64,000 nucleotides of DNA from Mantamonas sphyraenae STR306 (taxonomy: Eukaryota > Protista > CRuMs): NCBI GenBank assembly GCA_026936335.1, contig JAPMXV010000055.1, positions 124,001 to 188,000 of the forward strand, read 5' to 3'. A program made the position numbers and the translations under genes. Positions 1 to 64,000 of the stretch are shown piece after piece. Each line of letters starts with the position of its first letter. Position 1 is the stretch's first letter. Below the pieces are notes generated by a model, which made no database searches, was not told the origin of the DNA, and worked only from the letters and a program-made list of their open reading frames with translations.

Positions 1-122
1 CCTTGGCCGCGCGGTGAAATGGTGCTCGAGTCGCCCTGGTCGCTTTCCGACGACGAGGACGACTGCGAGTCGAGAGACACAAGACTTCCGAAACTGTTGT
101 TCCGTGTGTACGGGGTTCGCAT
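1..122 (-). CDS. 5' end of an unknown gene running off the left edge (MRTPYTRNNSFGSLVSLDSQSSSS...)
   Basis: ATG at 122-120 opens a stop-free frame to the window edge; head-to-head with MCCC2 (83 nt gap), like most pairs here. Confidence 0.4.
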   Translation of the reverse strand, partial: MRTPYTRNNSFGSLVSLDSQSSSSSESDQGDSSTISPRGQ

Positions 123-205
123 GCGTGGTTGGCGGAGCCGGGGCGTGGCAGCGTGCGTCGTTTGCGCCACACCTTTTTCCTTTTTCCGACAGCAACACCG
201 ACGAC

Positions 206-2114
206 ATGTTTCGGCGCAGCACACGCACGTGCACGCGTGTGTTTACACACACAGGCACAACGTCAATGGCCGTGCGCCACAACGCACACTTTGCAGCAAA
301 CACCAAAGCGCTGAATGTGATTGACGGCTCGCTCGTCAACGAAGAGTCGGAGGAGTACCAGGTTCGTGAACAGAGAGAGAGAGAGAGAGAGGGAGACAGA
401 GGGAGGGGAGACGGGTTGGGCTGAAGGAGGGGATGCATGTTGATTGCAAACGGGAGGGGCCGGGGTTTGAAGAAGGAGGGTTGGCGAACGAAAAAGGCAA
501 CGGGGCGGGGTGAACTGACACGATGCGGGGCCACACCCACAGCGGAACTACAAAGAGCAAAGCGAACTGGAAGCACACCTGGAAGGAGTGGTGAGGTCTA
601 TCAAAGAAGGGACGGACGCAAGGGTGCGGGAGAGGCACGTGAAACGAGGCAAGATGCTTGTGAGGGACCGCATCAACGCGTTCCTGGACAGCGGGTCGCC
701 GTTCCTGGAGATCGGGCAGTTGGGAGGGTATGAACTGGACAAGGACCACGACGCTGGCGGAGGGATTGTGACGGGCATTGGCAGTGTGCACGGGAAACAG
801 TGCATGATTGTGGCAAACGACGCGACGGTAAAGGGAGGGACGTACCTGATGGCGACGCTGAAGAAGCATCTGCGTGCGCAGGAGATTGCAGCAAACAACA
901 GACTGCCCTGCGTGTACATGGTGGACTCTGGTGGAGGGTTTCTGCCTCGCCAGAGCGAGGGGTTTGCGGACAGGGACCACTTTGGGCAAATCTTTTACAA
1001 CCAGGCGAACCTGAGTGCGGCAGGCATCCCGCAGGTGGCACTGGTCATGGGCTCGTGCACGGCAGGCGGCGCGTATATCCCGGCCATGTCGGACGAGGTG
1101 GTGATTGTGGAGAAGACGGGCACCATCTTTCTGGGAGGCCCGCCGTTGGTAAAGGCGGCAACAGGAGAGGTGGTGACACCGAATGAGTTGGGTGGCGCCG
1201 GGGTGCACACGCGCGAGTCGGGCGTGGCGGACCACTATGCAGAGAGTGATGCACATGCACTGGCGATCGGGCGAAGGATTGTGGCCAATCTGAACCTGGA
1301 GCGCGTGCCGCAGCTGGTTATGGAGCAGCAGGAGGAGGTGGAGGAGCCGTTGTGGAGTGCGGAACAGCTGAAGGGCATTGTACCTGTGGACAGCAAAGTG
1401 CCGTATGACGTGCGCCAGGTGATTGCTCGCGTGGTGGATGGCTCCCGCTTTGACGAGTTTAAGCAGGAGTACGGCAACACGCTGGTGACGGGCTTTGCCA
1501 CCATCGGAGGGTATCGCGTGGGAATCCTGGCCAACAATGGGATCTTGTTCAGCGAAAGTGCGCTGAAAGGGGCGCATCTGATCGAGCTGTGCTCACAGCG
1601 CGGCATCCCGCTGCTGTTCCTGCAGAACATCTCTGGGTTCATGGTGGGCAAGAGCTACGAAGCAGGAGGCATTGCCAAGGACGGTGCCAAGCTCGTGGGG
1701 GCCATTGCCACGTCCAAGGTGCCCAAGGTGACCATGATCATCGGCGGATCGTACGGGGCCGGCAACTACGGGATGTGTGGCCGCGCGTACCGGCCCAACT
1801 TTCTGTGGCTGTGGCCGAATGCACGAACGGCGGTGATGGGTGGTGAACAGGCAGCCAATGTGCTGGCGCAGGTGACACGAGACAAGTATGCAGCGCTGGG
1901 CAAAGAGTGGCCGGCCGAGGACGAGGAGAAGCTCAAGGCAGGCATCATCCACAAGTTTGCCAACGAGTCGAGCGCATACTACTCGTCGGCACGGGGATGG
2001 GACGACGGAGTGATTTCGCCTGTCGACTCGCGGGCGGTGTTGACGCACTCGTTGGCGGTGGCCATGAACGGCTGGCAAAAGGAGCGCACGACGTTCCCGG
2101 TGTTCCGATTTTAA
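206..2114 (+). CDS. MCCC2: Methylcrotonoyl-CoA carboxylase beta subunit, mitochondrial; intron 362-542
   Basis: Motifs [51 protein letters not shown] and C-terminal VFRF; exon 1 resembles a presequence; the GT-AG intron joins in frame. Confidence 0.93.
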
Positions 2115-2218
2115 GCGCGTGTGAAGAGAGGTGACAGTTGGACAGTTGGACTGGACAATGCAAACATGCAAATGAGGTACGAAACACATTGCAACACCTG
2201 AAAGGGGCGGAATACATT

Positions 2219-3958
2219 TCATAGACCCGTGTACTGCGCGGAGAAGCTCATGTTGTTCTTGCGCGCTTCGTTGCGCGCAAGGGACCATGACCAGAGCCAA
2301 AAGAGGATGGGCCAGATGAGCCAAAGGGCGAGGAAGACCATGCCCATGAGGAGGGTGCCTGTGACGTCGCTAATGGCGCCGACGAGGATGGGTGAGGGCA
2401 TGTCGCCAAGGAGGTGGATGGCAAAGATGCTGATGGCCATGGCCATGCTGCGGAGATGGGGAGGCACAGAGCTCAGCAGGGCAGAGTTGATGGGCCCAGT
2501 AGTGCAAAACAGAAGCAGTTGGCACATGCCGATGGAGACAAAGAACAGCCACAGGGGAATGCCGTCAATAAAGGCGAGAAAGGCAAACGGGGTGCCGATA
2601 ACGGCATAGATGGTGGCATGTTTCATGGAAAGAGCCAGACCTGCGGCGCCCTGGGAGCCGCCGGCTCGGTCGAGGAGGATGCCGCCGATTGCAGTGCCGA
2701 GGAGGCCGCAGGTAACGGTGACGAGGCCGATGCCAAGATCTGCGTCGACGAGACTCATGCCCTTGGTTTGCACGAGAAAATCTGGGATCCAGTAGGCAAA
2801 GCCGCCAATGACAAAGGTGTAGGCAGCATAGCCGAGAACAATGACGACGTAGATGCGTTGTCGAACAAGGAGGCCCAGGTTCTCCCAAACGGTGTTTTGC
2901 ATGGCCACGTGGTGAGAGAGGGCCGACGTGTTGAGCTCGTCCTCGTCATGGAGATCGAGCGAGTCGTCGAGGGTGGTGGGGTCGGGCAAGAGTCCGCTTT
3001 GCTGCATCTCGGTGACGGAGTGCTCGCTCAACAGGCGGGCTGTGGTCAGACGCTTCTCGCCCGTGGGTGCACTGCGCGATTTGGGCACAAAGTAGAACAC
3101 AACACACATGGGCAGCATGACCAGACCCTCCATGAAGAAAATGGCTGTCCAGTGCCAGTGTTTGGCAATGAGACCGCCCAGAGCATAGCCACAGGCACCA
3201 CCCACGGGAATCATGGCATAAAAGATGGCCAACCAGGTCTGTGCGACGCACCCACGAAAGGTGTGAGCGATTGAATCCGGGCGAGGGACGGGTGTGGAGA
3301 GCGTTCATGTGGGGGCGGAAGCCTGTCCTCTTACCGTGCGGACACGCGGAGGGGCATTGTCATCAATGCAGGTGGGTGCGAGGCCTGCAAAGGAGGCTTC
3401 ACCAATACCCGTGAGCACACGGGTCATACAGAGGGTCCAGAAGCCTGTGGTGGCGGCAGTAAGGATGGTGGCAATGGCCCACACGGCAAGGCCCAGGCTC
3501 ATGAGACGTGTGGGCCTATGGTCGCGTTCAAAGTGTGCAAACACGGGGCTAAACAGCATGTAGCCTAGGGTGAAGGCACCTGCGGGCGGTGGGGGCGGGG
3601 CATATGTGGCAGAGTGGCGTGGAAACAGGGTCAGGTCGTCTGCGATTTTGAGCTTGGGTTTGCGGGGTGGGGCAAAGGAAAACGCACCTGCAAGCATGCC
3701 CGAGTGCGTGTGGTCCAAGTGCAGGTTCGCCTCGATGTAGTTGAGCACGCCTGCAATGGCGCCGCGGTCGAAATAGTTGAGAAAGTTGACGAGGGTGAAG
3801 CAGAGGAGCAGGCGTTGCGGACTGAACACGCGCTCCATCCGGTTTTCCCGCGCAATGAACAACTGGAAGTCATCCAAGAGGGTGGAGTCCCACGGGTCAA
3901 GCTGGGCAGCCAGCGTCTCGGTCTGCTCCGGGTCGCGTTTGGAGCGTCGCGACGACAT
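2219..3958 (-). CDS. Spinster-family MFS transporter; introns 3580-3687 and 3239-3334
   Basis: NFLNYFDRG, RVLTGIGEASF, APTCIDD, WLAIFYAMIPVG, IHLLGDMPSP are Spinster/SPNS signatures. Confidence 0.88.
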
Positions 3959-4153
3959 GCAGCGTAGTGAGGGAGAGCGAGTGTGTTGGCGAACCGGGCG
4001 CGACACGGGCCAACCGCTGCAAACCGGAGGGAGTGAGTGTTGTGACTTTGTGCAGGTGAGAAAGCGCAACAGCAGCCGGCACAGCCACACAAGCACACAC
4101 AGGGGCACAACACACGACATAGGCAGGGGGTCACACACAAAACCCAACACAGA

Positions 4154-4158
4154 ATGTC

Positions 4159-4198
<40 letters not shown>

Positions 4199-6341
4199 GG
4201 AGGTGCAGGAGGAGGGCCAGGGACTGCCAGCAAAAGGGACGGGTCGGATAACAAGCTGGTGCAGTCGTTTCAAGCGGAGCTTGCGTCGCTGGGGGCTGTG
4301 CAGAGGCGGTTTGGGGCGATTGAGGCAAAGAGCAAAGAGGACGTGGCTGCGCTGACAGCAGCCAAGTTGAAACCAGAGCCGTTCAACCACTTTGTGAGCA
4401 TTGCCAAGCAGACGCGTGTGGACGAGCAGTGGTTTGTGTCGTTTGAGAAGCAGGTGCGCGTGTGGATGAAGCTGTGGCAGGCAAAAAAGTGCCCACGTCG
4501 ACGTATTGGCGCGGGCGCTGGACGGCAGGCGGCACGGTGGCACGGGCAGCAGCGGTGGCGGAGGAGAAGCGTCCACAGGCATGGGAATGGACGTGGACGG
4601 GCACTACGAAGGAGAAGACTACAACGCATCGTCGTCGTCGTCGTCGTCGTCGTCGAGTGACACCGACCTGGAGTCGGTGCGGGAGCAGCACGCGGCACTG
4701 AGCGAGGACATTGGACGGCGGGAGACCGTTCTTATGGAAGGCACGGAGCGCATCCTGCGGGAACATGCACGGTTGCTTCGACGACGCACGGAAAAGATGC
4801 AGGGAGTGGTGAAGCAGTGGCTGTCGTTCTTTGAGAGCCAGGCGGGCAGCAGTGAGGCACACGTGCGTCTGGACAAGACCCTGGACCTGCTTGTGGAGAC
4901 ACAAATCATGCAAAGGATCGACCCAGACACGGGAAGGCTCAAGGCGTGTCCGTACGAACACGTGGTGGAACCGTGGGTACAAGAGTACGGGGTGCAACGT
5001 GTTGTGGCCGCTCTCTCGTCCCTGGTGATCAGTGGTACGCTCAGCTACCCATTCAAACGCTTCTTTATGACGGCGCCGTCCACTCTGATGGCCAACCTGC
5101 GTGGCATGGAGGCGTTGCCGGACAACACGCCGTTTGACAACCTGCCCAACGTGCGCTTCGACTGCCACCGGCTTCAATTTGCCCAGGCGACGTACGATGG
5201 CAAGGAGCTGTTTCCCATGACCTTTGATGGCAATTACGTCACGTTTCCATCGCCCGAGGAGGACTACAACCGCATGGACATCCTCGTGGACTGGTATCAG
5301 GAGGAACGGCGACTGAGTGCGCGTCGGCAAGACCAGACACAATCGCCGTTGGAGCTGTGGCGCAAACCAGAGGTGCACAGCAGTATGTTTATGGAGCTGG
5401 TGTCGTCCAAGGCGGACATCACGGTGGCTCGCATGAGGGAACACCTGTACACGCGGTCAAACGTCCGCGAGTGCACCCAGTTCAAGCCCAGCCTGGCCAA
5501 GACTATTTATGACTACTTTGGTGCCAAGCGGGTGTTGGATATCAGCGCCGGATGGGGTGACCGGTTGGCTGGGGCCATTGCTTCGGACAGTGTGGAGCGG
5601 TACGTGGCCACCGATCCCAACGTGGACCTGAAACCAGGCCACGACGCCATTGTGGCCGACCACGTGCCTGCACACAAGCGCTCGCGCTACTCGATCATCT
5701 ACGAACCCTTTCAGACGGCGCAGCTGCCGGTGGGCGAGACGTTTGATCTGGTGTTCACCAGCCCGCCCTTCTTTGACTTTGAAATCTACACGCATCGCCA
5801 GGGCCAGAGTGTGGGCGACTATCCCGAGCTCAACCAGTGGATTGTCGAGTTTCTGTGCTTCAGCCTCTACAAGTGCTGGGACGTGCTGGACGACGACGGC
5901 TACGTGGCCATCCACATCACAGACGTGTTTCGCACCCGCGTCTGTGAACCCATGCTCTTGTTTGGCCAGACGCGCCTGCCTGGCTTCCGCTACGCAGGTG
6001 TCATTGCCTCGCTGGCGCGCGCCAACAAACTGCGCCCCATTTGGGTGTGGCAAAAGGTGGGACGCCACAGCGGCGCCAAGCTGCCCGAGGATCACGAGCA
6101 GCGTGTCGCTGCAGCGGCCGCAGCCATGACCCAGTTCTTTCCGGCCATCGAGTTTTTCTTGCGCCGCAGCTTCCCAACCTGGGCCCAGCGGCTGGAGGCG
6201 TGCAAAGCGGACAGCAACAACGACGATGACAGCAGCAGTGGCGGCGGAAGGAAACGAAAGCAGCTGGACGAGGACGACGGGGTGAGCGAACGGGCGGGTG
6301 ACGAGCAAGAGGGCAGCAAGCGGCAACGTGTGGATGAATGA
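4154..6341 (+). CDS. SAM-dependent amino (N4-cytosine/N6-adenine type) methyltransferase with long N-terminal extension; one apparent frameshift at A6 (4483-4488)
   Basis: Motif I VLDISAGWGDRL, motif IV FDLVFTSPPFFDFEIY, upstream CTQFKPSLAK; removing one A joins ORFs 4154-4660 and 4506-6341 (WQAKSAHVDVLARALDG). Confidence 0.75.
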
Positions 6342-6365
6342 ACAAACGGCGTGGCTCTCATTCCA

Positions 6366-8402
6366 TCATTCCACTCGGATCTTGGAAAGGCGCATGGAAA
6401 TCTGGGTAAAGGTGGGCCGGGCCTTGGGATCTGCGTTGAAACAGTCGCGAATGATCTGAGCCAGGGGTTCTGGCGTGGATTCGGGGATGGTCTCACTGAT
6501 GCCCATGTGGGCAACGTTGTAGATGACCGACAGCGGGGAGATGCCTTCAAAGGGAGGCTTGAGTGTGACCAGTTCCCACAGCACCATGCCGAAGCTGTAC
6601 ACGTCGGCCTTTTCAGAGTACTTTTCTTCACGCAACACCTCGGGTGCCATCCATTGGGAGGTGCCCACACGTGTCATGGTCTGCGTGAGGCCCTTGACCC
6701 GTGAAATGCCAAAGTCGGCCACCTTTGTGGTCCACTTCTGGTTGAGCAGCAGATTCTGTGACTTGAGGTCGCGGTGGATGATGATGGGGCTGCGTAGGTG
6801 CAGATACTCCATGCCTGCGGCTGTGTCCCGTGCAATCTGCAGCGTCAGCTTCCACGGCATGGCCCTGACGTTGACATCCATTGTGCGCAGGGCCTCGATG
6901 CGTGCCTCGTTGGCATCCTTGACCGACCCAGAAGCGTCGGCGTCCTCGTCTGTGGATTTTGTGTGCGCTGGCGGAGAGGACAGTGAGGGGGAGGAGGACG
7001 ATTGGGAGGCCGTGGCCGCGGCTTCTTTGGCCCGCAGCTCCTCTGTCTTTTCCTCAAAGTAGCGAAGGATGTTAAAGAGGCAACCACGGTCCATAAACTC
7101 TGTAATGACGCAGTAGTTGCCGTGGTCGATGCAGACACCGAGAAAGGAGAGGACGTTGGGGTGCTCCAGCTCCTGCATCATTGTAGCTTCCTTGAGCAGC
7201 TCCACGACGAGGTCCTCGTCGTAGGCAAAGGAATCGGTGGAGCTGGAGGCACTGACCTGGTGCTGGGCAATGGGCTTGAAGCGTTTGACGGCGACTGGGC
7301 GTCCGCTTGGCCTGTGGACGGCTTTAAACACCTCGCCGTGCTGGCCGACGCCAATGAGCTGGGAGGTCTGCAGGTCGGCCCAGGGCACAATGGGGATGTT
7401 TTCGCTGCTGAGTTCCTTGACCAGAGCCTGGATGCGCTCGTCGCTGAGATAGGCGGTGGCGGTGACCTCGTGGGAGTTTGCCAGGAGGCCCATGCTTTTG
7501 CGCAGCTCCTCCGAGTCTGCGTTGAGGGTGTAGTACAGCAGCGGGGCGTACAGGAGGTAGTAGAAGGAGAAAGAGATAATAAAGGTGCAGGAGGCGGCCT
7601 CGGTAAACACACCCGGGTCGCTCTGGACGAGGGCATCGGTCATGCCAAACAGCAGGTGGGCGACACATTGGTACAGCGACCAGGGGATGGCGGCGCGGCG
7701 GGGTTTGTGCCTGGCAATGGGCTCGGGCATGATGGGCATGAGGAGGACAAGGAAGAAGCAGACGGCAAGGATGAGCTCAGTAAAGACGCCACCGGAGTTG
7801 TAGTCGCCGGCAAGGTAGGCAACGATCCATGCAAAGGAGAGGAGCACACACAGGGCCGTGGCGCGGCGTGTGGTGCGGCGCACATGCTCTTGTTGAATGC
7901 CCTGTGGCATGGCAAAAAAGGGGGCAGGGTCCACGCGAGGAGGCAGGTGCGGGGTGCGCATTTCGGCGGTTGGGTGTCAGCGCGTGAACGAACTGAGGAA
8001 AGTGGAAAGACGCAAGAGAGAGGAGGGAGGGATGAGGGAAGGGGCTTCAACGGTTGCATGCAGCCGTCACACACTCACCTTTTCCATCATAAAGAGGACG
8101 GCAGCGACCTGGACAAACCACTGGAGAGCGACGTAGACGATGTGGAGGATGGTGAGAATGAAGCTCCATGCCGGGGTCTGGCTGTGCGGAAGCAGAGAAA
8201 CGAGGATGGAGAAGAAAAAGGTGAAGCAGGCAAAGACGATAAAGTTGAAGTAGATGGCCACGTGTCTGGAGCGGCTGTTGTTGAGGTGCCACATCCAAAA
8301 CACCACCGACACAAACGCCAGGACATTGGTGAGGACCACAAACAAGCTCGCGCCTATCCCCGGGGGAGTGTACGAATACACAGTGTGACAGGTGGTGCCC
8401 AT
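6366..8402 (-). CDS. Seven-transmembrane receptor fused to a TKL (MLK/Raf-like) kinase; intron 7902-8078
   Basis: Seven hydrophobic segments, the last ending APLLYYTLNADS; kinase motifs GVGQHG, VAVK, HRDLKSQN, DFG, GTSQWMAPE, DVYSFG. Confidence 0.85.
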
Positions 8403-8586
8403 GGCCGGTGGAGATGTGTGTGTGTGTGTGTTTGGCGGGGAGGGGGGTGGTTGGGTGGTTGGGGCGACGGATGCTCTGGGCGCGCCAGCGTTTCGCACAG
8501 AGCACAGAGACAGGATTTGGTTGTGTGTGTGTGCTGTTGTGTGCGTGCGTGACACTGTGTGAGTGAGTGTGAGTGAGTGAGAGAGC

Positions 8587-9508
8587 ATGCAAGCAAAGGT
8601 GACGACGAAACAACGTGGCGACGGCGTGTGGGAGTTTCATTCGAAACGAGAACACGCGCTGATGCGTGGATTCGATTGGCTGTGCATCATGTTGCTCGTC
8701 GTAGACATGTTGTCTTCATTCCGTCTGCTGGGTAGTGTGGGCGGCCCCGTGTTGCCGCTGTTGGCGGTGGGGGTGCGCCTTGCACGCGGCTTGCTCTGTG
8801 TACACACAGAATCCATGCTTGTGATTGCCGACCACGGCGTGCAAGTCACCAAACAGTGGCCGTTGGGCCAATCCTCCGTATTTATTGACAAGTCAAGCAT
8901 CCACGAGGTGTTTCTGAACGAGGGCGTCACGTTTATGACCATCCGCGTGTATCTGGCCATCCGTGTGCGTGAGAAGACGACCCTAATCCTACCGTTTGAG
9001 GTAAGTGAGAGCAGGAGGCCGGTCTGGCGCGGGCGAAGGGCGGGGAGGGCAGAGGCAGCTGACACGCGAGTGGGGGCCATTTCCGTTGGATGATGAATGT
9101 GTGCAGCACACGGAACCGCGGCTGCAGCAACTGCTGGGCGTGTACCGGAAGGCTCGTGCGCTGTTGTATAACGAGGGAGTGGAAAGCGTGGACGGTACGG
9201 AGAGTAGCATGGGGGCAAAGCCTGCAGTGGAGGCAGTGGACAAGAAGGCGGCAGGCACACTGCTGGCGAGTGTATCGCCGTCCAAGAGCAGACAACGAGG
9301 CCTGTTGGAACACGCCCATTCGGTCGACGTGCACATGGCCCAACGGGGCAAGGGGAAGCCCAAGGTGACGTTTGGTCGCTCTTCCGAACGGTTCAAGAAG
9401 CACACGCGCTCCTCCTCGGACGTTGGCTCGTCATCCAACCCATACCGCAACATGGGCAGCACATCCATGTTTCTCGAACGCATGCACCTGGATCCCAACG
9501 ACAAATGA
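8587..9508 (+). CDS. PIGH: GPI-GlcNAc transferase subunit PIG-H; intron 9001-9106
   Basis: Two TM segments then ESMLVI..GVQ, FI..I.EVFLNEG, YLAI, F...PRL..L..VY. Confidence 0.8.
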
Positions 9509-9517
9509 AGACGGGTT

Positions 9518-10486
9518 TTATGTGTCTGCGTGTGTGACCAGGAACATCTTGCGCGACTGGGCAATCCCCTGCAGCCACTGGATTTCTGCAACCAGCTGCT
9601 GCTTGTTGAAAGCCCGTTCTGTCCTGCTGAGCGCAGCAATCTCCTCTGCACTGAGCAGCCGCTCCAACAGCTTGTCCAAGGCTTGGTCGAGTTGCTGCAG
9701 CAGAGCTGCCTGCTGTTGAGGCTGCGGCTGTTGTTGCTCGCGTGTCTGCTTCCTCTGCTTGCCACCTTGCTGTTCGGTGTCCGCCTTGCCGCGTGTGCTC
9801 TTCCTTTTGGCTGTGTCGGCCACACCAAAATCCAGATGGCGCTGGGGCACTGCCCCTGGCCCCTGTGTCTCGCGGTCGGCCATGCGTGGGCTCTTGTTCA
9901 GCTGTGCAACCATATATACACCCGAGCTGCTGGATGCCAGGTCCACGTCGTGAGCATCAGACTCGTCTGTGTCTGCCGAGTCGTCTGCCTTTGCGCTGCG
10001 CGCGCTTCCAGCCCCGCCTGCCATGGGCGAGTGCAGGTGATATGCATCGTCGATGCCCGTGTGCCATCCCTTGTCGACGTTGTCTGTATGTCTGTTCCCG
10101 CCTTCTTGCTCATCGTTTGCCTCTGTGGTGGCCGCCTCGGCCACCTGCTGAGCGGCTTGCTGAAGAAGCGCGTCAAATTCAGCGTCAAAGTCGTCGTCCT
10201 GCGTGCTTTGTACATGAAAATGGGGCTCTTCCTCCACCCTCGTCTCCTCTTTCTCCCGTGTCTGCGGCTGTGGTGGTTGGGACGTGTCGTTGGAGGAAGA
10301 GGAGCTGGAGGAGGATGCTGCCGCCGTCAATTGGACAAGGACGGCTTCAGGCAGCTGCACCGAACCCAAATACTGCTCCGAGACGTCCGAGAGCCAGCGT
10401 TGGTGCTGACGAGGAGCGTCGTCGCCTTCCAACTGACTCATGAGAGCCTGGTACTCTTCCAGTACCTGTGCTTGGAAGAGCTCCAT
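9518..10486 (-). CDS. Low-complexity protein with IQCC-like N- and C-terminal motifs
   Basis: EEYQALMSQLEGD and LVAEIQWLQGIAQSRKMFL recall the conserved ends of animal IQCC; recalled similarity only. Confidence 0.5.
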   Translation of the reverse strand: MELFQAQVLEEYQALMSQLEGDDAPRQHQRWLSDVSEQYLGSVQLPEAVLVQLTAAASSSSSSSSNDTSQPPQPQTREKEETRVEEEPHFHVQSTQDDDFDAEFDALLQQAAQQVAEAATTEANDEQEGGNRHTDNVDKGWHTGIDDAYHLHSPMAGGAGSARSAKADDSADTDESDAHDVDLASSSSGVYMVAQLNKSPRMADRETQGPGAVPQRHLDFGVADTAKRKSTRGKADTEQQGGKQRKQTREQQQPQPQQQAALLQQLDQALDKLLERLLSAEEIAALSRTERAFNKQQLVAEIQWLQGIAQSRKMFLVTHADT

Positions 10487-10525
10487 GGGGATGAGGACGT
10501 CGGTTCGTTTTTGTGGCGCTGGCGC

Positions 10526-11134
10526 ATGCAAACCATGGCCAATCCCGTTTGCTTCACCGGCGTCGAGGAGTCCCTTCGCAGTGTCAGCGCCCTGGCCCTG
10601 TTCTTTGGTTCCATCATCCACGCGGCCATTGTGAGCGCCGTCCTCCCAACCAGCTGTGCGTTGGCACACAGACCGGATGGTAGGGGCACGCAGTACGGAC
10701 CCTGCTCCTCGTTTATTGCTCGTTACTACGCACAAACCCTGCTCGTCCAGGTGGCCATGCTCGTGTGTGCCTTTACGGTGCACATGTGGCCCGACAAAGT
10801 GTTTCGTCGTCTGGGCCTCAAGCCCTTCTGGCTGCGCGAGGAGCGACGTGCACGCACCACCGCTGCCCTGCGCAGATTCATGTTCCTGCTCGACTACGTC
10901 ACCGTCGTGTTTATGGCGTTCTATTTTGGCGCAGAGGCCGAGACGAACATCGCCAAACCGGGCGCCAGCGTTTTCGATCCCATGTGGAACATTGTGTGGG
11001 TACTGTACAGCATCTTTATGCTCTACTTTATCTACAAGGTCATTTCTCGCTTTGTGGGCGAATTTGACCCGGCGGAGCACCCCGGGCTGGGGAGCAACTA
11101 CGCACGCTTTGTGGACGACGACGACGCCATCTGA
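10526..11134 (+). CDS. Uncharacterised ~4-TM membrane protein
   Basis: 3' part of ORF 9530-11134 has four hydrophobic segments and an acidic tail; the upstream part is antisense to the preceding gene. Confidence 0.6.
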   Translation: MQTMANPVCFTGVEESLRSVSALALFFGSIIHAAIVSAVLPTSCALAHRPDGRGTQYGPCSSFIARYYAQTLLVQVAMLVCAFTVHMWPDKVFRRLGLKPFWLREERRARTTAALRRFMFLLDYVTVVFMAFYFGAEAETNIAKPGASVFDPMWNIVWVLYSIFMLYFIYKVISRFVGEFDPAEHPGLGSNYARFVDDDDAI

Positions 11135-11285
11135 TTGGACGCCTGAGCTCCGTCACTGCGTGTCTGCCTCCAACCCGGTACAGGGGGGGGGGAGGAGGGA
11201 GAGAGGGAATTGTGTGTCATTGGGTGCATGTGAGGGGAATGAAAGATCGAAGCAGCACCAACTCCGCCAAGAATTTTGTCCATCC

Positions 11286-12929
11286 ATGGCGACGGCGGAG
11301 ACGAAGGATGGTGGTGGGCTGTTGACTCCGTTTGTGCGACTGGTGCAGAACAACCGGACATACCGCCGCATGTGGCTGGCGTACCTGGTGTCCATCGCGG
11401 GGGACTGGCTGAACTACATTGCGACCTTGCGGGTCATCAGTCTGGCCTCCAACAACAGCGGCATCCTCCTTGCAGTCTATCTCATCCTGCGGCGATTCCC
11501 TCCGTTTCTGTGGAATCCGGTCGTCGGCGTGCTGGCTGACACGATGCCGCGACTGCTCCTGATGATGTTGGCAGATTTTGCCCGGATGTTCCTCGTTCTC
11601 CTCCTTCTCTTCACCACCGACGATCCATCCCTCCTCTGGCTCCTCTTTGTGGTCATCTTTTTCGTGTTTTCGGCCGCAGCGCTGTTTGACCCTTCGCGCC
11701 AGGCCATGATCCCAATGGTGGTGGCCAAGGAGGAGATCACCACGGCCACCGTTCTCGACAACGTCACACGCTACAGCATGCTCTTTCTCGGCTCTATGCT
11801 CGGCGGTGTGATCACCTCCTTTGTGGGAGTCGAGGTGGATTATGTGATCAATTCGGCGCTGTATGTGGCGTCGCTGTGGCTGCTGTACCTGGCAGGCCGC
11901 GACGATCCGCGCCTAGCTTTTCGAACTCGCCTCTTTGGTCGCACCATCACCGTCGGCGACGTGCAGCGCAGCACAGAGCTGCGCTCTCTGAGTGAAGATG
12001 GCCTGGACAACGAGGAAGACGAGGAGGACGACGAGGCAGACCAGGACGAGGAAGACGAGGACGGAGACGAGGTCCGCAAGTCGGACATTCCGGCGAACGG
12101 CGCCGACAAGGCCGAGCAAAGCATGGGAGCCAAGATCGTCGCTGGGTGGGGGTTGTTTGTACATGGCTATCACTTTCTGCGTCGCAATCGCTACCTGCTG
12201 GCTGTGACGTGCACCAAGGGTCTGCTGGCCGCGAGCGGCGTGTTCAATCTCATCAACGTCGTGCTGCTCGAGACACGGCTCAAAATCGACGGCGACGAAA
12301 CAGGGTCGCTATCTCTCGCACTGCTCTATTCCATCATTGGCGTGTCCACAGCCACGGTGCCTGTGATCATGCGTCGTGTCACGCCGCCGACCATGCGCGG
12401 GCGCGAGTACGCCATGCTGTACAGCTTTCTCGTGGCGTGCATCGGCTCATTCATGGTGGCTTTTGCCCAAGAGCCGGCACTGTTCTTTCTGGGCAACTTT
12501 GTGCGTGCCAGCGGCGTCAGTGTGGGCTGGTCCTTTTCCACCGCCCAGTTGCAGGCCACCTGTCCCACCGAGTATGCTGGGCGCGTGTTTGCCTTTGACC
12601 TCGCCATCTTCACTCTCATGTACACCGTGGGCGTGGGCGCCACGGGCCTCATCATCGACATCTTTCAACTCGATCCACAAGGCGTGGCCATTGGGGCCGC
12701 CACGTACTGTGCCATTGCCGCTGTCCTGGTGACCACTTACATTGTGCGTTTTGCCCATGCCGACCGCACACGGGCCATGCGCAACGGCGTCATTCAGGCC
12801 GACGACGGCGTCAAACTCCTGTCCAAGACAACCGACGACCGATCTCGCACAGCTGCCGCGCACCCATCGGACGAAGACAATGGCGACGGGACAAGCGATG
12901 CGCAGCTTGAGAGTGGCAAGAAGGCGTGA
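11286..12929 (+). CDS. MFS transporter resembling bacterial DHA3/MFS_3 efflux proteins; intronless
   Basis: YRRMWLAYLVSIAGDWL, GVLADTMPR, LFDPSRQAMIP, YAGRVFA; about 12 TM segments with an acidic central loop. Confidence 0.85.
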   Translation: MATAETKDGGGLLTPFVRLVQNNRTYRRMWLAYLVSIAGDWLNYIATLRVISLASNNSGILLAVYLILRRFPPFLWNPVVGVLADTMPRLLLMMLADFARMFLVLLLLFTTDDPSLLWLLFVVIFFVFSAAALFDPSRQAMIPMVVAKEEITTATVLDNVTRYSMLFLGSMLGGVITSFVGVEVDYVINSALYVASLWLLYLAGRDDPRLAFRTRLFGRTITVGDVQRSTELRSLSEDGLDNEEDEEDDEADQDEEDEDGDEVRKSDIPANGADKAEQSMGAKIVAGWGLFVHGYHFLRRNRYLLAVTCTKGLLAASGVFNLINVVLLETRLKIDGDETGSLSLALLYSIIGVSTATVPVIMRRVTPPTMRGREYAMLYSFLVACIGSFMVAFAQEPALFFLGNFVRASGVSVGWSFSTAQLQATCPTEYAGRVFAFDLAIFTLMYTVGVGATGLIIDIFQLDPQGVAIGAATYCAIAAVLVTTYIVRFAHADRTRAMRNGVIQADDGVKLLSKTTDDRSRTAAAHPSDEDNGDGTSDAQLESGKKA

Positions 12930-13006
12930 CGACCAACCACCAACGTGTGAGCGTGTGTGTGTGAGCGAGCCGAACCCAAACAAAACCACTTGTCTTCCCT
13001 CCCCGA

Positions 13007-14234
13007 ATGGTGTTCACCCAGGTCATCGGCGGCTCACATTTCCTGTCCAATGAGGGCTACTGGGGGCCTGTGACCTCCACCATGGACTGGTGCGAGGTAA
13101 GCCATTGCGTCTTTAAAGTCGCCGCCTGGTTTGTCGCGAAAATTCACACCGACCCCTGCGCATGCCATCGCACAGCCGAACTACATCGAGTCGCCATATG
13201 TGGCCGAATTTTACAACACAATGAGCAATGTGTGGCATATCTACCTGGGCTGCCTGGGCTTGATGCAAGCTGCGCGTTTCCGCTGTGAGTTGCGTTTTTC
13301 AAGCGGAAACTTTTCACCGGCCGATGACGAGAACTTTCCAGGGACCGGCCTACCGTCTTGCCTGGGCTCGTTGCTGTTGCACAAGGCGCCCACGCGGGAT
13401 ACACAGCCTTTTGTGCTGTGACTGCATGGTGTGCGCCACGCAGATGCGCGCCACAGCGACGGGGCATGGAGAGAGAAGAGAAGGAGGAGAAAGAACACCT
13501 GGGTTTTTACAAATCAGAGCTGCGCGAGAGAGGAGGAATTCATCTGACACGGAACACCACGACAATGCACGGCATGTGATTGCACAGATGACATGCGTTT
13601 CAGCGTGGCCTACTTTACCATTGTGGTGATGGGTCTGGGGTCGATGCTGTTCCACGGCACTCTCTCATGGCGTGGCCAGCTTGCGGACGAGCTTCCCATG
13701 GTGTACAGCGTCCTCAGCTACTGCTACATCACGCTTGAGTACAAGCGCACTCAGCAGTACCCGGGTCTGCCGGGCTTGTTGGCCACTCTGGCCCTTATTT
13801 TCACGGTGGCATACTCGCTCATGCCCATCTACTCCCTCTTTCTGGCTGCCTTTGCCGTGCTCGTCATCTTTGCCCTCGGCAGCGCCACCTACATTGCTTG
13901 GAACGACGAACAGGTGCTTCCCATGCTCTTCCTTTCCATGGGCTACCTCGCCTTTGCCAAGGTCCTGTGGCTTGTGGACAACTCCTTCTGCGTTCAGGTC
14001 GAGTGGCTCAAGCTCCACGCCATGTGGCACCAGCTCTCTTCCATGGCGGGCTACGTGTGGATCACAGCCATGCTGCTGTGGCGCCAGAAGCACGTCCACG
14101 CCACGCCTGGTGAGAGCATCCGCCTCCGTTTCTGGTGCTACGTCTTCCCTCTCGTCGAGGTGTTTGACACACGCAAGAAGAACGACGACGAGGCACGCGC
14201 CGCCTACAGCACACCCAGCTACGGCAAGGCGTGA
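13007..14234 (+). CDS. Alkaline ceramidase (ACER3-like); introns 13097-13175 and 13285-13587
   Basis: GYWGPVTSTMDWCE|PNY, AEFYNTMSN, GSMLFHGTL, QLADELPM, LHAMWH. Confidence 0.92.
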
Positions 14235-14298
14235 TGTGCTTGTGTGTCGGTGGTGGAAGACGTGGAGATCGCTGTGAACGTGAACAACTCACCCCCTC

Positions 14299-14342
14299 AC
14301 CCCTCTGCCGGCACCCACACACCCCTCTGCCGGCACCCACAC
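14299..14342. repeat. Two tandem copies of a 22-nt unit ACCCCTCTGCCGGCACCCACAC
   Basis: Exact direct duplication in the ceramidase/MscS convergent spacer. Confidence 0.8.
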
Positions 14343-14422
14343 GCACTGTCTATCAACCAATCAACGCTGCTCTCACCCCAAACACATCATGCATTATGTG
14401 AGATCGTCACCCATTTCCATCA

Positions 14423-15349
14423 TCAAACACGCTGTTGCACCAAGAGCGCCTCGTTGCTCGTGTCACGTCCGTCGTCCTCGTCATGAGTGCTCAGCTCATC
14501 GCCGCTATCCAGCGTGGGCACGTCGTATTCCTTGCGCATAAGAATGGCCCCCAGCACCAGGGAGTTGGGCACCATTACTGTCGCGCTGCCCGTCAGACCG
14601 CGCACCTCGTCCGAGTGCTTCGTGCGCAACGTCGTGTAGCGCAGCTGCATATCCACCACGTTCCCCTCCACAATCTGGTTCATGGACGGGTACAGCAGTG
14701 CCACGTTGTCTCCAATGTCGATCGGCCTGTTCCACAGCAGGTTCACTCCGGCCAGAATATGGCTCAGAGTGTCCTTCAGCGCCAGCGACACAGCCAGCGC
14801 AAGGATACCCGCCGAAAACACAAGCGACGTAATGTCCAGGCCCACTGCACATACACGCAAACCCACACACGTACACGCACACATTCCCACCACAGCATGC
14901 CATGTGACCCTCCCCCGTGTCAGTTTGTGGTCGTCCCACCGTCCACACCCGCACTGCGCAAACTCGCGCGAATTTTTTTGCGCCGGGAACTTTCCGGCTG
15001 CTCTAGCTGCCGCTGCACGCAGCGTACATCGTCTCCACACCATGCCAACCCATCCACGCAGCCACTTACAAGCGTTCAGGGCCATGATGATGCCTGCGAA
15101 CCACACGGTGGCGCGCACGCAAGAACCCACGAGTTCCTCAAGTCGCGAGTCTGCGTTCTTCCGGCGACGGACCTTTCGCATCGCACTCTTGACCGCGCGC
15201 ACAAGAATCAACGACACCAGCCACGTCAGCACCAGGATGCCCAGTGCCAACAAAAGGTGGGGCACCAGTACAAGCACGATAAACTCGCCCACCGTCATCG
15301 GTGAAGCATTTGCAGAAGGCCAGGCAGTTGAACCAGAAGACGACGACAT
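14423..15349 (-). CDS. Small-conductance mechanosensitive channel (MscS family); probable intron 14845-15069
   Basis: SAGILALAVSLALKDTLSHILAG, PIDIGD, EGNVVDMQLRYT, VPNS. Confidence 0.87.
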   Translation of the reverse strand: MSSSSGSTAWPSANASPMTVGEFIVLVLVPHLLLALGILVLTWLVSLILVRAVKSAMRKVRRRKNADSRLEELVGSCVRATVWFAGIIMALNACKWLRGWVGMVWRRCTLRAAAARAAGKFPAQKNSREFAQCGCGRWDDHKLTRGRVTWHAVVGMCACTCVGLRVCAVGLDITSLVFSAGILALAVSLALKDTLSHILAGVNLLWNRPIDIGDNVALLYPSMNQIVEGNVVDMQLRYTTLRTKHSDEVRGLTGSATVMVPNSLVLGAILMRKEYDVPTLDSGDELSTHDEDDGRDTSNEALLVQQRV

Positions 15350-15407
15350 TTTCCTTGCTTTTTGTTGCAGGGGGTGGCGCAGGCTCCAGAAAGCCCTTTT
15401 GAACCCT

Positions 15408-18331
15408 TCATTTCCGGTATCGTTTCTTGAACATGCTGTGTCGCTGGTCGTTCTGGTCTCGCTTCTCCTTGGCCGTCTTCTTCTTCCGCATCCCTTTCGT
15501 GTCGTACTCGCGGTACATCATGCCCGACCCGCCGCTCAGCGACTTGAGGGATCCCTTCTTGCGCCTCAGATGCGACCCTCCGTATGCCTCTTCGTACCCG
15601 TCCATTTCGCCGTCGTACACCATCTCGGTCCGTGCGTCTTCGGCTCGCGCGCGCAGCACCTTGGTCAGCAGCTTCTGCTGCTCCTCCTTGCTGCTCAGAC
15701 CCAGCGATGAATCATTGGCTTCTGTCAGCTCCGTCACAATGTTGAACGCATAGCCTTGGTTCACCAGGAACTGTTGCCGCCTGCGACTGAACGCAACCTC
15801 CTTTGTGTCCTTGCTCACCAGCGTGTAGAAGAACGCATTGTACTTCTCCCCTTCAATGCGTGCCTTTTTACGGTTGATTCGTCCCAGTCGCTGCGCTTCT
15901 TGTCGTCGCGACCCAAAGTGTGCGCTCACCTGGATGATCACGTTGGCATCCGGCAGATCGATGCTGTTGTCTCCCACCTTGGAGATGATCACTGTTTTGC
16001 AGTTGGGGTTGTTCGAAAAGTCGCTCAGGATCCGCATGCGTTCCTTTTGCGGTGTTCCGCCGTGGATGGCAGGCACGTTCAGCCGCTCCTCGTACTCGCT
16101 CACCGCAAACCGCGAGTCCGAAAAGATGATGATGCGGTGGTTCTGGCTCTCGTGGAACCGCACCAGTGCTTCGCAGTGCCGGAACTTGTTGGGGTTCATG
16201 ATCCACAGCAGCTTCTTTGTGTGTGAATTGCTCTTTTCCAGGTATGCCTGGTAGAACTCGGGTGTCATCGGCACAATCACCTCTGAGCACAGCACGTTGG
16301 CAATGTGGCCTTCCTTCACAAGATCAATCCAGTTGGCCTCGTACAACTTTGTGCCGACCAGAAAATTCAGATCCTGCTCCTTCTGGTCCTCGCGCACCAG
16401 CGTCGCCGTCAGGCCCAGCTTGCAGTGCGACTTGAGCGAGATCAGCGTCTTGCGAAACTCTTCCGCCGGAATCACGTGCACCTCGTCCAGAATGATCAAG
16501 CCCCACTCTTTGCTCGTCATCCTCTCCATCACCTGTCGCGTGGCGGTCGCTCGCTTGTCGCGGTTTGCCACCATGCTGTATGTCGTGATGATCACACCGT
16601 CGTAGTCTGCGTCCACATTCTTGCTGTCCGACGTGAACGTTTCCACCTTGTGGTCGGGGATGTCTGTCCACAGCTTGAACTGTGCCTTCCACTGGGCCAC
16701 CGCCACGCTGCTGTAGCACAACACAATGGTGCTCTTTTTGATCGTCTGTGCTGCCGTCACACCCACCAGCGTCTTGCCGGCGCCGCACGGAAGCACAATC
16801 ACCCCCGACCGCGCCCTTCCGTCACCAAACATCTTGGCCAGGCAGTTCACCTGGTAGTCCCTCAGTTTCGTCGTCGGTTTCAACTCGATCGGCAGGCTCG
16901 GGTTCACTGTGTCGTTGTGAAAGTCGTACTCCTCCATCGCCGTCAGGTCGATTTCGCGACACCGTTTCTTCACCACCTGTACCTTGCTTGCGTCAATCTC
17001 AAACTTCTTGAACTGTGTCGTCAGGCCCTCCAGCCCGCTGGATTCGTTCCTTATCTCCTCCTCAATTGCATAGACGTCGTCCAGGTCGTCTTGCACAAGC
17101 GACACATCCTCCTGCGAGGACGACGAGGATGATGATGAGGAGGAGGAGGATGATGATGATGAGGAGGAGGACGTGGAGCTCGTCGTGTCCTCTTTGAGGG
17201 CATTCATGCGCTTCAACACCTCGACAGACATGCCCTGGATCCGGATGTTGCTGGCCTGGGGCATTTCGCTGTCCACCACATCGCTGGTGACCTTGCACTC
17301 GCTGATCACTTCGTCCTGCAGCAGCCGCTGCAGCACTTCCGGGTCGGCCGATTCCAGAAAGTAGCGGTTCTCCTGCAGCACCAGCTTCACCTTGCCGTAG
17401 CTCTCGGTCACACGCTTCACAAACTGCTCCACAACCTCGGGCAGCTCATTCTTTGACAGCATACGCAGACTGCGGATGATCTCCTCCGTGTGCATCCCGA
17501 TCGACACCGCTGCATACAGGGAGAACTGGGTGATCTTGTACTCGTGCATCAGCTCCGGCCGCGACACAGGCTCTGCAATGGCAATGAGAAACTCGTAGGC
17601 CTGTTTGTACACAGGAGAAAACGTCTCGAGGAAGATATGCCCGTTGGGGCACACGTACACCGAGCGCCGTGCGTGGTCGCGTCGCAACACGAGGTCGTCG
17701 TACGCAAGGTACTGCACCTCCACTCCCTTCTCAAACAGATGCCGCTCGTCCTCGTCAGCACTCGCATCCGAAAGCTGCTCCAAATGATAGTTAAACTCGT
17801 CGTCGTCGTCGTCGTCGTTGCCGCCTCCATTGCCCTTGCCCGACGATCGCTTTCCGCTGCTCTTGCGTCCACCGGCCTTCTTGCCGCTCTTGCCGGCCTT
17901 GGCCTTGCCTTTGCCCTTGCTCGGAGTACCAGTGCGCCGTTTCTTACGCTGCTTACCCTTTGCTGCCTTGGAGGTGTCTGAATTCTCGCCCTCCACCAGC
18001 GACAGGTCGTCTTCATCCAAGGCGTCTCCATCGCCGTCCTCCCACTCTTCGTCTGCCCCGTACTCGTCTTCCTCGTCCTCATCCCCGTCTTCCTCTTCAT
18101 CAAAGTAATCTGTGCTTAGGGCGACACGCAGTACACGTGTCCCACACACCACCCACACGCACACGATGCAAAAAGGCGCGGTCAGTTCATGCTCGAGACC
18201 TCGCGAGGAGGCCACCCTCACTCCTCGTGTCACCGACTCGGGACCTTGCACCTACCGTCATCCTGCTCGCCAATTTCCTCCACCAGGCCGTCCTCGTCCT
18301 CTTCGTAGTCAGCACGCGTGCGTTTGGACAT
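15408..18331 (-). CDS. ERCC3: TFIIH helicase/translocase XPB; intron 18110-18255
   Basis: FLIAIAEPVSRP, RSGVIVLPCGAGKTLVG, LDEVH, LGLTATLVRED, GSRRQEAQRLGRI. Confidence 0.96.
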
Positions 18332-18372
18332 TTGAGGATTCGCTGGCTCCGTGTGCGGCCTCTGCCCCAATC

Positions 18373-18625
18373 ATGGACGAACGCAACTTTTCAGACCTCG
18401 AGGATGAGTTTCAGGACTCGCTGAGGCATGACCAGCAGCTGGACATGTACAAGAAGGATGTGCACTGGACCTCGGCCTTTGCCAACCGTGTCATCTACTC
18501 GCCCGTCTACGGCGGCTTCTACATCCTCGTCCTCCTCCTCGGGCTCGTCACCATGATCTGGACCCTGTCAGAAGAGGGCTCTGGCACAGCTCGCCAGAAT
18601 CTATGGTGCGTTGATTGGCTTGCCC

Positions 18626-18665
<40 letters not shown>

Positions 18666-19145
18666 GCGTTCTTTCTCACCGTCGATTCCTGTGCTTCGCG
18701 TGCGCTGACTCTCCATCTGGCCCTCTGCTGCCTCCATGCGGCTTCCACACCCGACAACACGGCTGAACCTCGTGGATACCACCTCCACAGGTGGGTGGTT
18801 GTCATCGACGTGTTTGTCAACGCTGTGCTCACTGCCGAAATCGCCATCCGCATCCATGCCAAGGGCGCCGAGTTTTGGGAACACAAGAGCAACGTATTTG
18901 ACTTTGTGGTCACCATGCTGGCCCTCCTGGCCCTCATCATCTTCTTTTTTGACACCTCGGTCGACTGGCTCAACGGAATCTTTGTCGTCGTCCGCTACGG
19001 AGCCCAGCTCGCTCGCCTCGCCCTCTTCTGGAAATACCAACGCCGCCGCTCGCGAACAAAGCAGCAGGTGGTCGACTTTACCTCCCTTCCCAATGAGGAC
19101 GATGAGGACATGGACCAGCCCTTCATGTCGAGCTACGACCGATGA
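18373..19145 (+). CDS. Stand-alone voltage-sensor-like (S1-S4) membrane protein without pore; intron 18606-18790
   Basis: S2 EIAIRI, S3 NVFDFVV, S4 RYGAQLARL; stop follows with no S5-P-S6. Confidence 0.72.
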
Positions 19146-19227
19146 CAAAATGATCACATTTGCAATGAATGCCGCCTCGTCCCCCCTTTCCCTGCCAAGA
19201 CAAGCCTTTTCTCCACTCCACACCGCT

Positions 19228-22200
19228 ATGTCTTCCTCCTCCAGCTCTGCCTCCTTTGAGGAGGTTACAGAGTGTCTCTACGACGGCGAGGAGCTCGAAC
19301 GGCCCATCAACACCGTCAAGGTGCGTTGTCTGAGCGTGTGCCCGGGCTCGCATTCGCCGGAAGCGGCCCTTCTCCGCGCTGCTGATGCTCACCCACACCT
19401 GCTGCTCCCCTTCCTCCCCGCTCTTGCTCACAGGACAAGTGGAAGCTGCTGCCTGCGTTTCTCAAGGTGCGCGGTCTTGTCACGCAGCACATCGACTCGT
19501 ACAACTACTTTATCACCGAAGGCCTGCGTCGCATCCTCGCCGCCAACAGCGAAGTGCGCTCAGACGTCGACCCGCAGTTTTTCCTTCGGTACGTGCCACG
19601 CACCGCCTTCCGATGTGCCCGCCTTTCCGCAACAATTCCGCCCAACGATCTGCCTTGCACACATGCACATACGTGGGGCGTCCTACCGCGTCCATGTGGA
19701 TGCCCGTTTGGCGTCGACAGCTTTTGGTGATCACTGGCTGCAGCTGACACCGTTCGCTGGCCCTCTCTGCTTGCCCTGCGGCGCTGCTCCGTCGTCACCT
19801 GACCCCACACTCGCACAGATACACAAACATTCGCGTGGACAAACCCATGTTCTACGACGACATGGTGATGACGCGCATCACGCCGCAGGAATGCCGCCTG
19901 CGCGACACGTCGTACTCGGCAGAAATCCTGGTGGACTTTGAGTACACACGTGCAGGACGTGTGGTGCAGATGCAGGGCCACTCCATCGGTCGTATGCCTG
20001 TCATGCTGCGCTCGCGCGCCTGCTGGCTCACGGGCAAGTCGGACACCGAACTGGCCGAGATGCAGGAGTGCCCCATGGACCCAGGAGGGTACTTTGTCGT
20101 GCGCGGCGCCGAACGCGTCATGCTCATCCAGGAGCAGCTGTCCAAGAACCGCATCATCCTGGAGATTGACACCAAGGGCATGCTCAACTCGTACGTCATC
20201 TCCTCCACCAACGAGCGCAAGAGCCGCACAACCATGATCCTCAAAAAGGGCCGTTTCTACGTGGTACACAACAGCATCGACGCAGAGGTACCCATGGTGC
20301 TCATGATGAAGGCCATGGGCATCGGGAGCGACCAGGAACTCGTGCAGCTCGTTGGCACAGACAACATCTTTGTCGACGGCCTGTACGCCTCCATGGCCGA
20401 GGTGCACGACATGGGGATTCAAACTACGGCCGAAGCCTTGCAGTGGATTGGTTCCAAGCTCAAGTATGCACGTGCTACACGCGCGTCGCAGAGCCGCCGT
20501 TCCGAGGCCGACGAGGGCGAGAGCGTGCTTGCCTCGCTGATTCTGCCTCACCTGCCCACGTACCGCTCCGACTTTCGTCCCAAGGCCATCTACATGGCAT
20601 TGATGGTGCGCAAGATGATTCTGGCGCAGAACGACCCGTCGACCATCGACGACCGCGACTACTATGGTAACAAGCGCCTGGAGCTGGCAGGCACCCTGCT
20701 CAGCCTCATGTTTGAGGACCTGTTCAAGCGCTTCAACAAGGAACTCAAGAAGCAGGTGGACAGCACGCTGAGCAAACAGAACCGCGTGTCGCAGTTTGAC
20801 GCAGTGACCAAGATGCGCGCAGATATCATCACCAACGGCCTTCAGACGGCCATCAACACAGGCAACTGGCGCATCAAGCGCTTCCGCATGGACAAGGTTG
20901 GTGTGACGCAGGTTTTGTCACGCCTCTCCTTCATTTCTGCACTGGGCATGATGACGCGCATCAATTCGCAGTTTGAAAAGAGCCGCAAGGTGAGTGGGCC
21001 TCGTGCCCTGCAGCCGTCGCAGTGGGGCATGCTGTGCCCGTGCGACACTCCAGAGGGCGAGTCGTGTGGCCTGGTGAAGAACCTGGCGCTGATGACACAC
21101 ATCACCACCGACGACCGCGAGGAACCAATCATCTCGCTGGCCAAGCACTTGGGTGTGGAGGATATCTGTCACTACTCGGGCCAAGAGTTTTTACAAGCGC
21201 AACGTGGCGTTGGTGTTTGTGGCCGGGCAAATTCTGGGCATTCACCGAAAACCACACAAGCTCGTGGCCAGCATGCGCCGAGCACGCAGGGCTGGCCTCA
21301 TTGGCGAGTTTGTCTCTGTGTACTTTGACGAAACGCATGCGTCGATCCACGTGACGTGTGACAGCGGACGCGTGTGCAGGCCGCTGATTGTGGTCAACAA
21401 GGGCGTGCCCATGGTCACTCAGGAGCACATTCAAGATCTGACCGATGGCGTGCGCTCCTTTGAGGACTTTCTGCACGAGGGCCAGATTGAGTATCTGGAC
21501 GTCAACGAGGAGAACAACAGCAACATTGCATTGTACGAAAGCGAGATCCAGCCCGAAAGCACGACGCACGTGGAAATCGACCCGCTGACCATCTTGGGCG
21601 TGTGTGCAGGGCTCATTCCCTATCCGCACCACAATCAGTCGCCGCGTAACACATACCAATGCGCCATGGGCAAGCAGGCGATCGGGACGATTGGATACAA
21701 CCAGCTGAACCGCATCGACACGCTGCTGTACCTGCTGGTGTACCCGCAAAAGCCGATGATGAAGACAAAAACCATTGAGCTGATTGGATTCGACAAGGTG
21801 CCCGCGGGCCAGAATGCCATGGTGGCTGTGATGAGCTACAGCGGATACGACATCGAAGATGCCATTGTGGTGAACAAGGCGTCGCTGGACCGTGGCTACG
21901 GACGCTGCATTGTGCTTCGCAAGCAGGTGGACTCTGTGAAGCTGTACAAGAACGGGTCGCAGGACGAGATCCACGCGCCGCCGCCAGACACGTCGTCGCG
22001 CGGCGCGCAGCCGTTTCGCGCGCTGGACAGGGACGGACTGGTGCAGAGTGGTGCACGCGTGTACAACGGCGACGTGTTGGTGAACAAGTATGCGCCGATG
22101 AACACCCAGGACACGATGTCGTCTGCTGCGGAGCGAGCCAACATGAAGCCGCAGCCGATGCGGTACCGCGGCGCAGTGCCGTCCATGGTGGACAAGGTGA

Positions 22201-22987
22201 TGATTACGTCGAGCGAGCAGGAGCGTTTCCTGATCAAGGTGTTGCTGCGTAGCACGCGGCGGCCAGAGATTGGCGACAAGTTTAGCAGCCGACACGGACA
22301 GAAGGGCGTGTGCGGTCTGATTGTGGAGCAGGCCAACATGCCGTTTACAGACCAGGGCATCTGTCCGGACATGATCATGAATCCGCACGGCTTCCCGTCG
22401 CGTATGACAGTGGGCAAACTGATCGAGCTGTTGGGCGGCAAGGCGGGCGTGTGCGAGGGCAAGCTGCACGACGCAACAGCGTTTGCGGGCGACAAAGTGA
22501 GCGCCCTGAGCAAGATTCTGGTGGACTTTGGATACAACTACGGCGGCAAGGAGTTCTTGACGAGTGGGATCACAGGCGAGCCACTGTCGTGCTACGTGTT
22601 CTTTGGGCCCGTGTACTACCAGAAGCTGAAGCACATGGTGATGGACAAGATGCACGCACGCGCGCGTGGCCCTCGCCAGACGATGACGCGACAGCCGACG
22701 GAAGGCCGCTCGCGTGCAGGAGGGCTGCGTCTGGGCGAGATGGAACGTGACTGCCTGATTGGATACGGTGCATCGATGCTGCTGACCGAGCGTCTCATGT
22801 TGTCCTCGGACAAGTTTGAAGCACACGTGTGCAAGTCTGCGGCATCCTCGGGTACAAGAACTGGTGCCAGAATTGCCGTTCGCCGGTGAACATGGTTGCG
22901 CTGACCATGCCCTACGCCTGCAAGCTGCTGTTCCAGGAGCTGCAGAGTATGAATGTGATGCCACGGCTGCAGGTGGAAGAGAGTTAG
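19228..22987 (+). CDS. POLR3B: RNA polymerase III second-largest subunit; introns 19321-19433 and 19589-19818; apparent frameshifts at 21188-21192 and ~22833
   Basis: [70 protein letters not shown]. Confidence 0.95.
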
Positions 22988-23091
22988 AGGGCGTGTATGT
23001 GTGTGTGTGTGTGTCACGGCAAGGGACGAAGAAACGTTTGTGTGTCCATTGATGAAGACATTGACGGTCTCTGGTCTCACTTGGTGGCTGT

Positions 23092-24491
23092 TCACCCGGT
23101 GCTACCGGTGACTGCAGCGACTGCGGCGGCGGCAGCAGCAGCGTCGTCGCTATCGTCGATGGAGTTGCGCGTTTGGCTGGCTGTGGAAGCGCTGTCGCTG
23201 TTGTTGGACTCGGAGTGGGCCAGGTGGGGTACGGAAAAGGTGGGACCCAGGGTGTGTTCGTCTTCGGGCGCTTTGGTGGGAAACAGGGCCTCTTGGACGC
23301 TGAGGGCGCGTGGGCGTGCGCCACCTGTTCCTGTGGCGCTGCTCTCACTGGTGTGCGAGGCCACAGAGGAACGGCGACTGGTACTCCTGCTGCGCCTGCC
23401 CATACCCATACCCATACCCGCCATCTGACCCACGGGTGACCCGGACACGGAGGAGGAGCGGAGCGCGAGGAGCGGAGAGACGGACCGGTAGCCGCCGTCG
23501 TCCTGCGACGACGTACGCCTGGTGCGAGGCGACAGGAGCAGCGAACGGTCCATGGCCGATTCGACCTCATTGGCAAGCTGCACGGTTTCCTCTCGTGCCT
23601 CCTTGGCGAGTTCGTGTTCGCGAGCAAGGCGCATCTGCAGCAGCTGCTTCTCACGTTCCAGCTGCTGCACACGCTTTTTCAACTCTGCATTCTCTGTGAC
23701 GACTGAGTGTGCGTGTGTGCCATTCGATGTGTGTCCGGGTTGGTGCACGGCGTCGTCGTGGAGGACCGCCGAGGGGACCGCGTGTACGTGAAGTGAACGG
23801 AAGGTGTCAGTCTGGGGCCATTTCCCTCTTCCACGTCTTGGTTGTGTTTGCCACCACTGCAAGCCACGTACGCTGATGGTTCTCTGTCTGCAGGCGCTCC
23901 ACCTTATCTATACTGCTATGGGAAGCCGATGCATTGGGAGAGGAGCTGTGGACGGGAAAGGGGGGGGCCCTTGGGGCGTCAGAACGCGAGGAAGTTGGCC
24001 CAAATCGGGAAGGTGGAACGCCACGCGGGGTTTTCGGGCGACACACACACACGCTCTCTTGGTGTAACTCACCTTGCACTCTTGGGGATTTCTGTGAACG
24101 AATCGTCTGATTCGCGGCCGAGCTCTGCTTCGAGCTGGCGCTTTGCAGCCACGGCCTCTTCCAGGCGCCGCTGGAGTTGGTTGACCACTTTCTCTTGTTC
24201 CGACTCCAGAGCCTGCTGGACGGCGGTCTTTTCGGCGCGTATTTGCTCGAGCTGGTAGCGCACCTGGTTGAGTTTCACCTGTTCGGCCTCCACGGCCGAC
24301 GTCGTCTCGTCGCGTGCGTTCTGCAGGGTCTTGAGCAGCGCCACAGCCCGCTGTTCATCCTCCACCTCCACCGCCTGCACCAGCGCACTGTTGCGCTCCT
24401 TCAGCTCCGTCACCTCACTTTGCAATGCACGCACCTGTCTCTGCAGCGCATCCACGTCGTCGTTCCCCTGCTGCTGCTGCTCCTGGCTCAT
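23092..24491 (-). CDS. Coiled-coil protein, CCDC6/DUF2046-like, three exons
   Basis: LESEQEKVVNQLQRRL-type segments; GT-AG introns join three ORF pieces in frame. Confidence 0.55.
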
Positions 24492-24610
24492 GCGGCGGTC
24501 AGCTGGTCTCGTGCTTGGTTGGCCCTGCGCGTGTGGTTGGTTCGCAGAAAGGGTAACGGGTGGGAAGGGGAGGGGGGACGGGTGCAGGTCAGTGATTGAG
24601 TGGGTGATGG

Positions 24611-27600
24611 ATGGAGAGTGGGCTGCGACGGCTGGACCAAACCACGTCGACCGACATGCAGAAGAGAAGAGCAGAGCAGAGCAACGAGGCAGACTCGCCA
24701 AGTGTGCTCATGCGCATGTCTCGCACCTTTGACAGTGCCTTTCGGCGGTGGTTCACTGCGCAGGGCCGAGCTGTGGGCAACAACCCGATCAAAACCATTC
24801 TGGCTTCGGTCTTCCTCACTGCACTCTGCGGCGTGTTTATCGTCAACATCCAGTTCATCACCAACCCCGAGGATCTTTGGGTGCCTGCAGACAGTGTCGT
24901 ACGTGGTTGCCCGTCCCCGTCCATCCTCCATCTGTGTGTGCATTTGGGCCCTTTTCTCCGTGGCGTGTCTGAGTACTGACCTCCGCCCTCCGCCCTCCCC
25001 TCCTCCCTCACAGGCCAAGCACCACGAAACAACATTTAACAAGCAGTTTGGTATGTGGTTGGGATGTCGTGTGTGTGTGTGTGTGTGTTTGTGTGTCTGT
25101 CTGTCCTGTGCGCATGTGGGACGGCCCCTTTCTGGCCATCCCTCCTGTGTACACGCCTTGCCGCTGTTGTTGTTGGCCATGACCATGCCCAGAATGGTGT
25201 TGCTGACCCAATCTTGTCCACACACGTTGCACAGGAGCATTCTGGCGTCTGGAGCAGATTATCTACACGTCAACGACGCCTGGGGCCAACGTGTTGACGT
25301 ATGTTTTGCGCACGGCGGTTCGGCGGAGCAACCACACATGCGCCAGCCCGGCCGCGTCCTCCCATGACGAGGCGGTTGCCAATCGCCTCACCCGTGCTCA
25401 CACAGACACGTGCACACTCATGCTCACACCCACTGACACCCGCACTGCCCCCATCCACAGCAAGGAGAACATTATTGCCATGCAGAAGATCGACAACGTG
25501 ATGCGCAACTTTAGCGTAAACGCAGGCGGCAAGACATGGACACTGGACGACTTGTGTTACAAACCCATCATTGGGCGCGGCTGTTACATCAACACTGCCG
25601 CAGGGTACTGGCAGAACGACCTGTCCAAGATGGAGGCCATCCAGAACCAGCAGCAGATCTTTAGCACGGTGTCGACCGCCAATGGTGCGTGGGCCTCCCC
25701 CTTCCCCCCATGGTGGAGCAAGTGAATATGGAGGTGAGATGAGACCTCGTGACGTAGTTTGCTGACACCCACCCACACCCACACACCCATACACACGTGT
25801 GCAGTGCTGAACGACATCGGCGTGCCTGTGCTGGCCAACACGGTGATGGGCGGGGTGACGCGAGACGACCGCAACCAGGTGACCAAGGCACAGGCGCTGA
25901 TTGTGACGTACTTTCTGCTGGCAGAAGAGGAGTACGAGGCGGCGGCGAGCGAGTGGGAATCGCTGTGGCTGAAGGAGCTGGAGAAGCCCGTGGAAGGCAT
26001 GCACGTGTACCGGTGGGCACAGCGCTCGATCCAGGATGAAATCAACCGGGAGTCGAGCACAGACATTTCCACAGTGGCCATCTCGTACGCCGTCATGTTT
26101 GTGTACATTTCGGTTGCGCTGGGCTCGTTCCACCTTGTGCGCTCCAAGTTCCTGTTGGGTCTGGGCGGCATCATCACGGTGAGCATGGCCCTGGTGATGG
26201 GCTTTGGGTTGGCGGTGCTGTTTGGCATCAAGGCCACCCTGATCATTTCCGAAGTCATCCCCTTCCTCATTCTGGCCATTGGCGTGGACAACATGTTTAT
26301 CCTGGCCAACACCATGGACCGCACCGACGCCTACCTGAGCATCCCCGAGCGTCTGGGCGACGCCCTGGGCCACGTGGGTGCCTCGGTGACCCTTGCCTCG
26401 CTGGCCGAGTTTGTGGCCTTTATGCTGGGTTCGTTCACGCGCATGCCCGCCGTACAGGCCTTTTGCTTCTACGCAGGCCTGGCCATCCTGGCAGACTATC
26501 TGTTGCAGGTGACCTTCTTTGCAGCTCTGCTCTCGCTCGACGCACGGCGTCAGGCAGAGCGCAGGGTGGACCTTGCGCCGTGCATCAAGCTGGACGACGT
26601 CACCATGCCCGACGTGGACGACACGTCGTGTGGGGCCAACTTGTCGCGCGGCACGGTGGTGCAGTCGTTTGTGAAGGATGTGTACACACCGTTCCTGATG
26701 AACCCGTGGGTGCGTGGCGTGGGCATTGTGCTGTTTGTGGCGTTTACCCTTGTGTCGGGCTACTGGACGTTGCAACTCAAGGTGGGCCTGTCCCAGCAGA
26801 CGGCCTTGCCCACCGACTCGTATCTGCTGCCCTTCTTTGACAACCAGAACGAGTACCTGGAGGCCGGCCCTCCGTTCTACGTGGTGATGGAGGACTGGAA
26901 GTACGAGTACGTGAAACCGCTGGCCAAGTACAACAACATGGATCCGGTCACACACATCTTCAACAACTATGCAGAGCTTGCGTCGGACAAGAATCCGTAC
27001 GTGATGCAGGGCATGCTGTACTCGTGGCTACACGATTACATCAGCTGGGCGCGGCACTGTCCGCCGCACAACATTGGCCTGAATGACAAGACGGCCCTGC
27101 CCACGGAGGAGCAGTTTATGCCCTGGCTGCACGAGTTTCTCTTCAACACAACCTGTGGACCCAACAAGAAGCACTGCCCGTCGCTGTGTGGCACGGCGTA
27201 CCAGGACGACGTGGCGTTCTCGGACAACGGCACCAAGATTGTGGCCCACCGCCTGCGTGGATACCACATTCCGTTGAAGAAGCAGAGCGACTACATCAAC
27301 GCACTGCGCGTGGCCAACTACGGGGCCAGCGAATCGCCAGAGGACATCCCCACCTTTCCATACTCGGTGTTCTACGTGTTCTTTGAGCAGTACCTGTTCA
27401 TTGGCGAGGTGGCCGTGACCAACATGTTGATGGCGTCCGGGGCCGTGTTTCTCGTCACGCTGCTGCTGCTGGGCAACCTGTCGACGTCGTTCCTGATCCT
27501 GCTCACGGTGGGGATGATCGACGTCGACCTGCTGGGTCTCATGTACCTGTGGGACATCCGCGTCAACGCCGTGTCTGTGGTCAACATGGTGATGGCCATC

Positions 27601-28041
27601 GGCATTTCCGTGGAGTTTTGCGTGCACATCGGCCGCTCATACCTGACGCAGACGGGCACGCGCGAGGAGCGAGCACGCAAGGCCATGGTGGACATGGGCT
27701 CCAACGTGCTGTCGGGCATCACCATGACCAAGTTCTTTGGCGTGGTTGTGCTCGCCTTTTCGCCCTCACTGCTTTTCCAGGTGTACTATTTCAGGATGTA
27801 CTTTGGCATCGTCGTGTTTGGTGCCCTGCACGGTCTCTTCTTCCTGCCAGCCATGCTGTCGCTCATCGGCACCACAGAGACCATTGTGGAGGGCGACCTG
27901 CACCTGAACAAGGACATCGGCGACCGTCGCGGCCTCATCCAGGCCGAGGGTGACGGCCTTGACGCCGACGACGACCAGACTGTGTTGAACTCGGGGGCGC
28001 AGAAGAACTACGGCACCGTGGATCGACGTGCTGGGAAGTAA
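24611..28041 (+). CDS. NPC1-like sterol-sensing (Patched/RND) transporter, four 5' introns; start may be 24656
   Basis: TNPEDLWVP, FGAFWRLEQI, EVIPFLILAIGVDNMFIL, MPAVQAF, GPPFYVV, FPYSVFYVFFEQY, HGLFFLP. Confidence 0.92.
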
Positions 28042-28118
28042 ATGCGGAGAAAGACGATGGGAGGAAATGAAGGATGATTGTGTCAAGTGCAGAGTGCGCA
28101 AGCGGGGCAAAGTGAATC

Positions 28119-28640
28119 ATGCCCGCGAAAAAGGACAAAAAGGGCGTGCGGCATCCAGATTCACTCAACCGGATCAATTTCCTGCACCAACTCTCCCTTT
28201 TGTCCAACGCCCCATTGCGCTCACAGGTGGCGTTGGGCTCGTTCTACATGCATACGGCGGCCACGGTGGCGCAACGCAATGTGCTTCGGTTGTACGTCGC
28301 GCGTGAGCAGGAGGAACACGAATGGGAATTGCCTGGACGCTGACAGGTGGGGTGGGGTGTGATGTGCGCGTGCATACACAGGGACAAATCGATCAAACGC
28401 ACTGTGTGCCGCAAGTGCGCGACGCCGCTGATTCCTGGAGAGACCGCGCGGTATCGTGTGAACCGCCTTGTGCAGGCGCATATGAGTATCACGTGTTTGC
28501 ATTGTGGCCACGTAAAACGCATTGGGTTGTGGAAGGAGAAACACGCTCGGCGGAAGCAGAGGCGGAAGGGGAAAAAGGCCAAAGGGAAGGGAAAAGTTGT
28601 GGAAGGTGGACAAGACAGAGATGTCAAGGACAGCAGGTAA
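28119..28640 (+). CDS. RPP21: RNase P subunit Rpp21/Rpr2; intron 28292-28381
   Basis: RINFLHQ, KRTVCRKC, CLHCG zinc ribbon. Confidence 0.85.
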
Positions 28641-28707
28641 CGGCGAATGTGGGAGGTGCAAAGTGGGTTTACTATCTGTGTGTGTGTGTGTGTGTGTGTA
28701 CTGTCCT

Positions 28708-29647
28708 CTACGCGCTGTTGGACACGAGGCCGCCCTTGCTGTTGCTGCTGCTGCTGGTGACATACCCAGCCTCTGCCAGATCTCGTGTGGCCACGTGGAA
28801 TGTGACCTTGACCTTGCCTGTGCTGTACGTCCGTGTCACCTCCCTGCCCGTGCCCTTTGTGATGAACGAGTCGTCGTAGTACTCGGGCGCCGTCCCCGTC
28901 AGCATCGACGTAAACTGCTGCAACAGCGACGTCGACTTGGGTGCATACGTGTGGATGTACTTTGTCGTGCTGTGTGTAGAATGGGGACCAAAGGGGAGGG
29001 GGGAGCGTCAGCAAGGGCCAAACCCACACACCACCAGGCACCAGGCACCAGGGGACACACACACACACACACACACGCACGCACCTGCCCGACTGCAGTG
29101 GCACATGGGTGGTGCCGTATCCAGCCAACACCAGCCTGCCCAGCAGGTCGTATCTGTACAGAGTCAGGGCCAGCTGAGGCCAGCCCGCCGGGTTTGTCGA
29201 AGTAAAGCTCGCCGAAAGCGGCATGTTCCAGGTGAGCACAGAGCCATCAGCACCCTCTTTCTTGTATGCAATCTGTGTGGTGCCAAAGTGTGGTCCCTGC
29301 CATTGCGTGTGGTGTCACGTCCTTTTGTGCGTCAGCATCGCCGCCTTTGTCGTAACCGTTTCCAATCCAGCGCGCCCAAAACACGCTCCCGTCCGCCTCA
29401 TGCGCCATCCTTGCATCCCACTCACATCCACAATGTCCCAATCGTAGCCTGTACACACAAACTCAAACTTGCAAAACACCCCGTCTGCCCCGGGCATCTG
29501 TGTCCATCCGCAGCGCGTGTCAGCGAACCCAACGCGGCCTCCGCCCTTCACTCGTTCTCCCGCCTCTCCACCCACCTCGGCCGTGTCAATCTGCCCGTTG
29601 ACATTCAACATGAACTGCGACGTTGTGTCACCCGCCGTGCTGCTCAT
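28708..29647 (-). CDS. B9D1: Ciliary transition-zone protein B9D1, copy 1, multi-exon
   Basis: [41 protein letters not shown]. Confidence 0.87.
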
Positions 29648-29739
29648 GCCGCCTGTTGCTGTGCTGTGTGTGCCTTTGGTCGATGCGGCGCAGAGTGTGC
29701 CATCGCAACCCAAACCGGAAGCACAAACCAGCCTTGACG

Positions 29740-31199
<1,460 letters not shown>

Positions 31200-31265
31200 A
31201 GCGTGGGCGTGAGGGAAGGAGGCAGCAGAACAACAAACAAAGGGAGATGTTGAATGCTGATGCGT

Positions 31266-32349
31266 ATGCCCGTCCCCGATTGCACCCATTGCACCAACGA
31301 AACCCCGCCAATGAGCACCTACGGAGAGTGGGACACCACGGTGGAGGACCTGTTTGCCAGCAAGGAGTGTGTGTATGTGCAGGCGCCAATGGTGCGGTAC
31401 TCCAAGCTCCCGTTCCGGCTGCTGTGTCGGCGGTGGGGCGTTGACCTGTGCTTCACGCCCATGATCATTGCAGACGCGTTCAATCGCTCGGAAAAGAGCC
31501 GCAACATAGAATTCACCACACATACAGACGACAACCCGCTGATTGTACAGTTTGCAGCCACGTCGGACGTGGAGCTGACGCTGGCTGCCCAGAAGGTTGC
31601 ACGCCACTGCAACGGCGTCGACATCAATTGTGGCTGCCCGCAACGCTGGGCATGCGCAGAGGGCATTGGATGCGCCATGTTGGAGAAGCCGCAACTCATC
31701 TGCGACATGGTGCGTAGCGTCCGCAACGAGGCAAACCTGCCGTGCAGCATCAAGATCCGTCTCCAGGACGACCTGCGCAAAACATACGACCTGGTCGCAC
31801 AAGCAGAGGCTGCAGGCGTGGCCTTTATCTCTGTGCATGGTCGCACACGCAAGGAGCGCACACAAGTGGATGTGCGCTGGGAGGACGTCAAGACGGTAGG
31901 TTTTTGCATCTTGGCCCCCCCAGCTTTCTCGCCGCTCCCCTTCCCCGCTCACGCCTCCATTCCGCATACAGATCAAAGAACTCAGCTCGGTGCCCATTGT
32001 GCACAACGGTGACGTGTTTTCCCTGGCAGATGCACTCAAGTTCTCCGAGCTGACGGGAGTCGACGGCGTCATGTCCGCACGGGGCATCTTGCGCAACCCT
32101 GCCCTCTTCCTTGGGTACGATATCCCCCCCATGGAATGTGTCATGGACATGTTGGACCTTTCCATGCGTTTGGGCTCGCCTCTGCGCCTTACACGCCACC
32201 ACCTGGCCCAGATGATCTTGCCCATGTGCTCGTCCTCCGAGGCCAAGGAGTTTTCACGGCTCAAGACCACCGCCGGGATCATCGACTACCTTCGGGCTCT
32301 GGGTGCAGAAAAGACAGATGCGTTTGGACCACGAGGTGATGGCAAGTGA
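31266..32349 (+). CDS. DUS4L: tRNA-dihydrouridine(20a/20b) synthase; intron 31896-31971
   Basis: APMVRYSKLPFR, PLIVQFAA, GVDINCGCPQ, VHGRT, NGDVFS, GVMSARG. Confidence 0.88.
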
Positions 32350-32400
32350 GTGTGCGCTTCATGGAATCGGTTTTTGTCGATTTTGCAGTTCATTTTCAGC

Positions 32401-33723
32401 TCACTTGAGGTCGCCTGCCAGCTTGGAGGCGTTGACAATCTTGTGCCAGTCGACCTTGTTGCCTGTGATGGGCAGCTTCTTGCGCAGGTTCTTGAAAGTG
32501 GTGTCGCTGAACGTTGCGTTGGTGTAGCCGAGGTCCTGCAGGTACTCCTGCTCGGCGGCCAGGATGTTCTCCACAATGGATGCTGCTGTGCTGTCGGCGC
32601 CACCGTTGGTGTTCACCGTGTATGTTGCCTCCTTGTTGGTGGTCAGCTGCACGTTTCCCTCCTCGTAAAAGTGCACAACCGTCTTGAGCACACCCTTCAG
32701 CTCGCTGCCCTTCAGGGTCCACGTGGCACGCATGCGCCCGTTCCAGAAGTTGTTGGGCGAGAACTGTGCCGAGCTGATGCACACCGTGAGCTCGTTGTTG
32801 CGCGAGTACACAGCGGCCACGCCGTTGGGGTACCAGTCGCCAATGTGGGCGTCCACTGCGTCCTGCACAGCCGCCCTGTTTGTGTGCACGTCCGCCGTGT
32901 GTACACATCACCGTGGCCCCGCCGTGTGTTCAAAGCATGTTTCCGTGTGATCCCTGTCTGTGTCAGCCTCCACACCCATGTTCCTTGGCTCGCACACGCA
33001 GCCGGCCTTGTCCATTTCTCCCTCTCAAAACCAACCTGAGCGTTTCGTCCGACGCCTTTTCGCTGCTCTTCAGCTCACGCACGCCGTCCACCTTCTGCTC
33101 AGTTCCCACACGCCCATTTGTTGTGTCAGTGCCCACTCGTGTGCATGTTCTACATCCGTGTGCATGTCCTGCACAGCCGCCTACGCAGCCGCAGCCGTGC
33201 TTTTTTGTGCGACCCAAAAAAAGAGGGCCGTCGTTCATCAACCGGCCCGTGTACACGCCCATGTGCACCTTGGCTTCGTGGCACACGGGGCCTGTGCGCC
33301 ATCTCCAGGCCTCCCTCGGCCACTCACCTGCTTCACGTGGTCAAAGGTAAACACCTGGCCACCCTTGGGGTCGATGTACTCCTTTGTGTCAACCTCGCCT
33401 GCCTCCGTCACCAGCACCTTGTAGTCAGCCCCCTCCAGATCCACAGCGATCATCTGGTCCACATTGTAGGTGCGGAATGTCTGCAGAGCGCTGGCGTTCA
33501 GCAGCTGGTCGTTGTCCACCAGCGAGCGGACGTCTGCGTGTGCGTGGCTGTGTGTGAGCGTTGGTGTTGTGTGCTGCGCCACCCCCCCCCCTCTTTGCTC
33601 CTGCGTCCGCCCCTTGCTCGTTCTCCCTCACGTACCCACGACCACCTCGTTGAACTCTCCAGGTGGAGCAGACAGAATGAACTTGGTTGCAATGGCAATG
33701 CGCTCGGAATCGCTGACCGACAT
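32401..33723 (-). CDS. F-actin capping protein alpha subunit, multi-exon
   Basis: FILSAPPGEFNEV, NFWNGR, VHFYEEGNVQL, FKNLRKKLPIT. Confidence 0.92.
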
Positions 33724-33786
33724 CTCGAGTTTTCCCTGTTTGTCTGCCGCGCCCTGCGCCGCCAACCGAAATCCACACCGGAAACC

Positions 33787-34878
33787 ATGGGCAAGGGTGG
33801 AGTCAAGGGAACGGGCAACATCAACGAGCTCATGCGTCGTCTTGAGACCATGGAGATGGAGCTCGACCCCAACGGAGGCCAGGAGAACGACAACAAGCCC
33901 GCCAAGAAGCTGGACAAGTTTGGCCGCAAGAAAGCTGACGCCTCCCAGAACCTGCGCCACATCCGCAAGGTAAGGCCCACCAGCCATATGTGCCACGCCC
34001 TCCCCTCCCCGATTCACGGCTGCGTTGCCCCCTCCTTGCTCCTCCCTACCAATGCACGGCGCATTCAGCCTTGGCGAGCCCTGCCCCTGCGCGCCCGCGA
34101 TTTCCCACGAGAGGGCTTCAACGAATTCTCTGGGTTTTTGCCCGCCCACGGCTCACACCCACACCGGCAATCCACACAGATGATCAAGGAGCGTGACGAA
34201 CTGCTCAACGGACGCGGTGGCAACAACGGCGAGGCCGTCAAGCTGTCGGCACAGATTCGGCAGAAGATCCGGGAGGTGAAGGAGGATGCCCAAACGATGG
34301 CCAAAATCCAGCGCGAAAAGGAGCGCAAGCTGAACAAGAAGAAGCCCGAAAACAGGGAGCTGCTGGACAAGTACAAGAAGGTGGTGGACCTGACGTTTGG
34401 TCACATCGAAGAGTGCGAGCGCCTGGACAAGGCGCGCGGTCAAGAGCGCATGGAAAACAACCGCAACGAGCTCATGTCTGGAGCCACGTCGACCAAGCGC
34501 AGTCTGTACATTGATCCCACCGAGACAGAGCTGGACGATATTGACGACATCGAGGTCCAGCAGGCCCTGCAGGAGTTTGAGGAAACCAACGCCAAGATCG
34601 ACGACATTGTCGACGAGATCCACGAGGACGTGCATGTGCTCAAGAACATGGCTCGTGACATCGGCGACACCGTCGACCGCCAGAACATTATGCTGGACGA
34701 GGTGAACAAGAAGGTCGAAAAGAACATCGACCACGTCAAGCACGTCAACAAGCGCCTCAAGAAGATCCTCAAGAACGTCCGCTCGGGCGACCGCTTCATG
34801 ATTGACTTTATCCTCATCGTCATTGTCATCGGCATCATCGGCTGGGTCGTCACCAAGGTTGCCAAGGTGTCATTTTGA
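33787..34878 (+). CDS. Qc-SNARE, SYP7-like; intron 33970-34179
   Basis: Helical N-terminus (SAQIRQ), SNARE motif with central Q (VDRQNIML), C-terminal TM anchor. Confidence 0.75.
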   Translation: MGKGGVKGTGNINELMRRLETMEMELDPNGGQENDNKPAKKLDKFGRKKADASQNLRHIRKVRPTSHMCHALPSPIHGCVAPSLLLPTNARRIQPWRALPLRARDFPREGFNEFSGFLPAHGSHPHRQSTQMIKERDELLNGRGGNNGEAVKLSAQIRQKIREVKEDAQTMAKIQREKERKLNKKKPENRELLDKYKKVVDLTFGHIEECERLDKARGQERMENNRNELMSGATSTKRSLYIDPTETELDDIDDIEVQQALQEFEETNAKIDDIVDEIHEDVHVLKNMARDIGDTVDRQNIMLDEVNKKVEKNIDHVKHVNKRLKKILKNVRSGDRFMIDFILIVIVIGIIGWVVTKVAKVSF

Positions 34879-34993
34879 GAGGGAATGAAGGAAACAAAAC
34901 GAGAAGGCAAGCACAACAGCCACAACACCGCATCAGCATTCAACATCTCCCTTTGTTTGTTGTTCTGCTGTCTCCTTCCCTCACGCCCACGCT

Positions 34994-36453
<1,460 letters not shown>

Positions 36454-36545
36454 CGTCAAGGCTGGTTTGTGCTTCCGGTTTGGGTTGCGATGGCACACTC
36501 TGCGCCGCATCGACCAAAGGCACACACAGCACAGCAACAGGCGGC

Positions 36546-37485
36546 ATGAGCAGCACGGCGGGTGACACAACGTCGCAGTTCATGTTGAATGTCAACGGGC
36601 AGATTGACACGGCCGAGGTGGGTGGAGAGGCGGGAGAACGAGTGAAGGGCGGAGGCCGCGTTGGGTTCGCTGACACGCGCTGCGGATGGACACAGATGCC
36701 CGGGGCAGACGGGGTGTTTTGCAAGTTTGAGTTTGTGTGTACAGGCTACGATTGGGACATTGTGGATGTGAGTGGGATGCAAGGATGGCGCATGAGGCGG
36801 ACGGGAGCGTGTTTGGGCGCGCTGGATTGGAAACGGTTACGACAAAGGCGGCGATGCTGACGCACAAAAGGACGTGACACCACACGCAATGGCAGGGACC
36901 ACACTTTGGCACCACACAGATTGCATACAAGAAAGAGGGTGCTGATGGCTCTGTGCTCACCTGGAACATGCCGCTTTCGGCGAGCTTTACTTCGACAAAC
37001 CCGGCGGGCTGGCCTCAGCTGGCCCTGACTCTGTACAGATACGACCTGCTGGGCAGGCTGGTGTTGGCTGGATACGGCACCACCCATGTGCCACTGCAGT
37101 CGGGCAGGTGCGTGCGTGTGTGTGTGTGTGTGTGTCCCCTGGTGCCTGGTGCCTGGTGGTGTGTGGGTTTGGCCCTTGCTGACGCTCCCCCCTCCCCTTT
37201 GGTCCCCATTCTACACACAGCACGACAAAGTACATCCACACGTATGCACCCAAGTCGACGTCGCTGTTGCAGCAGTTTACGTCGATGCTGACGGGGACGG
37301 CGCCCGAGTACTACGACGACTCGTTCATCACAAAGGGCACGGGCAGGGAGGTGACACGGACGTACAGCACAGGCAAGGTCAAGGTCACATTCCACGTGGC
37401 CACACGAGATCTGGCAGAGGCTGGGTATGTCACCAGCAGCAGCAGCAGCAACAGCAAGGGCGGCCTCGTGTCCAACAGCGCGTAG
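36546..37485 (+). CDS. B9D1: B9D1, copy 2 (one extra Ser in the C-terminal AGC run)
   Basis: Mirror of 28708-29647. Confidence 0.85.
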
Positions 37486-37674
37486 AGGACAGCACACAAA
37501 GGAGCAATAGATTCGTATTCAGTGCATGTTGTGTTGTGATCTGCATAGCGGCGGGGTCGTCTACTGCTTTCCCGTTCGTGTTAGAGTGGGAATTGTCGGT
37601 TTGTCGGGTTTGGTGTGCAAGAGAGCGTGGTAACGAGAGGGTGGAACGGTTTATCTTTGGTACACAGAAGGGGT

Positions 37675-37730
37675 GTTTTCCTCTTTAGAACAGAATGGGT
37701 TGTGGCATTATTTGTGTTTTGAATGCCAGG
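37675..37730 (-). promoter_or_regulatory. Histone 3' element of H2B
   Basis: Minus strand CCTGGCATT-CAAAACACAAAT-AATGCCA-CAACCCATTCTGTTCTAAAGAGGAAAAC. Confidence 0.85.
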
Positions 37731-37855
37731 TTTTTGGGTTTTTTGTGTGCCGCGAGGGCGGATGTTGTTGTTCACCCGCCTCCGTTGCACGAGGGTAGGT
37801 GCGTCCCAGTGGCCGTGCAGTACAGGTCACTGGTCCTCACACACCAACAAGCTGT

Positions 37856-38194
37856 TTATGCCTGGGTGTACTTGGTGACGGCCTTGGTGCCCTCGCTGAC
37901 GGCGTGCTTGGCCAGCTCTCCCGGGAGGAGCAGACGCACAGCGGTCTGGATCTCTCGGCTCGAGATGGTGCTCTTGCGGTTGGCCTTGGCCAGACGAGAA
38001 GCCTCGTTGGCGATGCGCTCAAAGGTGTCGTTGATGAACGAGTTCATGATGGACATGGCGCGGTTGGAGATACCGGTGTCCGGGTGCACCTGCTTCAGCA
38101 CCTTGTAGATGTACGAGGAGTAGGTCTCCACGCGGCGCTTGCGACGCTTGCTGTCGTCGTTCTTTCGTACAGACTTGCCTGCCTTCTTTGCCAT
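37856..38194 (-). CDS. H2B: Histone H2B, intronless, short N-tail
   Basis: [47 protein letters not shown]. Confidence 0.98.
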
Positions 38195-38550
38195 TTTGAT
38201 GGGTAGTGTTCCTTGTTGGGGATGGGTTGGGCGGTGTGGGGCTTTTGGCGCGCATCGGTATTAGTATACGGACACCCACCGCCTATGCAGGAAATTCACC
38301 GTGGGATGTGTGCGGGTATGCGGATTGTTTATGCGGTGTACGTGGTGATATGGAATGTGTAGCGGGTAGGATGGGTGTGTGTGGGAGGTAGGAGAGCGTG
38401 TGGAGGGCGCATGGGGGGAATGCGATCGCGAGGGAATCCCGTTTTGGACAGCCCACCGCACACGCAGATTTCTAGGTGTACAAATACGCGATGAACCAAC
38501 CAGGCGCCGCACATCCCAACCCAAACCTACCCGTTTCAACAACCTACAGA
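38195..38550. promoter_or_regulatory. Putative bidirectional H2B/H2A promoter
   Basis: Spacer between divergent H2B and H2A starts. Confidence 0.6.
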
Positions 38551-38940
38551 ATGGCAAAGAAGACTTCCAAGGCTGCGGCTCAAGGCCGCTCGCGTTCCAG
38601 CAAGGCTGGTCTGCAGTTCCCGGTCGGTCGTGTGCACCGCCACCTGCGCAACGGCCGCTTCGCCGCGCGCATCGGCGCTGGCGCCCCCGTGTACCTGGCC
38701 GCTGTGCTGGAGTACCTGACGGCTGAGATCCTGGAGCTGGCTGGCAACGCTTCGCGAGACAACAAGCGCAAGCGTATTGTGCCGCGCCACATCCAGCTGG
38801 CTGTGCGCAACGACGAGGAGCTGAACAAGCTGCTGGGCGACGTGACCATCGCTCAGGGTGGTGTGCTGCCCAACATCCACGCCGTGCTCCTGCCCTCCAA
38901 GACCAAGAAGGACGGCAGCAGCCAGTCGCAGGTGTTCTAA
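38551..38940 (+). CDS. H2A: Histone H2A with H2A.X-like C-terminus SQSQVF
   Basis: [42 protein letters not shown]. Confidence 0.98.
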
Positions 38941-39021
38941 ATCTGCTGGCAACAACTCCCGCCGACACCCATTCTCGTCGGCAAGCGGACTCCTGAACCT
39001 CGCGTTCACAAACCAAACAAC

Positions 39022-39077
39022 CCTGGCATTCCAAACACAAATAATGCCACAAACCCATTCCTTTCTAAGGAGAAGAA
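39022..39077 (+). promoter_or_regulatory. Histone 3' element of H2A
   Basis: CCTGGCATT-CCAAACACAAAT-AATGCCA-CAAACCCATTCCTTTCTAAGGAGAAGAA. Confidence 0.85.
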
Positions 39078-39349
39078 TGCCCCGTGTGAAGCGGATAAAC
39101 TCTTTCGACCACTTTAGGGCCGTCTTGGATGATTGTGAGTGGGAGAGGAAGGGAGACGTTCATTGAAAAGTGACCTGGGGTGGTCACCATTGTGTGAGCA
39201 CGCACACACCCGCGTGCGGGGGACGTGATCCACACTGGGGATTCGATCTGCTTGCTTTTCATCTTTAGATCCTCCTGAGCCCGGATCTTGCCCACAGCCA
39301 TGCCAACAGAACCAATCGGGTGTTTATCTTCTTTTTGTCTTTGGTGGTT

Positions 39350-39403
39350 GTTTTCCTCTTTAGAAAAGAATGGTTGTGGCATTATTTGTTTTTGAATGCC
39401 AGG
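39350..39403 (-). promoter_or_regulatory. Histone 3' element of H3
   Basis: Minus strand CCTGGCATT-CAAAAACAAAT-AATGCCA-CAACCATTCTTTTCTAAAGAGGAAAAC. Confidence 0.85.
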
Positions 39404-39549
39404 TTGTTGTTTGTAGTTTGATTGTCGAGGGTGCGGCTCCGACGTGCGTGGCTGGGTGGACGACTGCAGGGCTTTGCCCTCGTCCTTCCACACCATCCAC
39501 CACACCGCCGTCACCAAAATGCACACACTCGAGAGGCCAGGCCGGGCGC

Positions 39550-40639
<1,090 letters not shown>

Positions 40640-40699
40640 ACTGCTTGCCCACGTGCAGCAGCTACAGCTCTTGGTTGTTTCAACCACACACAAAAAAAA

Positions 40700-40755
40700 C
40701 TGGCATTCAAACACAAATAATGCCGCAACCCCATTCTTTTCTAAGGAGGAAAACA
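40700..40755 (+). promoter_or_regulatory. Histone 3' element of H4
   Basis: CTGGCATT-CAAACACAAAT-AATGCCG-CAACCCCATTCTTTTCTAAGGAGGAAAAC. Confidence 0.85.
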
Positions 40756-41091
40756 ACCCACAACGAGAGTGAAAGAGAGATAAAAACCATGATTTCAGCG
40801 AGGGGAAGGAGGAGGAGGAGACGGAGGGACGATGGTGTGTCCACGTCTGCCTTTTGCATTGCTTCCCTACCTCTCTTCCCACGTGTTCACCGTGTCTTCC
40901 TCTCCACATGCCTGCGGCCGTGCACAATCTTTCATCACCAGCCACTCCGCACGCCAATCCCAACAACCACCTCGCCCCATCGCACACAACAAGCAAATAT
41001 CCTCCTCCAACCACACCCCCTCTCTCTCTCCAATCCATCAACATTTCACTGTGAACTACTGTATCGTCTACTTGGCTGTTCTGTCGAATGT

Positions 41092-42511
41092 TCACTCCTC
41101 CTCTCCATCCCCTTTCCCATCCACGGCCTCTCCAACCCCATCCTCATCCCCACCGCCCTCTCCATCGCCCCCCTCATCCACCGACGCCTCCTCGGACACA
41201 CTCCCGTCGGCCTCGCCGCCTGCAGCGCCTTCGCTGTTGTCGCCACCCTCGGCCTCGTTGTCCTCCGACCCTTCTCCACTGCCACCGCCACTGCTGCCTG
41301 CTTCTCCTCCTGCTCCTCCTTCCTCGGGCGGAGGCGGCGGCGCGCTGCGCTTCGGCTTGGGCGCCGCTCGACGCGGTTTCGACGGTTTGCTGGAAGACGA
41401 CGGCGACTCCTGCGCCATAATGCTCTTGTAGATGTCTGCCTCGCTCTCTGTAGCCACCTTTGCGCTATCGTCGACCACGGGCTTGGCTGTGCCGCTGCTG
41501 GTCACGCTCTGACTTGCGTTTGCGTTGGCTGCCGCCAGCTGGGCGCGAAGATCCTCCATGGCCTTTTGCGACTGGATGACACTCAGACGCACCACAGAGC
41601 CCTTTCGCTGCACGCGTTGCAAATGCGGCGAGGCTGCCATCACCCCGCTGGGCTTGCCTGGTGACTCGTTGCTGCTGCCGGCCATGCTGTTCAGCGCCGT
41701 CCCTGTGTGTGGGTCCACCCCCATCTGCTTCAGCATTTCGCTCTCGTCTGCGTGGCTCGTGTACACCGGTGCTGCGCCACGGAAGGCGCTCGGCGTGTCG
41801 GGGAATGCCAGTTCCGTGTGGATCCCCTTCAGGTCGTGCTCCACCGCCGGCTGCGCCTGCTCGTAGAAGCTCAGCATGTCTGCAATGAAAAACGCAAGCA
41901 CCTCTTGGTCATTCTTGCTCTCTGTGCGCACGTGTTCCGCCCCACCATTTGCCGTCAGCGTGTGTGTGTGTGCTGGGTTCCGCTTCCAAAAGCGAACCCG
42001 GTCGTGATTCGACCCTCTCTCTCTTCACCCTTTGTCCCGTTTTCCCGCCCCTGCTTCGCCCATCCCGGCCTTCCGTCCACATACCTGCGATCCCCTGCAA
42101 GATGCTGCGGTGAAACGTGGCCCAGTGGCCCAGAAACTCGCATTCGGGCGAGTCGCTAAACTCCAGAAAGAGGTCTCCCAGCCCTTCGGCCAGCGCCTTG
42201 GTGTCGGGCAGGAACGTCCGCGCCGACATGATCAGCTGGTTCGTCAGTGACACCACAGACAGCGGGATCGGCACCTTGCTGCTGCTCTCTGTCTGCATGT
42301 ACAGCTGTGTGTCGCCACCACACCCATGGGGACATCCTCGTCGTCAGTCAGCCAGCCCTGTTGTCCCTGCAACAATTGCCTCCCTTTTACATACCTTGGG
42401 CTTGGACAGACGCGCCTGCATGGTCTCGTTCACCTTGCTGTTGTCTTTGTACACGGCGTCAAACGCCACGGGCTCCAGCTCGATGCCCAACGCGGCGGTG
42501 ATCGAGTCCAT
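41092..42511 (-). CDS. Uncharacterised multi-exon protein with helical N-terminus and Pro-rich/acidic tail
   Basis: Coding-like ORF pieces 41092-41931 and ~42085-42305 plus a 5' exon; exact start uncertain. Confidence 0.5.
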
Positions 42512-42674
42512 GGTTGTGGGTTTTGTCTTGGCCGCATCCCCGGCGCTCCAACCTGCTCACTGCCCACCATGAAACCCCGCATCCCCAATCCCTGCTCTCA
42601 CACTCGCCCTCCTGTGACCCTTCCCCGCACCCTGGTCCGTGCGCACCTTCCACCACTGCAAAAAAAGACGGAAA

Positions 42675-43277
42675 ATGAGCGCATCGCAGTGGCTGGAGAC
42701 CCGTGGCATCAAAACCACGACCCTGATGTTCTTTGTGAGGGAGGGAGAGGTGCTGCTGGCGATGAAGAAGCGTGGCTTTGGCAAGGGCAAGTGGAACGGG
42801 CCCGGGGGCAAGGTGGAGAAGGGCGAGACGGTGCTGGCTGGGGCGATCAGAGAGTCTGAGGAGGAGGTGGGCCTCTCTGCGCTGCCCGATGCCTGCACAC
42901 ACATGGGGGCCATCGAGTTTTGGTTCCCACACTCGCCCTCGTCCAACAACCACTGCCACATTTACACGTGTTCGCAATGGGAAGGTGAGCCCGAGGAGAC
43001 CGAGGAGATGAAGCCCCAGTGGTTCGCCATGGATGCCATCCCGTTCGACTCTATGTGGGCTGATGACCGCGAGTGGTACCCCACCGTTCTCTTTGACGGC
43101 TCGCCTGTCAACGGCGTCTACGCCTTTGATGCCGACGGGGCGATCCTTTCCAGTCTCGCCGTCGACGACTGGGATTCGGCACCCACCATGGATGAGCACA
43201 TGAGTTCTTCTGACGCGGTCGACACGTCTGCTGCACCCAAGACGTCTGCAACGACTGTGATGGCCACTGTGGAGTGA
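42675..43277 (+). CDS. NUDT1: 8-oxo-dGTPase MTH1 (Nudix)
   Basis: VLLAMKKRGFGKGKWNGPGGKVE, Nudix box RESEEEVGL, ETEEMKPQWF, MWADD. Confidence 0.9.
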   Translation: MSASQWLETRGIKTTTLMFFVREGEVLLAMKKRGFGKGKWNGPGGKVEKGETVLAGAIRESEEEVGLSALPDACTHMGAIEFWFPHSPSSNNHCHIYTCSQWEGEPEETEEMKPQWFAMDAIPFDSMWADDREWYPTVLFDGSPVNGVYAFDADGAILSSLAVDDWDSAPTMDEHMSSSDAVDTSAAPKTSATTVMATVE

Positions 43278-43320
43278 GAATGAGATGGCGAGAGAAAAAT
43301 GGATTTCACTTTTGATCACG

Positions 43321-44804
43321 CTACTGATCACACCTTGCATCTTTCTCCCACTCGCTCAGCGTTGCCCTCACTCGGTCAGCATGGCCATGCTCCAGCTGTC
43401 GTTGGAGGCGTCGTTGGACCATGGACGGGAGAGGCTCGACGGATCGAGCACCGTTGACAAAGGCGTCAAAGTCGATGGAGCTCATCGAGTCAAAGGAGCT
43501 GAGCGAGCCGACGGTGGCAGCGCCGAGCACGACGTCGCTCATGGGAGTGGGCGACGGCGTGCGCGCATCGGCACAGTCGGGCAGAGCAAAGATCTCGTTG
43601 TGCAGGGCGCGGTCGAGCACGAGAGGCTCGAGTTTGGCCACGCTGTCCACCTGCGCCTGCTCCTGCGGAGTCGGCGAGACGGAACGCACAGTGCGACCTT
43701 GGCCCTGCTGGTTGAAAGGCATCGGTGTGCCAAACAGGTTGGAGAAGCTCTGTTTGCTGCAGCCATTCATCTTGGCCTCCATCAGCTCCAGTTGCTTCTG
43801 TTGCTTCTGCTGCACTTGCACAATGCCGTGCAGCATCTTCATGATGTCGTCGCGCATTGCGGAGCAGGTGCTGCACGACGACGACGCGTTCCCGTGTGCG
43901 TGGGCACCGAGAGCCGCGTTGGTGGTGGTGGTGTTGTTGTTGGTAGGGGTATGGGTGTTTTCCACAACCATGCCTGCGCTGCCATGTTGCTGCTGCTGCT
44001 GCCTGCTTGCAGCCGCTGCAGACGACATGGACGACGACTCGCTGCTGCCGCGCTTCTTGGCCGCGGGCTTGCGGCGAGACGTCACCTTGCGCCGGATGGT
44101 GCGGATGGACTCCAGGTCGTCCATCACAAAGGCAGGGTGCTGGAAGCCTTCCACACAGGCTTCCAAGGCACCCATGCTTCCGTACATGTGGCCTGCTTGC
44201 GACGGGTCCACCTTGAACGGGCGGAACCCGTGCTTGCGCAGCTCCACACGCAGCGAGCTTGCCTTGATCTTCAGGAACGACGCCAGGAAGCAGATGTTGC
44301 GCAGCACAAACGTGCACACGCGCCCCTGCTCGTCCTGCTCACACGTCAGCCAGTCGATCCAGCGCTCGTGCGCATGCTGCGCCCGGTTGAGCTCCAGAGC
44401 CTACAAATAGGTGGTTCAGACGGGCGCACACGACGTTGTTAGGCCAGCCACAAGGCGATCATGCACACCGTACACGCACATCACGTCCATGCACACACTC
44501 GCCATGCACAATTCCGAGAAAACGGCCAACCGACCGCCCGCACGCCGCAACCACATACCAGGTTGACGCGCTCGGGGAAGTACATTCCCTGAGCAGAGCC
44601 AATGGTCTTGGGTCCAGTCTTGTCTCCTGTGCGACGGCGCTTGGCTGTGTGCGTCGTGCGCTGAGCCGAGCGTTCCGTCCACTCCTCCTCCTCCTCCTCT
44701 TCCTCCTCAAGTACGTAGTCCGCGTCGTCGGCAGCCTCTCCATACGCTGCGTATGTGGCGTCCGACTCGCCGCGTGTACGTGTTCGCTTGCGTTCGCTGG
44801 GCAT
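43321..44804 (-). CDS. Divergent HSF-type DNA-binding protein with coiled coil; intron 44401-44558
   Basis: Spliced FPERVNLALE...IDW...G...F...SSLRVELRKHGFR...FQHPAF...IRRK follows the HSF domain layout. Confidence 0.62.
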
Positions 44805-45178
44805 GGTCAAGTTAAGCGTGCGCGAAATGCAATCGGTCGATGAGTTTTGATTCGGGTTTTTGAGTTGGGGGATGGCAGTCGCTGCTGCAAAGGAAATACG
44901 AAAACGTGGGTTTGGGGGGTGGGGTGGTTGGCGGTTGTTGTGTTTGGGTGGAAGATGGACGTATGTTTTTGATCAACTGTGTGGACGCAGATCTGTGTGG
45001 GAAAAAAAGTGCGACAAAGGAAAAAAGTTAGCGCCTCAGCAAAAAAAAAAAGGCGGCCGTTTTTGCTGGAGAAACGCACCAAAAATCCAACTCCCGGGTT
45101 GGTTCGGCCAGCGCATCGGCAACGCCCGCCCTTTCAGCTCGACCCCGTCGCCTGCCACACAGCAAACCCCGCCGCAAC

Positions 45179-46964
45179 ATGGACAAAGCCCACATCTACA
45201 CGCTGATGTCGCGGCAGCTGGCCAGCGACGGCCTGGACGAACTGTCCGCCATGGTGCTGGAGCAAGCCAAGGCCGTGACTCCTGCCGAGGACACGTCGCG
45301 GCCTGAGCAAGAGGAAGATGCGAACGACGACGCCGACGACGACGCCATGGACACCGTACCAGCCTCCTCCTCCTCATCATCATCATCCTCATCATCATCG
45401 TCCTCCTCTTCCTACTCCGACTCAGACACAGACGCGCTGGATATCGAACAGCTGCAGCTGGATCAACTCGTCGACACGGGTTTTCGCTACGCCACAAAAC
45501 GCGCCCGCCTCCTGCGCAAACGCCAGGAAGCAGCAAAGAAACGGCAGCAAAAGTCGGTCGAAGACAGTACGTTTGCCGTCGTCCGCCGTCTCGCGCCACC
45601 CGGTCCCGGGTGTCCTCCCCTTGGCCCAAAGCCCTCTCGAGACATTTCTCCCCTCTGCCTCACGCCACGCGCTGACCCTGTCCCTCCCACACAGTGATGC
45701 TTGCCAGTGCAGACACGAGCAGCGCCTATTACCAAATCGTCAGCGGTGGCGACACCACGTTTGAAGAGGACGAGCTGCTCCTCAGCGAAGACGAAGACGA
45801 AGAAGACACCGAGCGCATGCTCGATCTTGACGGCAAGGCCAAAGGTGCGCGCCGCCCTCCCGTTTCCCCCCCTTGCAGCACACTCCCACACCACTAACAC
45901 GCCCCTCTCCCAGGCACCGTGCCCAACATGGAATTGGACACTCGCTTCATCACCGCCCACAAGGACATGTGCGTCAGCGTCGCTTTCAGCAAAGACGGCC
46001 AGTACGCAGCCAGCGGAATCTGTCGACGCCTCCATCAAGCTCATCGACGTGTACAAAGCCAAAACCATCATGAAGCGGCCCAAGGACATGCCCGACAGCG
46101 AGTACCAGAACGTCAAGCCTGTCCAGCGCACCCTCTACGACCACCAGGCCGCCGTCACAGGGCTTGTCTTCCACCCGGTCATGCCCTGGCTCGCCTCTTG
46201 CTCCCAGGACGGCACCATCAAGGTGTTTGACAACGGCAAGAACCTGAAAAAGAGCATTGCCAGCTACAGGGACACACACGCCATCAACAAGATTGACTTT
46301 CACCCCACAGGCGAGTGGATCGTCGCCGCCACAGGCCACAACATGCCCCATCTGTGGGACACTCGCAGCGGCAAGTGCTTTGTCGCCTCTCCATCCGCCT
46401 CCAACAAGGCCTTTGCCATGATCAACGATGTCCACTACGCTGGCGACGGCGCCTTTTTCGCAAGTGCAGGCGACGACGGCGCCATCCGCATCTACGACGG
46501 CCGCAACCTCAAGTGTATCAACGCCATCCACAGCGCACATGCAGGTGCACGCATCGCCTCTGTCCGCGTCAGCAAGAACAGCAAGTACGTGCTGTCCTGC
46601 AGCGAAAACGGCGACGCCCTCCTTTACGATCTGCGCCGAGGCGAACTCCTCCAGGGCTACGCCCCCAACCAGCGCCGTGCAAACCATCAAATGGCCTGTG
46701 CCGTGTTTTTCCCGCGAGGAGGACTATGTCATCGTGCCCGACATGTCCTTTGACGGCGCCGTCATGTACAACGCTCGCACAGGCGCCACCCAATTCCGCC
46801 TCAGCGGCCACCAAGGACCCATCGGCATGATTGCCGCCTCTCCTGACGAAGACATCTTTCTCACCGCCTCCATCGACTCCCGTGCCCGCTTCTGGGCCGA
46901 CAAGGGCCTCGACATCAACCTCGACGATGACGCCGAGAACCTGCGCCCTGCAGATTTCAACTGA
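45179..46964 (+). CDS. CSTF1: Cleavage stimulation factor 50-kDa WD40 subunit; introns 45567-45694 and 45845-45913; apparent frameshifts at 46017-46018 and 46706-46710
   Basis: N-terminal IYTLMSRQLASDG dimerisation motif; HK...FSKDG...SGSVDASIKL; PVQRTLYDH; DSRARFW. Confidence 0.85.
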
Positions 46965-47008
46965 ATGCAACCACGCGTGTTCATGCAACCATGCTTTGTT
47001 CAATTTGC

Positions 47009-48283
47009 TCACTCCACGCGTGCTCGCTTGCTCGCGCCCGCTGCCTCTTCTCCTTGCTCCTCTTCCCGCTTTGTCTTTTTCTGAGGCGACTTTGCAAAGA
47101 ACGACAGCATGGTGCCCTTGGCGCCCTGGGCCTCGATGTTTTGGATGCACTTTTCCCCTTGGTTGCCAATCTTGCCCACATACGCAGGCACCTTGTGCAC
47201 CTTGAGCTTGCCGCCGTACGGCCCCACGACTTGCATCGCCTCTTTCGGCGAATACTTTTCCACGTTCAGCCACACCTCCATTGCCTCTGCGTCCAGGATG
47301 GCGGGCATCCGGTCGTGGATGTGCGACACCTGCTTGTTCGGCTCCACCGTCAGCACCGTGAACGAAAAGTGTGCTTCGCCTTCCTCGTCCCTGTACCAGT
47401 CGTACAGGCCTGCCATGGCCAGCAGCTGTCCGTCCTTCTCCTGACGATGGTAGTACGGTTGTCTCTGTTTCGAAGACAGCTTCTTCCACTCGTAGTACCC
47501 AGCGCACACAAACACGCACCGCTGCTTCTTCAGCAGCCTCCCAAACATGTTGCTCTCTTCCACCGTCTCTGCCCGTGCGTTGATCGGCGGCGGTCGGCCC
47601 ATGCTCTTGCCTTTTGACCACGAAGGCATCAGTCCCCACCGCATGAACATCATCCTGCGCTTGTACCCTTTGTCGTCGTCGTCACCACTCCCTTTCCCCT
47701 TGACATCCGCCTGCTCGTCCCCATGCGCCTCCACTTCCACCTCCAACACCTCTTCCTCTTTCTTCACGCCCTTTCCCTTGTCCTCCTCCTCCTCCTCCTC
47801 CTCTACCACAACCTCCTCCTCCTTCTTCTTGCCACTCTTCTTCTCCTCCTTCCCCTCTCCGTCCTGCGCCGCCTTCCACGCCAGATACTCTTCAGCACTA
47901 CCGTCAAACACTTTGCGGTCCTTCACCACCACCGCTGCACGCCACCATCCCGTGTCAGTCGCATGGCCAGCGATTCCCGCTCGATTCCCGATTCTCCTCG
48001 CCCACAATCACTCACCCAAATCCATCCCCGGCCCAGCGTTGTACGGCCCCACAGGAGCATCCTCGTCCACTTCCACTGTCTCTCCGTCGCGTCCACTGTT
48101 GCTGGCCATCTCCACCTCCACCTCATCCTGCACACCGCCGCTGCTGCTGCTGCTTTGCGCAGCCTCCTCCCCGCCGTCGTTGCTGCTTCCGTTCCAGCGA
48201 CGCGGAACAACTCGGTCCACCTGCAGTGTCTGGCGCGCTTGTCGAGGCGTGAATGCTGTGTTTGCTCGTCCACACGGAGGCAT
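47009..48283 (-). CDS. HMCES: SRAP-domain abasic-site protection protein; intron 47935-48015
   Basis: CGR, YNAGP, MRWGLMPSW, INARAET, GYYEW, MAGLYD, IHDRMPAIL. Confidence 0.88.
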
Positions 48284-48363
48284 GCCTGCTGATATCCAAA
48301 GAAACGTTGGCTGGCCTCGGCTGCGCCGATCTCGCCACCCCGATCCGCACAACTCCACCCGGC

Positions 48364-50310
48364 ATGTCGCGCACTACTCAGCTCAAGCTGGTCAACAAGA
48401 AGATCGCCAAGGAGAACGACGAGCTCCGCTCCCGCGTGGACATCTACGAGGACAACGAGCGCCTCAAGACCGAAAACGCAGAGCTTCGCGCAAAGCTTTT
48501 CCTTTACGAGGGCTCCGTCCAGGCCGACCAGGAGCAATACAACCAGGCTCTCGAGCAGGAGAGTACGTTTACACACACACGCACAACCCATCCTCCAACA
48601 CCATTCCTTCCCGAGGCCCCACCCTGCATGCTGAGCGCTGCCCCCTTTTTTCCGGTGCCACACAAAAAATTCCCCTCTTTGCACAAACTCACCTCCCGCT
48701 TGCAAAACACACCCCCCAGTCGCCAAGAAGCTCAGCGCCAAGGAGCTCGAGGAGGTCCGCCAGGCCTTCAACCAGTTTGACACCGACGGAAGCGGCACCA
48801 TCGACCTCGGCGAGCTGCAGGCGCTCAGCAAAGAGCTCCTCGACCCCATGTCTGAGGAAGAGGCCAAGAAGGCCATGGAGGAGCTTGACCAGGACGGCTC
48901 TGGCGACATCAGCTTCGACGAGTTCCTCGTCTGGTGGGTCTCTGACCGCGACAAGGATTCGCAAAAGGTATGTTCACCGCGTGTCCCTCTGTCCCTCTGT
49001 CTCGCTGTGTGTCCCCGCCTTTCCCCGTTTTCCACAAACCAAAAAAATCCTCACACGTCACACCGCGAAATCCAACCGCCCCGCCCCGCCCCCTTCCCAC
49101 CTCTTTCTCCCACACACAGGGCATGAAGATGCGCCTCCTCAAGCTGCGTCTCCGCTCCGAGCGCTTCTCCAAGCGTGTCAACACCATCGCCAAGCGTCTC
49201 GAGCGCAAGGGTGCCTCTGCGTCGACCAACACCGCCGCCGACGTCGAGCAGCCCGACGAGAACGTCCTCCGCTTCCACCTCGGCATCTCGGCAGGCACCA
49301 ACGAGGAGTCCACCTCTGCAGGCAGCTTCGTCTACACGCCCCAGGACGAGACCGAGGCCGCCGCAGGCTTTGAGGCCCTCTCCGCCCCCGAAGGCACCCA
49401 GGCCGCCATGGCCTTCCACATTGCCCTTCGCGACTCGCTCTCCACTGAGGAGGCCGAAGGCGTCCGCGATTACATCCAGGGCAAGTGGGATAAGAACTCT
49501 GAAGAGATGTTCCAGGTCCTCGACCTGCCCTTTGACATCACCTTTGGCTGCACCCTCGAGGACAACAACAAGACCCTCAAGCTGGCCATCTACAGCCCCG
49601 TCAACCCCACTGCCATGATCCCGGGCTTCAAGAGCAAGTGGATCAAGACCCTCGAGGGCCGCGGCTCCTCCGACTTTACCATGGACGACTTCCAGAACTC
49701 GGGCAAGACCATCGCAGAGATGCTCAACTTTGCCTTTGACTTTACCCTCGAAATCGATCGCGGCTTCATCAAGTTCCTCTCCGCCCTTTCCGCCGACTCG
49801 AGCAACGACGACCGCTGGGCCGTCCTCTGGATGAAGTTCACCAAGAACATCGACTACCAGATGCACTTCCGCGACATCCGCGAGCTCTTTATCGGCACCA
49901 CCGGCCTCGCTTCCTTTGCAGAGACCGAGGAGGACAAGAAGATCGTCGACTTTTTCAACCAGACCCACAACGACAGCATGGGCAACATGGCCAAGACCGT
50001 CGCCGAGGTCTTTGTCCCGCCCTACACCGAGACCGCAGACGAGAAGGTCATCTCCGTCTACAAGAACGTCGTTGAGAAGATGTCTGCCCTCACCAAGTTC
50101 ACCATCCAGACCACCGACCTCAACTTCACCGAGGAGACCGAAAACTCCCGCTGGATGGAGGTCCTGCCCCCGTTCTCCGAGATCGAGCCCTACATCGAGG
50201 GTGTCATCCAGCAGCGCAAGCTCCAGCTCGCCGCCCTCTACGGCGACTACGGCATGGATGTCGTCCCCAACGTTGCCCCGGCCACGCAGGACTATGACGA
50301 CTTTTGGTAA
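48364..50310 (+). CDS. Coiled-coil plus paired EF-hand protein with unrecognised C-terminal region; introns 48563-48719 and 48968-49119
   Basis: EF loops DTDGSGTIDLGE and DQDGSGDISFDE; strongly C-ending codons. Confidence 0.8.
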
Positions 50311-50337
50311 TTCAGAAATCAAGCCCGCCCGTTTGCT

Positions 50338-52650
50338 TCATTCCCTCGTCTCCACCCTCTCCATCGCCGCTCCCAAATGCAAAAGGTACGCAGGGTGCAG
50401 GTGCGTCCCGTCCAGCTCAAACTCCTTGTGCAACTGCCCTTCCTCGTCCAGCAGCGCATCGAAAAAGTCCAGCCAGCGCAGCGTCGGATGCGCAGCAATC
50501 CGCTTGTGCAGCAGCCCGTTAAACACGCGCACCACCGCACGCGTCTCTTTCAACACAGGCACAATGGGGTGCACAAACACCCGCGCCTGCTTTGTCTTTT
50601 CCAGCTCCTCCATCTTGCGCACGTAGATGTCAATGGCCACCTCGCTCGCCTCTTCCACACTTTCGTACCTGCACTTCTCCACCGCCACCAGGAAGCCCTC
50701 GCGGCAGTCGATCTCTCCAAACAGAAACACCACGTCCGCCCCGTCTGGGATTGTCTTGCTCACGTACTCGTAGTTGCGTTTCGGGTAAAAGATGCTCTCG
50801 TCGCGCAGGTGCCACGCTTTCAGGCCCGTCACCAGTTTCGGCACCAGCACACGTTTCTCCCCACACACTTCCACCTCTCGCCACGCCGTCGCCAGCGTAT
50901 GCGAGTCGCCACACACATACACCGCTCGCGCTGCGCTTGTCACTCGCTCCAGCGTGTCCACAGGCACCTCCATCGTCTCCAGCAGCTGTGCAATGCAGCA
51001 GTAGTACGCGTGTTCGTTGCGCACGCTCGTCAGGTGCAGCTTCTCTTTGCCCTTTGCCGCCTCTGCCACATTCACCAGCGCTTTCAGCCGGTTCATGTTC
51101 CCGCGCACGTACAACACCTTGATGCACGTAAACACAATCGCCAGCACATCCAGCTCCTCCTCGTTGAATCGTGTCGGATTTCCAATCACCTTGGACCCGC
51201 TGCTGCTGGTGCTGCTGCTGCTATTGCTACTGCTGTTCAGCTCTGCTGCCACGCTGCTGCTGTTTCCTTCCGCGCCATCCTCTTTCCCTTGCCCAACACG
51301 CACGTCTCCCTCTCCGACCTTTTCTTCAAGGTCATCAACCCGTTGCACCTCGTCCACAGCCACGTGCACATTGTCAATGTCCCCCACCAGTGCCAACACC
51401 GTGGCCATGCGCAGGGGGCCGGCCGCCCCGTCCACGTACAACCGCGCCTCGGCTGCCCTCCGTACAAACGCAACCATCGTCTCAAACGCCTCCTGGTACC
51501 GATTGACAATTTCCAACACATGGACGTAGTTGAGCACATACGACGCATTCAGCGGCTCCTCCTCCACGCTGCGAGCGTACAACTGCACACTCTCCTCCAT
51601 CTGCCCGTGCTCCTTGCAGATCAGCCCCAGGTACGCAAACGCAGACGCCAGCGAACCCGAACCGCCCTCCATCTCTGCCAGCAGCATCTGCACACCCTGC
51701 TTGCCATTCACGGCCAGCGCAAGGTCCTTCCGCACTGCTTCGTCCTGCGGCTTCAACAGAAGCGACCGCAGATACACACGCAGAGCATCCTGTGTGGCGC
51801 CTTGCCTCAGGAGCACTCCCGCGTACACTTGGCACGCATCCACGTTGTTCTCGTTCACCTGCATCACCTGTGCTGCTAGCTTGGCCGCCGTCACGTCTTG
51901 GCCTGCCTGCATCAGCAGGCGTGCCATTTCCACCTGTACCCGCTCGCCACCCACCTGTGCCACCAGCTTCTCGTCCTCCGCCACCGCCATGTACGTCGCC
52001 TGCGCCTCCTCCAGCTTCCCCAGCTTCGCATAGCACTCTGCGAGTCGCATGCCCACTTCCGCCTCCTTCTTGCTGCGTTGCCACATCGCCCCAAGCACCG
52101 TTTCCGCCCGTTTGTACTTCCCTGCGTCCATCCAGATCAATCCCATCCGAAAGTTGGCCACGATGTTGTCTGCTTCCGCCTCCACCACCGCCTCGTACGC
52201 TTTCATCGCCTGTCGGAACTGGCCCTTCTCCACGTGTCCCTGAGCCATTGCCAGCAGCGCCTGCACTCCACCGACCCCACTCCTTCCTTCCTTTGTCCTT
52301 GCCTTTTCCTTGCTTGGCTTTGCCTTTGTGTTTGCCCGTGCGTCCTCTGCCTGTTCCTTGGCCTGTGCCCTTGCCTCCCCTTCCACCGCAAACACGTCGC
52401 ATCCTGCCTTGACATACCTCGTCAACGCACGCTCGCTGTCCAATGTTCCCTTTTGGTCCGTCTGCAGCTCCAGCCGCCCGGCATCCACCGTCCGCGTGGC
52501 CCCGTGCTTGCGGTTGTACCGCCGCGCAATCTCTTCCGCCAGTCCGCTTCGGCTCAGCGCCTGCTCCGTGGGCCACTTGATGATGCCCGTCCACTTGGGT
52601 GCGCGGTCTTCCACATGCACGTAAAACTTGATCACCTCCTTCTTCGACAT
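50338..52650 (-). CDS. TPR-repeat protein with C-terminal SGNH-hydrolase-like domain
   Basis: Several TPR-like helical repeats; VCGDSH, FGEIDCREG, LDGTHL. Confidence 0.7.
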   Translation of the reverse strand: MSKKEVIKFYVHVEDRAPKWTGIIKWPTEQALSRSGLAEEIARRYNRKHGATRTVDAGRLELQTDQKGTLDSERALTRYVKAGCDVFAVEGEARAQAKEQAEDARANTKAKPSKEKARTKEGRSGVGGVQALLAMAQGHVEKGQFRQAMKAYEAVVEAEADNIVANFRMGLIWMDAGKYKRAETVLGAMWQRSKKEAEVGMRLAECYAKLGKLEEAQATYMAVAEDEKLVAQVGGERVQVEMARLLMQAGQDVTAAKLAAQVMQVNENNVDACQVYAGVLLRQGATQDALRVYLRSLLLKPQDEAVRKDLALAVNGKQGVQMLLAEMEGGSGSLASAFAYLGLICKEHGQMEESVQLYARSVEEEPLNASYVLNYVHVLEIVNRYQEAFETMVAFVRRAAEARLYVDGAAGPLRMATVLALVGDIDNVHVAVDEVQRVDDLEEKVGEGDVRVGQGKEDGAEGNSSSVAAELNSSSNSSSSTSSSGSKVIGNPTRFNEEELDVLAIVFTCIKVLYVRGNMNRLKALVNVAEAAKGKEKLHLTSVRNEHAYYCCIAQLLETMEVPVDTLERVTSAARAVYVCGDSHTLATAWREVEVCGEKRVLVPKLVTGLKAWHLRDESIFYPKRNYEYVSKTIPDGADVVFLFGEIDCREGFLVAVEKCRYESVEEASEVAIDIYVRKMEELEKTKQARVFVHPIVPVLKETRAVVRVFNGLLHKRIAAHPTLRWLDFFDALLDEEGQLHKEFELDGTHLHPAYLLHLGAAMERVETRE

Positions 52651-52686
52651 GCCACAACACACAACACACAAAGCAATTGCCTGCAT

Positions 52687-55600
52687 TCACCGTCGCCTTC
52701 CACCCGCGCCCCCTCTCCTCTCCTCCAGCAACGGTGGAACATACGCAGAGTTGCCCCTCAGAAACCCATCCCTCGTCGTCACGCTCACAGCCGCGTCCAT
52801 CGCCGCAGACATCCGCCGAAAGTTCAGTTCCGGCACCTTCAGCCGAAACCCTCCCTCCGTCGATGCAATCCGCTTGGCCTTTCTTTCCTCCTCTTCGTCC
52901 TCCTGCTTCTCTTGCTCCCACATAAGCCTGCGTGGCCTTCCCGGCGCTGTGGCTAGTCCCTGACGACTCCTGCTCGTGCTCATACGATTCGGGTTGCTTC
53001 TCCCCTTGCCACTGCTTGCCATCCGCCCACTGCTGTGTCCTCGCTTCCCATGCTTTCGCGACCGTGCACTTTGCGTCTGTTTCTCCTCCACCAATCGCCA
53101 CATCCCGTCCTGTCGCGTCGCTGGCCGCACAATGGGCAGGCTCTTGCCGCTCCCGCGTCGCGCCCCTGCTGGTGCTGTCTTTGGAGGCACACGTTGCATG
53201 CGTCCATGCAACACAAACACATCTGTCGGGTTGCCCACATCGTCCCAATCTCGCACCACCTCCACTCCATCATCCTGCTCCCGTCCCCGCTCCGCATCCT
53301 CGTTCTCCTCTTCCCGCTCTGCAAAGCCCTTTGCCATCACCTGTGGCCTCGGACTCGCATACGATTTGGCAACCGTCCACGCGCCATCCAGGCCTGCCAC
53401 ACCTGCTTCCCACACAAACACCTCATCTTCCTCCTCCTCTTCCTCCTCATCCTCCTCTTCCTGTCTGTCCTCCACCTCTTGCTCTCCCGCCTCCCACCTT
53501 CGCACAGGCTGCCGTGTTATATCCAGAGGAATCACAAGCGACTCACTGCGCGAGTGCGTGCGGAACCGCAGTCCTTCGTGAGGCGTGTCCAGACGATGCA
53601 CCTGGCCAACCAGGCCCTTCTGCCCACGCGGGCTCTCTGAAGCGCCCCACAGTCGATGAGCCTTCCCGCTTCCCTGTTGTGCACTCCCAGATCCTCCTTT
53701 CACCGCCACACCGCTTGCTACAACCTTCCTTTCCTCCTGCGCACGGTCCACTGCAAGCACATCGTGCTCCGGGTCTGGTCGCCCCATGGTACTGCTGGAT
53801 GGCATTGCGTATGGAAACAGCTTTCCACGCTCCACCAGCACAGACGTCATTCCTGCCCGCGGGCTCTTTGTGTCTCCCTCTTGCACTCCTACGCTCATCC
53901 CAGATGGTGACAATCCCACACGAGGGCTGCCCACGACCATTTCCCCCACTGCTTCTCCAGGGCTGCTGAACGCTGCCTTCTTGCTGTGCATCGGACTCAA
54001 GCGAGCACTGCGCAACGGTTTCACCAACCGCCCATGCCTCTTGTGCTGCTGCGTCTGCCTGACCCCGTTCCCACTGCGACCACCCACCGCCGTCAACCAA
54101 TTCATCTCTGGCGGCAGCTCATCTTCACCCACCCCCTCCTCCTCCTCACCTCCTCCTCATCCTCCTCCTCCTCCTCCCGTTTTTCCTCCACACGCACAAC
54201 CACCGCTGGCACCTGTCGCTGAGGCACACGTATGCGCGACACAAGCAACCCATCCCGCTCGCTCTCCGTCATCTCGGCCGCCGCCAGATTCGCGGGGAGC
54301 ACACGCACGTCACTCACTTCTTCCCTGTGCTTCCGCACCTGCCGCACTGGCGCTCGCGGCTTATACGCCGTCTTCACAGGCGACAGTGCCTCAAACGACT
54401 CCATCCCACTGCCCATCTTCCGCTCGTCCTCAAAGTACAACGAATCCATCCCTCCGGACGTGTACGGCTCCTCTTCCTCCTCCTCCACAAAGTGATACAC
54501 CGTGTTTGCGTTCACTCCACGCCTCTTCCTTCCGTCGCCGTCCGCCTCGGCATCCACAATCACCACCACATCCTTCTCGCTCATTTCCTCCGCCTCCTCT
54601 GCCTCCTCTGCCTCCCGCTCCAGCTGGCGCACCATGCCAAACACCACTGCCACATCCTCCGCCACCTCATCCTCATTCTCCTCCTCCCCGTCTTCGTCTT
54701 TGCCCACCGCAGATAGCGACGGAACCATCACACGCTCCACCTTTTTCCCTGCAGTCACACGGTCCATCCACTGCTGCTGCTCCTTCTTCCGCCGCTCCTC
54801 CGCCGCCTTTTCCGCCTCTTCAGCTGCCTTTCGCTTCTCTCGGCTCCTGTGTGCACGCATCTCGTCCACCTTTCGAGTCGTCGCCACCCCCTTCTTCTTG
54901 CTCTCCTTCCTGCTGCCGCTGCGTCCGGGGGATACATCCTCCTCCTCTTTCCCCACACTTTCCTTCTTCTTTGCATCCACAATCGCAACGCTGCTCTTCT
55001 CCCCATCCTCCTCCACTTCCTCCTCGGCCTGCCTCAGCGCTTCATCCATCGGCATTTCCGGTTGCAGGCCCACCATGTGGTTTGTGCGCTTCATGCTCAG
55101 CCCACCGCCTGCCTTGTGTCCTGTCACAGTCTGTACACGTGCAGCACGCGCCCTTTTCCTCCTCCTTTGCCTTCTGCTTCTCCTTCTGCAGAGACTGTTT
55201 GCTCACACGCGCACGCGCAAGCTCCACCTTGCCCATTTTGCGTCCCACAATCACCTCTCCCAACGTGTCCACACTCGGCTCCACCTCCACGGTCTCCTCC
55301 GACTTTGGCTCCTCCGCCTGCCGCATCTTTTCCATCCGCTCTTTTGCCAGCGCCGCACGTTCGCTCATCCCACGACGCAGCGTTTCCATCTGGTCCTCAA
55401 AACTCACGCTTGGTTGCATCGATGGCCCCTCGCTTTCTCTGCTGCTGCTCCCAGACATGATCTCCTCCAGCAACGATCCCGTGCTGTCTCCTCCACCCCA
55501 TTGCCCAGACGCTCGCTGTTGCTGCCTTTCCAGGATCCGTGCTCGCATCTGCTCCAGATCCACGTGTGTTCGCTCCACTTCCACCGGCCCTTCGGTCACC

Positions 55601-57776
55601 TTTTCCTGGAGTTGCGTTTCGTACGTGCTCGCTCGCTCCAGAAACGACGCGTCCCGCGTCAACAGAAACTTGTTGTAGTTTGCCTGCTTCAGACGCTGCT
55701 CCCGTGTCGACTTGCCCACCCGCGCTGCCAACGACTGCAATCCGCCCAGTTTGTTGCGCAGCATCAACTTGTATCGCAGCGCATCCCGTTCACGACGCTG
55801 CAGCCTGCCGCTATCCGCAAGCTCCTCAAACCGAGGCATGTCAAGCAACCGTAGCTCCGGTCCCGGGTCCATGCTTGCCCAGTCGTGCACCTGCATGTCG
55901 TTGGAAAAGTCGCACTGCACCAGCGTCACCGTCGTCAGCCCCTGCAGACTCTTCAGCATAAACGCAGTCTTTTCACCAAACAACACGTTGTGCACCGTCA
56001 GCTCGCGCAGATGCGGCATCACAAGCAAATACTTCAGCCCGCGCATCGTCAACTGGTGCTCGCGCTGGAACCCGCGTCGCAGCCGCATTGCGTGCGAGTG
56101 TGGCACGATCTCAAGCTTCTCCAAAAAGTCAAAGTGGGCAGCAGCGACAGCGCAAGGTCGCCTGCATCCAACGACAGCTCACGCAGCGACGCATGGTGGT
56201 GGTGGTGCAGCCGCTCCAAACTGCGGTCCGTGATCCGGTTGCCCGTAATGTCCAGTTTGCGCAGACGTCCCACGCGTGCAATGTCTCGCATGGCCGAGTC
56301 TCGCAGACGACACTGACTCACACTCAGTTCGTTCAGCGCAGACAGCTTTGCCAGGAAACGAAGACTTCCCCGCCGGCTCAGGTTGTTGTGATCCAGGTTC
56401 AACACACGCAGCCGATCCCACTGTACAAAGGGCAGACTGCGAGCAAGCTCCACGTCCGCCAGCGCCTCTCCGTTCAACATGCAATCGTGCAGATCCAGCT
56501 CGCGCAGCCGGTATAGCTGGCCAAGCACGGGCAACATGCGTGCCTTTACCTTGCACCGCCCCAACTTTAGGCTCTCCAAGTGGCTCAGCGTGCCCAAACA
56601 CTCAAAGTGTTCCATGAGCGAGGTGCCCACCACCATGCTCACGTCCAGTTTGTGCAGCGTGGATGCCAGCCCGCCAAACCGCGTCAACGCCACACTCGTC
56701 ATGCCCGTGTTGCCCACCAGTAGCTCCCGCAGCTTGCTTAGCCTCTGGATGCTGTGCATAGCTTTCGAAGTCACCAGAGCACACCAGCTCAAATCCAGGT
56801 GGGTAAGCGACCCTTGCAGCGGTTCCAACTGCCGCACCGCAGCGTCCGTCACGTTCAAACAGTGCGACAGCGACAAGCTGCTCAGATGCTTCAGACGTCC
56901 AATGTGCGCCATGCTGTCTGCGTCCACGGATTGGATGCGTGTGAACGACACCGTACGCAGGCTCGAACTCAGCTGCGCGTACAACTCTTCCGTCGCCGTA
57001 AACTGCGTCAGCGAAAACGTGTTTAGAAAACGCATGCGCTTCAGTGCACTCGCAAGACCCGACATCGACACGTTGACATTGTCCCCCAGATGCAGTTCAC
57101 GCATGCGTGTCTCGCCACTCAACTGTTCCAACCAGTCGTCGTCCACCTCACTCAGCCCCACAAATGCCACACGCGTCAAGCCACACCGCACCAACTCCTG
57201 TACAAAGGGCGCCGTCAACCGCCCGTTCCGCCTCCGGTACGCATAAATGGCCGCCAGCGTGGGCGACGTTACCTTTTCCGCAAAGCGTCGCTTGGCCAAC
57301 CCGCGGAACGCGTCCATGTGCACCGCCAGTGTCTTGATGCACAAGTGTTTCAGAGATGCCGGCTGGTACATCAGACACCCCGTGTCCAGTTCCTTCGCCG
57401 TCTCCCATGCCGCCTTGGCCGCTGCCACTGTGTCGGCCACCTCTTTGTCCCGAGCTTCATCCCGCTCCACATCTTCGGCGTCTTCCTCTTCTTCTTCTTC
57501 TTCCTCCTCCTCTTCGTCCTCTTCCTTCTCTTCGTCCCCATCCTCGTTGCTTCCGTCCTCTCTGTCTCGTTGTGCTTCCGCTTGCCTTGTATGCACACTG
57601 CTACTTGCTTCCTGCAGTGGCACACGGCCCCCCGAGTGCACAGACCGTTGCTCCTCATCTCTGCGCGGGCCGTCCTCCTCGTCCGATGACCACACATCCT
57701 CCTCCAGCGCTATCATCTCATCGAGGCCATCTGTGGACAATGCAGTGTGCATCGACGACCGCGACGCTGATCGCAT
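52687..57776 (-). CDS. Large LRR protein with BC-box-like motif and long low-complexity tail; three apparent frameshifts
   Basis: PASLKHLC, LTHLDLSWC-type LRRs; ORFs 56049-57776, 55042-56124, 54102-55127 and 52687-54132 join by single indels. Confidence 0.68.
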
Positions 57777-57856
57777 GGCCCCTCACCCGTCTCCGCAAAA
57801 ATGGTTTTGCCGGGCCAACGCTGCCGCCCCCAACTCCCTTTGCAACCCACCGCCGG

Positions 57857-60800
57857 ATGAGCAGCTCGGCGGCGGCAGTGGCTACGCAAGCACAGGGCCT
57901 GACACGCACCAAGTCGTTGGGCACGTCTGCGTCGTCGCTGGAGCTGCCACAGCGCACGTACCGTGTCAAGTCTCTGCAGGAGCTATGTGTCCCTGCAGCA
58001 GCCAAGTTCCTTGTGGAAATGCCTTTCAGCGACGCGCGACGGGTGCAACGCAAGCTGGCCAAGAAGCGCAGTGTGGTCCAGAGCTTGTTTGACCACCTCC
58101 TGGCTCGCAGGAGACTCACCAAGGATTCGCTGCAGCGTTTGCTCTTCTTTGGCGTCGGCCATGTGAATCTGTACGGCTTGCGTTCCGTGGATGACACATG
58201 GGTGCAGCTGCTGGCCTCCAGCACTGGTTTTCACACCCTCAACCTGAGCTGGTGCCTGCTCATCAGCGCCAGCGGTTTGAAACCGTTGGCCAACCAGCAC
58301 GAACTGCGCCACCTGCTCCTCGACGGCATCACTATCGACGACCACACCATCGAAAACCTGCCCACCTCTATTCGTGAGCTCTCCCTACAAAAGATGCAAA
58401 CCCTCACATCGGTCGATCTCAAGTTTGTGCGCCGCTTGCGTCGCCTGGAGGTGGGTTTGCCAACTCTTGCCCATCACTCAACTCCCCCACACGCACACAC
58501 ACACACACAAACGTACACACAAACACACTCACTCACACACACTCACTCACACACATCCACTGTTCACAGACTCTGAACCTGGGAGGGTGCTACAACGTGG
58601 ACAGCGCCGCTGTGGAACACCTACTGAGTCTCAAGCGCACACTGACGAACCTGGACCTGAGCTGGTGTCCACGCATTGGCGACGAGGCAGCAGTGCACCT
58701 TGGGAAATTGAAGCACCTGAAGCGGTTGGACGTGGGCTGCACAGGCATGACAACTCGGGCGTTGGGGCCCATCAGCAGACTGCCCAGTCTGGAGGAGCTG
58801 GACCTGAGCATGGTGGTGGGTGCCGACCACGCCGATTCGTTTGCCGTGTTGTCACACATGACCAGTTTGCGCGCCTTGTCGCTGTCGCAGTGTAACGTGA
58901 CCGACACCATGCTGAAGCACCTGCAACCGTTGGCGCTGCTCGGCTCTCTGGACCTCAGCAGCACCAATGTGAGCGCAGACATGGGCGAGGCAATCGAGTG
59001 GCTGGATCTTCCCCTGCTCACCAGTCTCACTCTGGACACAAACACGGCCCTGGGCCAACCTGGAGCCCTGGATTGGCTTGCCCCATTGCAAGACCTCAAG
59101 GAGCTGAGCCTGTGCAGTTTGGGGCTGGAGAACGCTTGCAGTTCCGTCCTCCAGCACCTTTCCAAGTTGGAATCCCTGCAGATTGTGGGCAATGCGCTCA
59201 CAGGCGATTTCGCACGCGAGCTGCAACTTCCAAACCTCCGCTCGCTTGCCATCGAAATGGACAACGATGGAGTGCACAGTATCTGCATCAATCTGCCCAG
59301 TCTAACCTACCTGGACCTGTCTCCTCCTGCCACACAGCAGCGAGAGCGACAGAAAGACGGAGGCGACTCTTCGTCCAGCAGCAGCGGAACCGGCGGCGCT
59401 TTGCCGTTGAACACACTCACCGAGAACGGCCTGCGCTGTTTGCCCTTTCTGGAAGAGTTGGAGGTGCTTGTGTTGCAACACATGGAGATTGGCCTGGGAA
59501 CAGTCAACGTGGTACGGCACATGCCGAGTCTCAAGCGCCTGCGGCTGATTTCCATCACTCTGAACAACGTCAGTTGGCAGCAGCAACAGCAACAGCAGCA
59601 ACGTGCCCAGCAGCAGCAACAGCGCAAGAAGCGAACCCTGGAAACGTCACTGCGGAACGAACTGGACATGGGACCGCTGTTTGTGCTTTCGAGCATGAGT
59701 GGCCTCGAGGATGTGATTGTGGAGCAGGCCGACGTGGCACGCAAACACAGGTACAAAGTGGTGACGACGGGCTTGGGCGTACAGGCGGCATTCCATTGGC
59801 AGAAGCTGGGAGGTGCACGCAAACAGCGCAACGAGTCTTCTGGAATGGCCGCCCTGGGCAAGGGAAAGGTGCGCATGCGCAGCAGTGGCGTACGCACGCG
59901 AAGCGGCATGGGGGCCGTGGTGCGGCGGGTAGCAAGCAAGCATCGGCAGAAGAACATGCGCAAGTCCCGCAAGAAGCAGCAGGAGAAGGACAACGCGGGA
60001 AGCTCTGAACCGGGAGACCCCGAAGACAACGACAACAATGACAAGGACACAGATGACCAGCAAGACCAAATCGATGTGGACAAACAATATCCCAGCGACA
60101 AGCAAAGTGACAGCAGCAGCAGCAGCGACGACAAGAACACCGCGAGCAAGGCCACAATGGCACGGCGAGCGCGTACAAAGCGGGCCTTGCAGGTGCCACG
60201 ACGCAGGACACAGGGTGGAGATGGCATCCACATGACCCGAAGCAAATCGGACGGAGATGCAGACGAAGTGGAGATCGACATGGAGGAGGAAACTGACGGG
60301 GCAGCCATCGATGCGGATGGCGACCCATCGCAAAGTACAACAACCACGACGTCCCAGCGATCCACATCCACCACAGAACATGATGCAAGCACAGGACGAA
60401 AGGAGAGCCATTCTCCCGGGGATGGTCCACAGGAGCTTCTGGAGCCGGGTGACACAAGCAAGCAGAACGGGAATGGGAAGAAGAAACGCAGCCAGAGTTC
60501 GCTAAGCGACCTGGATTCCAAGCAGCAACAGGGACCCGTGGATGTCAAACAGATGCTGGAAGGTCTGGAAGAGCTGATGCTGCGTGTGGAGTTTGTGGAC
60601 GAGAAGGAGGAAGGCGTGGATGAGAAAGTGAGTGAGGAACAAGCACGCGCGGCGAGGATGCAGCAGGCGGAAGAAGCGAAACGCAACAGCGAGGCAGTGG
60701 CAGAGGAACTGGTTCAGGCACAGGAGGAACTAAGGGCGACGCAGGAGGCCATTCAGAAGCAAATGGAGAGGCTGCGGGGCGAGGACAACAAGGACGAGGC

Positions 60801-62911
60801 ACAAGAGGCACAAGAGGATGAGGCAGACATGGAAACAGCAAAGACACAGACACAAGCACGCGGTGCAACTACAGATGAGGTGAACGCCGAACTGAGCCGA
60901 GTGCGCAGCGCGATGCGGCAGACCGCGATGGAGAAGGAGCAGAAGCGGCAGCGAAAGGGTCGGGTGCGCAGTCAGGGCCATCTCAAAGGCATGGATGGAA
61001 AGAACGAGGACAAAGAGGACGACGGTGCGCTGGGAATGGTGGAAGGAATGACGGGAGGATCACGATCATCATCGGTATTGCCTGCGCACGTGGACAGCAG
61101 CAACACGGCAACACTGAAGCAACTGGCGGCAGGGAGTGGACACACACGTGTTCGACGCAAGGAGAAGCTAGACACAGGACGCTTTGTTCGACAAGGATCA
61201 ATGTCCAAGCTGAACGACGCGCCAGGAAGTCTGTTTACATACGAAACTGCCGGGACTGAGGGCGCTGAAATGGATGAACACACGCACGCATCGTCATTGG
61301 TGGCAGGAGGACGCTACGGCGAAGTGGCCAAAGGTCTGGTGTTGAGTGGCACGGAACACGGCGAAGCAACGACACAAAGTTCGATTTCGGCTCGACCAAA
61401 CACAGACGTGTCCAACCTGGTGTTGGACGGCAGCGGGGGCGGACAAGCAGGAGGCAGAGCCAGGGGCTTTAGCACAAGCAGCATGCGACGCGGCAGTGTT
61501 GGCAGCAACACGTCGTCAAGCAAGGGGATGTCCCGATCATCGTCTCAGCAGCAGCAACAGCAGCAGCAGCAGCAGCCAGCATTCACGCAACCCACTTTTG
61601 GAGAGGCAGAACAAGCAACAGTGGCATCACTGTCGCTTGTGGCACAACCTGTACAGAAGCACGGAGTTCACACAGGAGCAAGGGGTCCACAGTTGCGGTC
61701 ATCCAGGTCGTCCTCATCGCCGTCTCCGCCGCCGCCGCCGTCGTCGTCGTCGCTGATGACACACGTGGACGTGGAACAGGAACTGCAGGAACTGTTGCGT
61801 CGATTCCAGGCGCCGCCAAGCATGCCAGTGGAGGACTTTACCGCATCCAAGAGCTGATGCCCTCTGGCGAGGCCGCTCTGTTTGGCAACCAGCAGCCAAA
61901 CATGTTCAACCTGACACTGGCCAAAGCCAAGCTGAAGGGCAAAGTGAGGCGTGACTCGCACGGACGGGCCATTGTGTGGGATCGCAAGGCCTTGGCAGGC
62001 ACCAAGGGCCGTGTCGGCACCGCGACCGGATCGGGATCGGGATCGGGATCGGGATCCGCAGCAACGGCGACACCTGGCGGTGCTGCCTCGGGTGGCAATG
62101 CCACAGTGCGACAGGAAAGTGTGGCAAGTATGGTTTCGGTGGGACTTCAGTCGCCCCAAACAGATCGTCGCAAAGACCGTGTTGCAGCGCAACGGCTGGC
62201 ATTGCAGTCGAAAGGAGTGGAGATGCACCGAGGAAGCACACCGCCGCGACCCATGCTACTCGGTGAGTACATGGCCAAGTTTGAGGAGATCGATTTCCCA
62301 TGGTGCAGCTGGAGGCCAGCCAAGGTGCGGGCCGTGGGCGACACAGGAAGAAGCGCAAGGGCAAGGGCAAGGGAAAGGGCAAGCGCAGGCGCAAGGGAGG
62401 CCACCAACACATGAAACATGCAGACGAAGGGGAGATGTTGGAGGAGGAGGAGGAGGAAGAGGAGGGGCAGCGCAACACCACCATCAGCACCACATCCCAA
62501 TCCCAATCCCAACGCAGCCCGCGGCAGGCGGTACGTGACCCAGAAGCAATCAGTGCAGCACAGCTGCGATGGAGACACATGGAACATCGTGCTGGTGCGG
62601 CAGTGGCCGATGGAAGTTCGTCGTCGCCGCGACGCCGAGGCAGGCGAAGACACAAAGTGCAAGCCAACTTTCCACTGCCGCTCCTGGAGACAGTGTCGGC
62701 GAGCGAGCGACGTGTGGGCGAACACAGGGCTGCGTTTGCATCGTCCAAACAGGAGCGAGACTACACTCTGGCAGCCACGCGACAGGTGGAGCGACGCGGC
62801 GGACGCACGCTGGATCTCCAGCGTTTGCAGAATGTGTTGCATCAAACCAACGACATGACGGGCAACCGTGCCGAAGAGCGACTCAACGTGCCCCATCTGC
62901 CGTTGTTGTGA
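57857..62911 (+). CDS. Paralogous large LRR protein; intron 58451-58569; two apparent frameshifts (~61848, ~62297)
   Basis: KSLQELC, LTNLDLSWC, GCTGMT, LDLSMVVG; ORFs join by single indels. Confidence 0.7.
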
Positions 62912-63000
62912 GATGGCGATGATGAAGATGGGTGGCAATGATGGAGAGAAACGGCAGGGGTTGCGACGGCGCAGCCATCCCTCCCACAGCAGAAAAAGCA

Positions 63001-64000
63001 ATGGACAAAATCGCCCAGATGAAGATGCCGACCAGTGCGTCGACTGGCCTGAAGATCCTCGGTGGCCTGGTTGCGTTGGGAGTGACGGTGAACGAGTCGC
63101 TGTACAACGTGGAGGGTGGTTATCGTGCCGTCGTCTTCAACCGCTTCACGGGCGTCTCCCAGGACGTGTATGGCGAAGGCACCCATCTGCGTATTCCCCT
63201 CGTAGACTACCCGTACATCTTTGACGTGCGCACCAAGGTCCGTTCACTTGCTGCCGCCCCCAATCCCGCCCTTTGTCACACCGACTCACACACACACGCA
63301 CACACAGCCGCGCCAGTTCACCTCGCTGACCGGGAGCCGAGGTACGTGGTTACCCTTGGATTGTGAATAACCATGGGCAGAGTCTGGTTTGGGACGGGGG
63401 GGATTGGGGGACTTGCATATGGCCAGATTGGAGGGAAAGGGAGAGGAAGAGCGGACGGAAGCCGCGATTTCAGTCGAATTTCCTGAGGGGGAAGCGCCGC
63501 GTGGCCGGTTTGACTGACACAGAGCACACGTGGACACACGAAACACAGACCTGCAGATGGTGAACATCACCATGCGTGTGTTGACCAAGCCCGTGGTGGA
63601 GAAGCTGCCGCAGATCTACCAGACGCTGGGCCCGCAGTACGACGAGACGGTGCTGCCTTCGGTGGTGCACGAAGTGGTCAAGGGCGTGGTGGCGCAGTTC
63701 AACGCCTCGCAACTGACCACACAGCGTGAACAGGTGAGTTTTGTGTGGCATGGGAGGTATGCAAAACGACGTGAAGGAGGGTGCCGTGGCCCACACAGTC
63801 CATGACAAGGCCGGACGGATGCTGGTGAAAGTGGCCGCATGTGACTGGCTCGATTCCTCTCTTTCTCCTCTCTCTCTCTCACACACACACACACACGCAC
63901 ACTCTCTCTCTCTCTCTCTGTTCACAGGTGTCGCGTCTGATTCGCCGACGCATGATCCAACGCTGCAGGGACTTTCACATTGTGATGGACGACGTGTCGA
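63001..64000 (+). CDS. PHB2: Prohibitin-2, multi-exon, truncated by the window edge
   Basis: [37 protein letters not shown]. Confidence 0.92.

Follow-up and report, generated by a model that had tools for sequence, protein, structure and literature searches.

A nearly invariant box after a long-loop hairpin at the histone 3' ends of a protist, and its possible kinship with the animal histone downstream element

The clustered core-histone genes of the protist Mantamonas sphyraenae end in a common 3' element, in which a long-loop hairpin is followed by a nearly invariant ~24-nt block, CCAYTCYKTTCTAARGAGGAAAAC (hereafter the box). Its core, TTCTAARGAG, was present in 17/17 of these genes in a genome-wide alignment. 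Our preferred reading, which we regard as about evenly balanced between right and wrong, is that the box forms the downstream half of a histone-specific pre-mRNA 3'-end processing signal and corresponds in function to the animal histone downstream element (HDE). Cutting of histone mRNA in the animal style probably operates in this protist. SLBP would bind the long-loop hairpin and a U7-type particle containing Lsm11 would dock on the box, where a small RNA reading ...CCUCUUU... would most likely pair with AARGAGG. The particle would bring the CPSF73 nuclease to cut close to the conserved CCA, which precedes the purine core by 9 nt, and the mature mRNA would lack both the box and a poly(A) tail.

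Histone genes and their common 3' element

The window, by which we mean the whole 64-kb stretch of DNA that was analysed (G+C 59%), belongs to an assembly of 25.06 Mb in 78 contigs and holds a quartet of histone genes (Table 1). A hairpin-pattern search of the genome gave 17 histone 3' ends on five contigs, consisting of quartets on C24, C41, C55, and C65 and a single H3 gene on C14; all searches excluded the H2B coding region. Further histone-fold genes came from a Pfam histone search, namely a CenH3-like gene with an intron (C61) and two copies of H2A.Z (C15). There was also an H2A-fusion gene (L127, G000:C63:79800-81500), in which a complete H2A fold forms the C-terminus of a frame of at least 276 aa and is joined to a long N-terminal extension unrelated to it. 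The 3' flanks of the CenH3-like gene, both H2A.Z copies, and the H2A fusion were checked and contained no hairpin, box, or GATAAA (a third motif, treated below). The 3' element is therefore restricted to the canonical clustered genes, and in animals the stem-loop and HDE are likewise confined to canonical (replication-type) histone genes.

Table 1 Histone genes, 3' elements, and related motifs in the window
Feature	Position	Strand	Description
H2B gene	37856-38194	-	histone quartet
H2A gene	38553-38940	+	histone quartet
H3 gene	39550-39960	-	histone quartet
H4 gene	40328-40639	+	histone quartet
H2B 3' hairpin	37704-37729	-	7-bp stem TGGCATT/AATGCCA, 12-nt loop, A/C-rich; non-canonical
H2A 3' hairpin	39023-39048	+	same hairpin class
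H3 3' hairpin	39378-39402	-	same hairpin class
H4 3' hairpin	40700-40724	+	same hairpin class
H2B box	37675-37698	-	CCATTCTG + TTCTAAAGAGGAAAAC (pyrimidine half, UAA, purine half); TTCTAARGAG 37681-37690, purine core AARGAG 37686-37681
H2A box, most deviant copy	39055-39078	+	CCATTCCT + TTCTAAGGAGAAGAAT; TTCTAARGAG 39063-39072, purine core 39067-39072
H3 box	39350-39373	-	CCATTCTT + TTCTAAAGAGGAAAAC; TTCTAARGAG 39356-39365, purine core 39361-39356
H4 box	40731-40754	+	CCATTCTT + TTCTAAGGAGGAAAAC; TTCTAARGAG 40739-40748, purine core 40743-40748
GATAAA, H2B	37650-37655	-	third motif common to histone genes
GATAAA, H2A	39094-39099	+	third motif common to histone genes
GATAAA, H3	39323-39328	-	third motif common to histone genes
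GATAAA, H4	40779-40784	+	third motif common to histone genes
Degenerate extra box	39255-39270	-	ATCTAAAGATGAAAAG; H2A-H3 spacer, 13/16 bases

Sequence of the box. Alignment of the four histone 3' flanks in the window resolved a common element of 55-60 nt, with sequence on either side that is unrelated between genes. Its parts follow one another in the order A-rich lead-in, hairpin, ACAAC(C)(C), and box. TTCTAARGAG had 4 matches in the 64-kb window vs 0.05 expected, and 4 matches were reached in 0/100 shuffles. An initial annotation made on the window had reported this motif in all four genes, and all its coordinates, among them those for the purine cores of H2B, H2A, H3, and H4, were exact. 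Within the 25 Mb the 12-mer TCCTCYTTAGAA occurs in 15 copies, every one at a histone 3' end; the 2/17 genes that have no exact copy are the window H2A (GAGAAGAAT) and one H3 (GAGCAAAAC). The purine half differs by gene class, with AAAGAGG in H3 and H2B and AAGGAGG in H4 and H2A, a difference that a single guide U would tolerate as U-A or U-G. A metagenome scan for the hairpin plus the box returned 10 chance matches and no histone genes.

The likeness of the copies might instead result from gene conversion among clusters, with no function of the box itself. The clusters are recent duplicates whose flanks are alike over 100-130 nt, and relics of 3' ends point to frequent rearrangement, but the block is common to H2A, H2B, H3, and H4 despite unrelated sequence on both sides, and we consider this origin extremely unlikely. 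Retention of the box across four non-homologous genes with differing flanks argues for the HDE reading.

Hairpin and spacing. The 3' hairpin has a 7-bp stem (TGGCATT/AATGCCA) and an A/C-rich loop of 10-12 nt. No canonical hairpin with a 6-bp stem and 4-nt loop was found upstream of the box, Rfam reported no family at gathering score on the window, and RF00032 (canonical histone stem-loop) gave no match at E up to 10 in 38900-40800. From the last stem base to AAR the distance is 15 nt in H3, 16 nt in H2B and three H2A genes, and 17 nt in H4 and the window H2A; the spacing of 16-18 nt given by the initial annotation equals these measured 15-17 nt when counted from GCC. Only the run of C that separates the stem from CCA varies in length (3-5 nt), while the distance from CCA to the purine core is 9 nt in 17/17 genes. 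A constant CCA-to-core distance with a variable hairpin-to-CCA distance fits a ruler anchored on the box. If the cut falls at CA as in animals, the putative cut site would keep its distance to the box and not to the hairpin. Upstream of the main hairpin, at 38961-38982, the 3' UTR of the window H2A also contains a further small one, GCCGAC/GTCGGC, whose loop repeats ACCCATTC, the words that come after the main hairpin.

Relic copies. The degenerate extra box in the H2A-H3 spacer lies where the conserved H3 flank ends, and its + strand reads as an anti-HDE. Only this cluster has such a copy. As a small-RNA gene the anti-HDE was rejected, as it is not conserved and has no U7-like fold (z +1.55), and the information content of the pattern leads to an estimate of ~1 such 3-mismatch match expected per window. 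The spacer copy is probably a rearrangement relic and not a gene. On C14 a piece of H3 3' flank with GATAAA and half a box ends inside the box (L001:460-550; G000:C14 ~99300-99390). This indicates that clusters were rearranged with relics left behind, and the spacer copy most likely arose in the same way.

Folding of the box and the downstream GATAAA

Second hairpin or protein site. Both the pyrimidine and the purine half of the box are conserved, as would be expected if the box were bound by a protein or folded into a small hairpin of its own, UUCUUU-UCU-AARGAG, in either case needing no guide and perhaps staying in the mRNA. In the protein-site version, an extended SLBP complex or another RNA-binding protein could work together with the main hairpin. 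The initial annotation had pointed out that the box can fold and the pairs it listed were recovered, with C-G in one H2A, U-A in H3 and H2B, U-G in H4 and H2A, and a G-A mismatch in the window H2B. A second pair alternates between U-G and C-G, and 98.9% of cells are pairable. Pairability on paper was as far as this alternative went, however, since stability and covariation were no better than chance. Folding energies were -1.5 to -4.2 kcal/mol, with z -0.85 to +0.59 vs shuffles, and RNAfold gave registers that vary by gene and no hairpin for the window H2B. The covariation was reached by 229/500 shuffles, with changes on both sides in one sequence only, and an alternative register had no two-sided change; such pairing is available to any run of pyrimidines with a run of purines after it. 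Even with the guide RNA not found (see below), which speaks for a box that acts without one, we judge a second hairpin or protein site unlikely.

GATAAA. This hexamer is conserved 19-30 nt beyond the box in 17/17 clustered histone genes. It is a weak variant of AAUAAA, and together with the box it could form a histone cleavage/polyadenylation or termination module. Transcripts would then end past the box and carry poly(A), with the hairpin and box kept in the 3' UTR, where they would regulate stability or translation. Stem-loop and poly(A) features have been described as coexisting in early-diverging fungi (preprint 10.64898/2026.10.14.759114). Against such a module, the 11 other GATAAA sites of the window all lie in coding-looking DNA, and the 3' flanks of three variant histone genes lack the hexamer. 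GATAAA thus looks like a third motif peculiar to histone genes and not like a general poly(A) signal. Polyadenylation also leaves the presence of Lsm11 unexplained. We therefore find it decidedly unlikely that the box belongs to a polyadenylation or termination module. GATAAA may be a back-up poly(A) site.

Protein machinery and the search for a guide RNA

SLBP and Lsm proteins. The genome encodes SLBP (C45:56064-56264, in a 236-aa frame), matched by PF15247 with E 1.6e-26 and 4.9e-27 (94-97 bits). An LSM-domain search of the genome found 21 loci, which were assigned by sequence to SmB/D1/D2/D3/E/F/G, Lsm1-8, a Naa38-like protein (confirmed in a separate search), an ataxin-2-like protein, and one extra SmD2-like protein of 253 aa (L052:949-1707). 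Among solved structures, the best match of this extra protein was human LSm11 (E 1.3e-11, 47.8 bits), compared with 6e-3 for SmD2. The match covers 113 residues with both Sm motifs and the preceding helix, the nearest ESM Atlas clusters carry the LSM11_N domain, and the true SmD2 is encoded separately. On this sequence evidence, the protein is an Lsm11 orthologue. Its N-terminal 60 aa as a lone query gave no match, and a word search found no relatives. In animals the U7 snRNP is the sole known home of Lsm11 (PMC7026596). Lsm10 was not found among the 21 LSM-domain loci, and an SmD1 query returned only SmD1 itself and SmD3.

Promoter-based and Rfam searches. The animal U7 gene has a UCUUU box, the Sm site RUUUNUCYNG, a 3' hairpin, and a PSE promoter, and its RNA is ≤70 nt (PMC5054213). 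The initial annotation had predicted a small RNA with a 5' complement of the box, and ~10 genome search designs failed to find it. The U7 model RF00066 of Rfam gave nothing credible, its only match being at E 8 in coding-like DNA. The Rfam route also missed a real U5 snRNA, both genome-wide and on the locus itself, which indicates a low sensitivity and makes the U7 negatives weak. From U1 and U4 we derived an snRNA promoter element, GGTCGCRAGTNGTC, whose end lies 51-55 nt ahead of the RNA start. It is found upstream of U1 (C60:306254), U4 (C34:139540 and 147184), U6 (C69), and U5 (C6:313641), and it also precedes tRNA-Sec (C23:44057; Rfam 64.6 bits), a ~240-nt RNA (L079, C20:75434), and L083 (C70). 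Promoter-linked loci with a PSE at ≤2 mismatches included none that was U7-like; this inspection took in all matches bar one copy of a five-copy dispersed repeat, the other four copies of which were inspected. Loci with the U2-type upstream motif likewise held no U7-like gene.

Several features of these small-RNA genes deserve mention in their own right. GGTCGCRAGTNGTC precedes both presumed Pol II genes and presumed Pol III genes, and all of those named above terminate in a run of at least 5 T. Both copies of U2 (C43) have AGGCTGCATGTGCGCAC at the same distance in its place. L083 (G000:C70:278500-279750) consists of four tandem genes of ~150-180 nt with the snRNA promoter, a T-run terminator, and no Rfam match. 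Two U6 genes (L081 and L082, G000:C69:263250-263600 and 274440-274800) are split by a ~115-nt GT...AG insertion after ACAGAGAAGATTAG, and the Rfam U6 match covers only their 3' part (35.8 bits). The U5 gene (L085, G000:C6:313380-313670, minus strand) was found through the promoter and has a textbook U5 fold, with the loop UGCCUUUUCCU vs the usual ...UUUUACU.

Complement searches. The search of 25 Mb with TCCTCYTTAGAA gave histone 3' ends only and no guide gene, and apart from histone genes the core complement CTCTTTAGAA occurred only at the stop codons of three actin genes and at one further, unrelated site. The three actin 3' ends (L061-L063, G000:C37:52684, 73008, and 75041) are identical, and their stop context, TTCTAAAGAG, coincides with the box core by chance. 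Exact box complements of 10-12 nt, or of 14 nt with wobble, identified no RNA gene outside the histone genes, and a wobble-tolerant 14-mer search found nothing U7-like. No U7 was found with the pattern CTCTTT..AATYT..TTTTT or with CCTC/TCTT..AATTTNTC..TTTT (anti-HDE, Sm site, and T-run). TCTTT..RTTTNTCYNG had 53 matches vs 65 in the control, and none of the 20 inspected was U7. TTTCCTCTTT and TTTTCCTCYTT proved to be common CT-rich words, and inspection of 39 UUUUCCUCUUU sites revealed no U7-like gene. One weak candidate on C56 (259230-259268; CCUCUUUGCC-AAAUUUCUC...) combined a 7-nt complement with an Sm-like site but had no 3' hairpin within 259230-259268. RNA duplex energies of the box with small RNAs of known or unknown identity were not discriminating (background mean -21 kcal/mol), and public sequencing runs included none of this organism's RNA, with six metatranscriptome runs sharing 5-6% of words. 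All guide searches are blind to a guide that has a short or wobbly duplex together with an atypical Sm site and an atypical promoter. If the invariant 24-nt block were fully paired, a long complement would be predicted, and that none was found counts against the HDE reading. Of the U7-like guide envisaged by the initial annotation, the surroundings were found, namely an HDE-like box with SLBP and Lsm11 encoded, and the guide RNA and Lsm10 were not.

With Lsm11 encoded and U7 not found, an Sm-type ring might be placed on the histone pre-mRNA itself. The pyrimidine half, AUUCUUUUCU, would be an Sm-type site in cis, and a ring with Lsm11 would sit on the pre-mRNA beside the hairpin with no need of U7. 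The Sm sites of this organism's own U1 (AAUUUCUUCUC), U2 (AAUUUCUCUCG), and U5 (AAUUUCUGG) resemble the pyrimidine half in make-up. However, at positions important in Sm sites the sequence is ACUCUUUU in three H2A genes and AUUCUGUU in one H2B, and the purine half is conserved at least as well as the pyrimidine half. We know of no precedent for an Sm-type ring assembling in cis on a pre-mRNA and hold this arrangement to be very improbable. A broader possibility, also doubtful, is that a U7-type Lsm11 particle is targeted in an unconventional manner, either by a highly divergent guide, without the animal Sm site, promoter, or long complement, or by a ring directly on the pyrimidine half without a guide.

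Relationship to known histone processing systems

Animals. The HDE reading draws on several similarities to the animal HDE and U7 snRNP (U7 snRNA, Lsm10, Lsm11, FLASH, CPSF73). The purine core comes shortly after an SLBP-type hairpin at a fixed distance, a CA-containing stretch lies between the hairpin and the core, only canonical core-histone genes have the signal, and Lsm11 and SLBP are encoded. The H3/H2B core AAAGAG is also that of the mouse H2a HDE, where it pairs with CUCUUU of U7 (PMC7026596). The initial annotation had likened the box to the animal HDE, and position, core, and gene restriction all agree with it. It had also likened the box complement to the vertebrate U7 sequence CUCUUUUAGAA; this likeness is probably not meaningful beyond CUCUUU, since the next two letters, AA, are already part of the U7 Sm site AAUUUGUCU (PMC7026596).

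The protist also departs from the animal system in several respects. U7 RNA and Lsm10 were not found in this genome. Animal HDEs are variable outside the core, whereas the protist box is longer, at 24 nt, and nearly invariant including its pyrimidine half. The animal hairpin has 6 bp and a 4-nt loop, in contrast to the 7-bp stem and 10-12-nt loop here, and GATAAA is added downstream of the box. In Drosophila, histone genes have cryptic poly(A) signals downstream of the HDE that are used when SLBP or U7 is missing. The A-rich hexamer GATAAA resembles these in following soon after the box in every gene; unlike them, it is putative in this role and not evidently the organism's general poly(A) signal. 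Signals of the Drosophila type are touched on in the discussion of a recent preprint (10.64898/2026.10.14.759114).

Algae and other protists. As a non-animal lineage, the protist shares SLBP, a core-histone 3' hairpin, a purine-rich downstream region, and LSM11 with the stem-loop systems of green algae and protists. Stem-loops with purine-rich downstream regions were reportedly described in these groups by Lopez and Samuelsson in 2008. To our knowledge, U7 RNA has been validated in animals only. The U7 snRNP is still described as metazoan-specific (PMC7026596), while the same preprint (October 2026, 10.64898/2026.10.14.759114) reports that LSM10, LSM11, and FLASH are widespread beyond animals, that green algae and protists have purine-rich regions downstream, and that a U7-like RNA is predicted in Rozella only. 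In that pipeline a hairpin must have 6 bp and a 4-nt loop, and HDE calls are based on the words AAA or AAGA. Surveys that demand such hairpins would miss the long-loop hairpin of this protist. Unlike in the algal and protist surveys, the box is defined here base by base in 17 genes, with its spacing measured. Given the occurrence of LSM10 and LSM11 outside animals, the general idea is no longer new, but a sharply defined box with a deviant hairpin is.

The combination of an invariant box in 17 genes, an AAAGAG core, a 9-nt ruler from CCA, Lsm11, SLBP, and a long-loop hairpin makes this protist a sharp test case. It bears on whether a U7-like guide arose before animals and on the form that such a guide takes once the hairpin has changed. 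If no guide exists, the box would represent a new way to recruit the histone cleavage machinery.
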